In this document: positions 1-64,000 of the stretch, piece after piece
Numbering within the stretch: position 1 is the stretch's first letter
Layout of the letters: each line of letters opens with the position of its first letter
Assembly (NCBI GenBank): GCA_963737065.1
Contig: CAVTRC010000001.1
Span: 1,600,001 to 1,664,000 of the forward strand
DNA length: 64,000 bases
From: Candidatus Eremiobacteria bacterium
Lineage (GTDB): Bacteria > Vulcanimicrobiota > Vulcanimicrobiia > Vulcanimicrobiales > Vulcanimicrobiaceae
Direction: 5' to 3'
Notes under the pieces: generated by a model
What the model was told of the DNA's origin: nothing
The model's database searches: none
What the model saw: the letters and a program-made list of their open reading frames with translations, nothing else
Made by a program: the position numbers and the translations under genes

Positions 1-1607
1 GCCCACGCCGCCCAGTCTTCCCACCAGCTTCCCTGGTGTTTGGTTGAACGCGCGAGCCATGCATCCGGTGATTCACCCGGCTCGGTATGGTCGGCTGTCC
101 AATAGCATGCTTTCGGGTTACCGGGCGGATTGCAAATGCCCGCGACGTGACCGGAATTCGTGCGCGTATATTTTACGTCGCCGGCGACATATTGCGACGT
201 CATGTACGTCGTTCGCCACGGCGCGATGTGATCGTTTTCCGCACCGAGCACGTACATCGGTGTGCCGATCTTGCCCAGATCGATCGGCACGCCGGCGAGC
301 ACGAAGGCGTTGGGCACGATCAGCAGATTGTGCAGGTAGCACGCGCGCAGATACTGCGAATGCATCGCCGCCGGCATGCGCGTCGCGTCGCCGTTCCATG
401 CGAGAATATCGAATGCGGGCGGCTTTTTGCCCATGTACCAATTCGAGACGACGTAACTCCAGATCAAGTCGTTCGCGCGCATCCAGTTGAATGTGCCGGC
501 CATCTCGCTCGACTCGAGAAATCCGCGTTCGTTCATTTTCTTTTCGAGCCGCGCGATCGTTGCTTCATCGGTAAATGCCGCAAGATCACCCGGCTGAGTG
601 AAGTCGACGATCGTGTTGGTGACGGTCAGCGACGCGACGCGATCCGCTTGTCCCTTCGCGGCCAGATATGCAAGCAGCAACACGGCCATCGTTCCGCCCA
701 GGCAAAGCCCCGCCATGTTGACCTTCGGTGCACCGGTGAGGCGTTGCACGGCATCAAGCGCCGCAAGCGGGCCGTTTTCGAGATAGGTATCCATCGTGTA
801 CTCGCGCATCGATGCGTCGGGATTACGATAGCTGATCATGAACGTTTGATGGCCGTGTTTGACCGCCCACTCGACGAAAGAACGTCCCGGCGCAATATCC
901 ATGATGTAGTATTTGTTGATCCACGGCGGGGACATCAGCAGCGGGCGTTCGTAGACAGTTTCCGTCTGCGGATAGTATGCCAGCAGTTCGATCAACTCGT
1001 TGCGAAAGACGACTTCGCCTGGTGTGGCGGCCATGTTTTCGCCCAGCACGAATGACGACGTATCGACTTGCTTCGGATACCCGCCGTTATTTTTGACGTC
1101 ATCGAGCAATTCCGCGAGTCCGTTCACGAGGCTATTTCCGCCGGTGTTCACGGCTTCTTTCACGACGGCGGGATTCAACCACGGCACGTTGCTCGGCGCA
1201 AGCGAGTCGAGCAGCATGTTGATCGCGAAGCGCGCTTTGCGTCTCGTCGACTCCGGCAGACGCGATTGCTCCACGAGCAGCTGCGCATATTGACGGCGAA
1301 CCAAGTACTCTTCGAGCATGGACGTCAGAAATGGATTGCTCGTCCATGCCGGGTCGGTGAAGCGTTTATCGCCGTTCGCGGAGGCAACCGGCGGGGGATT
1401 CTCGCCTTGGAGCCGGCGCATTGCATTCATTGCGACGCCTTGTTCGGCGAGCACGAACGCCGTCATCATGCTGCCGGCGCGCAGCGGATCGCTCATCACG
1501 TCGACGGTAACGGCCTGCAGCGCGTCCATCAGCGATGCCGGATCGGCACCGCTGAGGTCCATTCCGTAGCTGAACTCTTCCAGGGGTACCGATCCGATCG
1601 TGCTCAC
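1..1607 (-). CDS. phaC: Polyhydroxyalkanoate synthase PhaC (class I/II-like), 3' end runs off the window
   Basis: Not in the ORF track; translated by hand. GTG at 1607 overlaps the phaB stop. Motifs DKRFTDPAWTSNPF, lipase box AGLCLGGT, ENDHIAPW, SGHVAGICNPP, GSWWEDW. Confidence 0.93.
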   Translation of the reverse strand, partial: MSTIGSVPLEEFSYGMDLSGADPASLMDALQAVTVDVMSDPLRAGSMMTAFVLAEQGVAMNAMRRLQGENPPPVASANGDKRFTDPAWTSNPFLTSMLEEYLVRRQYAQLLVEQSRLPESTRRKARFAINMLLDSLAPSNVPWLNPAVVKEAVNTGGNSLVNGLAELLDDVKNNGGYPKQVDTSSFVLGENMAATPGEVVFRNELIELLAYYPQTETVYERPLLMSPPWINKYYIMDIAPGRSFVEWAVKHGHQTFMISYRNPDASMREYTMDTYLENGPLAALDAVQRLTGAPKVNMAGLCLGGTMAVLLLAYLAAKGQADRVASLTVTNTIVDFTQPGDLAAFTDEATIARLEKKMNERGFLESSEMAGTFNWMRANDLIWSYVVSNWYMGKKPPAFDILAWNGDATRMPAAMHSQYLRACYLHNLLIVPNAFVLAGVPIDLGKIGTPMYVLGAENDHIAPWRTTYMTSQYVAGDVKYTRTNSGHVAGICNPPGNPKACYWTADHTEPGESPDAWLARSTKHQGSWWEDWAAW

Positions 1608-2389
1608 ATGTACATCCCGCCGTTGACGTCGAAAGTTGCGCCGGTGATGAATCCCGATTGCTCGTCCGCCAAGAATCGAACGACGCGCGCGATTTCGTTT
1701 GGCTCGCCGAGGCGATCGACGGGCGTGCGGCTCTTCGCGGTATCGATCGCCGCTTGCGGCATTGCGGCCACCATTTCCGTCGCGGTGAAGCCGGGCGCGA
1801 CGGCGTTTACGGTAATTCCGGAACGTGCGGTTTCGAGGGCGAGCGTCTTCGTCAGCCCCAACAACCCGGCTTTGGCTGCCGCGTAGTTCGCCTGGCCGAA
1901 ATTGCCCATGTGGCCGACGACCGAACTGATGTTCACGATGCGGCCATATTTGCGCTCCAGCATACGATCGAGCACGGCTTTGATCATAAAAAACGGCCCC
2001 GACAGATTCACGTCGATGACCGCTTCCCATTCCTCAACCGTCATTTTGCGAGCCGTGCGATCCTTCGTAATGCCGGCGTTGTTGACGAGGATGTCGACCT
2101 TGCCGTGCTGCTCGAGAATCGATCGCACGGCGGCGTCGCACGCCGCGTGATCGGCGACGTTCGCTTCGTAAAACTCGACGAGTTTCGCGGTACCGTTGAG
2201 GGAGGCTCGCAACGCCGAGGTGCGTTCGCGATCGGCCGGGATACCGACCACGGCGACGACCGCCCCGTCGTTTGCGAAAGCCTTCGAAATCGCGCCGCCG
2301 ATGCCGCGCGAGCCACCCGTGACGATCGCAATGCGGCCGTCCAGCCGCTTGAGTGCTGTGGACGCGAGTTGGGGAGAGCCTAAATCCAT
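1604..2389 (-). CDS. phaB: Acetoacetyl-CoA reductase (SDR)
   Basis: TGGSRGIG, NNAGITKD, GQANYAAAKAG; adjacent to phaC. Confidence 0.85.
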   Translation of the reverse strand: MDLGSPQLASTALKRLDGRIAIVTGGSRGIGGAISKAFANDGAVVAVVGIPADRERTSALRASLNGTAKLVEFYEANVADHAACDAAVRSILEQHGKVDILVNNAGITKDRTARKMTVEEWEAVIDVNLSGPFFMIKAVLDRMLERKYGRIVNISSVVGHMGNFGQANYAAAKAGLLGLTKTLALETARSGITVNAVAPGFTATEMVAAMPQAAIDTAKSRTPVDRLGEPNEIARVVRFLADEQSGFITGATFDVNGGMYM

Positions 2390-2541
2390 TGTACGGACGT
2401 TTTACCCAGGTGCTGTACTTACCTAGCAAATCTTAAGGTTGGCCGACCACTGACCTGAGCACCCGGTTTTCTTACGCCGGCCCTCGTCGCGTTCAAACCC
2501 TTCGTACACGGCGCCGCATCGCGGCTTCCGTACGACCGGGA

Positions 2542-3285
2542 TCACAACATATCGAGGCCGCCGTTGACGTGAAATGCGGCGCCCGTGATGTAGCCGGAAT
2601 CGTCCTCGCACAAGAACTTCACGACGCGCGCGATTTCGTGCGGCTGCCCGAGCCGGCGCGTGGGAACTTTGTTGATCACTTTCTCGAGCACTTCAGGCGG
2701 CATCGCACCGACCATCTCCGTCTCGATGAATCCTGGGGCGACCGCGTTGGCCGTGATCCCTTTATTGGCCGTTTCGAGCGCGAGGCTTTTCGTAAAGCCG
2801 AACAATCCCGCTTTCGATGCGGCGTAATTGGCTTGGCCGATGTTTCCGGTCGAGCCGATGACCGAGCTGATGTTGACGATCCGTCCGCTTCCGCGCCCGA
2901 TCATGTGCTCGAGCACGGCTTTAGTCATATTGAAGGCGCCGGACAAGTTGACGTTGATGACGTTCCACCAATCTTCGGAACTCATCTTGCGTAGCGTTTT
3001 ATCGAGCGTAATGCCGGCGTTGTTGACCAAAAAATCGACGCGCCCGTATTTGTCGAGTACTTCGTTGACGACGCGCTGGCAATCATCGAAGTCGTCCACA
3101 CGTCCCTGATGGACCGAGATGTTGCCGCCGCGTTCGCGAATGCGCGCGGCGCACGATTCGGCGGATTCTTTTCCTTTGTTGTAACCCGCAGCGACGTGCG
3201 CGTTCGCGCGAGCGAGTTCGTCGCTGATTGCGGCCCCAATGCCGCGAGTACCGCCGGTAACAATCGCAACTCGTCCTGTAAACAT
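2542..3285 (-). CDS. phaB: Acetoacetyl-CoA reductase (SDR), second copy
   Basis: TGGTRGIG, NNAGITLD, GQANYAASKAG, C-terminal VNGGLDM. Confidence 0.85.
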   Translation of the reverse strand: MFTGRVAIVTGGTRGIGAAISDELARANAHVAAGYNKGKESAESCAARIRERGGNISVHQGRVDDFDDCQRVVNEVLDKYGRVDFLVNNAGITLDKTLRKMSSEDWWNVINVNLSGAFNMTKAVLEHMIGRGSGRIVNISSVIGSTGNIGQANYAASKAGLFGFTKSLALETANKGITANAVAPGFIETEMVGAMPPEVLEKVINKVPTRRLGQPHEIARVVKFLCEDDSGYITGAAFHVNGGLDML

Positions 3286-3358
3286 CGCCCCTCCGTCGGC
3301 CCGGTGCGACGTACATGCGGATGTGTTTACAGTAAATCCCGCGTGGTCTACGAAGCGC

Positions 3359-4045
3359 TCACGGTGTTGCGGGCGTCATGAACAACGGCACCGGAGTCGG
3401 CGTTGCGACGGGCGCCGGCGAGGGCGTGTAATTGACGATGACGGTGAACGTCGTCGGCGCGGTCGCGCTTGCAAGCAATTCGTTACGATGTACGCCGCTT
3501 GCGATAATTTGCAGTTGAACCAACGCGTTTCCACCGACCGCGGACGGCGATGCATCGAATCCGTATGTCACGGGCGTCGCCGTCGCGCCCGCAAAGAGCG
3601 GATCCGCTGCCGGCAATTGCGCGACGCTAAGCGCCGTCGCAGTAAATGCGTCGATCGGACCGATGACCTCGCCCGCGGTGGGCGCCGTGCCCGCTGCAAA
3701 CGCGTATCGGGTGATCCGCCGCTGCGTGGTGTCGAAGACGTACGCCCAGGAGTACGGACGATGCGCACCGTCCTCGCTGAAAAAGTCGAGTTCGTGTCCG
3801 TCACTATTTGCGTGGCCGTTGACGTCGGTAGCCGGAACGTAGACGGCCCACGCGCTCGCGGCTTCCGCCGTCAACCGTTCCATCAGGCGTTCGGCGGCGC
3901 TTTGACTCTGCACGCGCGTTCCGAGCGCGGACGTCGCTTGCGTCAAACGCGAGGCGAACGTCACGAGCGAGCCGATGACGACGGCGGCGATCGCAGCGGC
4001 AACGACGAGCTCGACCAGCGTAAACCCCGCTTGGCTCTCCCTCAC
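3359..4045 (-). CDS. Prepilin-type N-terminal cleavage/methylation domain protein
   Basis: QAG|FTLVELVVAAAIAAVVIG type IV pilin motif; probable GTG start at 4045. Confidence 0.85.
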   Translation of the reverse strand: MRESQAGFTLVELVVAAAIAAVVIGSLVTFASRLTQATSALGTRVQSQSAAERLMERLTAEAASAWAVYVPATDVNGHANSDGHELDFFSEDGAHRPYSWAYVFDTTQRRITRYAFAAGTAPTAGEVIGPIDAFTATALSVAQLPAADPLFAGATATPVTYGFDASPSAVGGNALVQLQIIASGVHRNELLASATAPTTFTVIVNYTPSPAPVATPTPVPLFMTPATP

Positions 4046-4098
4046 GCCGAGCCCAGTGCCCGCGTTGATGCCCTGCAAGACTTTGTGGTACAAAGTAT

Positions 4099-4707
4099 AT
4101 GATGACCGAACTCGAACGCGCGCTGCTCGATATCGCCGAAGTCCGCGACCGCCTTGCCACGATGCAGCGGTTCAAGGGCTACTCTGCGGTGGCCGCCGTG
4201 GTTTCCGGCGTGCTCGCGATTGTCGCGGGCGTGGTCCAGGCCCTTGACGTACCCGTTCCGCACGGCGCGCACGAAGGCCACGTGTATTTCGCGATCTGGT
4301 TCGTTTGCGCGGCCGCTGCTGCAATCGTGAACTACGGCGCGATCGCGCATTGGTTCGTCAGCGACGAGAGCGCGCGCGACCGCTGGCAAACGCGGACCGT
4401 CGGCATCTCGATTCTTCCCGCCCTCGTACTCGGCGCCGCGCTTTCGTTCGCGGCGCTTGCGAATAACGCATTCGCGCTGCTTCCGGGCATTTGGTACGCC
4501 TGTTACGCCGTTGGTCTCTTTGCGTCGCGTACGATGATCCCGCGCGGTGTGCTGCCCATCGCGGTCGCCTTGCTTGCGCTCGGCATCGGCTTGTTGTTCG
4601 TTCCACCGTCGGTCGCACTTGCGTGGTGGGTACTGCCGGCGGGTTTCGGCACCGCCCAAGTTGCGATCGGCTACTTCGTTTTCCGCGACCGGACGGTGGA
4701 TGCATGA
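4099..4707 (+). CDS. Integral membrane protein, unknown function
   Basis: About 6 hydrophobic segments; ATGA-coupled to the downstream HTH gene. Confidence 0.8.
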   Translation: MMTELERALLDIAEVRDRLATMQRFKGYSAVAAVVSGVLAIVAGVVQALDVPVPHGAHEGHVYFAIWFVCAAAAAIVNYGAIAHWFVSDESARDRWQTRTVGISILPALVLGAALSFAALANNAFALLPGIWYACYAVGLFASRTMIPRGVLPIAVALLALGIGLLFVPPSVALAWWVLPAGFGTAQVAIGYFVFRDRTVDA

Positions 4708-5060
4708 GCGCAACGAATCTCGATCGTGTATTTCACGAACGCGGACGCTTGGCGATCTGCTCGACGCTCGTCGCGCAGAACGACGGCGTGTCGTTTACCG
4801 CTATGCAGGAAGCGTGCGGATTGACCGACGGCAATCTCAACCGTCATCTCCATGCGCTCGCCGAAGAAGGCATCGTCGAAACCGAGCGCCGCACCGGAAT
4901 CGGGCGGCCGCAAACGATCGTTCGCATTACGCCGGCAGGGCGCGCACGCTTTCTCGACTATATCGATGCGCTCGAAGCGATCGTGCGCGACGTTCAGCGT
5001 TCGACGAGAGCGAACGAATCGCCGATCCGCACGATGCCCGCGCGCAGCACGTCGCAGTAG
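4704..5060 (+). CDS. Winged helix-turn-helix transcriptional regulator (ArsR/MarR-like)
   Basis: LDRVFHERGRLAI...LTDGNLNRHLHAL...ITPAGRARFLDYIDALE; ATG at 4704. Confidence 0.88.
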   Translation: MSATNLDRVFHERGRLAICSTLVAQNDGVSFTAMQEACGLTDGNLNRHLHALAEEGIVETERRTGIGRPQTIVRITPAGRARFLDYIDALEAIVRDVQRSTRANESPIRTMPARSTSQ

Positions 5061-5632
5061 ATGCCCATCCACGCCGAGCGTTCGCGCACGACGTAGTTCA
5101 AGATATCGACATCGCTTTCACCGCCGTGCTGATCGTACGTCGTTACGACGCAGCGCTCGATCGGATAGCGAACGCGCAGCAGCACGTCGCCGAGCGCCAC
5201 TTCCCGGCCGGTCATTGCTTCTTCCGTCAATGAGAATCCGTCGCGCGACGCGACGAAGAAGTTCGGACGGAAGCGTTCGAACCCGACGTCGTAACCAACG
5301 TACGCGCTCAACCCGCGCAACCACTTGTCGACCATAATGGAGACGGGCGCATCGTCAACAAACGGTTCGTCGTCGCGCGCTTGCAGTTCGACCTCTACAC
5401 CTCGCTCGTGCGCGCGCGTCACGCCCGTAGCAGGGTCGCCGGAGAGATGCAAACGGTCGTTGTCTTTGCCGCGATACGTTTTTCCGACGCGTGCGTGACC
5501 TTCACGGACGATCATCGCACTTAGGCGATCGCCTTCGACGCCCTGCGGAAGCACTGTAACTTCCTCGAGCGATTCGCCGCGCAAGCTCTTGACGGGATAG
5601 CGACGGATCGCTCCGAGCGTACCGAGATCCAT
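4994..5632 (-). CDS. MOSC domain-containing protein
   Basis: RYPVKSLRGE, RFRPNF, ERCVVTT, GIVRIGD. Confidence 0.88.
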   Translation of the reverse strand: MDLGTLGAIRRYPVKSLRGESLEEVTVLPQGVEGDRLSAMIVREGHARVGKTYRGKDNDRLHLSGDPATGVTRAHERGVEVELQARDDEPFVDDAPVSIMVDKWLRGLSAYVGYDVGFERFRPNFFVASRDGFSLTEEAMTGREVALGDVLLRVRYPIERCVVTTYDQHGGESDVDILNYVVRERSAWMGIYCDVLRAGIVRIGDSFALVER

Positions 5633-5694
5633 ACCGGGTGATACTCGCAACGGCGCGAGGAGGCCCGCAGAACGCCCAAGAACCGCGAGCGGGC

Positions 5695-6639
5695 ATGGTA
5701 TCGACGCCCGCGTTTGCGCTGCGGCCGCTTGGGATCGGCGAAATCTTTGACCGCGCCGTGACGCTCTATGTGCGCAACTTCGTCATGTTCACGCTGATGG
5801 TGCTGACGCTGCTTGCGCCGCTCGGCGTCATTGAGTACGTCGCGTTGCCCGATCGCGCACAATCGCTCTCGGAGGCGATCGGCCAGATCGAACATCCGGC
5901 CAAGACGAAGACGCCGTCGCCGCCGCCATTCACCAACGAACAACTGATCGGCATCCTCGCGATTGCGCTCTTCGCGCTCGTTCTCGCACCGTTCGTCAAC
6001 AGCGCGGTGGCGGTCGGCGTTGCGGCGGTCTACAGCGGCGCGCAGCCGTCATATAGCATCAGCTTCGCAACCGTGTTTCGACGATGGGCGCCGCTGATCG
6101 GAACGGCGATCCTCAATGTGTTGGTCCTCATCGGCCTTTACGTCGCGCTCATCGTGGGCGTGGTGTTTCTCGCGACCGTCGGAATCTTGCTCGTACGTCC
6201 GGCGCTGCCGCTTGCGATCGCGGTCTTTATTTTCCTGACCGTCGCGTTCATCGCGGTCGTGCTCGTCATGCTGATGCTCGTAATGGCATACGCGTTCGCG
6301 ATGTATTCTGCGGCGCTGGAAGACGCCTCGCCGATTCGCGCGATTTCCCTTGCATACGGACGCGTGTTCAACCGTCGTGAACTGAAGAAAGCGTTCCTGA
6401 TGACGCTCGCGTACATCGGTCTCGAGGTCGGCGTGCTGACGATCAGTTCGACGCTAGGACTCGTGCTTCTCTTTACGCTCAAGAGTTATGCCTTGCAACT
6501 CGTCGTCAATACTCTGGTGAGCGCGATGCTTACTTCGTACGTGACGATTTTACTCGCGGTCTACTACTACGACATCCGCACGCGAAGCGAGGGGCTCGAC
6601 TTAGAAACGGATCTTCACCGGTTGACGGTCGCGTCGTGA
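5695..6639 (+). CDS. Integral membrane protein of the MoxR/DUF58 cluster
   Basis: LRPLGIGEIFDRA N-terminus and YYDIRTRSEGLDL C-terminus; multiple TM helices. Confidence 0.85.
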   Translation: MVSTPAFALRPLGIGEIFDRAVTLYVRNFVMFTLMVLTLLAPLGVIEYVALPDRAQSLSEAIGQIEHPAKTKTPSPPPFTNEQLIGILAIALFALVLAPFVNSAVAVGVAAVYSGAQPSYSISFATVFRRWAPLIGTAILNVLVLIGLYVALIVGVVFLATVGILLVRPALPLAIAVFIFLTVAFIAVVLVMLMLVMAYAFAMYSAALEDASPIRAISLAYGRVFNRRELKKAFLMTLAYIGLEVGVLTISSTLGLVLLFTLKSYALQLVVNTLVSAMLTSYVTILLAVYYYDIRTRSEGLDLETDLHRLTVAS

Positions 6640-7274
6640 TACCGCGCCCGCCGCACGAACTCGTGCGCGCGGTCCGCACCGAGCTTGCAACGCCCGGGCG
6701 CTATCACTTCACGCAAAGCGCGGCGGTGCATCGCTCGTGGCTGCAGGTCGCACTGCAGTGGGTCTCGGACCGCTACGCGGATTTCGTGCACGCGTTGGCT
6801 GCCCGCGTGAAGGTTGGCCCGAACGCCGTATCGCTTTTCGGCGACGCAATCGTCATCGTCTGCGTGCTGATCGTCGCGATCGTTGGTGCGCGTCTGCTGG
6901 TCGGCCTGCAAGTCGAGCGCGCGCGCAGGCACGCCGCGATTAGGATTGGACCGTCGCGCAGCGCTTATGCGATCGCGCGAGCCGCGGCCGACGTAGCTTC
7001 GGTGGGCGATTACGTCCGGGCCATTCGCCTGCTTTTCACGGCCTCCGTAACGCTGCTGGATCTTCGCGGGGTGCTGCACGACGATCCGAGCGCAACCGTC
7101 AACGATTTGCGGCGCGCCTTGCGCGAACGTCACGCGAATGCCGAAGCGCCGTTCGTTGACATTGCGCGCGCTTTTTCAGCAGCCGCGTATGCGGAAGAAC
7201 CGCTCGACGCAACCGCGTGGGGCGCCGCACGAGCGGCGTACGACGCGCTCACGAAAGCGGCGGACGCGTCGTGA
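6636..7274 (+). CDS. DUF4129-like domain protein
   Basis: GDYVRAIRLLF...ATVNDL...FSAAAYA pattern; position in cluster. Confidence 0.75.
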   Translation: MIPRPPHELVRAVRTELATPGRYHFTQSAAVHRSWLQVALQWVSDRYADFVHALAARVKVGPNAVSLFGDAIVIVCVLIVAIVGARLLVGLQVERARRHAAIRIGPSRSAYAIARAAADVASVGDYVRAIRLLFTASVTLLDLRGVLHDDPSATVNDLRRALRERHANAEAPFVDIARAFSAAAYAEEPLDATAWGAARAAYDALTKAADAS

Positions 7275-8131
7275 AGGGGCACGCAATCGAGATCGCGGTT
7301 TGCATCGGCGCGATCGCGCTGTTGATCGCGCTTGCGCTTGCATCGCAAAGCGGTCCCGTTTCGACGTATTCCACGTTCGATACCGGACCCAACGGCTACG
7401 AGGCGCTTTTCCATGTGCTGCGCGCGGAAGGCGTCTCGGTCGAACGATTGCAGCTGCCGCTTGCGCAACGCGATCCGAAGACCCGCGTGATCGCGTTCAC
7501 CTCGACGCTGCCTGAAGTAAAGGGCGGCCAAGGGCTGGTCTACGACGACAACGACTACGCGCGCCTCGCCGCGTTCGTCAAATCGGGTGGTACGCTCGTG
7601 TACTTCGCTTCACCGGCCAATGATCCGATGCGCAAAACGATCGCGCAGCGAAAACTTCACGTGCAGGTGCTGAACGCCGCGCTCTTCACAAACCGCGCGC
7701 TCTCGCTGCGTCCCGAGCAGATCGTTGCTGCATACGACGCGCTCGCCGGCCGCGGCCGCGTCGCGTTCGACGAACGGCTTCATGGGTACGCGATCGACCG
7801 GTCGTTGTGGTCTGTCTTGCCGGGTCCCGTGCGCGCCGCGTGTTGGATGATCGTCGCGGCCGCGATCATCGCGCTCGTCGATGCAAACATTCGCTTTGCG
7901 CCGCCGCTCGCGCGCGCAACGGCCGCCGATCGTGATTCGTCCGCGTATATCGCGTCCATGGCGGCGTTGCTTCGTCGGGCGCGTGCGGGCGCGGCGGCGA
8001 TCGCGCGCTTTGCAACGCAGGCGCAGGACGAGGACGAATTGCAGCAACTCGCACGCGTCGCGCGTCCGAGCAACGCGATGGTTCTGCGCGCGGCGGTTCT
8101 TGCAGCCCGCCGGCGAAAGGATCGCGCGTGA
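7271..8131 (+). CDS. DUF4350-like domain protein
   Basis: N-terminal TM, STFDTGPNGYEAL, FVKSGGTLV, AFDERLHG; GTGA overlap with upstream stop. Confidence 0.75.
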   Translation: MKGHAIEIAVCIGAIALLIALALASQSGPVSTYSTFDTGPNGYEALFHVLRAEGVSVERLQLPLAQRDPKTRVIAFTSTLPEVKGGQGLVYDDNDYARLAAFVKSGGTLVYFASPANDPMRKTIAQRKLHVQVLNAALFTNRALSLRPEQIVAAYDALAGRGRVAFDERLHGYAIDRSLWSVLPGPVRAACWMIVAAAIIALVDANIRFAPPLARATAADRDSSAYIASMAALLRRARAGAAAIARFATQAQDEDELQQLARVARPSNAMVLRAAVLAARRRKDRA

Positions 8132-9093
8132 ACGAATCGACGCCCCAGGTAGCGCTCTTTGCCGAGCGCGTGCGCGCCGGATTCGCACGCACCATCGTCG
8201 GCGGCGACCGTACCGCGTTTGCGCTGATGCTCGCCTTGCTCACGCGCGGGCACGCGCTGCTGGAGGGAGTTCCCGGCACCGGTAAGACGCTTGCAGTGCG
8301 CGCGTTCGCGGCATTGCTCGGTCTCGAATTCCGGCGAATACAATTTACGCCGGACTTAATGCCCTCCGACGTCGTCGGTACGTCGGTCTTCAATCCACAA
8401 ACCTTGCAGTTCAGCGTGCGCCCGGGTCCGATCGATGCCAACGTCGTCCTCGCCGACGAAATCAATCGCACGCCGCCGAAAACGCAAGCGGCGCTGCTCG
8501 AAGCGATGGAAGAAGGGCGCGCGACGATCGACGGAACGCCGATCGCACTTCCGTCACCGTTCATCGTGTGCGCGACACAGAATCCGATCGAATACGAGGG
8601 AACGTATCCGCTTCCGGAAGCGCAACTCGACCGCTTCATGGTGAAGATCGAAACCGGCTATCCCGCGCAAGCCGAAGAACTGGATCTGTTGGCACGCGTC
8701 GCATCCGGCTTCGATCCGCGCTCGCTCGATGGCGCAGCGGTTTCCGCGGTTACCGATCTCAACGAAATTGCATCCGCGCAAGCAGCGGTTCGCGCCGTGC
8801 ACGTGGCCGACGACGTGCGCGCGTACATCTACGCGATTGCCGCGGCGACGCGCAGCAACGCGCGATTGGCGCTCGGTGCATCGCCCCGCGCCGGTGTTTC
8901 TTTGCTTCTCGCCGCGCAAGCCGCCGCCGCAATCGATGGACGTATGTTTGCGACGCCGGACGACGTAAAAGACGTTGCGCCGCTGGTATTGCCGCATCGC
9001 GTCATCGTAGCGCCGGAAGCGGAGATCGAGGGCGCAACGGGCACCTCGGTGATTGCCGAAATTCTGAGCAGCGTCCCCGTTCCTCGTGCGTAG
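8128..9093 (+). CDS. MoxR family AAA+ ATPase
   Basis: GVPGTGKT, RIQFTPDLMPSD, LADEINR, ATQNPIEYEGTYPLPEAQLDRF. Confidence 0.96.
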   Translation: MNESTPQVALFAERVRAGFARTIVGGDRTAFALMLALLTRGHALLEGVPGTGKTLAVRAFAALLGLEFRRIQFTPDLMPSDVVGTSVFNPQTLQFSVRPGPIDANVVLADEINRTPPKTQAALLEAMEEGRATIDGTPIALPSPFIVCATQNPIEYEGTYPLPEAQLDRFMVKIETGYPAQAEELDLLARVASGFDPRSLDGAAVSAVTDLNEIASAQAAVRAVHVADDVRAYIYAIAAATRSNARLALGASPRAGVSLLLAAQAAAAIDGRMFATPDDVKDVAPLVLPHRVIVAPEAEIEGATGTSVIAEILSSVPVPRA

Positions 9094-10417
9094 GCTGGAG
9101 CTTGCGTATTGGCCGTCATCGCGCGCGGTCTGGGCGATCGCGGCAATCGCGTTTCTCCTTGCGGTTTCGCCCGGCGTTCCGATTCTCGCGCCGCTTTGTA
9201 CGGGATTGCTTGCGCTCCTCGTGGCCGCGTCGGTCATCGATGCGCTGCGGCTGCCGCCGCCGCGATCGGTTGCGATCCAACGCACGGTGCCGTTGCATCT
9301 GGCGCTGCGTCGGCGCATTGCATTACGGTACGACCTGGAGAACCGCTCCGCTCGCGTACTGCGCATCGGCTTCGTGGAAGAGCCGTTGCATACGCTCGCG
9401 CTACCGCACGACGAGATCGTTACGCTCGTTCCGGCGCAGTCCATCGTAGCGGTGACCGCCGGCGCATTGCCCGTCGCGCGCGGAGCCGACAGCTTTTCGC
9501 GCATGTACGCATGGTACGAAACCGCGCTTGGCCTCGTCCGAAGATGGACGCGTATGGAAGCCGCGCACGCGATCCGCGTGTATCCGGATCTTTCGGCCGT
9601 CGAACGCTACGGCAATCTCACGCGGCGCAATCGTGCAATCGAAGCAGGTCTGCGGCGCATGCGCCTGCGCGGTGAAGGTTCGGAGTTCGAAAGCGTGCGC
9701 GACTACGCGACCGGCGATGCGTTTCGCGCGATCGATTGGAAGGCAACCGCGCGGCGCGGCAAGGTGATGGTCGTGCAACGCGAGGTGGAACGCAGCCAAG
9801 ACATCATGCTGATGCTGGATTGCGGCCGTCTCATGACCGCGCGTATCGGCGAAGCGCGCAAGCTGGACTACGCCGTAACGGCCGCGCTCTCGGTCGCATC
9901 GATCGCCGCGCTCGCGAGCGACCGTGTGGGCGTCGTTGCGTTCGCGCGCGATATTCTCGTGGCCCGTTCACCACGCTCGACCGCCTCGTCGATGCATGCG
10001 CTTGCAGATGCCCTTTCCGACGTCGAGCCGCGGTTCGAAGAATCCGACTACGCGCGAGCGATCGACTACGTGCGTTCGCATCTGCACCGGCGCAGTCTCG
10101 TCGTGCTGTTCACCGACGTTATCGATCCGGTCGCGCAGAGCACGGTCCTCGCCGAACTCAAGACGCTGACGACGCGGCACGTCGTCTTGTGCGTCTTTAT
10201 GAACGATGCTGCGGTGGCGCAAACGTTAGCGGCGACGCCGCGGACCATCGATGATGCGTATCGTCTGGACGTTGCGCTCGGCCTAGAACACGAACGAACG
10301 GTTGCTGCAAAAACAGTGGAGCGCACGGGCGTTATCGTCTTGGATGCCGCAGCGGAGAAACTCTCAGCGGCGGCGATCGACGAGTATTTGCGTATTAAGT
10401 CACGAGCTCTGCTCTAG
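9086..10417 (+). CDS. DUF58 domain-containing (VWA-like) protein
   Basis: GSEFESVRDY, RAIDWKATAR, LDCGRLM. Confidence 0.93.
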   Translation: MRRLELAYWPSSRAVWAIAAIAFLLAVSPGVPILAPLCTGLLALLVAASVIDALRLPPPRSVAIQRTVPLHLALRRRIALRYDLENRSARVLRIGFVEEPLHTLALPHDEIVTLVPAQSIVAVTAGALPVARGADSFSRMYAWYETALGLVRRWTRMEAAHAIRVYPDLSAVERYGNLTRRNRAIEAGLRRMRLRGEGSEFESVRDYATGDAFRAIDWKATARRGKVMVVQREVERSQDIMLMLDCGRLMTARIGEARKLDYAVTAALSVASIAALASDRVGVVAFARDILVARSPRSTASSMHALADALSDVEPRFEESDYARAIDYVRSHLHRRSLVVLFTDVIDPVAQSTVLAELKTLTTRHVVLCVFMNDAAVAQTLAATPRTIDDAYRLDVALGLEHERTVAAKTVERTGVIVLDAAAEKLSAAAIDEYLRIKSRALL

Positions 10418-11374
10418 CGCGCGGCCGGCGAAGCCGAAATAGAGCGCAAGCAGAAGCGCCGTCGCGGCGCCGAACGCGATTCGATCGACGGCCGTTAGAC
10501 GGAGCGGCGAGAAGAAGCCTTCGATCGTGCCCGCGACGACGAGCATCGATGCGACCCCCGCGATCAAGATGCCGGCACGTTGCGCCGCTTCCGTAATTGC
10601 GGCGACGCGCCGAAGCCGTCCCGGAGCGAGGACGCCCGCGCTGATCAACAACCCCGCCGCGCCGGCGATTTGAATCGCGGTCAGTTCGATGACGCCGTGC
10701 GGCGCGACCGTGGCCCAATAGTCGGCACCGAAGCCCGCGTTGGCGAAGAGCGCGCCGACACCGCCGAGCATCAGACCATTTTGCAATAGTATCAGCAGCG
10801 TAAATGCGCCCAGCGTCACGCATCCCGCAAAAGCGAAGACCGCGACTTTGATGTTGTTTGTGATAATCGCGGAAGACATCAGCGGCGAGCGCCCCGGATC
10901 GAAGGCAAAATTCGAGTCGTGCAGACTGTGTTTAATCGCCGGCGGTACGAGCGATTCCGGAAGAATCGCATACGCTTCGCCCGGATGCGAGCGCACGATG
11001 ACGTAGGCAATGACAGCCGTTGCAACGGTGAGCGCGCTACATACGAGAATCCACGCAAACGATCGACGGAATTCCGAGGGGAACGTGACGGCGTAGAATC
11101 GCGCGACGCGCTGCCAGCCCGTCGTCGCGCTTCCGCCGTAGACGTAGGCGTGCGCGCGCGCAACGAGGCGGTTCAGATACGTCAGCAGACGCGCTTCGTA
11201 TCCTTGGCCGCCCGCATACGCAAGATCGCTCGTAGCGGCACGATACAGAACGCCGATCCGTTCCACGTCATCTGGTGCGATCCGGCGCAGTCCCCGGCGG
11301 TTTGCGCGCGAGAGCAGCGCGTCGAGTTCTTCCCACGCGGCCGAACGGCGTTCGACGAAGGTGCGCTGCGTCAC
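10400..11374 (-). CDS. Stage II sporulation protein M family membrane protein
   Basis: LYRAATSDLA, IITNNIKVA, PHGVIEL, GTIEGFFSP; probable GTG start at 11374. Confidence 0.9.
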   Translation of the reverse strand: MTQRTFVERRSAAWEELDALLSRANRRGLRRIAPDDVERIGVLYRAATSDLAYAGGQGYEARLLTYLNRLVARAHAYVYGGSATTGWQRVARFYAVTFPSEFRRSFAWILVCSALTVATAVIAYVIVRSHPGEAYAILPESLVPPAIKHSLHDSNFAFDPGRSPLMSSAIITNNIKVAVFAFAGCVTLGAFTLLILLQNGLMLGGVGALFANAGFGADYWATVAPHGVIELTAIQIAGAAGLLISAGVLAPGRLRRVAAITEAAQRAGILIAGVASMLVVAGTIEGFFSPLRLTAVDRIAFGAATALLLALYFGFAGRALEQSS

Positions 11375-11396
11375 GCCGTGTGAAGTACGGTCGTCC

Positions 11397-12140
11397 ATGG
11401 ATCGAACCCTCGACGTCCGCACACCGGAATCGATCGCATTCTCTTACGAGCTCGCCGGTATCGGCAGCCGGTTCTTAGCGGTCGCAATCGATTTGCTGCT
11501 GCAAATCGGCATCCTCGTTGCACTCGCTTGGGGGATAGCCGCGATCGCGCCGCATACCGTCGCTTCGGTACAGCGCGGATCAGCGCACCACGGAACAGGG
11601 TTTGCGCGCAACGCCGTCCTCGGCGTATTGATCTTCATCCTGTTCGTCATCTTCTTCGGCTACTTCATCATCTTCGAAGCGTTCTCGAACGGACAGACGC
11701 CGGGAAAGCGCGCCATCGGGCTGCGTGTCGTCCGCGACGGCGGCTATCCGATCGACTTCACGGCGTCGCTGGTGCGGAATCTGATCCGCATCGGCGAGAT
11801 GATGTTCGGCTTCTACGCGCTCGCCGCGGTCAGCGCGCTCATCTCTCCCGAAAACAAACGGCTCGGCGATATGGCTGCCGGCACCGTGGTCGTGCGCGAA
11901 GCAAAGATGCAATCGCCCGCGTCGATGCTGCGCGAGATTCGTGACGAACCCGTTTACGCTGCGACCGCGTACGCAACCGGCGAAGAACGCGCGATCGTCA
12001 AGCGGTTTCTCGAACGTCGCGATTCGCTCGATCCCAACCGCCGCGTTGCACTCGCGCACGAAATTGCCGCACGCGTGCGCCCGCGCGTACCGGCGGAACT
12101 GCAGCGCCTGGACGACGAAGCCTTGCTCGAACGTCTGTAG
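11397..12140 (+). CDS. RDD family protein
   Basis: LAGIGSRFLAVAID, GQTPGKRAIGLRVV, RLGDMAAGTVVV. Confidence 0.93.
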   Translation: MDRTLDVRTPESIAFSYELAGIGSRFLAVAIDLLLQIGILVALAWGIAAIAPHTVASVQRGSAHHGTGFARNAVLGVLIFILFVIFFGYFIIFEAFSNGQTPGKRAIGLRVVRDGGYPIDFTASLVRNLIRIGEMMFGFYALAAVSALISPENKRLGDMAAGTVVVREAKMQSPASMLREIRDEPVYAATAYATGEERAIVKRFLERRDSLDPNRRVALAHEIAARVRPRVPAELQRLDDEALLERL

Positions 12141-12145
12141 TTCGT

Positions 12146-13141
12146 TTAGCCGTTCTTGAAGCGATGACCGAAGTCGCGCGCGAAGCGCATCGCGTCGGCT
12201 TTGGTGCGATCGTAGATCGTTTTCGCGTCGGCTTTGCTCATGTGGCGGCCGTGCTGCAGGAAGAACGTTGCGCCTTCGCCGACGACGATCGTTCCGGCAT
12301 ACGCGATTGCGCCTTTGATTGCGATTCCTGCAACCGGAACGAACCCAACGAGTTCACGCGCCAGCGTCCGCCAGCCGAAGCCGCCGCCGATGACCGGCAA
12401 CAGCTGCCACATGCGTTGCACGTCCGGATCTTTGCCGTATGCGGCTTCGATGTGCAGGAGCAGCATCATCTGCAACCCGGTGATGGCGACCATATCACCG
12501 GCGGACGCGAACGCGCCGAGCACGATGCCGACGACCGGAATGTGATCGACCACGGCGCTTGCGAGCGCGATCTTCAACGCGTTATTCGCCGCATCGCGTG
12601 TGAGCTTCGCGGCAACGGATTCGCGCATTACCGGTAACCGCCGGCCGACCGCGATCTCCACCCCCTTCGACGCTTCGACCATGTGCGGAAAAACGCGTCC
12701 GCGCAGTGCTTCGCGGGTGAGCGCGGGAACGACGTACTCTGCAAACGTGCCGGGCGCGGGAACGCTCGAAGGCCCGCTCGGCTGTGCGCCCGGATCAACG
12801 GTGAGCGCGACGATCGGAACGCGCAACGCTTTGAGCGGTTCGAGGTGCGCGCCCGCCAAATCGCCGCGCCGTCCGAGAAAGACGACCAGCCGTACTTCGC
12901 GCGGTTCGGTGATCAACGGCTCGCCGCTGTTCGGGATCGTTTCCAGACACGCCGCCGCGTCGAGCGGAATCGAACCGTCGTCATGTCCTGAGAGCAACAG
13001 CGTGCGAAACTCGGCGATCAGCGCCGGGTCACCGCAGAGGAGGTAGCGGAACGGTTTACGCACGTGCGCACGCACGGCGTTGACGTCGATGCCGCTACGG
13101 ACGAGCCGGAACAGATCGCGCGTGCCGATAGCCGATGACAT
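12146..13141 (-). CDS. Hypothetical protein with C-terminal DUF697/YcjF-like region
   Basis: DMVAITGLQMMLLLHIEAAYG and FVPVAGIAIKGAIAYAGT. Confidence 0.7.
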   Translation of the reverse strand: MSSAIGTRDLFRLVRSGIDVNAVRAHVRKPFRYLLCGDPALIAEFRTLLLSGHDDGSIPLDAAACLETIPNSGEPLITEPREVRLVVFLGRRGDLAGAHLEPLKALRVPIVALTVDPGAQPSGPSSVPAPGTFAEYVVPALTREALRGRVFPHMVEASKGVEIAVGRRLPVMRESVAAKLTRDAANNALKIALASAVVDHIPVVGIVLGAFASAGDMVAITGLQMMLLLHIEAAYGKDPDVQRMWQLLPVIGGGFGWRTLARELVGFVPVAGIAIKGAIAYAGTIVVGEGATFFLQHGRHMSKADAKTIYDRTKADAMRFARDFGHRFKNG

Positions 13142-13160
13142 CCGTACCTCCAGTGGAACG

Positions 13161-15173
13161 TTAGTTCGCGTGCATTTCCTTCACGGGATCGTCCGTATAG
13201 TCCAGATAGACCAGTCCGGTGAAGATTTCCAGCGGCCATGCGTGCATGCCGTGCGAATCCGCTAGATCGACCGGCGATTTCTTCGTGCGCATCATTTCGT
13301 CGACGATCTCTTGCGGCGTCGACTTGATGTCCGCTGCGACGATCGTTGCGACGACGACGTCGCCCGGCGTGATGTTGTCGTGCAGCATCTGGGTGTAATC
13401 GATGCCGGGCTGTTTGAAGCGCTGGTCGAGCGCATGTTGCAGCGTCGCGTAGCGTTCCGGTGACGTTCCTAATCCGAGAAGCGTGATGCGCGCGGAAAGC
13501 TGACGCGTGCGCGCCATATTGTACACTTGCGCCGCCTGCGAGGCCGCCGTTGCGGCGTTATTGAGCCCCGTCGACGCCTTCTCCATCATCGGGGCGAGCA
13601 TATCGTACTCGCTCTTCGAGATGTCGCCTTGATAGTTGACCGGCGCGCGTGCGAGCTCTTTGAAGAACGCATCGACGTCTCCGAGCGATTGATCGAGCAG
13701 CGTCAACGACGCGCGTCCGGCATCCACCGTGCGCAGCATGTCGCTGTCCGCGAACTGCAGTTCTTTGAAGACGCTCGGATACGACGGCAAGAGCGCGACC
13801 GATTCGGCCGGAATCGGCGTCGAACTGAGCGTCGTTTGCATCTCGTTGAGAATCTCGCTGCTCTCGCGCAGCAGTCCCGATTCTTTGTTCTTCTCGAGCG
13901 ATCCAACGCCATTGATCGACGTGCCGGCGTCCATGAGCGTGCTGTTGATGGAGCGGCCCATTGCGTTTACGTTCTTCAAGATCGCTTCCAACCGCGAGCC
14001 GTGTTGAATGTTGATGCGGCTGAAGTCAGGGATCTCGTACTGCAGCGCATTCATCCGCGTATTGATCGTCTTGAGCTGATCTTTGCCTTCGTCGTGACGC
14101 GCCGCGATCTCACCGTTTGCTTGCGTCTGCGACGCTTGCACGGCGGCAAGTTGCTCGCGCAGGCGCTGCAAGTTCGGCTTGACGAGCGTCACTTGGTGCG
14201 CCCGCATCTGGCGCAACGACGCGATGCGAGCGTTTGCTTCATCGCGCAGTGCGGGATTGCCGCGCTGCGCGGCTTCCGCGAGCGTCTGCTGGCTCTTGCT
14301 CGGCAGACCCATTGCAAGCTGATCTTCGCCTTCACCGAGCAGCGCTTCGGTGTTCGTCGGATCCGTCTTCAGAATCTGGTCGAACTTCCACATCGAGAAC
14401 GAGTACCGAGCCCGTTCCTGATCGCTTGCGGCCTGCACCACTTGCTGTTGTTCCGTAACGACTTTCGGGTCGAGTTCGGGGTAGCCGACGAGATGTGAAA
14501 CGCGCGCGTCGGAGCCGGGATGGTCCTGAAGATACTTCGTAACGAGATCGCTGTGTTCGTCGCCTAAGACCTTCAAGTGATCGAGCATCGTCTCCATCGC
14601 ATACGGGTCGTAGCCCGCGCGCGACATCAACTGCAACCCCGTGCGATCGGCTTGCAATTCATCGGCGCGCTGCATCTTCGCGATGACGCCCGCTTGCATC
14701 AAGTTGCCGAAATTGTAGATCAACGGCGAGAAGATCGAGGCGATACCGAAGAGTAGATTGAGTGCCTGCGCCTTCGATTGCATCGTGACGACATGACGGC
14801 GCTCGATATGACCGGTTTCGTGACCGATGACGCCCGCAAGTTCGTCATCCGACTGCACGAAGTCCACGAGGCCCTCGTTGATGTACACGTAGCCGCCCAT
14901 CGTGGCGAACGAGTTGACGTCGGTATCCTTGATAATCTTGACGTTGTAGGGCACGTCTTTGCGCGCGACTTCTTTCCAGAGATTGCGCGCGATCGACTGA
15001 ACGTACGCATTGAGCAAGGGGTCGGTTTCTATAACGTCCGACTCGACGATCTGCTCGTCCTCACCACGGCCCATTTCGATCTCGGTTTGCGTCGAAGTAG
15101 CCAGCGCGGGTGCCGGACATATGGCACCCACCAGTGAAAGAATGACGGCCATTGGAACGATGCGGCGAAACAT
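13161..15173 (-). CDS. M48 family metalloprotease with TPR/helical C-terminal extension
   Basis: Signal peptide, NSFATMGG, GHETGH (HExxH), ELQAD, DHP. Confidence 0.9.
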   Translation of the reverse strand: MFRRIVPMAVILSLVGAICPAPALATSTQTEIEMGRGEDEQIVESDVIETDPLLNAYVQSIARNLWKEVARKDVPYNVKIIKDTDVNSFATMGGYVYINEGLVDFVQSDDELAGVIGHETGHIERRHVVTMQSKAQALNLLFGIASIFSPLIYNFGNLMQAGVIAKMQRADELQADRTGLQLMSRAGYDPYAMETMLDHLKVLGDEHSDLVTKYLQDHPGSDARVSHLVGYPELDPKVVTEQQQVVQAASDQERARYSFSMWKFDQILKTDPTNTEALLGEGEDQLAMGLPSKSQQTLAEAAQRGNPALRDEANARIASLRQMRAHQVTLVKPNLQRLREQLAAVQASQTQANGEIAARHDEGKDQLKTINTRMNALQYEIPDFSRINIQHGSRLEAILKNVNAMGRSINSTLMDAGTSINGVGSLEKNKESGLLRESSEILNEMQTTLSSTPIPAESVALLPSYPSVFKELQFADSDMLRTVDAGRASLTLLDQSLGDVDAFFKELARAPVNYQGDISKSEYDMLAPMMEKASTGLNNAATAASQAAQVYNMARTRQLSARITLLGLGTSPERYATLQHALDQRFKQPGIDYTQMLHDNITPGDVVVATIVAADIKSTPQEIVDEMMRTKKSPVDLADSHGMHAWPLEIFTGLVYLDYTDDPVKEMHAN

Positions 15174-15364
15174 AGGACGGTCTTCCTTACTTACCAACGA
15201 GGTAACTCAATGTTACGGCGACGGAGTGCAGCTGCTCAACGTTCGAGCGGCCTCCGACGTTACCCAAGCATACTGTGCATTGCGTGTGGATAATAGAAAC
15301 AACTTGCGAACGGCTGTGGATGCGTGAAGGCCTCGGGGTACGGCCGCTGTGAAGTCAGCCGCCG

Positions 15365-16153
15365 ATGACGCTTATTCGAGGACGCGGACTCGGCCTCGAG
15401 CTTCGTTTCGCCGGTCGCGATTTCGACGCGGCGCTGGCCGAGCTATCGACCAAACTTAGCGAGCGTCCCGGGTTCTATCGCGGGTCGTCGGCAACAGCCG
15501 TCGTCGACGATCCGCCGCCCCCGGAAGACGGCATTACTCGTCTGCGCAGCCTCCTTCAAGAGCACGGCATCGAACTTGCAGCCGTCGAGCCCGCTGCAAG
15601 CGAAGAGCTTGCGCGCCGTCGCGCGATGCGTCCGCATCGCGAGCTCAAGCTCTCCGACTCCGCGCGCTCGCTCGTCGCCGACTTCGCCGGCGCGCGTTCG
15701 GACATTGCCGAGCGCCGTAAACGCGGCGACTCGAGCGTGCGCCGCACGGTGCATCGCGAGCCCGAACACGCAGCCCCCGCCCCCGCGTTGCATATCGCGC
15801 CGCCGCCGCCCGGCACGCTGTATCACGTCGGTACGTTGCGCGGCGGCCAAGCGCTACATCACGCCGGCAACATCATCGTCGTCGGCGACGTAAATCCCGG
15901 AACCGAGCTCGTCGCGACGGGCGATATCGTCGTGTTCGGCCGCTTGCTCGGTGTTGCGCACGCGGGCGCGCAAGGCGACGAGAGTGCAAAAGTCTACGCG
16001 TTGCATTTACAAGCGACGCAACTGCGCATCGCAACGAGTATCGCACTTGACGAGGACACGAGGCCGTCGGCCTCGCAACCAGAGATGGCGTTTTTGCGCG
16101 ATGGCCGTATCATCATCGCGCCGTTTTCGAAGGCGTCGGAGGTACTGAAGTAA
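15365..16153 (+). CDS. minC: Septum site-determining protein MinC
   Basis: TLRGGQ, GDVNPGTE, GVAHAG, QLRIA. Confidence 0.95.
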   Translation: MTLIRGRGLGLELRFAGRDFDAALAELSTKLSERPGFYRGSSATAVVDDPPPPEDGITRLRSLLQEHGIELAAVEPAASEELARRRAMRPHRELKLSDSARSLVADFAGARSDIAERRKRGDSSVRRTVHREPEHAAPAPALHIAPPPPGTLYHVGTLRGGQALHHAGNIIVVGDVNPGTELVATGDIVVFGRLLGVAHAGAQGDESAKVYALHLQATQLRIATSIALDEDTRPSASQPEMAFLRDGRIIIAPFSKASEVLK

Positions 16154-16154
16154 T

Positions 16155-16946
16155 ATGGCAGCACGTCGAATCGTCATTACCTCCGGTAAAGGCGGCGTCG
16201 GAAAGACGACCACGACCGCCAACCTCGGCGCGGCGCTTGCCAAGCGCGGGCATCGCGTGATTTTGGTCGATGCCGATATCGGTCTGCGCAACCTCGATCT
16301 CGTGCTCGGCTTGGAAAAACGCATCGTCTTCGATTTGGTCGAAGTCGCGGAGGGACGATGCCAGCTACGCCAGGCGCTGATCAAAGACAAACGCTTCGAA
16401 TCGCTCTCGATTCTCCCGGCGGCACAGACGCGCGACAAAGACGCGATCACGGAATCGCAGTTCGCAGCCATCATCGAACAAACCGCGGAACAAGCGGATT
16501 ACGTATTGATCGATTGTCCCGCGGGGATTGAAGGCGGATTCCGTAACGCCGTTGCGGGAGCAAAAGAAGCGATCGTCGTGACGACGCCGGAAGTGAGCGC
16601 GATTCGTGATGCCGATCGCGTCGTGGGAAAGCTCAACGATAAACAGCTTCCGATTCGCTTGATCGTCAATCGTCTACGTCCCGACATGGTGCGCAGCGGC
16701 GACATGCTCTCCGTTGAAGACGTCTGCGAGATTCTCTCGATTGAACTGGTCGGTATCGTTCCCGACGATGAAGAGATCATCGACACGACAAACAAAGGCG
16801 AACCGATCGTGCTCGACGATACGGCGCGTCTGCGCATGATTTACGACAAGATCGCGCGCCGTCTCGAAGGTGACCTCGTGCCCTTTACCAATTTCGACGG
16901 ACAGAGCTTGCTGGGTCGCCTTTTCGGCGCACGGAAAGCGGGGTAA
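16155..16946 (+). CDS. minD: Septum site-determining ATPase MinD
   Basis: SGKGGVGKTT, DADIGLRNLD, DCPAGIE, C-terminal amphipathic LLGRLFG. Confidence 0.96.
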   Translation: MAARRIVITSGKGGVGKTTTTANLGAALAKRGHRVILVDADIGLRNLDLVLGLEKRIVFDLVEVAEGRCQLRQALIKDKRFESLSILPAAQTRDKDAITESQFAAIIEQTAEQADYVLIDCPAGIEGGFRNAVAGAKEAIVVTTPEVSAIRDADRVVGKLNDKQLPIRLIVNRLRPDMVRSGDMLSVEDVCEILSIELVGIVPDDEEIIDTTNKGEPIVLDDTARLRMIYDKIARRLEGDLVPFTNFDGQSLLGRLFGARKAG

Positions 16947-16950
16947 CGCG

Positions 16951-17820
16951 ATGCATCTCCTTCGACAGGCCCAGGATGACAATGGCCCGGAATCCGACGC
17001 ATGTGTTCAGCCGGCGAAAAAGCTCGGCCGCGCGATCGTGCTGACGTCGGGTAAAGGCGGCGTCGGCAAGACGACGACGACGGCGAATCTCGGCACGGCA
17101 CTCGCGGCGCGCGGTGAGCGCGTCGTGCTCGTCGACGCGGACGTCGGTCTGCGCAATCTCGACATCGTGCTCGGTCTCGAGAGCCGGGTGAAGTATCATG
17201 TGCTCGACGTGCTCGAAGACAAAGTGTCGATCGACGATGCGCTGGTCGGTGACAAGCGCGTTGAGACGCTTTCGCTGCTCGCCGCGGCGCAGACACGCGA
17301 AAAAGATGAAGTCGATACCGAAAAAATGCGCGCGCTCGTTCAGACGCTGCGCGAACGATTCGATTACGTCCTGATCGACTGTCCCGCCGGCATCGAGCAA
17401 GGGTTCCACAACGCCGTCGTCGGTGCCGAAGAAGCGATCGTCGTTTGCACGCCTGAGGTTTCTGCGGTGCGCGACGTCGACCGGGTCGTCGGTTTGCTCG
17501 GCAATCGGTTCAAGCCGCAGTTGATCGTGAACCGCTTGCGTCCGCAATTGGTCAAGAAGGGGAAGATGCTTTCCGTCGACGACGTGAACGGTATTCTGCA
17601 TCTGCCGCTGCTCGGTGTAATCGCGGACGAACCGGAGATCATCGTCACGACGAATAAAGGCGAACCGCTTGCGTTACGCCGCGACGGCGCGACGGCGAGC
17701 GCGTATCACGCAATCGCCGCGCGCGTTGCGGGTGAAGACGTCCCCGCGCCGACGGTTGAAGTGAAAGAGCTGTCGTTTCTCGGCAAACTCGGCGCGCTCT
17801 TCGGAGGACGCAAATCGTGA
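16951..17820 (+). CDS. minD: Second MinD paralog; start uncertain
   Basis: SGKGGVGKTT, DADVGLRNLD, DCPAGIEQG, FLGKLGALFG; N-terminal LLRQAQDD is repeat-derived. Confidence 0.92.
   Translation: MHLLRQAQDDNGPESDACVQPAKKLGRAIVLTSGKGGVGKTTTTANLGTALAARGERVVLVDADVGLRNLDIVLGLESRVKYHVLDVLEDKVSIDDALVGDKRVETLSLLAAAQTREKDEVDTEKMRALVQTLRERFDYVLIDCPAGIEQGFHNAVVGAEEAIVVCTPEVSAVRDVDRVVGLLGNRFKPQLIVNRLRPQLVKKGKMLSVDDVNGILHLPLLGVIADEPEIIVTTNKGEPLALRRDGATASAYHAIAARVAGEDVPAPTVEVKELSFLGKLGALFGGRKS
16958..16981. repeat. Solo copy of the GIY-YIG-associated REP-like repeat
   Basis: TCCTTCGACAGGCCCAGGATGACA, 22/24 identical to 37104-37127. Confidence 0.8.
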
Positions 17821-18293
17821 TCGAATGGGTCAAAAAAATCTTCGGGCAAACGCCTTCGAGCTCGACGGCGAAGGAACGGCTCCGACTCGTGCTGATGACG
17901 GACCACCTCGCGCTCGCGCCGGAGATCATCGAGAACATGAAGCGTGATCTCGTCGACGTCATCTCGCGCTACGTGGAGGTCGATCGCGAAAAGGTTGAAG
18001 TGAGCTTCGAACGCGAGGACAAAGCGCTCGCGATGCTGGCCAATATCCCAATCACCGCGGTCAATCGCCCCAACAGACCCGCAGAGGGCACCGATCCGCC
18101 GGAGGAACGCGATCGCGAAGCGCTCGCCGAGAGCGTCGGGGCCGGTGAACGTGCCGAAGAACCGCCGGAATCCGAACCGGTTGCAATCGAACCGCAGGCG
18201 AAAGCCGCCACCGCAAGCATGTCCGGACCACCGCCGACGCGTCGCCGCCGCAAAAAGAAAGTGGGCGGATCGAAAGCCGCGACCGCGCACTAA
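17817..18293 (+). CDS. minE: Cell division topological specificity factor MinE with long C-terminal tail
   Basis: SSSTAKERLRLVL...DLVDVISRYV...LANIPI. Confidence 0.95.
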   Translation: MIEWVKKIFGQTPSSSTAKERLRLVLMTDHLALAPEIIENMKRDLVDVISRYVEVDREKVEVSFEREDKALAMLANIPITAVNRPNRPAEGTDPPEERDREALAESVGAGERAEEPPESEPVAIEPQAKAATASMSGPPPTRRRRKKKVGGSKAATAH

Positions 18294-18403
18294 CTCGGCA
18301 TCATGCACGCCGGCGTATTTCAGGCGGACGCCGTCTCACGTTCCGCGCGGTCCCGGCCGACAAGTAGTACGCAATGCGCTCTCGTTTGACGAAGGCTCGC
18401 TGA

Positions 18404-19540
18404 GTGGCGGTCCTTGCGTTGGGCTCGGATGCTCGCCGGTACGTCAGGAATTTCAACTGGTCGCTCGCAGTTGCGTGCGTCGTCGTATCCGCGCTCGGAA
18501 TCCTTTGCATTCAGTCAGCGGACCTGCACGGCGGCGGTAGTGCGTTCGGCGAGTACAAGAAACAGATCATTTACGTGCTGATCGGCATCCCGCTGATGGC
18601 CGGATTTTCGTTCATCGATTATCGGAATTGGAAACGGTGGGCTCCGGGATTATACGTCATCAACATGGTGTTGCTCGCGTTTATTTTGCGCGGCGGCCAC
18701 TCGGCGCTCGGCGCGCAGCGATGGATTGCGGTCGGCTCGTTCTTCACCTTTCAGCCGTCGGAAGCAGCGAAGCTGATTCTCGCCATTTCGATTGCGGCGG
18801 TGCTGTGCAAGAGTACGTACGATCGCGTGCAAGATCTATGGAAACCGCTTCTCACCGCCGCTGTTCCGGCTTTGCTCATTCTCAAGCAGCCCGATCTCGG
18901 CACGTCGCTCGTCATCGGCGCAATTCTGAGCGCACAGCTCTTCTTCGGGTTGCCGAAACTCGGCGACTTTCTCATCTACGTCTTGGGCATCGTCATCGCC
19001 GGTGCGGCCGCGGTCGGCACGAACGCGATTCTGAAGCCGTTTCAAAGAGCGCGACTGCTGGTCTTCCTGAATCCGTCTTCCGACCCGCAAGGCGCCGGCT
19101 ACAACTTGAATCAGTCAAAAATCGCCGTCGGCAACGGTGAATGGTTGGGGCGTGGGTTGTATCACGGCACCCAAACGCAGCTGAACTTCGTGCCGGAACA
19201 CTCGCGCGATTTCATCTTCACGGTGCTTGCTGAGGAAATGGGTTTTCTTGGAGCAGGCTTGTTGATCGTGCTGTACGCGATCGTGCTCTACGGCGGAATC
19301 AAGACAATGATCGCCGCACGCGACCGCTTCGGCTTCCTGCTTGCCGCCGGTCTGGTATCGATGCTGTTCTTCCATGTCCTCGTGAACATCGGCATGACGA
19401 TCGGCATCATGCCGATCACCGGCATCCCGCTGCCATTCATGTCATACGGCGGATCGGCCGTCCTCACCGACTTCGCGGCCGTCGGCATGCTCTTGAACAT
19501 CTACTCGCAAAAAGACCGCGAAATTCTCGGCAACGCGTAA
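18404..19540 (+). CDS. rodA: Rod shape-determining protein RodA (SEDS)
   Basis: GAQRWI, FQPSE, KQPDLGT, DFIFTVLAEE, GIPLPFMSYGGS. Confidence 0.95.
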   Translation: MAVLALGSDARRYVRNFNWSLAVACVVVSALGILCIQSADLHGGGSAFGEYKKQIIYVLIGIPLMAGFSFIDYRNWKRWAPGLYVINMVLLAFILRGGHSALGAQRWIAVGSFFTFQPSEAAKLILAISIAAVLCKSTYDRVQDLWKPLLTAAVPALLILKQPDLGTSLVIGAILSAQLFFGLPKLGDFLIYVLGIVIAGAAAVGTNAILKPFQRARLLVFLNPSSDPQGAGYNLNQSKIAVGNGEWLGRGLYHGTQTQLNFVPEHSRDFIFTVLAEEMGFLGAGLLIVLYAIVLYGGIKTMIAARDRFGFLLAAGLVSMLFFHVLVNIGMTIGIMPITGIPLPFMSYGGSAVLTDFAAVGMLLNIYSQKDREILGNA

Positions 19541-19554
19541 GCCTGCACCGGCGC

Positions 19555-20160
19555 TCAGTCGTGGCGATACACGACGCCGCTGCGAGATGAGGCGAGGACG
19601 ATCCATCGCGGATCACTCTCGATCACGTTGCGTTGAGCGGGCGTATGGTAGAGCAGCCACGTTGTCCCCGGATTGCGCCGGAGCAGGATGGATCCAAGCG
19701 TCGCACGCATCGCCTCGCCATCAAACGGATTGTACATGAACACGGCGAGATCGCCCGGCGGATACGATGACGATCGTGCATCACCGCGCACGAGCCTCAC
19801 GTCGCGGCACGCGCGGCGACGGCGTTCCGCGCGTTCCAAATTCTCACGCGCAACTTCATAGAGGCCGGGTGAGAGCTCGATGCCGACGACTTGTTTGAAC
19901 GGATACTCCGCCGCAAGCAGTATCGCGCGCCCCATACCGGCGCCCACGTCGACGAACGTCGATGCGGCGATCGCTTGCGCCGGCAAAGCCGCGACCAGCG
20001 TTCGAAAATCAGCCGGCGGCACCGCTTCGTAGTGCGTCGCGTGCGCGCCCGCATCGCCTACATGCTCGGGATCGAGATCGGTCAGGAAAAGAATTGCTTG
20101 CGTCGTGACGCCGTAATCGTGATCGAAACGCCTGCCGGCGCTGCGTTCGGAATTCGGCAC
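19555..20160 (-). CDS. Class I SAM-dependent methyltransferase
   Basis: FVDVGAGMGRA, GIELS, FMYNPF; start (GTG 20160) uncertain. Confidence 0.88.
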   Translation of the reverse strand: MPNSERSAGRRFDHDYGVTTQAILFLTDLDPEHVGDAGAHATHYEAVPPADFRTLVAALPAQAIAASTFVDVGAGMGRAILLAAEYPFKQVVGIELSPGLYEVARENLERAERRRRACRDVRLVRGDARSSSYPPGDLAVFMYNPFDGEAMRATLGSILLRRNPGTTWLLYHTPAQRNVIESDPRWIVLASSRSGVVYRHD

Positions 20161-20162
20161 GC

Positions 20163-21227
20163 GTGAAGCTTCCCTATCGGCTCGGTGACTCATTCGCATT
20201 GCCGCTAGGTAACGGCAAATGCGCGCGTGGCTCGATCGTGGCGTGCGAGCATCACGTCGTGGTCGTGCGAGTGCACCTGAACGAAGCGTCGTCGCTCGAC
20301 CTGCGCGTGAGCGATGATGCGCTCGTATTGTATCGGTGGAAAACGGACGGCCGCGGCGATTTGCGCGGTGCGGCGCCGGCCAATCCGCAGAACGAATACT
20401 GGATGCATGCGTCGCGCGCGGAACGCATCGCTGCTGCGGCGCTCGGGGTTGCCCATCCACGCGAACGGACGGTCAGAGTGCGCGAAATTCGCGACGGTAA
20501 CGCCGCCGCGGCACTTGCCGAACTCGATGACGATTGCACGCTCAGCTTAACGCAACGTGTATCGCACGCGACGATCGAACGCATACGCGCGGCGATCTTC
20601 GAGCATCCGGGTGTAACCGTTCGTTTCAACGGCAACGCGGCGCGGCACATCGCGCAATTCGCGCAAACGCCCTTGACGCGCGTTTCGCTCGCGGGCCGGC
20701 TCGAGCAGAATGCAAAGATTCTCTCGCTACGGCACCTCGATCTTGCGCAGGGCGATGGAATTGGTGACGTTGCTCGCAACTTTCCCAACGCCGAATCGCT
20801 TCGTATTGCGGGCGGCGATTGCCCGATTCGTTTGCGCGATCTGCGCGCCCTCGATAAACTTCGCGTGCTCGATCTATCCTTTCTCCACGTGACGCACGCC
20901 GGCGAATTTAATGCGCTGTCGCAACTCACGGCGCTCCGGCTGAACCGCGTAACCGGGATTCGCACGATGGAGCCGGTCGCCGAGCTGCCGCTACGCACGA
21001 TCGCGATTGCCGATCTGCCCGAACTCCAGCGGCTCGATGCTCTCGCGCGCGTCGAATCGCTCGAGCAACTCGAGGTGCGCGGGCTGTGGCAGTTCGAGAT
21101 AGCGGATCTTCAATGGACCTTGGATCGCGACCGGCTCGTGCGCGCGGAAATCGACATCGGAGGGCGGCGCAAGAATATCGAGTTGTATAGGCGATCGCAC
21201 TGGGCGTATCCGTGGAGGTTTCACTAG
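20163..21227 (+). CDS. Leucine-rich-repeat protein with Imm26-like N-terminus
   Basis: Repeated LxxLxL units (LRHLDL, LRVLDL, LTALRL, LEQLEV); N-terminal GDSFALPLGNG. Confidence 0.7.
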   Translation: MKLPYRLGDSFALPLGNGKCARGSIVACEHHVVVVRVHLNEASSLDLRVSDDALVLYRWKTDGRGDLRGAAPANPQNEYWMHASRAERIAAAALGVAHPRERTVRVREIRDGNAAAALAELDDDCTLSLTQRVSHATIERIRAAIFEHPGVTVRFNGNAARHIAQFAQTPLTRVSLAGRLEQNAKILSLRHLDLAQGDGIGDVARNFPNAESLRIAGGDCPIRLRDLRALDKLRVLDLSFLHVTHAGEFNALSQLTALRLNRVTGIRTMEPVAELPLRTIAIADLPELQRLDALARVESLEQLEVRGLWQFEIADLQWTLDRDRLVRAEIDIGGRRKNIELYRRSHWAYPWRFH

Positions 21228-21849
21228 CCTTTCTTGGTGAATTGCGCCGCTTCCACGAAGCGGTCGATTTCGTCGGTAGCATGCGGATCGGGATTGACGC
21301 ACACGAGACGCTGCATGTAGCGTCCTCGGGTTTTGCTTCACGCCGGGCAACGGCCGCGCGACCAGACGCAGTTCCGAGAACGGTGGTTGCACGCCGGCGC
21401 GCGAATGCAACACGCGATCGCTGATCAAACGCAGTCCGCCGGTGCCCACGTCAACCGCGACGCCTTCGAACGTTCCGGGCGTTGCGCCGATGCTGTATGT
21501 CACCGGAATGTTGACCTCTCGCCGGGCTGCGTTGAGTCAACGCCCGCTGCTCTTCGTGAATGAACCGCGCGAGTTCGTCGCGCGTCGTCTCCGGGAGAGC
21601 GTCGAATTCGACCGCGTAGCGGAAGGTTCGGTCGCCGGCGGGTGCCATGCCCGCGCGCGGAAGATCGAACTCGACGGCGATGTGCGGATCGAGCATCGTG
21701 CGCGCCTAAATTCGGCAGCCGCTCGCCGAGATGTCGACGAGCGTCGAAGGGATTGAAATTCTAACGCCCGGCACCCGTGCGTCGATGAGGAGGTACATCG
21801 GTTGGCGATAGAACGACCGCCCGTTCGAGGATGCCGGATCGACCGACAT
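21224..21849 (-). pseudogene. Disrupted tandem PilZ-domain gene
   Basis: AGGAGG RBS and ATG at 21849; RSFYR and DISASG motifs; in-frame TAG at 21708-21706; second PilZ-like unit (RREVNIPVTY...DVGTGG) in a shifted frame. Confidence 0.72.
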
Positions 21850-22021
21850 AGGAAGGCCCTCCTGCTACAAAGCCCTAGCTTCCTTTGACCGAGCCGCGAC
21901 AATACCCCGCAGGTCCGGGGCCGGACGGCCAGGAAGAGCGGGGGCGTTTAAAAGGTTTTTTCGAGGGAGCGCTCCCGCCCGGGTCAAACCGCGGTGAGCC
22001 CCCTAGAGTTTTGAGGAAAAT

Positions 22022-24856
22022 TTGGCATCCGAGATTTTGATCTCGAGCGACCCGTGGGAGAACCGGGTTGCCGTACTTGAGGACGGCATACTCGCCGAAC
22101 TCTACATCGAGCGCGAAGAGAAAGTTATCGGCTCGATCTACAAAGGGAAAGTACAAAACGTGTTGCCCGGCATGGGCGCCGCGTTCGTCGACATCGGTTT
22201 AGGACGTAACGCGTTTCTGTACGTCGACGACATCAACAAGCAACCGCTGAATATCGGCGACGTTGAAATCACGCACGGGCACTCCGGCTTCACGATCAAT
22301 GAAAAAGTGAAAAAGGGTGACGACGTACTCGTGCAGATCGTCAAAGAGCCGCGCGGTCTCAAAGGCGCGCGGATTTCGACGAATATTTCACTGCCGGGTC
22401 GTTATTTGATCTTAATGCCGACCGGCAAATATTCCGGTGTGTCGCGCAAAATCGACTCGGCGGAAGAACGCAACCGGCTCAAGGCCGTCATGAAGCGCAT
22501 TCGCCCGGAAGGAATGGCGACCGTCGTACGCACCGCGGCGGCCGGCGTCAGCGAGGCGGAGCTGATTGCCGATCTCGGCGTGCTCATCCGCATGTGGCAC
22601 GGAATCCTCGAAACGTTCAAACGCGCGGCCTCACCATCCCTCTTGCATCGCGACATGAACCTCGTGTACAAAGCTGCACGCGACTTCATCACCGCCGACG
22701 TCGATAAAGTGTTGATCGACGACGAAGAAGAGTACCGCAAAGTTCGCGAGTTCCTTCAACTGCTCGGACCGCAGTATCTCGATCGCGTTCAGCACTACAA
22801 TCACGGGCGTAGTCTCTTCGACGATTACAAGATCACCGAAGAACTGCAGCGCCTGATGAAGCCGAAGATCAATCTGCCGTCCGGCGGATCGATCGTGATC
22901 GAATCGACCGAAGCGCTCACGGTTATCGACGTAAACTCCGGGAAGTTTACCGGGGGCCGCAATCTCGAAGACACGATCGTGAAAACGAACCTCGAGGCGG
23001 CATACGAGATCGCGCGCCAAGTGCGTTTGCGGGACATCGGCGGCATCATCGTTGTCGACTTTATCGACATGTCGACCGAGGCGTCGCGCAACAGAGTGAT
23101 CAAGGCACTCGAAGACGGGTTGCGCCGCGATCGTACGCGAGCGACGATTCAGTCGTTCTCGAATCTCGGACTTCTCGAGTTTACGCGCAAACGGGTCGGC
23201 AAGGATCTCGGATCGCAATTGCGCGGCACGTGCCCCACGTGCAGCGGCATGGGCAGCGTGATGTCGCCGCAGTCCGTCGCGATCGAAACGCTGCGCCAAG
23301 TGCGCAACGCCGGCGATCACAAGCACGATCACAAGCGGGTCGTTGCCAATGTCGCGCCCTCGGTTGCCGCGCAGATGGAGTTTTGGTACGAGGATGAAGT
23401 GCAAGAGCTGTCGCGCGAAATCGATTCCGCGATCCACGTGCGCGTCGATCCGATGCTGCATCCCGAGAAAGCGAGGATCGAACGCGTCGCAAACGTCGTG
23501 AACGGAGCGATCCGCGTCGGCGACGAGCACGAGGTCGAACTCATTGCCGGTCGTCTTCCGAATGCCGGGTCAGCAGCAGCCGTCGTAAACGGCCACATCG
23601 TCGAAGTTGAAAACGCGGCGAACAACGCGGGGAACACCGCGAAGATTCGCATTCTCGATATCGACGACGACAGCGACTACGTGCTCGCCGAACTCATGAG
23701 CGCCGGAGCGCGCGCCGAGAAGAAGAAACGGCGCCGCGGCGGCAAGGGCAAACGCGGGATGACGGCCGCTGAAGAGGCGCAACAACTGCGCGAGCTCGCG
23801 GAAGAAGCGGCGTCGCAACAACAATCGCGACCGCCGATCGGCATTACGACGGCGAGCGAAGAGGAAGAGGCGCAAGACCGCACGCTTGTCGCTGAAGAGA
23901 AAGGCGAAGCCCAACCGGACGCCATCATCATCGGAGACGAAGAACTCGCTGCGCGCGATGGCGACGGGCAGCGCGGGGGCAAGCGCAAGCGCCGTCGGCG
24001 CCGCCGCGGCGGACGCGGTCGCGGGGGCGAACGTTTTGATGCCGCCATGCAAGTCGGCATTACACCCCAAAGCGCCGCAGCGCAAGCCGAGTCCGAAGGA
24101 GACGAAGAGGACGCAGAGAGCGAGCCGGTCCATCCCGAGCGACCGCATGAAGGCCCGGTACAGGGCGATGAACGGGAAGGCCGCGGGCGCCGTCGCCGCC
24201 GGCGCCGTCGTCGTGGACGCAGTGGTGAAGCGGCGCCGAGCTCCGGCCAACATGACGGCCAGTCGCCACGCGATTTCGAACCGTTGACCGGATCGCTGCC
24301 GATGAATCCATCGGTTCCGGATCGTCACGTGTTTCGCGTCGATGCCGACGGTAAGGCGCACGGCACCGGAATGACGGCACCGAAGGAACCGTCGCGCGCG
24401 ATCGAGCCCGTACGCGACGCGCGTCCTCCCGCCGTTGAACCGCCGCCTCCGCATTTGAAAGCGCCGCACGAAGAGCCGCGTCCAACGAAACCTGCGCGCC
24501 GCCGTCGCAGCGCGGCGCCCGCAAGCGGCGTCGCGGGGAAACTGGAAACCTCACGTATCGCTGCGTTGCCGCCGCCCGCGCAAGCGGTCGAGAAACCGAA
24601 ACGTACGACGCGCAAGAAGCCAACGGAAACCGCTGCCGCTGCAACGGAAGAAAAACCAAAACGCACGCCCAAGAAAACAGCACCGGCGGATCCGGTTCGT
24701 CGTGAGGCGCCACCGAAGACGCCGTCTCCGCCCACGAGACGCGCGCCCGCGAAGAAAGCGCAAACAACCGGAGCTTCGGAGAGCGGCGTGAAGAAGAAAG
24801 CCTCGGCGCGTAAGAAGTCATCCGCCGCATCGACGCGCAAAAAGAAGACGTCGTAG
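22022..24856 (+). CDS. rne: Rne/Rng family ribonuclease with long Arg/Lys/Pro-rich disordered C-terminus
   Basis: S1 domain GSIYKGKV, AAFVDIG, IDVNSG, RLRDIGGIIVVDFIDM, CPTCSG Zn link. Confidence 0.95.
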   Translation: MASEILISSDPWENRVAVLEDGILAELYIEREEKVIGSIYKGKVQNVLPGMGAAFVDIGLGRNAFLYVDDINKQPLNIGDVEITHGHSGFTINEKVKKGDDVLVQIVKEPRGLKGARISTNISLPGRYLILMPTGKYSGVSRKIDSAEERNRLKAVMKRIRPEGMATVVRTAAAGVSEAELIADLGVLIRMWHGILETFKRAASPSLLHRDMNLVYKAARDFITADVDKVLIDDEEEYRKVREFLQLLGPQYLDRVQHYNHGRSLFDDYKITEELQRLMKPKINLPSGGSIVIESTEALTVIDVNSGKFTGGRNLEDTIVKTNLEAAYEIARQVRLRDIGGIIVVDFIDMSTEASRNRVIKALEDGLRRDRTRATIQSFSNLGLLEFTRKRVGKDLGSQLRGTCPTCSGMGSVMSPQSVAIETLRQVRNAGDHKHDHKRVVANVAPSVAAQMEFWYEDEVQELSREIDSAIHVRVDPMLHPEKARIERVANVVNGAIRVGDEHEVELIAGRLPNAGSAAAVVNGHIVEVENAANNAGNTAKIRILDIDDDSDYVLAELMSAGARAEKKKRRRGGKGKRGMTAAEEAQQLRELAEEAASQQQSRPPIGITTASEEEEAQDRTLVAEEKGEAQPDAIIIGDEELAARDGDGQRGGKRKRRRRRRGGRGRGGERFDAAMQVGITPQSAAAQAESEGDEEDAESEPVHPERPHEGPVQGDEREGRGRRRRRRRRRGRSGEAAPSSGQHDGQSPRDFEPLTGSLPMNPSVPDRHVFRVDADGKAHGTGMTAPKEPSRAIEPVRDARPPAVEPPPPHLKAPHEEPRPTKPARRRRSAAPASGVAGKLETSRIAALPPPAQAVEKPKRTTRKKPTETAAAATEEKPKRTPKKTAPADPVRREAPPKTPSPPTRRAPAKKAQTTGASESGVKKKASARKKSSAASTRKKKTS

Positions 24857-25476
24857 TCTTCGTCGACTACGACGGGACGATCACCGATCTCGATACCTTC
24901 GACGTGCTCGTGCGCACCTACGCGGGCGACGGGCTGTGGGAGGAACTCGAAGAGAAGCTCATCGCGCGCGCGATGACGCTTCGTGAAGTGCTTTGCGCGC
25001 AGGCCGCGCACATCGACGTCCCGCTCGATGAAGCCGATGCGCTGCTCGCGTCACGCACGCGGTTCGATCCGTCGTTTGCATCGTTCGTACGATTTTGCGA
25101 ACGGCGCGGTTACGAACTCATCGTGCTCTCCTCGGGCGTGCAACCGTTGATCGACCGCGCCTTCGAACGCAACGGGCTTGCGCGAGTTCGCGTGCTGGCA
25201 AACGACATCGCCGTCTCCGAACGCGGGTGGCGCTTTCGTTTTCGTGACGACTCGGATAACGGCCACGATAAAGCAGCCGCCGTACGTGCGGCAAACGGCG
25301 CCGGCAAGTCCACGATCTACGTGGGCGACGGTCCGTCCGATTTCGAAGCGGCCATTACCGCGCACGAACGGTATGCGAAGGCCGGACGAGGCCTCGAACG
25401 CTACCTAACCGAGCAAGCTATACCTTTCACGCCCTTCACACAATTCGCGGAAATCGAAGCAGCAATCAGCCGATGA
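24829..25476 (+). CDS. HAD-IB phosphatase (MtnX-like); true start unresolved
   Basis: Motif I VFVDYDGTIT at about 24856 lies upstream of the ORF-track start; LSSG, GHDK, YVGDGPSD. Confidence 0.85.
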   Translation: MDAQKEDVVVFVDYDGTITDLDTFDVLVRTYAGDGLWEELEEKLIARAMTLREVLCAQAAHIDVPLDEADALLASRTRFDPSFASFVRFCERRGYELIVLSSGVQPLIDRAFERNGLARVRVLANDIAVSERGWRFRFRDDSDNGHDKAAAVRAANGAGKSTIYVGDGPSDFEAAITAHERYAKAGRGLERYLTEQAIPFTPFTQFAEIEAAISR

Positions 25477-25500
25477 CTCCCTTGGGAGGCTTCATAGCTG

Positions 25501-27534
25501 ATGCGGATTTCGAGCGGGTTTATGATCGCGGCGGTCGCACTCTGTTCGTGCGGGGGCGGCGCTTCGTCGTCGCGGGTAGTTCCGAACGCTCCGGCGGGGA
25601 CGCTCACGCTCCCGGCGTCGAGCGGTATGTGGAGCGCTTCTCTCGGCCCGCGCAGCTCCACGAGCAGCGGCAAGCTCAACGCCATCGCATTCGATCCGCG
25701 CGATTCGTCGACCATCTATGTCGCGGGAGGAATCGGAACCGATGACGGGGTGACGACCGACACGGGCGTCTACAAGACGACCAACGGCGGCGCGTCCTGG
25801 AGCTCCGCGAATTCCGGTCTGCAGGACACGACGGTCAACTGGCTGATCTTCGATGCCACCGGGAGCGCATTGTATGCGGCGACGGAAAGCGGCGGCATCT
25901 TCCGCTCCACCGACGGCGCGCAGAGCTGGCAACAAGTGAGCGGGGCGCCGTCCGTGCGGCAAATCGTCGAAAGCAACGGCACGTTATATGCGGCGTCTGC
26001 GTCCGGTGTGCTCTCATCATCGAACGGATCGACGTGGAACGTGTTCGCGCAAACGGAAGCGGCAGCAAACGCGATCGACGTTTCGGGAAACGACATCTAC
26101 GTTGGCCTCGTCGATGGGTCCGTGCTGCACGTGACCGCTACGTCGCAACAGCGGTTGACCGATTTTCCGGCGCTGGATGCTCCGCCCGAAGTGCACGCGA
26201 TCGCCGTCGATCCCTCGAGCCCGAACTCGATCTACGCGACGATGGACGGCATGGTTACCGGCGTGTATACCGATGCGCTGATGCATTCGAACGACGGCGG
26301 CCGATCGTGGCAAGCAATCGCGATTCCACCGTCACTGCGCGGCGCGCAGGCGATCGCATTCAGCAGGACGGTTGCGCATCGGTTATTCGTCGCCGGAACC
26401 GGGCTTGCATATAGCGATGACGGCCGCACGCTGATCGCCGGCGGCGGATACGATGACGATGCGCGCACGCTGACCGTGCTCGGCGGCGACCGCTTAGCGA
26501 TCGCGTCCGATCAAGGCGTCGCACTGGGGACCTTCAACGGCTCGTTTACGCCGATCACCGCCGGATTGCCGGTCAACATCGTGCGCAGCGTGGCGGCGCA
26601 TGGCAGCACGGTGCTCGTTACGATGCAAGATTTTGCGCCCGCCCGTTCCACCGACGGCGGCGCAACCTGGGCGACGCTATCGGTGAACTCCACGGAGAAC
26701 GGAGACGCGTACATCAACCCCAGTCAGCCGAACCTGTGCTATATCCTCGACAACGGCATCAACGTGTCGAGCGACGGCTGCGCGTCGTTCATGCCGGAAT
26801 CGATCGGCGCGCACATCGCGAGCACGCAGCCGTTTGCGACCGATCCGAAATCCGCGCTCACGTACGTAATTACGGCGAACGGGGCGTATGTAGCGGCCGA
26901 CGGCGCGCATTTTCAGCCGGTGCATTGGAACGCACCGCAGCCGGTCGACGTGGCGATCGATCCGCGCAACGGCAGCAATATCTTCGTCTCGTCGGTGAAC
27001 GGCGGCGTGGCGGTGTGGCATTCGAGCAACGGCGGAAAGAGTTGGACGCGCAGCAATACGTTCGTCCCGCCCGGCCCCTCGTATCCCAATGACGCGCCGG
27101 TCATTGCGGTCGATCCATCGAACGGAACGGTCGTCGCCGTGACGGAAACCGCAGTTTATCGATCGACCGACGGCGGTGCGACGTTCGCCGCCGTGCAGCA
27201 AACGGAAGGGCAACTGCGCGGGCGCGGCTCGATGCATCAAGCGCGACGAATCGATCCCGATTCACGCGAGCGCGAAGCCGAAACGGCCGGATACAACATC
27301 GGCGAACACGCGCAGTTCGTCTCAACGGGATCGGGTGCGATGCTCGTGATCGACAACGAGACGGGAATGTACGGCTCAACCGACGACGGCACGACGCTCC
27401 ACACGCTGCGAGGAAATGCGATTTCCCACACCTTCGAGGGCTTCACCGCCGATGCCAACGGCAATCTCTGCAGCGGCACCGACGGCGAAGGCGTCATCTG
27501 CGCACCGCTGTCGAGCCTAGTCTCGCAGATCTAG
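25501..27534 (+). CDS. Lipoprotein with BNR/Asp-box beta-propeller repeats
   Basis: Lipobox-like LCSC; many S/T-x-D/N-G-G-x-S/T-W repeats. Confidence 0.85.
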   Translation: MRISSGFMIAAVALCSCGGGASSSRVVPNAPAGTLTLPASSGMWSASLGPRSSTSSGKLNAIAFDPRDSSTIYVAGGIGTDDGVTTDTGVYKTTNGGASWSSANSGLQDTTVNWLIFDATGSALYAATESGGIFRSTDGAQSWQQVSGAPSVRQIVESNGTLYAASASGVLSSSNGSTWNVFAQTEAAANAIDVSGNDIYVGLVDGSVLHVTATSQQRLTDFPALDAPPEVHAIAVDPSSPNSIYATMDGMVTGVYTDALMHSNDGGRSWQAIAIPPSLRGAQAIAFSRTVAHRLFVAGTGLAYSDDGRTLIAGGGYDDDARTLTVLGGDRLAIASDQGVALGTFNGSFTPITAGLPVNIVRSVAAHGSTVLVTMQDFAPARSTDGGATWATLSVNSTENGDAYINPSQPNLCYILDNGINVSSDGCASFMPESIGAHIASTQPFATDPKSALTYVITANGAYVAADGAHFQPVHWNAPQPVDVAIDPRNGSNIFVSSVNGGVAVWHSSNGGKSWTRSNTFVPPGPSYPNDAPVIAVDPSNGTVVAVTETAVYRSTDGGATFAAVQQTEGQLRGRGSMHQARRIDPDSREREAETAGYNIGEHAQFVSTGSGAMLVIDNETGMYGSTDDGTTLHTLRGNAISHTFEGFTADANGNLCSGTDGEGVICAPLSSLVSQI

Positions 27535-27567
27535 ACTTCGCCGTCAGCAGCGTTCACGATAGCGCGG

Positions 27568-28932
27568 TTACTGACTAGAGCCGTTACCGTTCATGTCGTT
27601 GAGATGTGCGATGCGGTCGTCGACGTATTGGATCGCGCGCGCGAGCTGCGCGTCTTTGACCGGATCGCCGAAGCGTGGTTTCGCATTCTCTTCCACGACG
27701 ACATCGGGCGTGATGCCGAGATGGTTGATGTCGCGGTTGTGCGGCGTCAGATACCGCGCGGTCGTGATCTTCACGGCCGAACCGTCGCCGAGCGGAAAGA
27801 TCGTTTGCACGACGCCTTTGCCGAAGGTCTTCGTCCCCATGATCGTGCCCACGCCGCTATCCTGGATCGCGCCTGACGTGATCTCCGACGCCGAAGCGGT
27901 GTGCCCGTTCACGAGCACGACAAGCGGAACGGGTGTAATCGCCGTGTCGTTCGCTTCGAGCGTCGTGATGCTCGACGCGCGCGATTCGACCGAAACGATT
28001 GGTCCCGACGAGATGAACTTGGAGCTCACGCCGACCGCCGCTTCCAGATAACCGCCGCCGTTATCGCGCAAATCGAGAATATATGCACGCGCGCCGCGCT
28101 TCTGCAGCCGGTCGAGCGCCGTGTTCAATTCGTCGGCCGTGTCTTTGCCGAACACCGTGAGCGCGACGTACCCGATGTTGCCCGGCAGCATCTTGTCGAA
28201 CACGCTCATCTGATGGATTTCCGCGCGGGTGATCGTGATCGGCGCGAGCGCCTTGCCGCTGCGTTGGATGCCTAGCGTTACCTTCGTGCCTTGTTTGCCG
28301 CGAAGGTGTGCGCTTGCGCGATCGATGCTCCAGCCTTTCGTCGACTGTCCGTCGATTGAAACGATCTGATCGTCCTGCTGAATGCCGGCTTTGTCCGCGG
28401 GGCCGTCCGGAACGACGTTGCTCACCGCAATGTATTTCGAGCTGTCGTCGGCTTGAATCACGATGCCGGTACCGCCGAAGTTTCCGCCGTCGAGGCCACT
28501 GTTCAAGTCGGCGTAATCTTTCGGCGTCAAAAAGACCGTATAGCGATCGTTCACCGATCGCATGATGCCGTCAATCGCCGCATAGCTCAAGTCGCGCGAA
28601 CTAAGCGACGAGCCGGCCTTGTGCTCCGCTTGTTCGACGGCGAGGTCGATCGCGCGAACGTTCGACTGCGCGTTGTCGCTCGCGTGCAGCGCGGGAATCT
28701 TGACGTTTATATGACGAGCTTTGAGCGTCTTGTCCAATTCGTCGTGAACGGAATTCAGGACGTGCTGCGGATCGACGTGCTTATAAAACTCCGTCGTCAA
28801 ATCGCTGTAGCTGATTGCGATGCGATTGGCGTCGCCTGCCGCTAAGTGTGCGGTCTCGGCCGACGCAGCCGGAAGCTGAACGAGTGGTGCGGCAACGAGA
28901 GCCGCCAAGAACAGTGAGGAAAATCGTTTCAT
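27568..28932 (-). CDS. S41 carboxyl-terminal processing protease (CtpA-like)
   Basis: PDZ domain, LDLRDNGGG, TASASEI, TFGKGVVQ. Confidence 0.95.
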   Translation of the reverse strand: MKRFSSLFLAALVAAPLVQLPAASAETAHLAAGDANRIAISYSDLTTEFYKHVDPQHVLNSVHDELDKTLKARHINVKIPALHASDNAQSNVRAIDLAVEQAEHKAGSSLSSRDLSYAAIDGIMRSVNDRYTVFLTPKDYADLNSGLDGGNFGGTGIVIQADDSSKYIAVSNVVPDGPADKAGIQQDDQIVSIDGQSTKGWSIDRASAHLRGKQGTKVTLGIQRSGKALAPITITRAEIHQMSVFDKMLPGNIGYVALTVFGKDTADELNTALDRLQKRGARAYILDLRDNGGGYLEAAVGVSSKFISSGPIVSVESRASSITTLEANDTAITPVPLVVLVNGHTASASEITSGAIQDSGVGTIMGTKTFGKGVVQTIFPLGDGSAVKITTARYLTPHNRDINHLGITPDVVVEENAKPRFGDPVKDAQLARAIQYVDDRIAHLNDMNGNGSSQ

Positions 28933-28938
28933 CCGTCT

Positions 28939-30339
28939 TTACTGTTGGGCGAGTTGTTTGAGGGTCGACTTCGCAACGGAAAGCTGCTTATCGTTCGGAG
29001 TATCGATCAACGCCGGGTCCACCGTCTGGTTGACGACGATGTCCGGCATGATCCCCTTGTGCTGAATATCGCGTCCGAGCGGCGTCACGTACCGTGCCGT
29101 CGTGATCTTCAGCGCACCGGCATCGGGCATCGGATAGATGCTTTGAACGACACCCTTTCCGAACGTCGTCGTGCCGATCAGTTTCGCGAGGTGGTAGTCT
29201 TGCAACGCCCCCGAGGTGATCTCCGATGCGCTTGCCGTGTACTTGTTCACGAGAACGACGACTGGTTGTAAGCCGCCGATCGCCGTTCCCAGCGCATCTT
29301 CTTCCGAGCGATTGCCTTGGCGGTCGATCGTCGCCACGATGGTCCCGTGAGGAATGAAGAAACTGGAGATCTTCACCGCGGCGTCGAGCAGACCGCCGCC
29401 GTTGTTGCGCAGGTCTAAAATATATCCCTTTGCGCCGTGTGCTCGCCCGTCGAGGAGCGCCTTACGGACCTCGTCGGCCGACGTCGTCCCGAAATCGGAT
29501 AGCCGGATGTACTCGTATCCGTTTTCCATTTTTGCGCGCACGGTCGGGACGTGAATCACTTCGCGCGTAATGGAAAATGTGTGCTCGCCCGTCTTGTTGT
29601 ACGGGTGCGTGCGCAGACGCACGATGCTGCCTTCCGGGCCCCGGATGAGCTGCTCGACCTTATCGAGCGTCATGCCGTTGACCGGTTTGTCATTTACCGC
29701 ATCGACGACTTCGCCCGGCTTCATGCCCGCGCGCGCGGCCGGAAGATCTTCGATCGGCTGCACGAGGACTTGTCCATTTTTCAATTGGTAGATGTAGACG
29801 CCGATGCCGCCGAAGTTGCCGCCGCTGAGCGACTCTTGTAATCCTTGAATCTCTTTCGGCGAGAGGTACACCGTGTAGGGGTCGTTGACCGAATCCATCA
29901 CGCCGCGCAGCGCGGTTTCCGTGAGGTCCGTCGATGCGTTCGCTCCCAAGTGCGAGGCGTAGTGTGACTCGGCGTACGAAAGGATCTGCACGACGTTGTC
30001 CGTGTTCGGCAACGAGACGTTGCTGAGGTGTTTCGCCTTCAGGTACTCATCGAGCGCTTTCGCTTCGCCGTGCGCCGGCGTCTGCGGATCGACCGGCTTA
30101 TAGTATGACGTCTCGAGTTTGTTCACCGCGACGTCGAGCAGTTGCGCCTGCGCGTTCGAGTCGCTGAGATATTGGCGCACGTCGCCCGTCGTCGCCACGG
30201 TGAGCGATCCGTCGGAACCTTCGGCCGTGCGCAGCACGTCGGCGCGCGTCAGGGCATATGCGGCACCCGCCGCAGCAATAAGGACAACGACGAGCGCGGC
30301 GAGGAGCGCACGGAATCTACCGGTCATAAGATCGATCAT
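28939..30339 (-). CDS. S41 carboxyl-terminal processing protease (CtpA-like), second copy
   Basis: DPYTVYL, LDLRNNGGG, TASASEI, TFGKGVVQ. Confidence 0.95.
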   Translation of the reverse strand: MIDLMTGRFRALLAALVVVLIAAAGAAYALTRADVLRTAEGSDGSLTVATTGDVRQYLSDSNAQAQLLDVAVNKLETSYYKPVDPQTPAHGEAKALDEYLKAKHLSNVSLPNTDNVVQILSYAESHYASHLGANASTDLTETALRGVMDSVNDPYTVYLSPKEIQGLQESLSGGNFGGIGVYIYQLKNGQVLVQPIEDLPAARAGMKPGEVVDAVNDKPVNGMTLDKVEQLIRGPEGSIVRLRTHPYNKTGEHTFSITREVIHVPTVRAKMENGYEYIRLSDFGTTSADEVRKALLDGRAHGAKGYILDLRNNGGGLLDAAVKISSFFIPHGTIVATIDRQGNRSEEDALGTAIGGLQPVVVLVNKYTASASEITSGALQDYHLAKLIGTTTFGKGVVQSIYPMPDAGALKITTARYVTPLGRDIQHKGIMPDIVVNQTVDPALIDTPNDKQLSVAKSTLKQLAQQ

Positions 30340-30387
30340 ACCCGCTTAGCTTAACGCCTCGTGTGGGCTTGTGCGTTGCGTCTTCAC

Positions 30388-30702
30388 GGCTAACTTTTGC
30401 CTTATCGCGGCGTCAGCGGCCGGATCGTGGCCCCTAGGCCACTTCACCGGGCGGCTTCCTTGCGCTAAGGCAAAATTTAACCGTGAAGCTTTGGGGCCGG
30501 GTCGACGGGTTTTGCGTTGACCCGCACTTCGAAGTGCAGGTGTGGGCTAACGTTTGCCTTATCGCGGCGTCAGCGGCCGGATCGTGGCCCCTAGGCGACT
30601 TCACCGGGCCGCTTCCTTGCGCTAAGGCAAAATTTAACCGTGAAGCTTTGGGGTCGGGTCGACGGGTTTTCCGTTGACGCGCACTTCGAAGTGGAGGTGT
30701 GG
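30388..30702. repeat. 157-bp tandem duplication containing a long imperfect palindrome and the 3' end of the M23 gene
   Basis: Copies at 30388-30545 and 30545-30702 differ at about 7 positions. Confidence 0.92.
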
Positions 30703-31833
30703 ACCGGTGGAGTGGCCCGTGCTCCCGACTGCTCCGATCGCCTGGCCCTTCTGAACTTGCTGGCCTACGGAGACGTAGATCGCCGAGAGATGCCCGTAGC
30801 CGGTCGCTAAGCCGCCGCCGTGATCCAGAAGAATGAAGTTGCCGTATCCGCCGTACCATTGTGCGAGGATAACGGTCCCGGACGCGGCCGCCGTGACGGT
30901 CGTTCCCATCGGTGCGGCGATGTCGAGCCCCGGGTGGAAGTCCGGCGCGCCGCCGAAGGGATTCGAACGCCAGCCGAACGGCGACGTGATCGTGCCGGAA
31001 ACCGGCCACCCGAGCGAACCGGGGCCACTGCTCGGCGCTTCGCTGCCGGTGATGCCCGCCGCGCGCCGCTGCGCTTCCCGCTGCTGTTCCAGTTCTTGCT
31101 CGCGTTCGCGGATCAAGCCCTCGAGGTTCGCTTCTTCTTGCGCTGAGAGATCTTCGATTTGCGCGACTTGCTGCGCGACGTGACGCCGTTGGACGTCGGC
31201 GACCGCGACGAGATTGCGCCGTTCGTCTGCAAGCGTATCGAGTTGATTCTGCGCGCGCTGCTGCGCGAGTTCTTGTGCTTGCAGTTCTTGCTGCGTGCGT
31301 TCGAGATCCGACTGCACGTCGGTCACTTTCGCTGCCGCTTCCTTACGTTCGCGAACCGCTTTTTCGTTTGCGTCGATCAGCAGGCGAAGGTCTTCCCAAC
31401 GCTCGACGAATTGCGTGAAGCTGTGCGCGGAGAGCAGTACCGCGGCGTAGCTCAGGTCGCCGTTCTCGTAGATGTCGACCAGTCGTCGCTTCAATGCGTC
31501 GTCATGGAGCGCGAGCGATTTTCGCGCGGCATTGAGTTCGATCGTATTCCATGCGATCTTCCGGCGCGTCGACTCGGCTTGCGCATCGAGGTCACCGAGC
31601 CGCGCGTTGACGTCGTGAATGGCGGCGTTTGTCTGCTCCAATTGCGCTTGCAGGTCGTTCTCGTGCGATGCCGCTTGATTGAGTTGGACGCGCTTCTGAT
31701 GAAGCTGAGTTTGAAGCGCTTGACTTTTTTGTCGTTCGGCTTGAATGCGCTGCTGCAGCGACGTGCGCGCCTGCGTAAACGAAGGCAGCAGCCCGAGCAA
31801 CAATGCGAAGACGACAAATCGGCGGATGATCAT
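30634..31833 (-). CDS. Coiled-coil M23 peptidase / murein hydrolase activator (EnvC/CwlO-like)
   Basis: Signal peptide, long coiled coil, HPGLD, YGH, STGPHLHFEVR. Confidence 0.93.
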   Translation of the reverse strand: MIIRRFVVFALLLGLLPSFTQARTSLQQRIQAERQKSQALQTQLHQKRVQLNQAASHENDLQAQLEQTNAAIHDVNARLGDLDAQAESTRRKIAWNTIELNAARKSLALHDDALKRRLVDIYENGDLSYAAVLLSAHSFTQFVERWEDLRLLIDANEKAVRERKEAAAKVTDVQSDLERTQQELQAQELAQQRAQNQLDTLADERRNLVAVADVQRRHVAQQVAQIEDLSAQEEANLEGLIREREQELEQQREAQRRAAGITGSEAPSSGPGSLGWPVSGTITSPFGWRSNPFGGAPDFHPGLDIAAPMGTTVTAAASGTVILAQWYGGYGNFILLDHGGGLATGYGHLSAIYVSVGQQVQKGQAIGAVGSTGHSTGPHLHFEVRVNGKPVDPTPKLHG

Positions 31834-32786
31834 TGGCGGCGCTTGTCCTTGACGTAGGTGGATCCGGAGATCGACTTCGCGTACCGCTTCAGTTCCGCGG
31901 ACGCTTCGCCGACCTGAGCGTAATTGCTCAGTTGTCCGCGATCGTTCGAAACGATCGCAATCGAAAGCGACATGATCGGAAAACGATTGAGCGCACCGCG
32001 GCGGTCGCGCGTCTCGATGTAGCCGGCGCGTAGATCTTTCGCCGAATACAAACCGCGAATGTCGGTATCGAACTCGGAGATGATCTCTTTTGCGATTGCT
32101 TCGGAGCGATCGGCTTGCGTCAGCACGATGAAGTCATCGCCGCCGATGTGCCCGACGAAATCGGTCGGCGTTCCGCGCCGGCGCACGATATCGGTCGTGA
32201 TCCGAGCGATCAACTGGATCGCTTCGTCGCCGTGCGTGAACCCGTACACGTCGTTGAACGCTTTGAAGTTGTCGAGATCGAGATAGAGCACGGCGAACGG
32301 CTCGTGCGCGTCCAAACGCCGGCGCAGTTCTCCCTCGATCGCGAGGTTGCCGGGCAGCCGCGTGAGCGGAGAGAGTGACGAGTCGACTTCGACACGACGA
32401 ATCTTCGCGCGCACGCGCGCGAGCAGCTCTTGCGGACCGAACGGCTTGGTGATGTAGTCGTCGGCGCCGGCTTCGAAGCCGCGGAGTTTGTCGTCGGTTT
32501 CGCTCTTCGCGGTCAGGATGATGATCGGTACATTGGCGACGGCCGGATTGTGATGCGCGCGAATGCGCCGCGCAACTTCGTAGCCGTCCATATGCGGCAT
32601 CATCAAATCGAGCAATACAACGTCGGGTAAGACGCCCTCAATCTTCTGCAATGCCTCCGGCCCGTCGGCCGCCGTTTCCACACCGAACCCCGCGAGCTCC
32701 AAGTTCGTGCCGATGATTTTGCGCAAATTGCGGTCGTCGTCGACGACCAGCACGCGGTGACCAACGACTTCGGCCATCGTTCTCAT
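31830..32786 (-). CDS. Response regulator fused to a GGDEF diguanylate cyclase domain
   Basis: VLVVDDD, LDLMMP, KPF; DLDNFKAFND, GGDDF; ATGA overlap with the kinase stop. Confidence 0.92.
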   Translation of the reverse strand: MRTMAEVVGHRVLVVDDDRNLRKIIGTNLELAGFGVETAADGPEALQKIEGVLPDVVLLDLMMPHMDGYEVARRIRAHHNPAVANVPIIILTAKSETDDKLRGFEAGADDYITKPFGPQELLARVRAKIRRVEVDSSLSPLTRLPGNLAIEGELRRRLDAHEPFAVLYLDLDNFKAFNDVYGFTHGDEAIQLIARITTDIVRRRGTPTDFVGHIGGDDFIVLTQADRSEAIAKEIISEFDTDIRGLYSAKDLRAGYIETRDRRGALNRFPIMSLSIAIVSNDRGQLSNYAQVGEASAELKRYAKSISGSTYVKDKRRQ

Positions 32787-33820
32787 AGCGCGGCGCGCTC
32801 CGGGAGGCGCATCGTAAACGTTGCGCCTTCGTGCAAGCGGCTCTCGACCGAAACCGTTCCGCCGTGTGCGCGCGCGACCGATCGCACGATGTAGAGACCC
32901 AGGCCCGCACCGCCGGTGGCCGCGACGAGATTGCGCTCCGCTTTGTAGAAGCGCTCGAAGATATACGGCAAATGCTCCTCGCCGATACCGATGCCGCGGT
33001 CCTTCACGCGAATGGACGTCGCGTCCGGTTCGCGTTGCGCTTCCACGACGATCGTCGCGGTATCGGGCGAGAATTTCAATGCGTTCTCGATGAGTTGCTC
33101 GAGCGCGCGCGCGATGAGCTTCACGTCGCCGTTGACGTCGACACCGTGCGTGCGTCGTTCGACTCGCGACGACGCCGTCGGTCCGAGATGTTCGGCAACG
33201 ATATCGAGCACACGGTCGACGGGAACGTCTTTGCGTTCGCTGAGCAAGTGTTCGGCGTCGACACGTCCGGCGAGTAATAGATCGTCGACCGCCTTCGCAA
33301 GGCGATCGGCTTCGTCTTCGATGGTCGCGAGATACTCGTCGCGTTTCGGATCCGTTGCCAGCGGATTGTGAAGCATCGTTTCCGCGTACGCCTTGATCGT
33401 CGCGATCGGCGTCTTCAACTCGTGCGAAACCGACGTGACGATCTCGCCCTTGAGTTGCTCGATCGTGTCGTACGTGCGTTGGCGTCCAAACGATAGCAGC
33501 CAACCATTGTCGATCGTCAATACCGCCGCATGGATTTCCCGGCGGTGCTCGTCGTCGGTCCAGACCGCTATTTCTTGCGGAACGACCGCGAATCCAAGCG
33601 GCGGCTCCACGCGTGAAAAAATCTTATCGAGCGATTTGCCGACGGCTTCGACGCGCGGAATGCCCGTGACCGCCGCCGCTCCGGAACTCCACGCCGCAAC
33701 GGTGCCCTCTCCAGAGAGATACGCAATTCCGTCCGATACGAACTCTGCAAGCGCATCGAAATCGGCGTCGATGCGCAGGTGCGCCCTTACGTCCGTAGGT
33801 GCCGTCCGACCGAAATCCAC
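32783..33820 (-). CDS. PAS-domain sensor histidine kinase; start uncertain
   Basis: SHELKTP, ENALKFS, DRGIG, FERFY, GLGL. Confidence 0.92.
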   Translation of the reverse strand: MDFGRTAPTDVRAHLRIDADFDALAEFVSDGIAYLSGEGTVAAWSSGAAAVTGIPRVEAVGKSLDKIFSRVEPPLGFAVVPQEIAVWTDDEHRREIHAAVLTIDNGWLLSFGRQRTYDTIEQLKGEIVTSVSHELKTPIATIKAYAETMLHNPLATDPKRDEYLATIEDEADRLAKAVDDLLLAGRVDAEHLLSERKDVPVDRVLDIVAEHLGPTASSRVERRTHGVDVNGDVKLIARALEQLIENALKFSPDTATIVVEAQREPDATSIRVKDRGIGIGEEHLPYIFERFYKAERNLVAATGGAGLGLYIVRSVARAHGGTVSVESRLHEGATFTMRLPERAAL

Positions 33821-34668
33821 GACGCGATGACTCCGATGCAGCCGCCCACGAGCAGCAACTCTCCGACCAGCAGAGGGGCATTGACGACGCTTGCGTTCAA
33901 TTGCACCCACGGCACGGCCAGTAGCAATTTCGGCCATAGCATATAGCGCGCAACCGCGAGTACGGCGACGGCAATCCCCGAACCGATCAGACCGTCGAGC
34001 AGGCCTTCACAAATGAACGGTGCGCGAATGTACATATGTGTCGCGCCGACGAGCTGCATGATCGAAATTTCACGCCGCCGGGCGAAGACCGTCAAGCGAA
34101 TCGTGTTCGAAATGATGATACCGGCGACGAGCAGGAACACCGCGATCACGACGAGCCCGATGCGTCGCAGAACGCCGCCGAGTTGCAACAAGCGCTCGAC
34201 GACGGTCTGTGGATAGACGACGTTTCCGAGCCCGCGCATCTTTCGAACCTTCGCCGCGACGTTCGGAACCGAAACGGGATCGTGCACGCGCACGCGCATC
34301 TTATCGGGCAGCGGGTTCTCCGTGAGCAGCGACGTGTCGATGATGCCGTTCGTCTGCGTGCGCAGTTCCGCGAGACCTTCCTTACGCGGCACGAACTGAA
34401 CCGATGCAACGCGCGAGTCTTTGGCGAGCAGCGTGCGGACGGCGTCCTCTTGCGCGCTCGTCGCACCGTTCGCGAAATACACGGAAATCTCGATCTGGTT
34501 CAAAATGTCGTTGCCCAGACCGGCGAGCGTCGCACGTACAAAGAGAAAGGCGCCGAGGAGGATGATGGTGATCGCGACGGTGCCGATGGCCGTCGCCTGC
34601 ATTCCGGCGTTGCGCGTAAAATTGCGCAGCACCTCACCCAGAAAGAACTTGACCTTGCCCCAGTCCAA
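33787..34668 (-). CDS. ftsX: Cell division permease FtsX
   Basis: ENPLPD, NTIRLTVFARRREISIMQLVGAT, PFICEG; probable TTG start. Confidence 0.93.
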   Translation of the reverse strand: MDWGKVKFFLGEVLRNFTRNAGMQATAIGTVAITIILLGAFLFVRATLAGLGNDILNQIEISVYFANGATSAQEDAVRTLLAKDSRVASVQFVPRKEGLAELRTQTNGIIDTSLLTENPLPDKMRVRVHDPVSVPNVAAKVRKMRGLGNVVYPQTVVERLLQLGGVLRRIGLVVIAVFLLVAGIIISNTIRLTVFARRREISIMQLVGATHMYIRAPFICEGLLDGLIGSGIAVAVLAVARYMLWPKLLLAVPWVQLNASVVNAPLLVGELLLVGGCIGVIASWISVGRHLRT

Positions 34669-35344
34669 GATAGTAATATCCCCGCTCTTCGTCGGTAACG
34701 ATTTTGCCGTCTTCGAGACGCACGACCCGACGGCGCATGCGATCGACCACGGCTTGGTTGTGAGTCGCGACCACGACGGTCGTGCCTTTGAGATTGATGC
34801 GGAGCAGGAGCTCCATGATCTCCGTCGTGTTCGACGGATCGAGGTTTCCGGTCGGTTCGTCGCAGAGCAGCAGCTTCGGATGATTGACAAGAGCGCGCGC
34901 AATTGCGGTGCGCTGCTGTTCGCCGCCGGAGAGCTCGCCGGGAAACATGCGGCTCTTGTGCGAGAGGCCGACGAGATCGAGCGCTCGCGGAACTTCGCGC
35001 ATGATGTCTTTGCTATGCGCACCCGTTACTTGCATTGCGAACGCAACGTTTTCCCAGACGGTCTTATCGGCGAGCAGCTTGAAATCTTGAAACACGACGC
35101 CGAGATGGCGGCGTAGAGCGGGAATGCGGCTGCGCTTCAGGCGGTCGACACGGATACCATCCACAGTAATCTCGCCACTCGTCGGTACCGTCTCTTTATA
35201 AAGGAGGCGGAGAAGACTTGATTTTCCGGTTCCGGAATGGCCGACGAGGAAGACGAAGTCGCCCTTGCCGATTTCGAGACTTACGTTGTCGAGCGCGCGT
35301 ACCCCATTGGGGTAGATCAGCGAGACATTACGTGCTGAAATCAT
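34634..35344 (-). CDS. ftsE: Cell division ATP-binding protein FtsE
   Basis: GHSGTGKS, VVFQDFKLL, LSGGEQQR, DEPTGNLD; ATG at 35344. Confidence 0.95.
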   Translation of the reverse strand: MISARNVSLIYPNGVRALDNVSLEIGKGDFVFLVGHSGTGKSSLLRLLYKETVPTSGEITVDGIRVDRLKRSRIPALRRHLGVVFQDFKLLADKTVWENVAFAMQVTGAHSKDIMREVPRALDLVGLSHKSRMFPGELSGGEQQRTAIARALVNHPKLLLCDEPTGNLDPSNTTEIMELLLRINLKGTTVVVATHNQAVVDRMRRRVVRLEDGKIVTDEERGYYYLGLGQGQVLSG

Positions 35345-35392
35345 CGCTGTAAAAGGGGTTTTCCTGAGGCCACGGCCTATACCTCCGGTCGT

Positions 35393-36541
35393 ATGAATTT
35401 CGATCTGACCGACGAGCAGAAAGCAATCCAAAACCTCGCGCGCGAGTTTGCGCAAAACGAGGTAAAGCCGCGCGCTGAAGAGATGGATCGCGAGGAAGCG
35501 TTCCCATACGACCTCGTGAACAAGATGGCTGAGCTCGGCTTTATGGGTCTGCCGTTTCCAGAAGAATACGGTGGCGCAGGAGCCGACACGGTGAGCTACG
35601 CTCTCGCGGTCATGGAGATCGCACGTGCCGATGCATCGACGGCAATCACAATGGCCGCGCACGTCTCTCTCGGAGCGACGCCTTTCTATTTATTCGGCAC
35701 CGAAGAGCAGAAACAGAAGTATCTCGTGCCGCTCGCGCAAGGCAAGACGTTGTGGGGCTTCGGGCTCACCGAACCCAACGCGGGGAGTGATGCCGGAAAT
35801 ACGACAACCAAGGCCTCGCTTCTAAACGGTCAGTGGGTGATCAACGGAACGAAAGCGTTTATCACCAATTCCGGCACCGAGATCAGCGGCGGAACGACGA
35901 TCACCGCCGTGACCGGCACGCGTCCTGACGGAAAGCTCGAGATTTCCACGCTGATCGTGCCGCAAGAGACGCCGGGCTTCACGCGCAGCAAGAAGTATAA
36001 GAAGATGGGCTGGCGCGCGTCGGACACGCGCGAGCTCAGTTTCAACGATGCAACGGTTCCGCAAGAGAACTTGCTTGGCCCACGAGGCGAGGGCTATCGT
36101 CAATTCCTGACGATTCTGGACGGCGGCCGCATCTCGGTCGCTGCACTTTCGGTCGGCCTCGCGATGGGTGCGTACGACGAAGCGCTTCAGTATTCAAAAG
36201 ATCGCATCGCCTTCGGCAAGCCGATCAGCAAATTTCAGGCGATTCAATTCAAGCTCGTCGACATGCTGTGTGAAATCGAACATGCGAAGCTGATGATTCT
36301 GAAAGCCGCGTGGGAGAAAGATCACGGCCGCGACTACGTGCAAAGCGCATCGCTCGCAAAACTTTACGCCGGCGAGCTTTCACGCCGAGTCGTCAACGAA
36401 GCGGTGCAAATTCACGGCGGCTACGGATTCATGGACGAATATCCCGTCTCGCGCATGTACCGCGATCAAAAAATCAACGAAATCGGCGAAGGCACGAACG
36501 AAGTACAACGTCTCGTGATCGCACGCCTAATGGGGTTGTAG
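35393..36541 (+). CDS. Acyl-CoA dehydrogenase
   Basis: GLTEPNAGSD, NGTKAFITN, QIHGGYG, IGEGTNEVQR. Confidence 0.96.
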   Translation: MNFDLTDEQKAIQNLAREFAQNEVKPRAEEMDREEAFPYDLVNKMAELGFMGLPFPEEYGGAGADTVSYALAVMEIARADASTAITMAAHVSLGATPFYLFGTEEQKQKYLVPLAQGKTLWGFGLTEPNAGSDAGNTTTKASLLNGQWVINGTKAFITNSGTEISGGTTITAVTGTRPDGKLEISTLIVPQETPGFTRSKKYKKMGWRASDTRELSFNDATVPQENLLGPRGEGYRQFLTILDGGRISVAALSVGLAMGAYDEALQYSKDRIAFGKPISKFQAIQFKLVDMLCEIEHAKLMILKAAWEKDHGRDYVQSASLAKLYAGELSRRVVNEAVQIHGGYGFMDEYPVSRMYRDQKINEIGEGTNEVQRLVIARLMGL

Positions 36542-36567
36542 CGACAGAACTCCCAGTGTGAAGTGAG

Positions 36568-36765
36568 CCGAGCCGCGTGTCATCGTGATCCGAGCCGTGT
36601 GTCATCGTGATCCGAGCCGCGTGTCATCGTGATCCGAGCCGCGTGTCATGGTGATCCGAGCCGCGTGTCATGGTGATCCGAGCCGCGTGTCATGGTGATC
36701 CGAGCCGCGTGTCATGGTGATCCGAGCCGTGTGCGATGGTGATCCGAGCCGTGTGTCATGGTGAG
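36568..36765. repeat. Tandem array, 9 x 22 bp (CCGAGCCGYGTGTCATSGTGAT)
   Basis: Exact 22-bp period; no unique spacers. Confidence 0.95.
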
Positions 36766-36770
36766 CGCAG

Positions 36771-37130
36771 CAGTGTCATCCTGAGCTTGTCGAAGGATCG
36801 TCTCGCAGCAGTAGCGCTGGAAATGAAGCGCTACTACGTTTATATGCTGCAATGCGCCGGCGGTTCGTTCTATGTCGGTATTACGAACGACCTTGAACGG
36901 CGCATCGGCGAGCACGACGTTGGCTGGAATCCGGCGTGCTATACGCACGAGCGTCGCCCTGTGCGCCTCGTCTATGTGGAGGATTTCGCGAACGTCGATG
37001 AAGCGATTCGTTGGGAAAAGCAGATCAAAAAATGGAACCGGCTGAAAAAGATTGCACTGGCGAACGGTGACTGGGACGGCGTGCGACTGTTCGGGCACGG
37101 GCGTCCTTCGACAAGCTCAGGATGACACTG
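36771..37130. mobile_element. Candidate GIY-YIG/REP element: nuclease gene between perfect 27-bp inverted repeats
   Basis: CAGTGTCATCCTGAGCTTGTCGAAGGA at 36771-36797 and its exact reverse complement at 37104-37130; mobility is inferred. Confidence 0.65.
36823..37125 (+). CDS. GIY-YIG nuclease family protein (YhbQ/UPF0213-like), 100 aa
   Basis: YYVYML...FYVGITNDLERRIGEH...YT...AIRWEKQIKKWNRLKK. Confidence 0.93.
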   Translation: MKRYYVYMLQCAGGSFYVGITNDLERRIGEHDVGWNPACYTHERRPVRLVYVEDFANVDEAIRWEKQIKKWNRLKKIALANGDWDGVRLFGHGRPSTSSG

Positions 37131-37194
37131 GGGCGCTCAGGAGACACTTGGGGCGCTCAGGATGACACTGGGGCGCTCAGGGTGACACTGGGGG
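37115..37194. repeat. Tandem array, 4 x 20 bp (GCTCAGGATGACACTGGGGC)
   Basis: Units at 37115, 37135, 37155, 37175. Confidence 0.92.
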
Positions 37195-38235
37195 CCATGC
37201 GTTTGCGCCGGGTTGTAACCACTGCGAACCGTCGGCAAATAGGACGCGCCGGACGGAGTAGACGACGGCTCCGGCGCCGTTGAACGGATCGGATGTATCT
37301 GCCAATGCATTTTCGCCGTCGATGACACAGTTGTCGCGCGCGGAATCGACGTCGTGAACGTTTGCCGGGCCGCCGACTTCAACGCCCGGAGCAAACGAAC
37401 CGCGGAGACGAAGCGGTGCAACGCGCCGGATGAACCCCAGCGTATCGAGAATCTCAATGTCGACGTCGACTTCGTTTGCGACCTTTTGTCCGTTGTTCGC
37501 GAACGAAATGCACGCCAAGCCTTCGCTGCCGTCGTTTCGCACGGCAGCAAAACCGCGCGTAACGCGCACTGCGGAACCGCCCGAACCAAGCGTCGAAGCT
37601 GCGAACGTGAGGCCACGCCACGGCTCGGAAGGTGCGGGTTGCGTCGTGTGCGCGGTTGACGCATCGATCAGTGCTCCGACGACCGCCCACGGATTGACCC
37701 CGATGCTCACCGACGAACCGGAGCTTTGTGTCGTCGTGTCCGTCTCCGTTCCGTTCGCGGTGTTTGTGGTCGTTGTTTGCGACGAAGAACTAGACGACGA
37801 CGCGATCGGAATTTGCAATTCGGGGAGTACTGCTCCGAGCACGTTAAACGAATGCCGGCGCGGTGCAGGGGTCGGCGGATTAGTAGGCGCCGGCGCTGCG
37901 GCCGGTTCCGCTAGTGCCTGCACCGTGGCAGGCCACGGTCCGCGAAGGAGATTGTAATCGATCGCGTAGTATGGAACGCCGATTTGCGCGTCGGTTACGC
38001 CGAGCGCGTGCAACGCGCCGCGCCCGTGTGACTCCAGCCAGTACATCATCGCATCGCGTTCGGGAGGCGAGAGCTGCGCAACGCGTGCGGTAACCTGCGC
38101 GAGCGGCGACGTCCGTACGGCGTTCAACGCATCGAGCAACGCGGGTGACGGCGTCGCGTTTTGCGCAAGCGCAGGCGAAACCGAAAATGTCGAAAGGGCA
38201 ACGAGCAGTACCGAAAGCCTATAGAAGAGCGTCAT
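37177..38235 (-). CDS. Secreted hypothetical protein, paralog of 39281-40096
   Basis: GGAGG RBS, signal peptide; shares YWL..GR.AL.A.G.TDAQIG and GFAAVR.DG....C.SF.N with the paralog. Confidence 0.82.
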   Translation of the reverse strand: MTLFYRLSVLLVALSTFSVSPALAQNATPSPALLDALNAVRTSPLAQVTARVAQLSPPERDAMMYWLESHGRGALHALGVTDAQIGVPYYAIDYNLLRGPWPATVQALAEPAAAPAPTNPPTPAPRRHSFNVLGAVLPELQIPIASSSSSSSQTTTTNTANGTETDTTTQSSGSSVSIGVNPWAVVGALIDASTAHTTQPAPSEPWRGLTFAASTLGSGGSAVRVTRGFAAVRNDGSEGLACISFANNGQKVANEVDVDIEILDTLGFIRRVAPLRLRGSFAPGVEVGGPANVHDVDSARDNCVIDGENALADTSDPFNGAGAVVYSVRRVLFADGSQWLQPGANAWPPVSP

Positions 38236-38286
38236 CGTGTGCCTCCGCTGCCGTAGCGCATATGTCCGTACTGAAAATACCACGCA

Positions 38287-38676
38287 TCAGCTACCCGTGA
38301 TTTCTTCGTTCGTAGGGAGCAGCGTCCGATAGAGTTGCCAGGTGGGATCGTCGTTTGCTTGAATCGCGAACGGTTCCTCGACGGTCGACATGATTTCGTG
38401 CAACCGTGCGTCGTCGGCGCCGTACACGATCAGCGTGCGCGACCCGCTCATCGTTAGCGTTGCGACGAACAAGAAGCCGGCGGGCTCGAATCGCTGCTTC
38501 AGGCGTTCTTCCAGTTCATGAATCGGCTGGGGATCGGCGCCATCCTCGATGCGCCGCACGAGCAGGAATGCAAGCGGGCGCGAAGGGAGATCGCGTTCGG
38601 CTTGTATGCCGATATCGATGCTGATCGAAGCCGTCGCATCGTCTTGCGAACGAACGTAGGAGTACCATTGCGCCAT
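38287..38676 (-). CDS. Hypothetical protein (DUF695-like)
   Basis: W..Y......ASI..D N-terminus, ELEERL, DPTWQLY. Confidence 0.65.
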   Translation of the reverse strand: MAQWYSYVRSQDDATASISIDIGIQAERDLPSRPLAFLLVRRIEDGADPQPIHELEERLKQRFEPAGFLFVATLTMSGSRTLIVYGADDARLHEIMSTVEEPFAIQANDDPTWQLYRTLLPTNEEITGS

Positions 38677-38741
38677 GGGCCTAGACTTGGCGGCCCGGGC
38701 TCATTTAAACTTTTTTCATCCGTAGATCGGAGGATGCTTCC

Positions 38742-39284
38742 ATGATTCGTCGTGCTCTCGTAACGGCCTTCGTTCTACTTCTTGCCGCCGCGCCTGCGTT
38801 GGCTGCGCTTAAGGAGGGAACCAAGGCGCCGGATTTCACGCTGCAGGCCACACAGGGCGGAAAAGTCTTTCCGTTCTCACTTGCGGACGCGTTGAAGAAC
38901 GGACCGGTCGTGTTGTATTTCTATCCGGCTGCATTTACGCCCGGGTGTACGATCGAAGCGCACGAATTCGCGGATGCAATCGACGAATACACCGCGCTCC
39001 ACGCGACGGTCATCGGCGTATCGCACGATCCGTTGGACAAGCTGCAGAAGTTCTCGGTCAGTGAATGTCGCAGCAAGTTCGCCGTTGCCGCTGATAGCGA
39101 TCAAGCGGTTGAAAAACAGTACGATGCCGTTCTCGACAAGGCGCCTCAGTACGCGAACCGCACCTCATACGTGATCGCTCCCGACGGCACGATCATCTAT
39201 ACGTATACGAACTTGAAGCCCGATGACCACGTGAAGAACACGCTCGCCGCACTGAAGGATTGGGAAGCCAAAACGAAACCGTGA
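38742..39284 (+). CDS. Exported peroxiredoxin (BCP/PrxQ type)
   Basis: Signal peptide, YFYPAAFTPGCTIEA, RTSYVI. Confidence 0.93.
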   Translation: MIRRALVTAFVLLLAAAPALAALKEGTKAPDFTLQATQGGKVFPFSLADALKNGPVVLYFYPAAFTPGCTIEAHEFADAIDEYTALHATVIGVSHDPLDKLQKFSVSECRSKFAVAADSDQAVEKQYDAVLDKAPQYANRTSYVIAPDGTIIYTYTNLKPDDHVKNTLAALKDWEAKTKP

Positions 39285-40096
39285 AGTACACGAACGCTCG
39301 CGTCGCGGCGATGGTTTTGGCCCTCGCCGCCTTTGTTACGCTGTTCTCCCCGCGCGCGGCGAACGCTGACGCATCGCAGCCGCTCATCAACGTGCTCAAC
39401 GAAATTCAGGGCCTCTCGGATAGTGATTTCGCAAGCGTCGTGAGCTGGGCGCGCAACGGCGCACCGCAGCCCTTTATGACGGCGTTTCAGCCGCAGCAGA
39501 CGCAAGGCGACATCCTGAATTTGAAAAGCGACGACCGGTACGCGGTGCTCTACTGGTTGCGCGGTTCCGGCCGCTCCGCACTCTACGCGCGCGGTGCGAC
39601 CGACGCGCAAATCGGCTCGCGCGATCCGCGCCGCGGGCCTTCGCCGACGCCGACGCCGAACCCGTGGCGTAATGTTCCGCTCGCGACGGCATCTCTGGAC
39701 GAAAACGTTCAGGGGAACATCAAGGTCATCGGCGGCTTCGCCGCGGTGCGCCGCGATGGTCGCGGCGCAATTGCATGTGTATCGTTCACGAATGTCGCGG
39801 CAAAAGTTGCGAACGAAGTGGTCTTCGAGTTTCCGCTGCTGAGCGATAGCGGCGTGGAACTCGGAAAATTGACGCTCGATCGCAAAGGCGAGTTTTCACC
39901 CAACGTGGCGATCGAGTCGTTCCGGCAGCTCAGCGACTGGCAAGGCGGATCGATGGGTCCGCGCGACCGCATCGCCAACTGCGCCCAGCGCGACTTAGGA
40001 ACCACGGCGCTGCCCATTCTGCAAGCGCGGCTTGCCGGCTACCGTATCGTCAAGGTGACCTATGACGACGGAACGACCTGGAATCCGGGTCAGTAG
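39281..40096 (+). CDS. Secreted hypothetical protein, paralog of 37177-38235
   Basis: GTGA overlap with the Prx stop; signal peptide; shared motifs. Confidence 0.82.
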   Translation: MKYTNARVAAMVLALAAFVTLFSPRAANADASQPLINVLNEIQGLSDSDFASVVSWARNGAPQPFMTAFQPQQTQGDILNLKSDDRYAVLYWLRGSGRSALYARGATDAQIGSRDPRRGPSPTPTPNPWRNVPLATASLDENVQGNIKVIGGFAAVRRDGRGAIACVSFTNVAAKVANEVVFEFPLLSDSGVELGKLTLDRKGEFSPNVAIESFRQLSDWQGGSMGPRDRIANCAQRDLGTTALPILQARLAGYRIVKVTYDDGTTWNPGQ

Positions 40097-40099
40097 AGT

Positions 40100-41323
40100 T
40101 TAGCTGGACAGTTCTTCGTTTTGGAAAAGGTTCGGCGTGGCGGGATCACGCTTCGGTTTCTTCGCCGCTGCGGCATCAAGTGAGGTAATGGGGCGCGGCG
40201 CGATATCGATCACGGTGATGTCCGGCATGTCGTCGCTCGTAAGCGCCGCCTCGTCCTTCAGTTTGCGGCCCTGCGGAAGCAGGCGTGATTCGTATGTTCC
40301 CACGGTTTCGTTGAATGACGAAACCGTCCGTTCGAGGTTTTTGCCGAGGCCGACCAGTTTATCCGCGAAGCGCGCTGCGCGCTCGTAGAGCTCCCGGCCG
40401 AGGAGCGCGATCCGCTTCGCGTTCTCTTCCTGTTTGACGGCTTGCCAGCCCATCGCGAACGAACGCAAGAGGCTGATGAGCGAAAGCGGACCGGCCACGA
40501 GCACGCCTTTGTCGAGCGCGTATTCGATCAACGCGGGGTTCTCGTTGCAGGCGGCGCTCAAAAATGCTTCGCCGGGGACAAACATGATGACGAAGTCCGC
40601 AGACCCTTCGCTGTGATGATAATTCCGCTTCGCCAGCGCATCGACATGGTCGCCGAGAGCCTTCGCATGGCGCCGAACCAGCTCGCGGCGCGTTTCGTCG
40701 TCGGCCGCTTCGAACGCCGCTTGCAGCGAATCGGTCGGAGCTTTTGCGTCCACAAAGATCCGGCGGTTGCCCGGCAGATTGATCGTCATGTCGGGACGTC
40801 CGCGTCCCGAGTCGATTTCGATCGTTTGCTGTTCGTCGAAGTCGCAGTACACGAGCATGCCGGCCTTTTCGACGACGTTGCGCAGCTGAATCTCGCCCCA
40901 CTTGCCACGAGTCGACGGACTCCGCAGCGCCGTAACGAGGCTCGACGTCTGGCTCGAGAGCGACATCGCGGCCGTTTCGATTTTATCCGCGCGCGCAAGC
41001 AGATTCTCGATCTGCGCCTTGAGGCTTCCCGTGTCTTCGTTACGCTTGCTCTCGATGTCACGGACGAGCCGGTCGAACTCACCGAGTTTTTGAGCGATCG
41101 GCGCGATCACCTCACCGACGCGCTCGCTCGTGCGTTGCGTCGTCGATTCACGCAGCTCGTTCTTCGCGCGTTCCAGGAGCGCTTCGACCGCGTGGATGTT
41201 TTGAGCCGACGCGCTCATGCGTTCCTCGAGCCGCGCGATCCGCGTGCGCTGCGCCAGAAATGCGACCAGCGCGCCGACCACGATGCCGATGATGAGGAAG
41301 CTGAGATCGGAGATCGTCGTCAC
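40100..41323 (-). CDS. rmuC: DNA recombination protein RmuC
   Basis: RGKWGEIQL, RPD...LP, VDAKAP, FVIMFVPGE. Confidence 0.95.
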   Translation of the reverse strand: MTTISDLSFLIIGIVVGALVAFLAQRTRIARLEERMSASAQNIHAVEALLERAKNELRESTTQRTSERVGEVIAPIAQKLGEFDRLVRDIESKRNEDTGSLKAQIENLLARADKIETAAMSLSSQTSSLVTALRSPSTRGKWGEIQLRNVVEKAGMLVYCDFDEQQTIEIDSGRGRPDMTINLPGNRRIFVDAKAPTDSLQAAFEAADDETRRELVRRHAKALGDHVDALAKRNYHHSEGSADFVIMFVPGEAFLSAACNENPALIEYALDKGVLVAGPLSLISLLRSFAMGWQAVKQEENAKRIALLGRELYERAARFADKLVGLGKNLERTVSSFNETVGTYESRLLPQGRKLKDEAALTSDDMPDITVIDIAPRPITSLDAAAAKKPKRDPATPNLFQNEELSS

Positions 41324-42141
41324 GGTTGAAACCCAAGATTATCCTTGAAAAATGCGATCGTGCGTTTCCACGCATCGTCGGCGGCGGAGGCCACGTACGA
41401 ACTTCGCGTATCGTCGAAAAACGCATGCCCTGCGGCCGGATAAATCCGAATGTCGTTCGCGACGCGAAGGTGCGAGCGCCACGTGCGAACGTCCTCGGCC
41501 GGAATGCTGTGATCTTTTTCGCCGTAGCTTCCACAGACGGGAATGCGGATCTCCGCCGGATCGATGTCTTTCACCGCGCCGTAAAACGGTGCGACGGCAG
41601 CGAAAATGTCCGCGTTGTCGAGCGCTTCGATAAGCGCAAGGTGACCGCCCATGCAGAAACCCGTGACACCGAGCTTACCCTGCGGTGACTTGGAGAGGAC
41701 GTGCAGTGCTGCCGCGCGCATATCGCCGCCGTATTGCTTGCGCTCCAGCTGCGCCGCAAGCGGACGAAACTCGTCCACGTTCGTGCTGCCGTCGCCGCTG
41801 GGAGCATTCATTCGCGAATAAAGGTCCGGAGCTATACAGCTGAATCCAGCTTTCGCATAGCGCCGGACGGTGTCGCGAATCGCTGCGTCGACGCCCCAAA
41901 TGTGCATCGCGATGACGACGCCCGGAGTATTGAGACGAACGTTCTTGGGATACGCGGCGTACGCGTTCACGATGCCGTCGGGACGGCGAAGCTGTGCGCG
42001 CTCTACCGTGAGTGACGGATCGTCCTCCGGAACCAGCGGCGGATGGGGCTGTCCAAGCGGTTCCGCGAGCGCATGCGCGCGCGTCGTCGCCGTGGCGGCG
42101 GCCCCCGCGGCAATGCCCGCGAATTCGCGCCGATTCATCAT
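41320..42141 (-). CDS. Dienelactone hydrolase family protein with Tat signal
   Basis: NRREF twin-arginine motif, GFCMGG, GHAF. Confidence 0.93.
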   Translation of the reverse strand: MMNRREFAGIAAGAAATATTRAHALAEPLGQPHPPLVPEDDPSLTVERAQLRRPDGIVNAYAAYPKNVRLNTPGVVIAMHIWGVDAAIRDTVRRYAKAGFSCIAPDLYSRMNAPSGDGSTNVDEFRPLAAQLERKQYGGDMRAAALHVLSKSPQGKLGVTGFCMGGHLALIEALDNADIFAAVAPFYGAVKDIDPAEIRIPVCGSYGEKDHSIPAEDVRTWRSHLRVANDIRIYPAAGHAFFDDTRSSYVASAADDAWKRTIAFFKDNLGFQP

Positions 42142-42292
42142 CGCTCAATCCTCCGTGCAACGCTCCGAGCGTATTTGAAGTGTCGAGCGCCGTTTCCCTA
42201 CAGCTTCGGCGTGCAAGCATGAAACGCGCAAATAACGTCGTAGGCCTTCGATACCAGCGACGATGTTTGATAGTCGCGAGAGGAGAACAGGT

Positions 42293-43000
42293 ATGAACCG
42301 TCCGTCGTTTCTCGCCGCTTCCGCGTCGCTCGTAGCGGCGTCGACCGGAATGGCGCCCGCGCAAAGCGTGCCCGGCGGCACGCATCTCGTCGAACGCAAG
42401 GCTGACTTCAACGAGGCGCAGTTCCGGCAAATCGTCGGGCGTCCGGCGAAAATCCGTCAAGTGTTCGAGCAGATCGCGTTTAAGCCGCAGGCGTTGCAGA
42501 ACATCAAGAACTCGCTCAACGGACTGCAGTTCGGATACGGATACAGTCCATCCGAGATTACGATCGCGTTCGCGCCCCACGGCGCCTCGGCTGCGTTGAA
42601 CTACACGGACTACGTCTGGGACAAATACAGACTCGGCGAATTCTTCACCGTCAAGGACGCCCAAGGCGCGACGATTGCGTCGAACGTGTGGTTGAAATCG
42701 AAAGCGACCGGAAGTGCGAACGACGCTCCTGATGACGTGAACGGTGTGCATCAAGACGCGTCGATCGAGGGCTTGCAGAAGCGGGGCGTCATCTTCCTGT
42801 GCTGTCACACCGCGGTGGAAGAGCAAGCGCGCAACCTCGTGAAGCCGGGCGCGCCCGCTGCAGGCGCGAATCCGACGGAAGTCGCGAACGATATACTGAC
42901 GCATCTCATCGCCGGCGCCCTCGTCGTTCCGTCGATGGTGGCAACCGTTGCGGTTCTGCAGCATGAATTCAACTACACGTATGCTGCGCTTACGTTCTAG
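42293..43000 (+). CDS. Exported DsrE-like protein
   Basis: AGGAG RBS, Tat-like leader, NIKNSLNG, LQKRGVIFLCCHTA, VVPSMV. Confidence 0.65.
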   Translation: MNRPSFLAASASLVAASTGMAPAQSVPGGTHLVERKADFNEAQFRQIVGRPAKIRQVFEQIAFKPQALQNIKNSLNGLQFGYGYSPSEITIAFAPHGASAALNYTDYVWDKYRLGEFFTVKDAQGATIASNVWLKSKATGSANDAPDDVNGVHQDASIEGLQKRGVIFLCCHTAVEEQARNLVKPGAPAAGANPTEVANDILTHLIAGALVVPSMVATVAVLQHEFNYTYAALTF

Positions 43001-43808
43001 TACCGGGACGGCTGCCGTGCTGGCCGCCGCTGCACTGACGGCGGCTTGCTCGTCGAACGGGACGAACGCGCCACAAGCCACAAAACCGGCGCAAGCGCTC
43101 TACGACCCACACGCCTTGCCGAGCGGACCCGTCGGCGAATCGATCAAACTCGGGCACGACATTATCGAAGATACGCATCGATATCTGCCACACAACGCGG
43201 TTGCCGACATGTCGTGCGCCGCGTGTCACGTCGGAGTCGGTACGGTAAAACGCGGCGGCTCGTTCGTCGGCGTGTACGTTCGCTTTCCGCAGTGGAACAA
43301 ACGTGCGCAGCGCGTGATTATGCTGCAAGACCGCATCGCCGAGTGTTTCCTTTACAGCATGAACGGCACACCGCCCGCTTATAACAGTAAGGCGATGATC
43401 GCGATGGCATCATACATGGCGTATCTTTCGCGAAATGTACCGGCGGGCGCGCCGCAAGCGAAGGACGATCGTTTCATCATACCGCTCCCCAGCGCATCTC
43501 CGAACATCAAGCGCGGCGGTACGTTGTACGCGCAGACTTGCGCGACGTGCCACCAGGCAAACGGTGCGGGCGTACACGGAACGTTCCCGCCGCTATGGGG
43601 ACCGACGTCATTCAATTCCGGTGCAGGCATGGCGCACATCGACCGCATGACGGGCTTCGTTCGCTTCAATATGCCGCAGAACGCGCCCGGTTCGCTCTCA
43701 CTCGAGGACGCGTACGACATTTCTGCTTGGGTGCTGAGCCATCCGCGCCCCGCGTTCAACGAGGCGCGGCTTATCGCGCCGGCACCGCAACCCGCGAGCT
43801 ACTTCTGA
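42981..43808 (+). CDS. tsdA: Diheme c-type cytochrome, thiosulfate dehydrogenase TsdA-like
   Basis: Lipobox LTAAC, CAACH and CATCH, RIAECFLYSMNG, PPLWG..SFN.GAGM, NMP. Confidence 0.8.
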   Translation: MLRLRSSTGTAAVLAAAALTAACSSNGTNAPQATKPAQALYDPHALPSGPVGESIKLGHDIIEDTHRYLPHNAVADMSCAACHVGVGTVKRGGSFVGVYVRFPQWNKRAQRVIMLQDRIAECFLYSMNGTPPAYNSKAMIAMASYMAYLSRNVPAGAPQAKDDRFIIPLPSASPNIKRGGTLYAQTCATCHQANGAGVHGTFPPLWGPTSFNSGAGMAHIDRMTGFVRFNMPQNAPGSLSLEDAYDISAWVLSHPRPAFNEARLIAPAPQPASYF

Positions 43809-44040
43809 TCGCGGCTGCCCATCGACGAGCTGTGTGAGAGTCGACACGGGGCGTCGCAAACCTGACTGCGTTTTGCGACGACGCTGACGGCGAAACCGCA
43901 CTCGCTTTTGCCGCTCGCGGCGTGATCTTTGGAGCGACCGTTATCCAACTCGCTTCACTCTTACGAGCTAATCAACCGGTCACGCCGACGTCGCGTGCGT
44001 TCGTCGCCTTCAAATCACGTGCCGTCGTGTGTCAATCCGG

Positions 44041-44208
44041 CTACGCGTACACATCGATCAGACAACCGGGGCCGATCTTCGCCGCCGCATCGATTGTCTC
44101 GAGCGAGAGAACGGGCGCTTGGGTCGCGTCCTCGTACTCCAGCCACGCGGTGGCTGGAATGAATGTCGTCCCTGGTCGTAGCATCTGTGTCTGGAGCGGG
44201 CGTAACAT
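44041..44208 (-). CDS. Putative 55-aa small protein ending G-C-L-I-D-V-Y-A
   Basis: Hand-translated ORF in an otherwise empty intergenic gap; C-terminus resembles the GxxIDxxA motif of YjfB-like proteins. Confidence 0.45.
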   Translation of the reverse strand: MLRPLQTQMLRPGTTFIPATAWLEYEDATQAPVLSLETIDAAAKIGPGCLIDVYA

Positions 44209-44252
44209 AAAGGCTCGGCTTTTTTTCCCAGCTGGATGGAGTACAAATCAAG

Positions 44253-44930
44253 GTGGCGGACGCGGTAGTCAAAGTGACCCTCCCCGAGATGGGCGAGTCG
44301 GTCACCGAAGGCTCCATCGTCGAGTGGCGCAAACGGGTGGGCGATTTCGTAGCCGAAGGCGATCCTTTGGTCGACGTGACGACGGACAAAGTCGACGTCG
44401 AAGTTCCCGCGACCGCATCAGGCGTGATCACGAACACCTTTGGCGGTGAAGGCGATACGATCGGCGTCGGCACCGTTCTGGCTGAAATCGATACGAGCAA
44501 AGCCGGCACGCCGACGAACGGCAAGGCCGCTGCGCCGTCCAACGGCGCAACGGCGCCGGCACCGCCGGCTGCTCCCGTGCCCGCGGGATCGCCGAAGCTG
44601 ATCGACGTGACGCTGCCCGACATGGGCGAGTCGGTCACGGAAGGTACGATCGTCGAATTTCGCGTGAAGGCCGGTGATTTCGTCAACGAAGGCGACACGA
44701 TCGTTGAAGTTACGACCGACAAAGTCGACGTCGAAGTTCCGGCACCGGCGAGTGGTACTGTCACGCAACTCAACGTGAAAGACGGCGACACCGTGGCCGT
44801 CGGAGCGAGACTAGCGCAGATCGACGCGAACGCTGCGCCGTCGGATGAATCGAACGGTTCGCCTGCGCCGCCGCGGATTGGCGCGGAGCCAGCGGAGCGG
44901 CAACCGCAACGCGCTCGGCGAAGCCGAGAC
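44253..44930 (+). CDS. N-terminal part (two lipoyl domains) of the fused 2-oxoglutarate dehydrogenase; frameshifted from the rest
   Basis: Two copies of LP.MGESVTEG...TDKVDVEVPA. Confidence 0.88.
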
Positions 44931-47900
44931 CTGACGTCGTTGCATCACCGCAAGCCCAGCGCATCGCGCGCAAAGCGGATATCGATCTCGCACTCGTTCG
45001 CGGCAGTGGGCCGAACGGCATGGTTCTCCGTTCCGACGTCGTGTCGCAAGCGACGAACGCGAAGCGTAAACCGCCTGCGGGCGGGAATGCAATGCTTCCG
45101 CAGTCACCGGCGATCCCGTCCGGCGCAAACGTCACGCAGCTGAAAGGACCGGCTGCCGCGCTCACCGGCTACATGGAACAGTCGCTGACGATCCCGACGG
45201 CGACGAGCTTCCGCACGTTGGCGGTCGATGTAATGGATGCGCGCCGTAAAGAGCTCAACAATGCGCTCAAGGCGGCGGGACACAGCGAAAAAGTATCGTT
45301 CACCCACATCGTCGCGTATGCGCTCGTGCGCGCGGCGAGCGAGATGCCCTTCATTACGTATAGTTTCCGTCGCGACGACAACGGTGCTCCGCAACGCGTT
45401 GAGTCCGGCATTCATCTCGGTCTTGCCGTTGACGCGGAACGTAAAGACGGCACGCGGTTCTTGGTCGTTCCGGTGATCAAAAACGCCGGCGCACTCGATT
45501 TCTCGACGTTCTACGGCAAGTATCAGGAGCTGGTCGCGAAGGCGCGAGACAACAAGCTCGCCGCAGACGATCTCCAAGGCGCGTCGTTCACGCTCACCAA
45601 TCCGGGTGGCATCGGCACCGTTGCATCGGTTCCACGCCTATTGGCCGGACAGGGCGCGATTCTTGCGAGCGGTGCGATCGGCTATCCGCAGGGATTCCAA
45701 AGCGTGAGTGAAGCGACGCTTCGATCACTCGGCATCAGCAAAGTGATGCAGATGACGAGCACGTACGATCATCGCGTAATTCAAGGCGCGCAGTCCGGGG
45801 AGTATCTGCGCCGCGTCGACGAACTTTTGCAAGGCGCGGACGATTTCTACGAATCGATCTTCGCGGCTCTTGGGCTGCAAGCGGGTCCGGCACCGCATAT
45901 CGATACGAGCGCCGTTGCAACGAAGATAACGCCGGCTGTTGCGCAGCCCGCCGCTGCGCCGAGCGATGAAATGTTACGCGCGGTTGCGGCCGCGATGGCG
46001 ATCGTCTCCGGCTATCGTACGCACGGGCACCTGGCGGCGCATCTCGATCCGCTTGGTTCGCCGCCGCTCGGCGACCCGAAACTCGATCCGGCGACGTACG
46101 GCCTCACGCCCGCCTTGATGGCGGCGATTCCGGCGTCCGTGCTCAACGTCAAAGTTCCCGGCAATACGCTCGCCGAGATTCTGCCTCGGCTCCGGGAAAC
46201 GTACAGTTCGACGATCGCGTACGAGTTCGAACACATTTCGAATACCGAGCAACGGCGCTGGCTGCGCGAAACGATCGAGAGCGGCGCGCACAAGATCGCA
46301 TTTTCGCCGCAGCGGCAAATTCAAATCTTGCAACGCTTGACGAAGGTCGAGACGTTCGAGCGCTACATTCGCAAGACGTTCCTCGGCCAGAAGAGCTTCT
46401 CCGGTGAAGGGCTCGACGTCATGGTGCCGATGCTCGAGGAGATTCTCGACATGCTGGGCGACGAAGGCACGCTCAAGGCCGTGCTCGGCATGGCGCATCG
46501 CGGCCGCCTGACCGTGATCGCGCACGTCGTGAACATGCCGTATGAAGAGCTCCTTTCGGAGTTCGAAGCGGCGCATCAACGAGGCGAAGTTTCCAGTGAC
46601 GACGACGTTACGGGCGACGTGAAGTATCACCACGGTGCGACCGGCGTCTATACGACGAACTCCGGCAAAGACGTTGAAGTGACGCTCCAGCATAATCCGA
46701 GCCATCTCGAAGCCGTCGATCCGGTCGTTGAGGGGCGCACGCGCGCGCTGCAAACCGATCACGCGGGGCCGGCGCCGAAGGTCGATGTTACGAAGGCTGC
46801 GCCGATTTTAATTCACGGCGACGCCGCGTTCACCGGTCAAGGGATCATCTCGGAAGTCTTTAACCTGCAGTCGCTTCCGGGATATCAAACCGGCGGCACG
46901 CTGCATATCATTGCAAACAACCAGATCGGCTTCACGACCGATACACGTGATTCGCGCTCGACCCGCTATGCCTCCGATCTCGCAAAGGGCTTCGACGTTC
47001 CGATCATCCACGTGAATGCCGACGACGTCGATGCGTGCATCTCGGCCGTGCATCTGGCGGTGGAATTCCGTGAGAAGTTCGGTCGCGACGCCGTGATCGA
47101 TCTCATCGGCTATCGGCGGTTCGGCCACAACGAACAGGACGAGCCGGCGTATACGCAACCCCTGATGTACGAGAAAATCAAGTCGCATCCGACGGCTCGT
47201 GAACTTTTCGCGAACAAGTTGATCGCGCAGGGCATTTTGGCGCAAGAACAGGCGAACGAGATGGTCGCCGAAGCGCAAACGCGTCTCCAAGAAGCGTATC
47301 GCAACGTCAAGGAGTACCGCAGCAGAGGGATGCTCGAGAAGATCGCGCAAGGCGCGCAGCTTCCGACCGCACAACTTGCCGCCGTCGACAAGTCGCAATT
47401 GCTGGAATGGTGCGACGCGCTCGTTGCGGTCCCGCAGGCTTTCTCAACCAACAAAAAGCTGACGGCGCAATTCCAGCGCCGCAAAGCGACGATCGCGGAG
47501 AAAGGCGTCGTCGATTGGGGGATGGCCGAAGCGCTTGCGTTCGCGTCGCTCCTTTCGTCCGGCGTACCGATTCGCGTCACCGGTCAAGATACGGAACGGG
47601 GAACGTTTAGCCACCGCCACGCCGTGCTGCACGATCCCGGCACGAACTCGGAATACGTGCCGTTGCAGCACCTCGCGGAGTCAAAGGCGAGTTTCGAAAT
47701 ACACAACAGCCCTCTATCAGAATACGCGTGCGTCGGCTTCGAGTACGGCTATGCTGCCGCGGTGCCCAAGTCGCTCGTGTTGTGGGAGGCGCAATTCGGC
47801 GACTTCGTGAACGGCGCGCAGATCGTTATCGATCAGTTCATCGCCGCCGGCCAAGCGAAATGGGGACAGACGTCGCGTTTGACGCTCTTGCTGCCGCACG

Positions 47901-48538
47901 GCTACGAAGGACAAGGTCCGGAACATTCCAGCGCGCGTCTCGAGCGCTTTTTGCAACTCGCGGCCGAAGGCAATCTCCGCGTCGCCTATCCGTCGACCGC
48001 CGCGAACTACTATCATTTGCTGCGCGAACAAGCGGCGTCGAGAGCGCCGGTTCCGCTTGTCGTCATGACGCCGAAATCGCTGCTGCGCGCGGAAGCGGCG
48101 TCCGGATCGATCGACGATATGGCAACCGGAAAATTCCATCCGGTGATCGATGATCCGACCGTTACGGACAAGAGCACGGTAGAGCGGATTTTGCTATGCA
48201 GCGGTAAGATTTATTACGATCTGATTGCAAGCGAACTCTATCCGAACATCAAAAAGACTGCCATCGTTCGCATCGAGCTGCTTTCACCGATGCCTGCTGA
48301 TGAAATCAACGCGCTGCTGGACACGTATCCGAATCTTAAATCGCTCGTGTGGGTGCAAGAAGAGCCAAAGAATATGGGCGCTCGCGCGTACGCGCGCCGC
48401 CGTTTGCTCGAACGTCTCAAACGCCCGCTCGACATCGGCTATGCCGGCCGCGGCTACCGCGCCTCACCGTCCGAGGGTTATCCGGGCGCGCACGCGGTCG
48501 AACAAGAACGCGTCGTGACCATGGCGCTCACGGAATAA
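44930..48538 (+). CDS. sucA: Multifunctional 2-oxoglutarate dehydrogenase: E3-binding + E2 catalytic + E1 domains
   Basis: ASPQAQRIARKADIDLALVRGSGPNG in this frame upstream of ATG 45020; TYDHRVIQGA; GMAHRGRL, HGDAAF, WEAQFGDF, PHGYEGQGPEHSS. Confidence 0.93.
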   Translation, partial: PDVVASPQAQRIARKADIDLALVRGSGPNGMVLRSDVVSQATNAKRKPPAGGNAMLPQSPAIPSGANVTQLKGPAAALTGYMEQSLTIPTATSFRTLAVDVMDARRKELNNALKAAGHSEKVSFTHIVAYALVRAASEMPFITYSFRRDDNGAPQRVESGIHLGLAVDAERKDGTRFLVVPVIKNAGALDFSTFYGKYQELVAKARDNKLAADDLQGASFTLTNPGGIGTVASVPRLLAGQGAILASGAIGYPQGFQSVSEATLRSLGISKVMQMTSTYDHRVIQGAQSGEYLRRVDELLQGADDFYESIFAALGLQAGPAPHIDTSAVATKITPAVAQPAAAPSDEMLRAVAAAMAIVSGYRTHGHLAAHLDPLGSPPLGDPKLDPATYGLTPALMAAIPASVLNVKVPGNTLAEILPRLRETYSSTIAYEFEHISNTEQRRWLRETIESGAHKIAFSPQRQIQILQRLTKVETFERYIRKTFLGQKSFSGEGLDVMVPMLEEILDMLGDEGTLKAVLGMAHRGRLTVIAHVVNMPYEELLSEFEAAHQRGEVSSDDDVTGDVKYHHGATGVYTTNSGKDVEVTLQHNPSHLEAVDPVVEGRTRALQTDHAGPAPKVDVTKAAPILIHGDAAFTGQGIISEVFNLQSLPGYQTGGTLHIIANNQIGFTTDTRDSRSTRYASDLAKGFDVPIIHVNADDVDACISAVHLAVEFREKFGRDAVIDLIGYRRFGHNEQDEPAYTQPLMYEKIKSHPTARELFANKLIAQGILAQEQANEMVAEAQTRLQEAYRNVKEYRSRGMLEKIAQGAQLPTAQLAAVDKSQLLEWCDALVAVPQAFSTNKKLTAQFQRRKATIAEKGVVDWGMAEALAFASLLSSGVPIRVTGQDTERGTFSHRHAVLHDPGTNSEYVPLQHLAESKASFEIHNSPLSEYACVGFEYGYAAAVPKSLVLWEAQFGDFVNGAQIVIDQFIAAGQAKWGQTSRLTLLLPHGYEGQGPEHSSARLERFLQLAAEGNLRVAYPSTAANYYHLLREQAASRAPVPLVVMTPKSLLRAEAASGSIDDMATGKFHPVIDDPTVTDKSTVERILLCSGKIYYDLIASELYPNIKKTAIVRIELLSPMPADEINALLDTYPNLKSLVWVQEEPKNMGARAYARRRLLERLKRPLDIGYAGRGYRASPSEGYPGAHAVEQERVVTMALTE

Positions 48539-48542
48539 GGTC

Positions 48543-48686
48543 GTGCAGCACACGCGTCGCCGACTGATGTTGTTCATCATATCAGGCGGCGTGATAGCGG
48601 TCATTGCCGAAGTCGCCGCCGTCGTCTGCTTCGTGAATTTGATGATCGGCGCCACCCGAACGCTGCGCGAGGCTCGTGGAAAATAA
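48543..48686 (+). CDS. Putative 47-aa single-TM protein
   Basis: Hand-translated MQHTRRRLMLFIISGGVIAVIAEVAAVVCFVNLMIGATRTLREARGK; fills the sucA-CMD gap. Confidence 0.4.
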   Translation: MQHTRRRLMLFIISGGVIAVIAEVAAVVCFVNLMIGATRTLREARGK

Positions 48687-49065
48687 GGCATCGCGCGGCG
48701 AAGAGCTTATGCGTCTCGTCGACGGCGATAAGGCGACGGAGAATTTGCTCGAAGCCTACGGCGAGATCGCGCCGGACTTTGCGCGCTACCTCATCGATTT
48801 TGCGTTCGGTGAAATTTATGCGCGCGAAGGCGATCTGAAACATCGCGAGATCGTCGCAATCGCATCCCTTACCACCATGGGGGGCTGCGACGCGCAGCTC
48901 GAAACGCACATTCACGGCGCATTCAACGTGGGATTGACGGAACCGGAAGTCGTGGAAACGGTCATGACGTTGATTCCGTACATCGGCTTTCCGAGGGCCC
49001 TGAGCGCGATGGCGATCGTGAAACGCGTCGTAGAAAAGCGGCGCCGTCGCAACCGCTCATCGTGA
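48676..49065 (+). CDS. Carboxymuconolactone decarboxylase family protein
   Basis: FAFGEIYAR, REIVAIASL, HIHGAFNVG, PYIGFPRA. Confidence 0.92.
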   Translation: MENKASRGEELMRLVDGDKATENLLEAYGEIAPDFARYLIDFAFGEIYAREGDLKHREIVAIASLTTMGGCDAQLETHIHGAFNVGLTEPEVVETVMTLIPYIGFPRALSAMAIVKRVVEKRRRRNRSS

Positions 49066-49109
49066 GCTCGCCGCCGAAGGATGCAATCCTTCGACGAGCT
49101 GAGCATGAC
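49057..49109. repeat. Degenerate inverted doublet (REPIN-like) of the GIY-YIG-associated repeat
   Basis: TCATCGTGAGCTCGccgCCGAAGGAT-gca-ATCCTTCGACGAGCTGAGCATGAC between convergent genes. Confidence 0.75.
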
Positions 49110-49115
49110 GCGGTG

Positions 49116-49619
49116 TTACTGCGGTGGACGGCGATCGCGGTCGCGATGGCGATACTGGCCGTTGTACCCGTAGTATCCGCCGTTGCCGTAGCCGCCGTTG
49201 TTATAGCTGCCGTTACTGTAATAGCCGCCGTTGTTGTAGCCACCGTTGTTGTAGCCGCCGTTGTTGTAGCCGCCGTTATACCCGTAGCCGTTCTGACCGT
49301 TGATGTAACACTGCTGGCCGTTGCAGGCGACCTGCTCGCCTTGGTTTCCCGGATACCACGAGTAACCGTTGGGTGCGACGACATGTCCGTCGGCATAGAC
49401 CGTACTTCCGTCCGGCAAGTATCCCGTCACCGTCGTGGCTTCACGATGCTTGTTCGAGACGTTGATCGCGGTGGCGATGCCGGCAATCGCTGCCGCAGCG
49501 CCGATGATCGTGCGCGTTGTAGCTGCGCCGTCGGCGCGTGCAGGCGCGGCGATCGAGGTCATCATGACCCAGGTGAGCGCGAGTCCCGCAACGGCGGAGC
49601 GAATCAGTGAAGTGTTCAT
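49116..49619 (-). CDS. Secreted protein with Gly/Tyr/Asn-rich (YNNGG)n tail
   Basis: Signal peptide APARA; 15-bp coding repeats at about 49177-49280. Confidence 0.8.
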   Translation of the reverse strand: MNTSLIRSAVAGLALTWVMMTSIAAPARADGAATTRTIIGAAAAIAGIATAINVSNKHREATTVTGYLPDGSTVYADGHVVAPNGYSWYPGNQGEQVACNGQQCYINGQNGYGYNGGYNNGGYNNGGYNNGGYYSNGSYNNGGYGNGGYYGYNGQYRHRDRDRRPPQ

Positions 49620-49748
49620 GCTTAGACGGTAGTCTTGGTTTTTGACAAATGTTTGAGGTGTAACCGCCCTGCATTAGAGAACAATGAAAGGAGCGTTTGC
49701 GCGTTCAGCGCGAATGAGTCGCTGCTCGTTTGCTTTGTGGAGGGATGC

Positions 49749-51875
49749 ATGCGTCGTCTGTTCGCCGCCTCATCGATGGCGCTCGTTTTACTTGGCGCAG
49801 CCGCACTTCGATATCCCACGCCGCCGAAAGATGCTACGGTTGACACGTACTACGGAACGAAAGTGGCCGATCCGTATCGGCCGCTCGAAAATATCGATGC
49901 GCCCGACGTCGTCACGTGGGTGCAAGCCGAACAGCACCTCACCCGCAACTATCTCGACAACATTCCGGTGCGCCAAGCGATTGCGTCGCACCTCAGAAAT
50001 ATCGCGAACTACGAGCGCGTTTCGGCGCCGTATCACGTGAAGAATCAGTATTTCTTTACGCGTAACACGGGGCTGCAGAATCAAAGCGTCTTGTACACGA
50101 TGAACGGATTGCGCGGAACACCGCGCGTACTGATCGATCCGAATACGCTCTCATCGGATGGAACCGTTGCGCTCGGCCCAACAGCGGTCAGTTGGGATGC
50201 GAAGTACATCGCGTATGCGACGCAAACATCGGGCTCGGACTGGTTGACGTGGCACGTCCGCGACATTGCGACGGGGAAAGACTTGCCCGATGTGCTGAAC
50301 TGGAGCAAGTTCGGCGACGCCGCGTGGCTGCCGGGCAACAAAAGCTTTCTTTATCCGCGCTATGCGCAGCCGGCTCCTGGTGAAGAGCGCAAAGCGGCCG
50401 CTTCGAATCAAAAAATCTATCTCCACCGCCTGGGGACTTCGCAAGGCGCCGATACGCTCGTGTACGCTCGGCCGGATCATCCGCTGTGGTATCTGAACGC
50501 CGCCGTGAGCGAAGACCAGCGGTACGTGGTGCTGACGACAAATGAAGGCACGTCGCCGAACAACCGCGTGTACGATATCGATCTGCACGACCCCAAGCGC
50601 AGCGTGCATCCCATCTTTGACTCGGCCGACGCAAACTACAACTATCTTGACAACGCCGGCTCGACGTTCTATTTTCAAACGACGAAAGACGCGCTGCGGG
50701 GACGCGTGATCGCCGTTGCTCTAGCGGCGCCGTCGCACATGCGCACCGTTATCCCGCAGCGCGATGACGCGCTGCAAACCGTGTCCACCGCCGGTCATCG
50801 CTTCTTCGCCGACTATTCCGTCGACGTCCACTCGGCGGTCAAGGTGTACGACTACGCGGGACACTTCATGCGCAGCGTTGCATTGCCCGGACCCGGCGAC
50901 GCCGCAGGCTTCGGCGGCTGGCACACGGACAAGACCGTCTACTATGCGTTCTCCTCGTACACGACGCCGACGTCGATCTTTTCCTACGATATTGCGTCGG
51001 GAACGAGCGCGCTCTACCGTAAGCCACGTGTCGACTTCGAGCCGACGCAGTTCATCACGAAAGAAGCGTTCTACCGCAGTAAAGACGGCACGCGCGTACC
51101 GCTGTGGATCTTCTACCGCAAAGGCCTGAAGCTTGACGGGAGCAATCCGACCATTCTCTACGCGTACGGCGGTTTCGACATCCCCATTACGCCGGCGTTC
51201 TCAGCGTTCCGTGCGACGTGGCTGCAAATGGGCGGCGTGTACGCGGTTGCGAACATTCGCGGCGGGTCGGAATACGGCGAAGCATGGCACGAAGCGGGCA
51301 TGCTCGGAAAGAAGCAAAACGTCTTCGACGACTTCATCGGTGCGGCGCAATATCTGATCGACCAGAAATATACGTCGACGCCGAAGCTCGCGATCAACGG
51401 CGCGTCGAACGGCGGCCTGTTGATCGGGGCGGTCGAAGTGCAGCGTCCCGATCTCTTCGGCGCGGCGATTCCGCAAGTCGGCGTGCTGGATATGCTGCGC
51501 TTCGACAAATTTACCGTGGGAAACGGCTGGATCCCGGAGTACGGCTGTTCTACGTGCGGGCAGGCGGACTTCAACTGGCTGATCAAATACTCGCCGCTGC
51601 AGAACGTCAAAGCGGCGTCGTATCCGGCGACGCTGATTATGACGGCCGACCATGACGATCGCGTTTTCCCGGCGCACAGCTTCAAATTCGCGGCCGCAAT
51701 GCAGGCCGATCAGACCGGCGATGCGCCGATTCTCTTGAGGATCGAGTCGAAAGCCGGTCACGGCGGCGGAACGCCGATAACGAAGAGTATCGAGCAGTAC
51801 GCCGACATGTACGCATTCTTGGTGGAGAATCTCAATGTTGCGCTGCCGCAAAACTTTAATGAGCGACGCGCTTAG
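49749..51875 (+). CDS. Prolyl oligopeptidase (S9A)
   Basis: DPYRPLE, YAYGGF, GASNGGLL, DHDDRV, AGHG. Confidence 0.96.
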   Translation: MRRLFAASSMALVLLGAAALRYPTPPKDATVDTYYGTKVADPYRPLENIDAPDVVTWVQAEQHLTRNYLDNIPVRQAIASHLRNIANYERVSAPYHVKNQYFFTRNTGLQNQSVLYTMNGLRGTPRVLIDPNTLSSDGTVALGPTAVSWDAKYIAYATQTSGSDWLTWHVRDIATGKDLPDVLNWSKFGDAAWLPGNKSFLYPRYAQPAPGEERKAAASNQKIYLHRLGTSQGADTLVYARPDHPLWYLNAAVSEDQRYVVLTTNEGTSPNNRVYDIDLHDPKRSVHPIFDSADANYNYLDNAGSTFYFQTTKDALRGRVIAVALAAPSHMRTVIPQRDDALQTVSTAGHRFFADYSVDVHSAVKVYDYAGHFMRSVALPGPGDAAGFGGWHTDKTVYYAFSSYTTPTSIFSYDIASGTSALYRKPRVDFEPTQFITKEAFYRSKDGTRVPLWIFYRKGLKLDGSNPTILYAYGGFDIPITPAFSAFRATWLQMGGVYAVANIRGGSEYGEAWHEAGMLGKKQNVFDDFIGAAQYLIDQKYTSTPKLAINGASNGGLLIGAVEVQRPDLFGAAIPQVGVLDMLRFDKFTVGNGWIPEYGCSTCGQADFNWLIKYSPLQNVKAASYPATLIMTADHDDRVFPAHSFKFAAAMQADQTGDAPILLRIESKAGHGGGTPITKSIEQYADMYAFLVENLNVALPQNFNERRA

Positions 51876-52438
51876 TCCCGGCGCTCGCCGGCCACATTCC
51901 GCGGTAGAAGAAGCACCGCGAGCAGTTCCTCGACGGTGGACCGCACGGTGAGGAGCGCTCGCGTGCGCGCGTGGACGAATCCGTCGCGTTCCATGCGGTC
52001 GTAGAGCGCCAGCAGATCGTCATAGTAGCCGTCGGCGTTCAGCAGTCCGACCGGCTTTTGGTGTACGCCTAATTGCCGCCACGTCAGGATTTCGTGGAAC
52101 TCGTCCATCGTTCCGAATCCGCCGGGCAGCGCGATGAACGCATCGCTGAGGTCCGCCATCAACGCCTTGCGCTCGTGCATGCTTTGCACCACGTGCAACT
52201 GCGTAATGCGGGCATTCGCGACTTCTTCCGTTGCCAGCCCCTCGGGAATTACGCCGACGACTTCTCCGCCCATTTCCAGCGCGGCATCGGCAATCGTGCC
52301 CATCAATCCAACGCGTCCGCCGCCGTAGACGATGCCGTACCCGGCCGTAACGACCGCGCGCGCGACGTGCGCCGCGATATCGCGGAAGCGACCGTCGCGT
52401 CCCGCATGCGCGCCGCAGAATATGCACAATCGAGGCAT
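51872..52438 (-). CDS. LOG family protein (TIGR00730 Rossmann-fold)
   Basis: YGGGRVGLMG, MHERK, PGGFGTMDE. Confidence 0.95.
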   Translation of the reverse strand: MPRLCIFCGAHAGRDGRFRDIAAHVARAVVTAGYGIVYGGGRVGLMGTIADAALEMGGEVVGVIPEGLATEEVANARITQLHVVQSMHERKALMADLSDAFIALPGGFGTMDEFHEILTWRQLGVHQKPVGLLNADGYYDDLLALYDRMERDGFVHARTRALLTVRSTVEELLAVLLLPRNVAGERRD

Positions 52439-52492
52439 GGCGCTCGCCGTTTACGCAATGGAAGCCGCCACGCCTGCCGAAACGCTGTCGAC

Positions 52493-52828
52493 ATGTCCGA
52501 CGATCGTGAACTCGTGTACTCGAGTGAGACCGGTTACCAAGCGCCGTCGAAAATGAAGCAGCGAACGAAACGCACCGGCGCGAAGCCGTCGTTGCCGGAG
52601 GACGGAATCATTCGCGTTGCACGCGAGCGCCGGCGTGCGAGCGTCGTAAGCCTCGTGCATGGGCTCGACGACCGGGAAATCGACGACGTTGCGAAGGCGT
52701 TGAAACGCCATTGCGGCACGGGAGGCACGAGCAAGCATGGCGTCGTTGAAATCCAAGGAGATCACCGCGACAAAATCGTCGCATGGTTCACGGGACAAGG
52801 ACGAAAAGCAAAACCGGCGGGCGGCTAA
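52493..52828 (+). CDS. yciH: SUI1/YciH translation initiation factor family protein
   Basis: LVYSSE, LKRHCGTGGTSK, IQGDHR, AGG C-terminus. Confidence 0.9.
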   Translation: MSDDRELVYSSETGYQAPSKMKQRTKRTGAKPSLPEDGIIRVARERRRASVVSLVHGLDDREIDDVAKALKRHCGTGGTSKHGVVEIQGDHRDKIVAWFTGQGRKAKPAGG

Positions 52829-54116
52829 ATCAATCCCCGGCCCGAGCCGTTGGGAGACGGTGCGCCGGCTCTACCCATACCCGTTTCCGAAACTGCCCGC
52901 ATTTCTTCTCGACATCGCGCAGCGTTACGGCCCGATCGTTCGCTTTAGTTTGCCGTCGCGATCGTTCGTCATGCTCAACGATCCCGAGCAGATCAAAGAC
53001 GTCCTCGTGACGCAACAGCACGCCTTTCATAAGTCGGCGGGCGGACGCGCATTGCGGTGGTTACTCGGCGATGGTTTGCTGACGAGCGAAGACCCGCGCC
53101 ACAAGCAGATGCGCCGCATCGTCCAACCGGCGTTTCATGGCGAGCGCATCGCACAGTACGCGCAAACCATGCAGCGATTTGCCGACGCGTGGGTCGCGCA
53201 CATGAACGATGGGACAACGATCGACATGTCGGAATCGATGAGCGCACTGACGCTTCGGATCGCAAGTGAAACATTGTTCGGCGTCGATGCGGAGGCGGAA
53301 ACACGTATAGTTCGCGAGGCGCTGCAAGACGCGATGGAAGTCTATCCGCTCGCAATCGCACCACTCGGCGTCATACGGCGCACATTGCGCGTTCTTCCCT
53401 CGACTCGTCGATTCGAGAACGCGCGAGCGCGGTTAGATCGCATCCTCTACCGACTGATCGAAGAACGGCGCGCGCAACCGGAACAGCGAACCGACGCGCT
53501 CTCATTGATGCTCGCCGCCAAAGATCCGCAAACGGGGTACCGTTTGACCGACGAGCACGTGCGTGACGAAGCAATGACGCTGTTTCTCGCGGGTCACGAA
53601 ACCACCGCGAATGCGCTCGTGTGGACATGGTATTTACTGGCGCGCAATCCGCGCGTCGAGGCGCACCTGCATGCCGACGTAGATGCCGGAAGCAACGAGT
53701 ACGCCGGCCGTGTGCTGCGCGAAGCGATGCGATTATATCCGCCCGCGTGGATCATCGGACGCGAGGCGCGGCGCGACGTAACGCTCGCGGGCGGCTATCA
53801 CGTCGCCGCGAAAACCACCGTGTTCATCTGTCAGCTCGTTCTGCACCGGCTGCCGCAATTTTACCGTGAACCGTTACGGTTCGATCCCGACCGTTGGCTG
53901 ACGGACCAACCTCCGCAATTTGCCTATGCGCCGTTCGGAGGCGGCGCGCGGCGGTGCATCGGCGAGCAGTTCGCATTGTCCGAAGCAACGCTTTTGCTTG
54001 CAACGATCGCCCGGCGGTTCCGGTTTTCCCCTGGATTCAGCGGCGAACCGGGATATGATGCGCTGGTTACGCTTCGGCCTCGAGGACCGATGCCGATGCG
54101 CGTGCGCGCACGGTGA
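52737..54116 (+). CDS. Cytochrome P450; start uncertain (ATG 52737 or GTG 52859)
   Basis: [30 protein letters not shown]. Confidence 0.95.
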
Positions 54117-54179
54117 GCGACGCCGCGTTATGCGTTCGCTCGACCTAACTCAGAGCACGCGAATCCGCAACGAATCGCG

Positions 54180-55208
54180 TTACGATCGGATGAAGAACAG
54201 TCCCGCGACGCCGGCGACGTAGAGCCCGAGCACGATCAACGAATCGATGCCCGTACCAAAGAGCATCCGCTTGGAACGAAACACGGCGCCTGCGCAGTAG
54301 ACCGCCGTGAGCAGCGCGCCGAGCGCCGTAAGATATAAATCCGGTCCTTGCGCATCGGGCAGCAACGAACGGCCGCTGAGCAAGCTTCCGAGGAGAAAGA
54401 GGACCGGCAAAAACGCGTTCCCGCCGATTACGTCGCTGATTGCGAGTTCGAAGCTCCCGACTTTCACCGCCGCAAGTCCGGTCGTTACCTCCGGAAGCGC
54501 CGTTACGGCCGAAAGGAACGTTGCGCCGAAGATCACGCCGCTGATGTGGAAGCGTGCGGAGAGTTCCACGCTCGACAATTCGATTGCAACGCCGCAGACG
54601 AGCGTCGCGGCTGCCGCGAGTGCGAAAAGCCCGATTGCTCGTTGAATCGTGCAGTGCTTCACGACTTTCGGCGCCGCTTCCATCATATGCTCGTGTCCGG
54701 CGCGCCATGATTCCCGGTCTTCATTCTGCGCGGTCAACCACAGGCCGAAAAGCCAGAAGATCAAGATCGCGACTTCGACGGGCGTGATCCGGAACGCGAT
54801 CATCGTTCTCGGCAAGAGCGCACCGATCACGCAAAACATCAAGACCGAGATTACGACCATGCCTTGAACGACGATCGTAAGGGAACGTACGGCCGACATC
54901 AGCGGAATGCGTTCGCGCAGTCCCGGGCCGTCGAGTATGACGAGCACGACCGTTTGGATCGCTATGCCGCCGAGAATGTTTCCGACCGCAAGGTCCATTG
55001 AATTGGTGAACGCGCACCCAACGATAATCGCGATTTCCGGCAGATTCGTCGCAATTGCGAGGAGGATCGCGCCGCCGACGCCTTCGCCCCAACCGAAATG
55101 CGTATCGATCGCATCGGTGGTAAACGCCAGAATGATTCCGGCCCACCAAATTACGCCTGCTGCGGCAAGAAAGATAGCAAGGAGCCCCCACGTCGACAGT
55201 CCAGACAT
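54180..55208 (-). CDS. Sodium:calcium antiporter (CaCA) family protein
   Basis: ATNLPE and VTALPE alpha repeats, GNILGG. Confidence 0.9.
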   Translation of the reverse strand: MSGLSTWGLLAIFLAAAGVIWWAGIILAFTTDAIDTHFGWGEGVGGAILLAIATNLPEIAIIVGCAFTNSMDLAVGNILGGIAIQTVVLVILDGPGLRERIPLMSAVRSLTIVVQGMVVISVLMFCVIGALLPRTMIAFRITPVEVAILIFWLFGLWLTAQNEDRESWRAGHEHMMEAAPKVVKHCTIQRAIGLFALAAAATLVCGVAIELSSVELSARFHISGVIFGATFLSAVTALPEVTTGLAAVKVGSFELAISDVIGGNAFLPVLFLLGSLLSGRSLLPDAQGPDLYLTALGALLTAVYCAGAVFRSKRMLFGTGIDSLIVLGLYVAGVAGLFFIRS

Positions 55209-55277
55209 GTGAGCCTTCTTCCCAAAAACTACGGTGTGCTAGAGTAGAACACGAAGCTGACCCCGGGAGGCACGCCG

Positions 55278-55619
55278 ATGCTTCTGTACCCGCATTCCGA
55301 CGACGCGGACTCCGATGACGATCGGCTCGAGCACCTCGCCGATCCGGAATTTACGAGGCGCCTTCGCAGAGCGAATCCCAAGTTCTTCACGCGCAGCGGC
55401 CATGGTTCCATCGCGAGGATTTTGGCAGTCGCCGGTATCGTCTCACTTCTCGCGGGATACGCGATTGCGCCCGTACTCCTCGCGCAGCGCCGTTCCGATC
55501 CGCCGTTTTTGACGACGATGGTGCGCGATGTCGCGCCCGCCTCGCCGCGCGTGCAATCGAGAAGCCCGCGCAGCGTAACGCGCGCGCGTTCGCGGTCGCC
55601 GATATGTTGCGGTCGGTGA
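55278..55619 (+). CDS. Hypothetical single-TM protein
   Basis: GGAGG RBS, one hydrophobic segment, fills an intergenic gap. Confidence 0.55.
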   Translation: MLLYPHSDDADSDDDRLEHLADPEFTRRLRRANPKFFTRSGHGSIARILAVAGIVSLLAGYAIAPVLLAQRRSDPPFLTTMVRDVAPASPRVQSRSPRSVTRARSRSPICCGR

Positions 55620-55685
55620 TTTGCTATATCAGCGGAACGGAAATGCGCCTATAAATTCCGCAAGATGCGATGCGTTGCGGATATT

Positions 55686-57059
55686 CTAAGCAAGGACGAG
55701 TTCGTCGGCCGCGTCGCCGGCCTTTTTCAACGCTTCCGCGATCATCTGATCGGCGATCTCTTTCACCGCCCAGCGCGCTTGCGCTGCCGGCGACAGCTTA
55801 TCGACGGGATCGAAGTACACGAACGCCTTCCCTCTCTTCACGCTCGGTGCCGTGTAGACGCAGATCCCGTTTTCGCGATCGTAGTAATCGAATGAGTGGA
55901 TATCGCGCTTACCGCCGCCGCCCGGCGCATCGCAGATGAAAAGCGGCGTGTTGAACCCCGCGGTGCTGCCGCGCACGAACTTCTCGATGTCGACCGACGT
56001 TTGGATCGTCGTGCGCAACTCCTCGACGCCCTTCACCATGTCGTGCATGTAGACGTAATATGGATGCACGTTGACATACTCGAGGCGCTTCACGAGCAGT
56101 TGCATGCGTTGCGGCGTGTCGTTCACACCGCGGATGAGAACCGATTGATTGCGCACGAAGATACCGCGCTCGAAGAGCACGTTCATCGCTTTTTCGGTGA
56201 TCCACGTGATCTCTTCGGGAGCATTGAAGTGCGTGTGCAGCACGACGTCTTTGCCGATCGTCCGTCCTCGCTCGACGATCGACGTGAGCGCGTCGACCCA
56301 AGCCGTGTCGGTGATGATCTTCATCGGCATGATCGCCGGGCCTTTGGTGGCGAAGCGCATACGCCGGATATGCGGAATATCGAGCAACGCGTTTCCGATC
56401 AGTGCAATGTTCTTCGCCGGCAGCTGATATGTATCTCCGCCCGAGATGACGATGTCTTCGAGTTCCGGACGTTCGCTGATGTACTTGAACGCCTCTTCCC
56501 ATTGTTTGGGCGTCTTTGCAAGACTGACCTTATCGACGTTCTCGGTGTCCGGACCGATCGCATAACTACGCGTGCAGAACCGGCAGTACACGGGGCATGT
56601 GTTTAGCGGCAGGAACAACGCCTTGTCGACGTAGCGATGCACGAGACCGGGCACCGGCGAGTCATCCTGTTCGTGCAACGAGTCGAGCGTCAAGCGCGGA
56701 TGGTCGGGCAGAAGCGTCGACGCGAGCGGAATGAATTGCCGGCGGATCGGGTCGTTTACCGGATCGTTCCAGTCGATGAGGGAGAGGGCATACGGTGAAA
56801 CGCGCACGGCCATTGGCGCCCGGTGGAACCCCTGCTCGACGTCTTTGAAGAACTGCGGCGAGCACAGATCCTTGATGGTTGCGAGCAACTCTTGCGGTGT
56901 TTTTACCGCATTTTTTTGCTGCCACAGATGATCGAGAAACGTCCGTTCATCGATCTCGCTGTACGCGGGCACGTGACGCCAAAATTCGCCGCTTTTGAGG
57001 TTGCGGTGTTCGAACTGCGACGCCGGCGCCGGCGGTTTGAGATGTGCGATCTCGTTCAT
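55686..57059 (-). CDS. kamA: KamA family radical SAM protein (lysine 2,3-aminomutase)
   Basis: CPVYCRFCTR, SGGD, NQSVLIRGVND, DAPGGGGK; next to kdd. Confidence 0.92.
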   Translation of the reverse strand: MNEIAHLKPPAPASQFEHRNLKSGEFWRHVPAYSEIDERTFLDHLWQQKNAVKTPQELLATIKDLCSPQFFKDVEQGFHRAPMAVRVSPYALSLIDWNDPVNDPIRRQFIPLASTLLPDHPRLTLDSLHEQDDSPVPGLVHRYVDKALFLPLNTCPVYCRFCTRSYAIGPDTENVDKVSLAKTPKQWEEAFKYISERPELEDIVISGGDTYQLPAKNIALIGNALLDIPHIRRMRFATKGPAIMPMKIITDTAWVDALTSIVERGRTIGKDVVLHTHFNAPEEITWITEKAMNVLFERGIFVRNQSVLIRGVNDTPQRMQLLVKRLEYVNVHPYYVYMHDMVKGVEELRTTIQTSVDIEKFVRGSTAGFNTPLFICDAPGGGGKRDIHSFDYYDRENGICVYTAPSVKRGKAFVYFDPVDKLSPAAQARWAVKEIADQMIAEALKKAGDAADELVLA

Positions 57060-57064
57060 ATCGT

Positions 57065-58129
57065 CTACCCTTTGCTCGCGTACTTCTTGTCAAAATACTG
57101 ACGGATGGGCGGATTGTCGCGCAGCGTTTGCAGCGCGACGTCGGCATGCCCCTTGGCATATCCGTTGCCGACGATCATGGTGACGTCTTTTCCGACGCCC
57201 TCAGCCCCGAGTGCCGCCGCCGTAAACGAGGTCGACATCGAGAAGAAGTAAACGACGCCGTCTTGTTTCGTGCAGAGAATCGAGCCGAGTTCGGTGTTCG
57301 CAACGTTGACGCAGTTGATCGTGATGTCGGCAAGACGCGGGGCGACGGCCGCGACTTTCTCGCTCACGTCGAGCGCGTCGCGTGCATCCGCGACGACGAA
57401 ATGGTCGACGAAGCCGCCTTCTTCCAGCAGCCGTGCCGACGGCGTGTTTTTCGAAGGTGCGACCCCGATCACCGCACCGTCCGCGCCGACGCACGCTTTG
57501 GCTTGCGCGCACGATAACATACCGCTTTTGCCGTCCGCACCGATGACGACGACCGTCTGACCGGGTTTGCAGAGGCGCTTCACCTGCGCCGGCGCGCCGG
57601 CGACGTCGAGTACGGCAAGCGCAACGTTTTCATCGATGTCGGCCGGAAGCTTTGCCCACAATCCGGATTCAAAGAGAATCGCTTTGCCCCGCACCCAGAT
57701 ACGCCCCGTCGTCACGTCGATCCGTGTGATCGCTTCGATGTACAGCGGCGTGAGCGTGAGCGAAACGAGCGATGCGATGCGTTCGCCCGCTTTGAGGTCG
57801 ATCCGATCGCGAAGGTGCTCGCCGAGTCTTAGCACGTGGCCGATGAACATGCCGCCGCTTCCGGTCACGGGATTGTGTTGCTTGCCGCGTTCACGCACGA
57901 TCCCGAGCACGTGCTCCGCGATCTTCGCTTCGTCGCTGTCGCACGCGTCGGCAATTTGCTTGAACGATGCGGAATCGATGTTGAGCACTTCAACGTCGCA
58001 GAGAATTTCGTTCTCGAGCGCGGCTGGCGTGTTGTCGAGCTTCCACGCCGTTTGCGGCATCGCACCCGGCGGCTCGATGACGCGGTGCGTTCCGAGCGGA
58101 TGAACCTTACGTTCGGATGCAATGCTCAT
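57065..58129 (-). CDS. kdd: L-erythro-3,5-diaminohexanoate dehydrogenase
   Basis: GTHRVIEP, LNIDSASF, HNPVTGSGGM, FFSMSTSFTAAALGAEG. Confidence 0.92.
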   Translation of the reverse strand: MSIASERKVHPLGTHRVIEPPGAMPQTAWKLDNTPAALENEILCDVEVLNIDSASFKQIADACDSDEAKIAEHVLGIVRERGKQHNPVTGSGGMFIGHVLRLGEHLRDRIDLKAGERIASLVSLTLTPLYIEAITRIDVTTGRIWVRGKAILFESGLWAKLPADIDENVALAVLDVAGAPAQVKRLCKPGQTVVVIGADGKSGMLSCAQAKACVGADGAVIGVAPSKNTPSARLLEEGGFVDHFVVADARDALDVSEKVAAVAPRLADITINCVNVANTELGSILCTKQDGVVYFFSMSTSFTAAALGAEGVGKDVTMIVGNGYAKGHADVALQTLRDNPPIRQYFDKKYASKG

Positions 58130-58596
58130 GACGTAACCGAAATGCCCCCACGATCGAACGGCGTCGTCAGTACGATCGTCGTCTTGGTGCGCGCCATTCC
58201 GGGCATCGATTTCAAACGCCCGAGCAAATCATCGAGGTGCTGTGTCGAGCGCGTTACGACTTTGCACACGAAGGTCTCCTCGCCGGCGACCGAATGGATC
58301 TCGCATACCTCGGGAAGCGCGGACAGCGTGCGGGTGAATTCGTCGTAGAGGCAGTCAGGCGACGTGTAACAGCTGACGAAGGCAACAAGTTCAAGGCCGA
58401 GTCGCTTCCCGTCTAGTCTGGCGGCATATCCACGGATATGTCCGCGCTGCTCGAGGCGTTTCACACGGTCGTGCACCGCGGGAGGCTTCAGCCCGACGAT
58501 CGCACCGAGTTCGGCAAATGTTGAACGGGCGTTGCGCTGCAACGCTTCCAAAATCTGTATGTCGAGTTCGTCGAGTTCGTCGTTTGCTACTATCAT
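58126..58596 (-). CDS. Lrp/AsnC family transcriptional regulator
   Basis: LDELDIQILEALQRNAR, VHDRVKRLE, HSVAGE; ATG at 58596. Confidence 0.94.
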   Translation of the reverse strand: MIVANDELDELDIQILEALQRNARSTFAELGAIVGLKPPAVHDRVKRLEQRGHIRGYAARLDGKRLGLELVAFVSCYTSPDCLYDEFTRTLSALPEVCEIHSVAGEETFVCKVVTRSTQHLDDLLGRLKSMPGMARTKTTIVLTTPFDRGGISVTS

Positions 58597-58702
58597 TCGC
58601 CTCACCAGCGCGTCCTGGCCGCATCCGTTCGGTAAATCCACTATACCACCCATTATTTGTTCGGGCAAGGGCGGGCGAACGCCGAGCGGCGAAGCGGCTC
58701 GT

Positions 58703-60304
58703 ATGCGCCTTACGATGGTTGTGTTGCTTGCTGCGGGGCTGAGCGCGGCGGGTTGTTCCCGAACCGCCGGCACGGAGGAGCGGCCGGTGAACGTCATTCG
58801 CTTCAACGTCGCCGCGGATCCGGCATCGCTCAACCCGCTGTTTTTGCGCCCGGACGCCGCTGTTGTCGACCAGCAGCTCGCTCGCCTAGCGTTCGAGCCG
58901 TTTATCGATTTAGATGCACGCGGGCACGAGCTACCGGCACTCTTAGACCGGATCCCCAGCATTGCAAACGGTGGGGTGAGTCGCGACGGGCGGACCATCA
59001 CGTATCATCTGCGGCGCAACGTTACGTGGAGCGACGGGGTGCCCGTGACGAGCGACGACGTGCTCTACACACTTCACGCTATCCTCGATCCGCGCAATCC
59101 CGTGCGGTCCCGAGAGGGATATGACTTGATCGATCGCGCCACGGCGCGCGACCAGCACACCGTGGTATTTCATTTGAAGCGCGCGTGGGCTCCGGCCGTG
59201 ACGAGCTATTTTTCGTACGGAACATCGCCGCAATTCGTTCTTCCCGCGCACGTGCTGCGCACGCAAGAGCCCCTTGCACAGGCGCGGTTCAATGCGACGC
59301 CGGCCGTCGGCGACGGCCCGTTTGTTTTCGCATCGTGGACTCCCGGCGAATCACTGAGATACGTTCGCAATCCGAGTTACTGGCGTGGTCCCGCGAAAGC
59401 CAGATCGCTCGATATCGGCATTGCGCCGGATCCGTCAACGAATCTTGTGATGTTCCAGTCGGGAACGGTTGATTGGAATCTCATCGCGCCGGCGCAATAT
59501 AGGCTCGTCGCGCGCGACCCGCACGTACGTTTCGTGAGAACGCCGACGGCCGTGGTTGCCGCGCTCATCATGAATACCGCGCACTCGCCGCTCAACGATG
59601 CGAACGTACGCCGCGCGATCGCGATGTCGATCGATCGCACCACGATCAGCAAGAAGATCACGCTCGGGATATATCCGGTGACAAACATGCTGCAGCCGCA
59701 ATTCTCGTGGGCATTCGATCCGTCGATTCGCGAACCGCGATACGATCCTCGCGCGGCCGATACGTTGTTCGATTCCGCCGGATGGCGCCGCGGCGCGGAC
59801 GGCATGCGCGCGCGCAACGGCGTAGCGCTGCATTTCACGTACGTGCAGTTTCCCGAGTCGATGACCGGCGTTCGCGTTGCGACGGCCGTGCAAGCCGCGC
59901 TGCGCGAGCGAGGAATAGACGTGACGATCAAGAGCGTCAGCAACGCGCAGTTGTTTTTACCAAAAACGGGAACGCTCGCGAGCGGCAGGTTCGATCTCGC
60001 GTACGTTCCGTTTACCATGGGCGACGATCCGGATGACGCGTTCGTTCTTTCCTGCAGCGGTGCATCGAACTATATGCGCTGGTGCGACCGGCGCGTCGAT
60101 GCGCTCGAAGCGCGCGCGATCGCATCGGTATCCCAAAGCGAACGCAAGTCGCTCTACGGTACGATCGCGCGCATCGTAGCGCGCGACGTTCCGCTGCTCT
60201 ACCTCTTCAACGCAAACTACATCTACGCGTACGGCGAGCGCCTCTCCGGGTTTTCGCCGAATGCCTTCTTGCCGACGTGGAACGCCTGGGCATGGAAGGT
60301 CTAA
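58703..60304 (+). CDS. Peptide ABC transporter substrate-binding lipoprotein (family 5)
   Basis: LSAAGC lipobox, WSDGVPVTSDDV, GDGPF, VRRAIAMSIDR. Confidence 0.92.
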   Translation: MRLTMVVLLAAGLSAAGCSRTAGTEERPVNVIRFNVAADPASLNPLFLRPDAAVVDQQLARLAFEPFIDLDARGHELPALLDRIPSIANGGVSRDGRTITYHLRRNVTWSDGVPVTSDDVLYTLHAILDPRNPVRSREGYDLIDRATARDQHTVVFHLKRAWAPAVTSYFSYGTSPQFVLPAHVLRTQEPLAQARFNATPAVGDGPFVFASWTPGESLRYVRNPSYWRGPAKARSLDIGIAPDPSTNLVMFQSGTVDWNLIAPAQYRLVARDPHVRFVRTPTAVVAALIMNTAHSPLNDANVRRAIAMSIDRTTISKKITLGIYPVTNMLQPQFSWAFDPSIREPRYDPRAADTLFDSAGWRRGADGMRARNGVALHFTYVQFPESMTGVRVATAVQAALRERGIDVTIKSVSNAQLFLPKTGTLASGRFDLAYVPFTMGDDPDDAFVLSCSGASNYMRWCDRRVDALEARAIASVSQSERKSLYGTIARIVARDVPLLYLFNANYIYAYGERLSGFSPNAFLPTWNAWAWKV

Positions 60305-61917
60305 CCGCGCGTCGCGTTGCCGTCGTTTGCGTGCACGGCGTCGCGCCGCATCCGCGCTACGAGTTTCAAGACCAAGTCTCCGGCCTGCTCTGCAAGTACC
60401 TCAACGACGACTGCGGCGCGAACGATGAGTGGGTCGTGGACGTCGTCAATCCGGGTAACGTGCTGCGTCACGGCTCGGACGAGCCGCAGCCGGCGATCAG
60501 CCGCGTTCATCGGCGCAGCGATGCCGATCCGAACTCTTCCGACCGCAGCTTCTTCGACGTTATCGAAGCGTACTGGAGCCCGATCTCAAAAGGCGGAACG
60601 AATTGGATGTGGGTCGTCAACTGGATTCTCAAAGTGGTATTCGTTCCGCTCAACACGACCGCGAGCTACAACGCGACATGGCAAAAACAATTCTTCGACT
60701 ACGGGTACATCGGCGGTGCGCTTCTTCTGGCGTTCGCGCTGTTCTTCGTATCGCTGAGCGCTGTGTGGCAATCGTTTGTTCGCGTACTCACGGTCACCGG
60801 GTTGATCAAGAACACGAACGCGAACGACGTCATTGCTACGCTCAACGCGAACACGCGTGCCCTCGGCGGCGTCCCGATCAAGATCGTCGTCTGGCTCTTC
60901 GTCGGACTCATCGGTGGATTCTTGTTGGCGCAGGCGCTCGCCGCAATCTGGAAGTTGTTCGTGCAACACAAAGCGCTCGTGCGCAATCGCAAGGCGGTAT
61001 GGCACCGCGCGATTGCGATCGTCGTGCTCCTCGTGCTCGGCGGCGCATGCATCGTGTCGATGGCCCTGGCGAAGTTTCCGAGCGGTGACCTTGGGTGGCA
61101 AGGTGTCGGCCTGATCGTTTTGATCTTCGTCGCGTTTCAACTCGGCTACGCGCTGCTGATCGGGTTCATGGTGGGGTTCTTCGGGGACGTGGAAATCTAT
61201 ACGACCCGCGACGAAAACGATTCGCGCTTCTATGCGATGCGCGACAATATCTTAGACGTCACCGTAGAGGCGATGATGCGCGCGATCTCCCCGCGGCTCA
61301 ACGGCGGACGTCGATACGACCGCGTGATCGTTCTCGCGCATAGCCTCGGAGCGACGATCGCGATGGACGCGCTCACGCGGCTGTATCAACTGTCGCTGCA
61401 AGGGGCGGTTACCGGCGAAGAGTTCGATCGCATCCGTGCCTTCATTACGGCCGGATCGTCGCTCGAGAAAACGCGCTATTTCTTCGATGTTTCCGGTATC
61501 ACGCCGACCGCGTCATTCGAGCACTGGCGTAACGATGCGTACGGCTCGATCTTCACCTGCGATCCCAAGACGCTCGACGGTTCGAACGGTCACGGCGTCT
61601 TCTGGGCGAATTATTGGTATTTCCAAGACCCTCTCTGCAACGAAATCCGTTCGTATCGTTCGTATCTCAACCCCGGCGACTCGATGGAATCATCACGTGC
61701 GATTCACGAAGAACGCGAAGGACAATGGCAATCGATGGACGGCGACGACGGACGGCCGATCTGCTGGAACGAGCGCGGACATAAACGCATACGGCTGAAC
61801 CACTGGCTGTTGCATTCGGATTACCTGTCGGACCCATGGTTTTGGCAGTCTGTGGAAGACGAACATATCGGCGCGCTGGACATCATCACGAGCCATGTCG
61901 AAGGAGTACGCGATTGA
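60292..61917 (+). CDS. Membrane protein with alpha/beta-hydrolase-like motifs
   Basis: VVCVHGV, central TM block, LAHSLG, FITAGS, DP, terminal H. Confidence 0.75.
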   Translation: MEGLTARRVAVVCVHGVAPHPRYEFQDQVSGLLCKYLNDDCGANDEWVVDVVNPGNVLRHGSDEPQPAISRVHRRSDADPNSSDRSFFDVIEAYWSPISKGGTNWMWVVNWILKVVFVPLNTTASYNATWQKQFFDYGYIGGALLLAFALFFVSLSAVWQSFVRVLTVTGLIKNTNANDVIATLNANTRALGGVPIKIVVWLFVGLIGGFLLAQALAAIWKLFVQHKALVRNRKAVWHRAIAIVVLLVLGGACIVSMALAKFPSGDLGWQGVGLIVLIFVAFQLGYALLIGFMVGFFGDVEIYTTRDENDSRFYAMRDNILDVTVEAMMRAISPRLNGGRRYDRVIVLAHSLGATIAMDALTRLYQLSLQGAVTGEEFDRIRAFITAGSSLEKTRYFFDVSGITPTASFEHWRNDAYGSIFTCDPKTLDGSNGHGVFWANYWYFQDPLCNEIRSYRSYLNPGDSMESSRAIHEEREGQWQSMDGDDGRPICWNERGHKRIRLNHWLLHSDYLSDPWFWQSVEDEHIGALDIITSHVEGVRD

Positions 61918-62420
61918 CCGCCGGGGAAATCGTCAGGCTGCTCCTCTCCAATGTCTTCGCCGTTCTCTTGATCGTCGCAATCGTTACGTCGATCGCCAAA
62001 GTGCGGCGCGCGCGGGTGGCGCGGCGTCCGATTAACCGTGCGTACGTCATTTGGGGCGAGCTGCTGTTCTATGTGTATGGCCTTGCGAACATCTATAGCG
62101 GTTTCTTTCATGCATATGCCGGCAATATGGCGGCGGCGAGTATCGGCTGGCAGGACAGCCCGTTTCAATACGAACTCGGATGGTTCGAGATCGCGTACGG
62201 GCTCACCGCGCTGATGTCACTCTGGCGTCGATACGAGTTTCGTCTCGCGATGACGCTGCCGTATTCGATCTTCCTCCTCGCCGCCGCGGCGCAGCACATC
62301 AGTCAGATGCAGCACCAGCATAACTATGCGCCGAACAACGCCGGTTTGATCTTGTGGCTGGGCGACATCGCAATTCCGCTCGTCGTCCTCTTGCTATCGT
62401 GGATGGCACGAGATGAATGA
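61914..62420 (+). CDS. Small integral membrane protein (DUF6790-like)
   Basis: AASIGW..SPFQYELG, NYAPNNAG; TTG start overlapping the upstream stop. Confidence 0.75.
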   Translation: MTAGEIVRLLLSNVFAVLLIVAIVTSIAKVRRARVARRPINRAYVIWGELLFYVYGLANIYSGFFHAYAGNMAAASIGWQDSPFQYELGWFEIAYGLTALMSLWRRYEFRLAMTLPYSIFLLAAAAQHISQMQHQHNYAPNNAGLILWLGDIAIPLVVLLLSWMARDE

Positions 62421-62438
62421 AGCGCCGCGAGCCGTCGA

Positions 62439-63600
62439 TCATTTTTGCCGGCGCGAAGTCGCTACGCGTCCGTCCTGAGCAAGCGAATAGCTGCGATCGC
62501 GCCAACGAACGTCTCGCGCAAAAAAACCGCCGACCCATACCGCTGCCGTCAGTGCATCGCGCACGGGAAGCGCCCACAACGGCACGCGTGCGATGCCGAA
62601 GGCGCGCGCTGCACAGCGGGAGACGAAGGCGCGCGATGCCGAGCGCCGCCGCGACGGCAGTCCACGCCGCCGGCGATCCGCCGGTGAACGTGAGGAGCAG
62701 CAGCGCACATAGAAGAGGTTGCGTCAGGAACAACGATGCGTACCCGGACGGCCGCTGCGCGCGAATCGTTCGCGCCCAACGCAGCTCGTGACGCAGCAGC
62801 GCGCGTATATTGCGCTCGTAAACGATGTTTCGAACGAGATTTGGCGCAAGCGCCACGGTGTAGCCGCGGTCGGTGACGAGCTTTCCGAGAAGGTAATCAT
62901 CGCCGATGTGTGCGCTCAGTGCCGCGAGTCCACCGATGTCGTCGAGTACGGCGCGTCGGACCGCCATCGTCGATCCGAAACAATACGTGAGCGGTTCAAG
63001 CAGATGCGCGACCATCACCGAGGGAACGAACTGCTCGTTGATATACATTGCGCCGAGCATCGATGCGACGTTGTTCGCAGCCTCGCCGCAATACAGAGCC
63101 GTTGCGGCACCGACGCGAGGATCGTCAAACGACGCAACGATCGTGCGGAGGTAGCCGCAGTCGACGCGCATGTCGGCATCCGCAATCACGAGAAGGTCGT
63201 ATTTCGCGCGGCCGATCATTGCGCAAAGGTTCGCAACCTTTGGATTGGCGGCCGACGCCGGGTTTCCGATAACGATCGAAACGTCCGCGTGCGGAAACTC
63301 CGCCATGACTCGTTCAACAATCGCGACCGCGCGGTCCGCCGGATCGGTGACGCCGAAGATCACCTGAAATCGCGGATACCGTTGATCGACGAACGAGCGA
63401 AGGTTCTCGAGTAGCTCTACTTCGAGGCCCGCGAGCGGTTTGAGAATCGTCACCGGCGGCGTACCGTGCTCCGCGCAAATGCGATCGGTGCGCCGGTGCA
63501 GAGTTCGTAAACGGTGCAACGCAAGCATTTCGTATCCGATCGAGGCGGCCGCGACGGCGAAGCCGACGGCGGCTCCGAGCGGCGCGGTACTAAAGCGCAC
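62439..63600 (-). CDS. hpnI: Hopanoid glycosyltransferase HpnI (ceramide glucosyltransferase-like), frameshifted near the 3' end
   Basis: ILKPLAG, NPKVANL, DAD, DDYLLG, RWARTIR; natural tail RD...W...VRWR is in another frame ending at 62439. Confidence 0.85.
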
Positions 63601-64000
63601 CGGTCGCGAGCCGACTGTAGCTGATCCTGCGCGCGCCGGAGCCGTGCAACGCTTCGATCACCGACGGGGCGACGAGCGCAGCATACTCGCCCGCAAAATC
63701 GTAATCGTCCATGCCGCGCACACCGTGCCACCGGCGTGTCGCCGGATGGAAATATACCTCGGAGACGCCGCGCGGAAGATGGGCAAGAAATTGCACGACG
63801 CGGTCGGCCGTCATGTGTCCGGTGTCGTTCATGCCGAAGACGAAGTCGTTCGTCACGATCCCCGCGCGGCGCAATCGCCACTTCATCAAGGCGAGCCACG
63901 GCCAGAGAAGCGCGGCATTCGCAAACCGTTGCGGCGCGGCATTGCGCATGCTGCGCCACGACGGCCAAAACGGCTCGAACGGAATGCGCACCGCCCGCAG
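63590..64000 (-). CDS. hpnK: Hopanoid-associated HpnK (YdjC/ChbG deacetylase family), 5' part outside the window
   Basis: RIPFEP, NDFVFGMNDTGHM, SEVYFHP, EYAAL; directly upstream of hpnI. Confidence 0.85.
   Translation of the reverse strand: MRAVRIPFEPFWPSWRSMRNAAPQRFANAALLWPWLALMKWRLRRAGIVTNDFVFGMNDTGHMTADRVVQFLAHLPRGVSEVYFHPATRRWHGVRGMDDYDFAGEYAALVAPSVIEALHGSGARRISYSRLATGAL

What the first reader, a model, noticed from the sequence alone, without database searches (positions are those of the whole stretch)
36568..37194. Mirror-image tandem arrays grown outward from both inverted-repeat ends
Seen: the left 9 x 22 bp and right 4 x 20 bp arrays face each other. Each unit is the outer ~13 nt of the repeat (GTGTCATSSTGA-like) plus a side-specific linker (CCGAGCC versus GCCCCA). 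Left variants are ordered (units 1-3 CATCG, units 4-9 ATGG), implying stepwise addition. The unit at 36767-36786 matches the reverse complement of the right unit at 18/20. The last right unit provides V-S-P-stop for the neighbouring gene. Inference: repeated nicking at a fixed repeat-end position and repair duplicated the end plus flank, so unit boundaries may mark the cut site.
Basis: partly seen in the sequence, partly recalled or inferred. Interest (0 to 1): 0.75.

Follow-up and report, generated by a model that had tools for sequence, protein, structure and literature searches.

The report
Half-hairpin repeat arrays flanking Ssn nuclease
A small single-strand-DNA nuclease gene of the recently described Ssn type sits between inverted copies of its hairpin repeat, and the outer half of that hairpin has been copied head-to-tail many times on both sides, a pattern that recurs at related genes in several bacterial phyla.

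Summary
TRF finds 9.2 x 22 bp (36563-36764) and 4.0 x 20 bp (37115-37193) arrays facing each other, around a 36-nt, 94% inverted repeat and a 100-aa GIY-YIG gene (36823-37125).

This is an Ssn/SRM module, the site-specific ssDNA nuclease with its flanking hairpin repeat described by Chenal et al. 2025 (PMC11893778). The protein is 46% identical to an Azospirillum homolog flanked by canonical SRMs. The repeat here (GTCAY-NNT-GAGC-loop-CGA-ANN-R) is a subtype that the published search pattern misses. Its stem covaries strongly.

The array units are the 5' arm of the hairpin, cut off in the loop, plus flank. In 79 related loci plus the window, all 20 tandem arrays carrying this arm lie within 400 bp of an ssn gene. 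Single truncated copies also occur at repeats far from the gene: 3/92 far against 20/242 near, p=0.15.

How the arrays formed is not shown. I favour local tandem duplication with a breakpoint in the hairpin loop. Nuclease-triggered duplication remains a live rival.

It is a new variant of a known kind, of moderate interest.

The parts
36556..36576 (+). Degenerate outermost left unit (GTGTGAAGTGAGCCGAGCCGC), preceded by CTCCCA
   Evidence: Read. It resembles the 22-mer unit and, with its CCCAGT lead, the right-hand unit.
36577..36752 (+). Eight 22-bp units GTGTCATSGTGA + TCCGAGCCGY. Units 1-3 are CATCG, units 4-7 CATGG, unit 8 the variant GCGATGG. Each is the 5' arm of a GG-type hairpin repeat cut off after GTGA, plus flank.
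   Evidence: TRF (period 22, 9.2 copies, 95%); unit list; GG-type repeats GTCATGGTGAGC...CGAACCAT seen in L007, L009, L019, L020, L025 and L060.
36753..36772 (+). 20-bp truncated unit GTGTCATGGTGAGC + GCAGCA. It has the same design as the right-hand units and is part of the 36-nt inverted repeat.
36773..36799 (+). Complete left hairpin repeat (SRM-like): GTGTCAT CCTGAGC TTGT CGAAGG ATC, with its 5' end pointing away from the gene
   Evidence: Inverted repeat; stem covariation on 92 anchored repeats.
36805..36850 (+). Predicted mRNA hairpin that encloses the ssn start codon in its loop
   Evidence: -20.9 kcal/mol, z -2.8; stem also listed. Not general in the family: 6 of 65 genes have z<-2.
36823..37125 (+). 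ssn-like gene: 100-aa single-domain GIY-YIG nuclease. Its last codons (PSTSSG) and its stop codon lie in the right repeat.
   Evidence: Pfam PF01541, E 3.1e-17; translation; Y7, Y17, R27, H31 and E65 conserved; PDB 1ZG2 at 1e-15; 46% identity to the Azospirillum lipoferum 4B homolog flanked by canonical SRMs.
37103..37128 (-). Complete right hairpin repeat, inverted relative to the left one
37129..37194 (-). Linker and three truncated units (GCCCCA + GTGTCAYCCTGAGC; the middle unit has a 1-nt deletion), running outward from the right repeat
   Evidence: TRF (array 37115-37193, period 20, 4.0 copies including the arm of the complete repeat); unit list.
37177..37179 (-). Stop codon of the neighbouring ORF 37177-38283(-). 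The ORF's last residues V-S-P come from the outermost right unit.
16956..16982 (-). Solitary copy of the same repeat (TTGTCATCCTGGGCCTGTCGAAGGA), with no array, lying between two MinD-type ATPase genes
49079..49108 (-). Solitary diverged copy (GCGTCATGCTCAGCTCGTCGAAGGATTGC), with no array, downstream of a CMD-family gene

Best explanation
The locus is an Ssn/SRM module. It consists of a single-domain GIY-YIG nuclease gene bracketed by inverted copies of its cognate hairpin repeat. Members of this family bind the repeat as a hairpin in single-stranded DNA and cut a few nucleotides 5' of it; that activity is inferred here by homology and was not tested.

The repeat is GTCAT + 5' arm CCT-GAGC + loop TTGT + 3' arm CGA-AGG + ATC.

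The two arrays are local tandem amplifications of the flank plus the 5' arm of this repeat. Each unit breaks off inside the hairpin loop, after GAGC on the right side and in the innermost left unit, and after GTGA in the left 22-mers.

I infer that the first duplication arose by a break, stall or template switch at the loop of the extruded hairpin, and that the copies then expanded and homogenised in blocks by slipped-strand mispairing. On this reading the arrays are by-products of a fragile, hairpin-forming repeat that is concentrated around its nuclease gene, not functional parts of the system.

Shown: the anatomy, the family assignment, the hairpin, and the recurrence at other loci. Inferred: the duplication mechanism and the absence of function.
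For: Identity of the gene:
- Pfam GIY-YIG, E 3.1e-17, 100 aa, no other domain.
- Conserved Y7, Y17, R27, H31 and E65 in 40 aligned homologs. The paper's catalytic mutants in the N. meningitidis enzyme are Y6, Y17 and E64.
- 46% identity (E 3e-10) to the A. lipoferum 4B plasmid gene. That gene has 4 matches to the published SRM pattern within about 130 bp of it and sits between sufB and sufC. That genome is one of the 29 used to define SRMs.
- Related genomes (Niabella drilacis, Flavobacterium chilense, F. cheniae, Sphingomonas ursincola) are listed with SsnA/cd10448 homologs.

The repeat:
- Inverted repeat of 36 nt, 94%.
- 15 of 40 homologs end in PST(S/G)SG, that is, inside the same repeat.
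- 229 anchored copies in 1.32 Mb, 182 of them within 400 bp of an ssn gene.
- Stem covariation: 76.3% of cells paired against 55.6% in shuffles, and 105 double-sided changes against 30.9; 0 of 500 shuffles reach either observed value; all slid controls are lower.

The arrays:
- Of 71 tandem arrays in 79 loci plus the window, 20 carry the 5'-arm motif. All 20 lie within 400 bp of an ssn gene, a zone that is 6.7% of the sequence. None of the 44 far arrays carries it.
- Arrays of 3 or more arms: 12 near, 0 far.
- Truncated-arm arrays of the same design occur in L008, L014, L020, L021, L023, L025, L031, L032 (both sides, mirrored as here), L040 and L050.
- The identity between a truncated unit and the complete repeat ends 10-21 nt after the G of GTCA in all 23 arrays I read, and at 11-13 nt (after GAGC) in 13 of them.
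- Arrays of the 3' arm also exist, on the 3' side of the repeat (L056, L032). A common breakpoint in the loop predicts this.
- Junction microhomology of 3-5 nt in L014, L020 and L050.
Against: - Nearest-neighbour DNA folding does not predict the hairpin. The z-scores are 0.76 and 0.93 for the two complete repeats, and the arrays fold no better than shuffles. The stem rests on covariation only.
- The right-hand 20-mers show no junction microhomology, so simple slippage cannot have started them.
- Long arrays were seen only next to nuclease genes, which fits a nuclease-dependent process at least as well.
- The repeat fails the published SRM search pattern: 0 hits in the window, and 4 hits in the 79 loci, none beside an ssn gene.
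- No direct comparison with N. meningitidis SsnA or with CDD cd10448 was possible.
- Only 64 kb of the genome could be seen, so it is not established that the repeat is abundant genome-wide.
Confidence: 0.6

Rival explanations
1. Nuclease-driven polar duplication. The nuclease nicks the single-stranded repeat strand a few nucleotides 5' of the hairpin. Synthesis from the nick displaces a flap carrying the flank and the 5' arm, and retention of that flap, or a template switch at the hairpin loop, duplicates exactly that segment. Repeated cycles add units on the outer side of each repeat.
For: - Family members cut ssDNA a few nucleotides upstream of the repeat, on one strand only (PMC11893778). 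In the inverted arrangement this places the cuts on the outer side of both ends, where the arrays are.
- All 20 arm-bearing tandem arrays and all 12 arrays of 3 or more arms lie within 400 bp of an ssn gene.
- The right-hand units have no microhomology that could start slippage.
- Upstream arrays are on the gene's strand and downstream arrays on the opposite strand in nearly all cases.
Against: - The restart point is 0-13 nt upstream of GTCA, with no fixed distance.
- Truncated arm plus complete repeat also occurs 6.6-8.2 kb from any detected ssn gene. The frequency near versus far does not differ significantly (20/242 versus 3/92, p=0.15).
- Most repeats lie near ssn anyway (182 of 229), so proximity of the arrays is partly a sampling effect.
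- 3'-arm arrays (L056) are not explained by a cut 5' of the repeat.
- The enzyme acts in trans and could cut any copy.
Confidence: 0.22
2. Footprints of insertion. Repeats, or the whole repeat-ssn-repeat element, insert into the loop of a resident repeat just after GAGC. The resident 5' arm is left in front of the incoming copy, and the arrays record repeated insertions.
For: - Nested repeats of different stem subtypes, with the inner copy starting right after the outer GAGC and the outer 3' arm following it: L044 9755, L075 10285-10327, L008 and L007.
- In the window the left truncated units are GG-type while the complete repeat is CC-type. L073 likewise has a GG-type arm in front of a TC-type repeat.
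Against: - In the window no matching 3' arms (YTGYCGAACCAT) follow the complete repeat or lie beyond the right end.
- Eight near-identical 22-mers require expansion in place anyway.
- A GIY-YIG nuclease has no known strand-transfer activity (established knowledge of the superfamily, not tested here).
Confidence: 0.1
3. Functional arrays. The half sites serve as extra binding or decoy sites for the nuclease, as alternative pairing partners for the single 3' arm, or as regulators of ssn expression.
For: - The 5' part of the repeat (bases just upstream of the palindrome) governs cleavage, and half sites paired in trans are cut in vitro (PMC11893778).
- The arrays recur in several phyla.
- No sigma-70-like promoter was found between the array and the gene.
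Against: - Unit length, linker and copy number differ between loci, and even between the five tandem gene copies in L050 (3.3 to 11.5 copies).
- The left 22-mers carry a GG-type arm that cannot pair with the AGGAT 3' arm of this locus.
- Most ssn genes have no such array: arm-bearing arrays occur in 14 of 80 sources.
- No Rfam family matches.
Confidence: 0.05
4. Assembly artefact: the short tandem repeats were collapsed or expanded by the assembler.
For: Short tandem repeats are error-prone in short-read metagenome assemblies, and no reads are available.
Against: - The units carry ordered internal variants.
- The source contig is 2.5 Mb long.
- The same design is seen in independent assemblies from several phyla.
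Confidence: 0.03

Closest known systems
Ssn nucleases with Ssn-related motifs (NTS-ssnA-NTS of Neisseria meningitidis and homologs; Chenal et al. 2025, PMC11893778; Results, Discussion, one Methods section and Supplementary data 4 and 5 read)
   Same: - A single-domain GIY-YIG protein of about 94-100 aa.
- The gene is flanked by inverted hairpin repeats that begin with GTCAT and end with ATC after the stem.
- The repeat also occurs elsewhere in the genome.
- 46% identity to a homolog flanked by canonical SRMs.
   Different: - The repeat has a short 4-5 bp stem, a conserved GAGC...CGA core and an 11-nt interior. It does not match the published degenerate pattern.
- In the paper's table the Bacteroidota genomes that carry this subtype show no SRM enrichment.
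- The word 'tandem' occurs 0 times in the paper's main text, and none of the 12 (of 23) passages shown for 'truncated', 'partial', 'half', 'array' or 'cluster' describes truncated genomic repeats.
Neisserial intergenic mosaic elements (arrays of dRS3 hairpins separated by RS elements; Bentley et al. 2007, PMC1797815; passages read)
   Same: Arrays built from the hairpin repeat that the Ssn nuclease recognises, variable in copy number between strains and lying next to genes.
   Different: NIME arrays contain whole 20-bp dRS3 palindromes separated by about 50-150-bp RS spacers. Here the units are 20-22 bp, contain only the 5' half of the hairpin, and abut a complete repeat.
REP/BIME repeats with RAYT (TnpA-REP) genes and IS200/IS605 elements (compared in the Discussion of PMC11893778; PMC3116915 and PMC8266576 seen in search listings only)
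   Same: A single gene flanked by inverted copies of a dispersed hairpin repeat that its product recognises as single-stranded DNA, with the repeats clustering into larger structures.
   Different: The enzyme is a GIY-YIG hydrolytic nuclease, not an HUH/Y1 transposase. No strand-transfer chemistry is known for it. REP clusters are made of whole palindromes.
Ordinary minisatellite expansion by slipped-strand mispairing (textbook mechanism, recalled)
   Same: Head-to-tail units, variants ordered in blocks, variable copy number, and microhomology at some junctions.
   Different: The breakpoints are not random. One always falls in the hairpin loop, and arrays of 3 or more units were found only beside the nuclease gene.

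Membership tests
Ssn nuclease / SRM system (GIY-YIG cd10448) | Single-domain GIY-YIG protein of roughly 90-100 aa | tested here: met
   PF01541, E 3.1e-17, over residues 33-105 of the long ORF; 100 aa from ATG 36823; no second domain apart from a sub-threshold T5orf172 match.
Ssn nuclease / SRM system (GIY-YIG cd10448) | Catalytic Tyr, Tyr and Glu present (Y6, Y17, E64 in the N. meningitidis enzyme) | tested here: met
   Y7 is nearly invariant; Y17, R27, H31 and E65 are invariant in 40 homologs. The correspondence to the N. meningitidis numbering is by position, not by a direct alignment.
Ssn nuclease / SRM system (GIY-YIG cd10448) | Sequence homology to an accepted Ssn homolog | tested here: met
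   46% identity over residues 2-84, E 3e-10, to WP_014249537.1 of A. lipoferum 4B, which is flanked by 4 matches to the published SRM pattern. That genome is listed in Supplementary data 5.
Ssn nuclease / SRM system (GIY-YIG cd10448) | CDD assignment to cd10448 rather than to another small GIY-YIG family (for example UPF0213/YhbQ) | not testable with these tools
   No CDD library is available. The PDB sequence hits are two UPF0213 proteins (1ZG2 at 1e-15, 1YWL at 2e-11). Indirect support: genomes holding 49-53% identical homologs are marked cd10448-positive in Supplementary data 4.
Ssn nuclease / SRM system (GIY-YIG cd10448) | Gene flanked on both sides by inverted hairpin repeats with an oriented 5' GTCAT motif | tested here: met
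   36-nt inverted repeat at 94%. Stem covariation: 0 of 500 shuffles reach the observed value. Of 182 repeats near ssn genes, 134 are oriented with the 5' end outward and 48 the other way.
Ssn nuclease / SRM system (GIY-YIG cd10448) | Repeat matches the published SRM search sequence HGTCWYN(0-2)YYVSBRHN(0-5)WNVSBRGN(0-2)RNCYNB | tested here: not met
   0 hits in the window. There are 4 hits in the 79 loci, none beside an ssn gene. The same script finds 4 hits beside the Azospirillum gene.
Ssn nuclease / SRM system (GIY-YIG cd10448) | Repeat dispersed in many copies through the genome | tested here: inconclusive
   Two further solitary copies in 64 kb. The rest of the 2.5-Mb genome was not available.
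Ssn nuclease / SRM system (GIY-YIG cd10448) | Binds the repeat only as ssDNA and cuts a few nucleotides upstream | not testable with these tools
   This needs the purified protein.
REP-associated tyrosine transposase / IS200-IS605 | HUH/Y1 transposase encoded between the repeats | tested here: not met
   The only family above the Pfam cut-off is GIY-YIG.
Neisserial intergenic mosaic element arrays | Whole dRS3 palindromes separated by about 50-150-bp RS elements | tested here: not met
   The units are 20-22 bp and lack the 3' arm of the hairpin. The definition is from PMC1797815.
CRISPR array | Identical repeats separated by unique spacers of similar length | tested here: not met
   The units abut one another with no unique spacers.
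GIY-YIG homing endonuclease (I-TevI type) | Nuclease domain joined to a separate DNA-binding domain | tested here: not met
   The protein is 100 aa and is filled by the nuclease domain alone.

The most novel reading that the evidence does not exclude
The half-hairpin arrays are a genomic record of nuclease action. Each unit is the stretch between the Ssn cut 5' of the repeat and a second break or template switch at the hairpin loop (after GAGC). The nested repeat-in-repeat copies that start exactly after GAGC would then show that these repeats, and perhaps the repeat-ssn-repeat module, are actively mobile, with the loop of another repeat as their target. Ssn modules would be a GIY-YIG-based counterpart of REP/RAYT elements, and their cut sites and insertion sites could be read directly from genomes.
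Probability: 0.2. Interest if true: 0.7.

Novelty: new variant of a known kind. Interest (0 to 1): 0.45.

Why it matters
The Ssn family was described only in 2025, and its role outside Neisseria is open.

1. This locus and its relatives show a large branch of the family: 577 of 602 candidate stretches were confirmed in one capped scan of species-representative genomes. The 79 fetched loci come from Eremiobacterota/Vulcanimicrobiota, Nitrospirota, Acidobacteriota, Bacteroidota, Patescibacteria and others. This branch is paired with a hairpin repeat that the published search pattern does not detect, so surveys based on that pattern undercount the system.

2. The recurrent breakpoint in the hairpin loop, the half-hairpin arrays and the nested copies give concrete, testable handles on how these repeats multiply. 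The authors of the family description left that question open when they compared the module with insertion sequences.

3. If the unit boundaries do reflect cutting, genomes could be used to predict the cleavage sites of many Ssn enzymes, which are of interest as ssDNA tools.

If the arrays are plain slippage, they are at least a marker of hairpin extrusion in vivo.

Tried and rejected
- The published SRM pattern gave no hit in the window and 4 hits in the 79 loci, none beside an ssn gene. The subtype had to be defined anew.
- Folding the repeats and the arrays as ssDNA gave no energy better than shuffles. Only the diverged solitary copy at 49075-49115 folds well, and through a different stem.
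- Rfam returned one sub-threshold snoRNA match only.
- A sigma-70 promoter scan found none. The two terminator-like sites are no more than the shuffles give, and one of them is the start-codon hairpin.
- NCBIfam has no family for the protein.
- Full-text search for the repeat strings returned 45 papers. The 15 listed are on unrelated topics, and the other 30 were not inspected. A search for Ssn + GIY-YIG + single-stranded + repeat since 2024 found 4 papers, and only the family description is relevant. A search for GIY-YIG with REP/RAYT terms added nothing.
- CRISPR, homing-endonuclease and REP/RAYT membership were rejected (see the membership tests).
- Nested insertion as the origin of the window's own arrays was rejected, because no 3' arms follow the complete repeat or lie beyond the right end.
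- GTGA microhomology at the outer end of the left array was considered as the seed for slippage. It was left open, because that stretch can equally be read as a diverged outermost unit.
- Generality of the start-codon hairpin is not supported: 6 of 65 genes have z<-2 and the median z is 0.2.
- tblastn against plasmids (36 records) and phages (23 records) found only homologs below 60% identity. Only the Azospirillum plasmid hit was followed up.
- The printed output was cut (loci L025-L054 were not shown). The later scans covered all loci.

Not done: structure prediction, complex prediction, and the exhaustive protein-representative search.

Not checked:
- Supplementary files 13 and 14 of PMC11893778 were not searched.
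- Of Supplementary data 4, only part 1 of 271 and six species rows were read.
Full report
**1. What is there**

The acyl-CoA dehydrogenase gene (35393-36541, +; three Acyl-CoA_dh domains) and an unannotated ORF (37177-38283, -; no Pfam family) enclose a compact structure.

Tandem Repeats Finder reports two arrays:
- 36563-36764, period 22, 9.2 copies, 95% matches.
- 37115-37193, period 20, 4.0 copies, 91% matches.

Between them lies a 36-nt inverted repeat, 94% complementary (36762-36797 / 37104-37139). It surrounds an ORF whose Pfam match is the GIY-YIG catalytic domain (E 3.1e-17). The gene most likely starts at ATG 36823 (MKRYYVYML..., the usual start in 40 aligned homologs). It ends at 37125, with its last six codons and its stop codon inside the right repeat.

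Read outward-to-inward on each side, the anatomy is as follows.
- Left: one degenerate unit (36556-36576). Then eight 22-mers GTGTCATSGTGA+TCCGAGCCGY (36577-36752): three CATCG, four CATGG, one variant. Then one 20-mer GTGTCATGGTGAGC+GCAGCA (36753-36772). Then the complete repeat GTGTCATCCTGAGCTTGTCGAAGGATC (36773-36799).
- Right, on the minus strand: three 20-mers GCCCCA+GTGTCAYCCTGAGC (the middle one has a 1-nt deletion), then the complete repeat (37103-37128).

The 14-mer core occurs 9 times with up to 2 mismatches against 0.35 expected.

Two more copies of the complete repeat lie alone in the window, each intergenic and without an array:
- 16956-16982(-), between two MinD-type genes.
- 49079-49108(-), after a CMD-family gene.

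**2. What it is**

A literature search led to Chenal et al. 2025 (PMC11893778). I read its Results, Discussion and one Methods section. The paper reports:
- Single-domain GIY-YIG proteins of about 94 aa (CDD cd10448) form the Ssn family of site-specific nucleases that act only on single-stranded DNA.
- The N. meningitidis enzyme binds a hairpin repeat (NTS, CGTCATTCCCGCGMAVGCGGGAATCYRG) and cuts a few nucleotides upstream of it.
- The genes are typically flanked by inverted copies of such repeats, called Ssn-related motifs (SRMs).

The window's repeat has the same layout: GTCAT, a stem, then ATC.

Three observations link the protein to that family.
1. The catalytic positions are conserved.
2. 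tblastn finds a 46% identical gene (E 3e-10) on a plasmid of Azospirillum lipoferum 4B. That gene lies between sufB and sufC. It has four exact matches to the published SRM pattern within about 130 bp, and the genome is one of the 29 used to define SRMs.
3. Genomes that hold 49-53% identical homologs in my locus set are marked as carrying SsnA/cd10448 homologs in the paper's Supplementary data 4 (Niabella drilacis, Flavobacterium chilense, F. cheniae, Sphingomonas ursincola).

I could not run CDD or align to the Neisseria protein directly. The two PDB sequence hits are UPF0213 proteins.

**3. The repeat is a subtype that the published pattern misses**

The published degenerate pattern has no hit in the window. 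It has 4 hits in the 79 related loci, none beside an ssn gene.

I fetched 79 loci (1.25 Mb) around relatives of the protein from species-representative genomes. In that scan 577 of 602 candidate stretches were confirmed and the best 80 were kept. The best identity is 62%, so the window's own genome is not in the collection.

The loci come from Eremiobacterota/Vulcanimicrobiota, Nitrospirota, Acidobacteriota, Bacteroidota, Patescibacteria and one Sphingomonas. With extra copies they hold 86 ssn genes, or 87 with the window.

Their flanks carry GTCA-Y-NN-T-GAGC-(loop)-CGA-A-NN-R. I selected copies only by the fixed anchors GTCW, GAGC and CGA. That gives 229 instances, 182 of them within 400 bp of an ssn gene.

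On 92 distinct 24-nt copies the proposed stem (positions 4-8 with 20-24) behaves as follows:
- 76.3% standard pairs, against 55.6% in shuffles.
- 105 cells with changes on both sides, against 30.9 +/- 8.2.
- 0 of 500 shuffles reach either observed value, and every slid control is far lower.

Stem variants seen are CCT/AGG, GGT/ACC, TCT/AGA, ACT/AGT and GCT/AGC. The left array of the window therefore carries the 5' arm of a different, GG-type variant, while the complete repeats are CC-type.

Nearest-neighbour folding does not predict this short stem. The structural evidence is covariation only.

In the paper's table the Bacteroidota genomes show SRM enrichment of about 1, consistent with their repeats having been missed.

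**4. The arrays recur**

In the 79 loci plus the window, TRF finds 71 arrays (period 10 or more, at least 2.8 copies).
- 20 carry the 5'-arm motif. All 20 lie within 400 bp of an ssn gene, in 14 of 80 sources, although that zone is 6.7% of the sequence.
- None of the 44 arrays farther away carries it.

Chains of three or more arms number 12 near and 0 far.

Truncated-arm arrays occur in L008, L014 (14-mers), L020 (23-mers), L021 (20-mers), L023 (21-mers), L025 (18-mers), L031, L032, L040 (22-mers) and L050 (15-mers). L032 is the closest parallel to the window: 30-mers, four truncated units on one side and one on the other, mirrored.

Truncated 5' arms always precede a complete repeat. The apparent exceptions (L049, L065, L070) are chance matches of the loose pattern.

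The identity between the innermost truncated unit and the complete repeat ends 10-21 nt after the G of GTCA, that is, inside the hairpin interior, in all 23 arrays I read. It ends at 11-13 nt (just after GAGC) in 13 of them. The next unit restarts 0-13 nt upstream of GTCA.

3'-arm arrays also exist, on the other side of the repeat (L056, 17-mers; L032).

Nested copies, with a complete repeat of one stem type sitting right after the GAGC of another whose 3' arm follows, occur in L044, L075, L008 and L007.

**5. Is the nuclease needed?**

Among complete repeats, 20 of 242 near an ssn gene are preceded by a truncated arm, against 3 of 92 farther away (L017, L031 and a doubtful L063). Fisher p = 0.15. 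The window's right array is not counted in this test, because its neighbouring unit has a 1-nt deletion.

So single duplications are not demonstrably tied to the gene. Long arrays were seen only beside it, but some of those are not independent (L050 has five tandem gene copies). 'Far' here also means at most 10 kb.

**6. Mechanism**

Shown:
- The units are flank plus 5' arm.
- One breakpoint is always in the loop.
- The arrays are polar and mirrored because the repeats are.
- Variants are ordered in blocks.

Inferred: a break, stall or template switch at the loop of the extruded hairpin created the first duplication, and slippage did the rest. Junction microhomology in L014, L020 and L050 supports slippage. 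The right-hand units of the window have none.

The variable restart distance and the distant doublets speak against a fixed cut being written into the units.

I put about 0.85-0.9 on the Ssn/SRM identity and about 0.5 on passive duplication as the origin of the arrays. The overall figure of 0.6 covers the combined statement.

**7. Comparison and novelty**

The module belongs to a family described in 2025. REP/RAYT modules and NIME arrays work alike in outline but fail the membership tests.

Two things appear to be new, as far as my searches reach:
- The repeat subtype and its breadth across phyla.
- The half-hairpin arrays with loop breakpoints, together with the nested copies.

The lineage of the window (probably Eremiobacterota) is judged only from the best hits of this one gene and is tentative.

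Noticed in passing
window 36805-36850 (+): The ssn start codon (36823) lies in the loop of a strong predicted mRNA hairpin (-20.9 kcal/mol, z -2.8). Some Eremiobacterota homologs show the same feature (L006 both copies, L015), but the family as a whole does not (6 of 65 genes with z<-2). It may be a translational brake like the one described for some transposase genes; that comparison is recalled, not checked.
   Followed up: partly
L050 10001-12430: A Bacteroidales MAG carries five head-to-tail copies of ssn plus a 15-mer array (GTCAGAGCGAGCGAA). Each gene copy has the same 46% identity to the query protein, and the arrays hold 7.5, 8.5, 11.5, 10.5 and 3.3 copies. The whole module is therefore itself tandemly amplified.
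   Followed up: partly
L044 9755-9800; L075 10285-10327; L008 9882-9940 and 10330-10400; L007 near 8640: Nested hairpin repeats: a complete repeat of one stem subtype lies immediately after the GAGC of another repeat, whose 3' arm follows. It looks like insertion of a repeat into the loop of another repeat.
   Followed up: partly
window 15365-17820: minC is followed by two MinD/ParA-type ATPase genes in tandem (16155-16946 and about 17000-17820). A solitary copy of the hairpin repeat lies in the short spacer between them.
   Followed up: partly
window 30388-30702: A 157-bp unit repeated twice in tandem at 95% identity (TRF score 581). Its nature is unknown.
   Followed up: no
window 49116-49619 (-), repeats at 49170-49290: An ORF with no Pfam family contains 15-, 30- and 48-bp periodic repeats (GTAGCCGCCGTTGTT). 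On the coding strand these give a Gly/Tyr/Asn-rich low-complexity protein. A solitary hairpin repeat lies just downstream of it.
   Followed up: no
window 37177-38283 (-) and 39260-40096 (+): The right-hand neighbour and a nearby divergently oriented ORF look like paralogs (similar N-terminal and C-terminal stretches). Neither has a Pfam family assigned: the first was scanned and matched none, the second was not scanned. The first runs about 9 residues past the point where the second ends, and its last residues come from the repeat unit.
   Followed up: no
Eremiobacterota loci L009, L016, L020, L021 (upstream of ssn) and window 36589-36598: In this phylum the hairpin repeat is often followed by a second, similar module (CCCGAGC...GTCGAGGG). 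The CCGAGCC linker of the window's 22-mers resembles the 5' arm of that second module. A C-rich tract (CCCAGT, CCCCAT) commonly precedes GTCAT, so the right-hand 'linker' GCCCCA may be part of the repeat's usual 5' flank.
   Followed up: partly
L080 (Azospirillum lipoferum 4B plasmid AZO_p3, 255374-255992): A canonical ssn gene with paired inverted SRMs on each side sits between sufB and sufC, inside the Fe-S cluster assembly operon.
   Followed up: partly

Follow-up and report, generated by a model that had tools for sequence, protein, structure and literature searches.

A GIY-YIG nuclease gene bracketed by inverted hairpin repeats in Candidatus Eremiobacteria: a probable Ssn-type locus with a different repeat class

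The nuclease gene and its flanking repeats

We analysed a 64,000-nucleotide stretch of Candidatus Eremiobacteria DNA (the window), in which a short gene for a GIY-YIG nuclease lies between two inverted repeats. The features of the locus are the following.

36563..36764, plus strand: tandem array of 9.2 head-only units of 22 bp (Tandem Repeats Finder, 95% matches)
36771..36801, plus strand: left full repeat, an SRM-like hairpin site (sequence, inverted repeat, covariance model)
36823..37125, plus strand: single-domain GIY-YIG nuclease gene, 100 aa (ORF, Pfam PF01541, conservation, AlphaFold2, Foldseek)
37100..37130, minus strand: right full repeat, inverted (sequence, covariance model)
37115..37193, minus strand: tandem array of four 20-bp units made of repeat heads (Tandem Repeats Finder, repeat search, ORF list)

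The start codon at 36823 was set by the homologues, which open with MKRYYVY; a 129-aa version from the ATG at 36736, which starts inside the tandem array, is probably an over-extension. The protein matches PF01541 (GIY-YIG) over residues 4-76 (E 1.6e-17). Its other Pfam match, T5orf172, overlaps this one and is sub-threshold (19 bits vs a cut-off of 20), and no NCBIfam family was matched. Across an alignment of 59 homologues E65 never varies, and conservation reaches at least 90% at Y7 and Y17. A protein search returned 60 relatives of 44-80% identity, many with a PSTSSG or PSTGSG ending; the window protein itself ends in GHGRPSTSSG, with the TGA at 37123-37125. The AlphaFold2 model shows one compact domain (pLDDT 82.5), for which the top Foldseek matches were UPF0213 folds, followed by Slx1 GIY-YIG folds. 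Residues 93-100, which are encoded by the repeat, have pLDDT below 50 in this model, and the tail is predicted to be disordered.

No sigma-70-like promoter was found for the nuclease gene. At many homologous loci (L001-L078), the space from the left repeat to the start codon contains a CGCAG(A/T)A or GCACAGA motif, ∼10-20 nt before the start, and its version in the window is CGCAGCAGTAG, at 36800-36815; it may be a promoter, leader or site component. A 9-bp hairpin at the start codon (36810-36835) was discarded, being absent as a conserved feature in the homologues.

The sequence CAGTGTCATCCTGAGCTTGTCGAAGGA at 36771-36797 recurs as its exact reverse complement at 37104-37130. The initial annotation had described perfect 27-bp inverted repeats around a 100-aa GIY-YIG gene, the right one encoding PSTSSG and the stop codon, and both statements were confirmed; the right repeat overlaps the last six codons together with the TGA. 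The repeat search extends the inverted pair to 36 nt at 94% (36762-36797 and 37104-37139). The left repeat is laid out as GTC + ATCC-TGAGC-TTG-TCGAA-GGAT + C, with its head facing away from the gene. In covariance-model searches, the left repeat was matched at 36773-36801 with 44.9 bits (E 5.9e-11) and the right one at 37100-37128 on the minus strand with 47.2 bits (E 1.3e-11). Either strand of the repeat has a TGA in one of its frames, and a mis-called ORF (P0041) contains the other reading frames of both repeat arms.

The tandem arrays of head-only units on both outer sides add to what the initial annotation had noticed. Units of the left array open with the GTGTCAT head and have no TCGAAGG half; GTGTCAN recurs at 36577, 36599 and onwards to 36753 with a spacing of 22 nt. 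On the right side, the outermost unit encodes the last residues (PPVSP) and the TGA of the ORF at 37177..38283 on the minus strand. The unit of gene plus repeats takes up all the space that separates an acyl-CoA dehydrogenase gene from a hypothetical gene in convergent orientation. Pfam analysis of the flanking genes shows no transposase domain, in agreement with the initial annotation. A gene of the RmuC family (DNA recombination protein; Pfam E 7.4e-83) is located at 40100-41323 on the minus strand, 3 kb from the nuclease locus, and its proximity is probably coincidental.

Elsewhere in the window the repeat is sparse. The 23-mer core, with up to three mismatches allowed, had 4 matches in the window, whereas 100 shuffles gave 0.00 on average. 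A covariance model made from 120 repeat copies and run on the window with filters off also gave 4 significant copies, the two arms plus 16954-16982 and 49083-49111. Thus only two or three further copies are present in the remaining 63 kb, at two places.

16954..16982, minus strand: solo repeat copy in the narrow space separating two ParA/MinD-type ATPase genes (23-mer with 2 mismatches; 27.6 bits, E 7.9e-6)
49057..49111, both strands: gene-less inverted doublet of a degenerate plus-strand copy, a 3-nt spacer and a minus-strand copy (sequence, covariance model, folding)

Diverged copies had been announced at 16958 and 49057. Copies at both places are real. The position 49057 marks the weaker, left member (49057-49084, E 5.5) of the doublet, the stronger copy of which is at 49083-49111 on the minus strand (E 5.6e-4). 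The doublet sits between convergent genes as a long hairpin, with predicted single-stranded DNA (ssDNA) folding energies of -19.8 and -21.3 kcal/mol (z -3.4 and -3.5), and its left half provides the TGA of the ORF at 48676..49065 (carboxymuconolactone-decarboxylase family).

Beside the doublet, the minus-strand ORF at 49116-49619 has no Pfam match and contains an array with 15/30/48-bp periodicity at 49170-49290 (GTAGCCGCCGTTGTT units), which read by eye on the minus strand gives a Gly/Tyr/Asn-rich low-complexity stretch. Another repeat of the window, at 30388-30702, is a 157-bp unit in two tandem copies of 95% identity that partially overlaps minus-strand ORFs.

Pairing of gene and repeat in homologous loci

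We collected related loci by a search with a 23-sequence alignment, in which 369 stretches were matched and 258 confirmed; the best 80 of the 258 were used for all the locus counts below. The best identity to the window protein among them is 65-67%, and the genome of the window itself is not included. Most of the 80 loci belong to Eremiobacterota/Vulcanimicrobiota, and the remaining ones include Chitinophagaceae and other Bacteroidota, Acidoferrales, Peregrinibacteria, Thiohalospira and Lysobacterales.

We observed the following. A bracketing inverted repeat with a score of at least 16 was found in 61/80 loci, compared to 0/240 control positions in the same loci. A loose form of the motif gave 431 instances in 79/80 loci vs 4 in reversed sequence, and the 329 instances that passed a stem filter are concentrated 37-fold beside the gene (3.22 per kb within 400 bp of it vs 0.087 per kb beyond). 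The copies point inward: upstream of the gene 120 of 133 are on the plus strand (13 on the minus), and downstream 121 of 141 are on the minus strand (20 on the plus). An upstream plus copy together with a downstream minus copy brackets the gene in 51/80 loci, the flank being incomplete in 9/80, and the stop codon of the gene falls within a minus copy in 26/80. Both arms carry the same stem variant in 42 of the 51 bracketed loci (shuffled mean 18.7, maximum 29), and their cores are identical in 13 (shuffled mean 1.6). Gene and repeat belong together, and the pairing is general. The view of the initial annotation that gene and repeat form a pair comparable to RAYT/REP is supported in this respect.

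It had also proposed to test whether the homologues co-vary with their flanking repeats. Repeats of one loop class tend to group on the protein tree (16 changes vs 22.0; 0/200 shuffles). No such grouping is seen for the stem variant, TCC or CCC (15 changes vs 16.9 shuffled, reached in 110/500). With a tree that is poorly resolved (3 of 47 branches starred), these results do not establish co-evolution.

The consensus of 120 distinct short-loop copies is nTGTCAYCCTGAGCYTGTCGAAGGRY, in which the columns of GTCA, TGA and CGAA were fixed by the selecting motif and are uninformative; the class can be summarized as GTCAYCC-TGAGC-loop-TCGAA-GGR. Changes in the stem are compensatory. At the pair 7-25 of these 120 copies we counted C-G 54 times, T-A 42, T-G 12 and G-C 6, with 6 copies unpaired and 48 double changes; the pairs 8-24 and 9-23 have 18 and 8 double changes, respectively. 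The stem covariation score was reached in 0/500 shuffles and every slid register scored lower, and the stem YCC(T)/(A)GGR varies by compensatory change only. Inside it, mismatches are conserved at G11.A21 and A12.G20. Only about one copy in two has the outer GTCA/TGAC pairing. The base after the 3-bp stem is C in 59/120 copies and T in 55/120, the T lengthening the stem, and longer loop inserts are present in some copies at other loci. For the single repeats of the window, which have the short stem, no stable ssDNA fold is predicted (z +0.4 to +1.1); a stable fold is predicted only with the extended GTCAYCC/GGRTGAC stem, as at L016 (-8.1 kcal/mol, z -2.9).

Head-only units are a common part of these loci. 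Within 600 bp of the gene, 161 head-only and 207 full units were counted over the 80 loci, and 49/80 loci have at least one head-only unit; the head-only counts are upper bounds, in which long-loop copies are possibly miscounted. On 41 of the 47 sides where both occur, the innermost full copy is closer to the gene than the head-only units. Adjacent copies are mostly in direct tandem (54 '++' and 50 '--' pairs vs 6 '+-' and 2 '-+'). Downstream of the gene at L064 (5293-6499, Eremiobacterota), ∼10 plus-strand copies with TGC/GCA stems are followed by ∼10 minus-strand copies with CCC/GGG stems, so that two stem variants adjoin with no gene between them.

Relation to Ssn nucleases and to other families

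Chenal et al. (Nat Commun 2025; PMC11893778) described Ssn as single-domain GIY-YIG nucleases located between NTS/SRM hairpin repeats, a clade that is nearly synonymous with cd10448 (GIY-YIG_unchar_3). SsnA of Neisseria meningitidis has 94 aa and one GIY-YIG domain (CDD cd10448). Binding to the NTS hairpin is limited to ssDNA and to one strand, the cut falls just upstream of the hairpin, and the protein does not act on RNA; cutting is abolished by Y6A, Y17A and E64A. Binding depends mainly on the C after the NTS palindrome, and cutting on the three bases in front of it. An SRM is found nearby in 71% of the Ssn homologues and on both sides in 42%, homologues of other species cut their own repeats, and in Neisseria the system reduces transformation by NTS-bearing DNA (PMC11893778). 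The statement of the initial annotation that no characterised mechanism was known is therefore outdated, and its description of the enzyme as a nickase departs from the activity published for relatives, which is cleavage of ssDNA only (PMC11893778). As a whole, that first reading is partly supported here and was largely anticipated by the 2025 paper. A literature search for SsnA-type GIY-YIG proteins and cd10448 returned that paper as the sole relevant one, the other match being an unrelated review.

The window protein shares the main properties of Ssn proteins. It consists of the single domain (∼94-100 aa, no accessory domain), and by position in the GIY and YIG motifs its Y7, Y17 and E65 correspond to Y6, Y17 and E64 of SsnA. 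It is 46% identical (BLASTP E 3e-19) to a homologue of Azospirillum lipoferum 4B, a genome that is among those used to define the SRM (Supplementary Data 5, PMC11893778). The gene of this homologue (L081 1385-1893, plasmid AZO_p3) is flanked by four SRM-pattern copies in two inverted doublets, and the unit is located between sufB and sufC, inside the Fe-S cluster assembly operon.

In a tree of 107 rows rooted on Firmicutes YazA, the window protein falls into a clade of 96 rows (SH-aLRT 98) that contains no UPF0213 protein and excludes the 4 YazA-type rows. The clade comprises the window protein, 53 relatives, 41 canonical-type (Azospirillum-type) proteins and a Sphingomonas homologue, and so groups the window protein with homologues that have canonical SRMs. 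The tree was made by a quick search over 105 columns, the canonical set being every third of the 120 matches listed of 2736 in a search with the Azospirillum homologue; Neisseria is not named among those 120.

The repeats agree with Ssn sites in their frame but not in their sequence. As with NTS, both flanking sites are oriented hairpins with a conserved 5' flank, a palindromic stem and a C after the stem (GTC + ATCC...GGAT + C in the left arm), and as in Ssn genomes further copies are dispersed elsewhere. Unlike the G+C-rich perfect stem of NTS/SRM, the window repeat has an inner part TGAGC-loop-TCGAA with G.A mismatches. Two more differences from Ssn/SRM are the direct tandem arrays with many head-only units and the right repeat that often encodes the protein tail and stop (the 26 of the best 80 loci above). 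The published SRM pattern matches nowhere in the 64-kb window. At none of the 80 loci does it match within 300 bp of the gene, as against 4 matches at L081 as the positive control; across 714 kb it gave 3 matches vs 2 for the reversed control. Because the published pattern finds none, the repeat is not an SRM as defined.

A further difference is the probable host phylum: the 12 files searched, out of the 14 supplementary files of PMC11893778, contain no Eremiobacterota. Supplementary Data 4 of that paper includes genomes with cd10448 homologues in which the SRM is at or below the shuffled expectation (0.84-fold in Terrimonas, 0.26-0.40-fold in Lacibacter). Both these genera also yielded relatives of the window protein (L047 and L074), although their genomes may hold other GIY-YIG genes. 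The low SRM counts fit membership of the family with a different repeat class. We therefore classify the window protein as a putative Ssn-like nuclease that very probably belongs to the family if this is taken broadly, its repeat class not being covered by the definition of the SRM. There is strong reason to expect that the protein recognises its flanking repeat.

We also compared the locus with other GIY-YIG and repeat-associated systems. UPF0213 proteins (Bacillus subtilis YazA; BH0048, PDB 1zg2; EF2693, PDB 1ywl) have the size and fold of the window protein and are its best sequence and fold matches among solved structures; with BH0048 (phmmer E 1e-15) the window protein is about as similar as with the Azospirillum Ssn homologue. 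The genomic setting is different. Unlike the window gene, YazA-type genes belong to a trmNF-yazA-rsmI operon, in which they overlap with the adjacent genes and lack flanking repeats. At four Firmicutes YazA loci, the tRNA1(Val) methyltransferase gene overlaps the GIY-YIG gene and repeats are absent; rsmI overlaps downstream in 3 of the 4, Enterococcus having an opposite-strand hypothetical gene instead. A UPF0213 (YazA/YhbQ type) identity was rejected on the repeat-flanked context and the position outside the YazA clade. GIY-YIG homing endonucleases (I-TevI type) and Slx1 have the GIY-YIG catalytic core in common with the window protein; they have additional domains for DNA binding or for partners, and their substrates are duplex or branched DNA, whereas the window protein is a bare domain.

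RAYT/REP-REPIN systems, which the Discussion of PMC11893778 also takes up, are domesticated IS200/IS605-type HUH transposases with repetitive extragenic palindromes. The window locus resembles them in having a single-copy-like, vertically inherited nuclease gene bracketed by a hairpin repeat, presumably recognised as ssDNA, and in the dispersal of further copies as in REPs. It differs in that the enzyme is a GIY-YIG hydrolase, which forms no covalent DNA intermediate, and not an HUH tyrosine enzyme. An HUH (Y1) RAYT identity was rejected, since the only Pfam match is GIY-YIG and the fold matches GIY-YIG proteins. A REPIN-like doublet organisation was rejected as well, inverted doublets making up 8 of 112 adjacent pairs in the best 80 of 258 loci and the window having one. 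A literature search for GIY-YIG with REPIN returned only unrelated restriction-enzyme papers.

Explanations of the locus and spread of the repeat

The aforementioned data are best explained, in our judgement probably correctly, by a gene for an Ssn-type nuclease (a site-specific ssDNA GIY-YIG endonuclease) that stands together with its own recognition sites. Counted against it are the lack of SRM-pattern matches, the absence of a predicted stable ssDNA fold for the single repeats of the window and the similarity of the protein to UPF0213 BH0048. Each full repeat would be an oriented hairpin site, composed of a 5' head (T)GTCA, the stem, the inner TGAGC-loop-TCGAA and usually a C after the stem. 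By analogy with SsnA, the protein would bind the folded site on ssDNA, for example during replication, repair or DNA uptake, and would cut that strand alone, at a distance of a few bases from the head on its 5' side. The gene lies between inward-pointing sites, with solo copies and doublets at low density elsewhere. The nuclease and its repeats may also have a role in genome dynamics.

A less probable explanation is an active selfish element, in which the nuclease mobilises the gene-plus-repeat unit and/or disperses the repeats in a RAYT-like or IS/MITE-like manner, the doublet at 49057-49111 being a remnant or an unoccupied target; we regard it as unlikely. The Discussion of PMC11893778 raises the same hypothesis and likens NTS-ssnA-NTS to insertion sequences and RAYT/REP. 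The layout is indeed IS-like, and the arms match within a locus, as the identical cores show. The unit fills a whole intergenic gap and provides stop codons for itself and its neighbour, and the Azospirillum unit has entered the suf operon. The pairs L073/L075 (83.8% over 370 bp) and L040/L080 (83% over 422 bp) align in the gene region only, their flanks being unaligned, and the arrangement of the window's flanking genes was found in 0/80 loci (best 80 of 258). These differing contexts, the suf-operon insertion, the gene-only pairs and the stop codons supplied to neighbours speak for mobility in the past.

Recent copies are missing, however. The within-genome paralogues, six pairs from six genomes, are only 49-67% identical, and the closest pairs are syntenic over kilobases (L023/L029, 95% over 5.5 kb; L024/L028, 90.5% over 10.3 kb). 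Direct tandem copies greatly outnumber inverted doublets, and no target-site duplication was identified. The paralogue divergence and the synteny of close relatives argue against an active transposon, and an insertion sequence was rejected on the same two observations. GIY-YIG enzymes hydrolyse DNA without a covalent intermediate, and strand transfer would therefore need host functions. The proposal of the initial annotation that this is a master locus driving the spread of the repeat is not supported by these paralogue identities, by synteny over 5-10 kb, by the two or three further copies in the window or by the direct tandem neighbours. In syntenic orthologues the numbers of array units upstream/downstream differ (4/11 in L023 and 5/8 in L029; 1/2 in L025, 6/3 in L050 and 4/5 in L035), a variation that the selfish element would also account for. 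The gene is inherited vertically over species-level time, and the flanking arrays gain and lose units quickly.

An improbable alternative is that the repeats are a pre-existing host hairpin family, REP-like or terminator-like, beside which the gene lands or is kept by an insertion preference. The doublet, with its strong fold, is at a terminator-like place between convergent genes, plasmid copies are mostly intergenic (see below), and the independence of the stem variant from the protein tree would fit this explanation. It is opposed by the strict orientation rule and the 37-fold enrichment beside the gene, by the stem variant common to both arms of a locus, and by the biochemical recognition of their own flanking repeats by relatives (PMC11893778). 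The unpaired GTCA, TGAGC and TCGAA are moreover kept across phyla, which is unexpected for a plain terminator. That the repeats are an RNA-level regulatory or processing signal in the nuclease mRNA is very improbable: the stem covariation is equally compatible with an RNA hairpin and copies stand in the 5' leader and across the 3' end of the mRNA, but the inverted arms are different RNA sequences on one transcript, solo copies occur far from any such gene, SsnA is inactive on RNA (PMC11893778), and Rfam gave no family at gathering score in the whole window and, at E up to 5 in 36400-37400, sR30 alone (15.9 bits vs a cut-off of 38).

The repeat also occurs away from the gene and in distant phyla. 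The 31-nt left arm has 165 matches in 72 plasmid or chromid records, the carriers including Sphingobium, Sinorhizobium, Hymenobacter, Methylobacterium, Comamonas and Gloeothece. Among the 40 matches listed, 38 are intergenic (34 without an annotated feature beneath, 4 in unannotated records). On a Methylobacterium plasmid, a copy with full identity over 26 nt stands alone, no GIY-YIG gene being located within 1.2 kb of it, and it can likewise be counted in favour of the selfish element. Near-identical repeats are thus present from Eremiobacterota and Bacteroidota to Alphaproteobacteria and Cyanobacteria, and homologues of Sphingomonas and Methylobacterium have related repeat variants with other heads. 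Four 16-mers of the repeat were absent from the text of the literature searched; the figures and glam2 result of PMC11893778 could still show the class.

Returning to the Ssn-type nuclease with its own sites, the observations can be joined into a further, speculative reading that we consider rather doubtful. Ssn nucleases would have a second class of site in the TGAGC/TCGAA hairpin, which spans phyla and is missed by the published pattern; it would possibly be the older class, because the canonical clade nests among its carriers in the tree. The arrangement [head-only]n-site-gene-site-[head-only]n would be a footprint of enzyme activity, in which ssDNA cuts just 5' of the head, made in the course of replication or repair, duplicate the head time and again and occasionally give rise to solo sites and to doublets lacking a gene. 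In this way the nuclease, although no transposase, would generate and maintain the repeat family.

Gene-plus-repeat pairing as a kind has already been published (Ssn, PMC11893778), and the window locus opens no new category. New here are the repeat class and its breadth over phyla, the arrays of head-only units, and the protein tail that the repeat encodes. That paper leaves the role of Ssn outside Neisseria and the cd10448 genomes without SRM enrichment (Terrimonas, Lacibacter) as questions, and the window locus with its 80 relatives (best 80 of 258) suggests that some of these genomes use a different cognate site. The candidate site has conserved unpaired bases and a freely covarying stem. 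Enzyme and site are a candidate pair of new specificity, of use for the ssDNA tools proposed in PMC11893778, and the head-only arrays are a possible readout of activity in vivo.

Additional GIY-YIG matches were seen at two of the homologous loci. At L042 (Thiohalospira), two more weak matches (34.8-36.4% identity, E ∼1e-10 to 1e-9) are located at 2464-3075 on the minus strand, ∼2 kb upstream of the main one and on the opposite strand, and at L073 a second, partial match lies 300 bp downstream.
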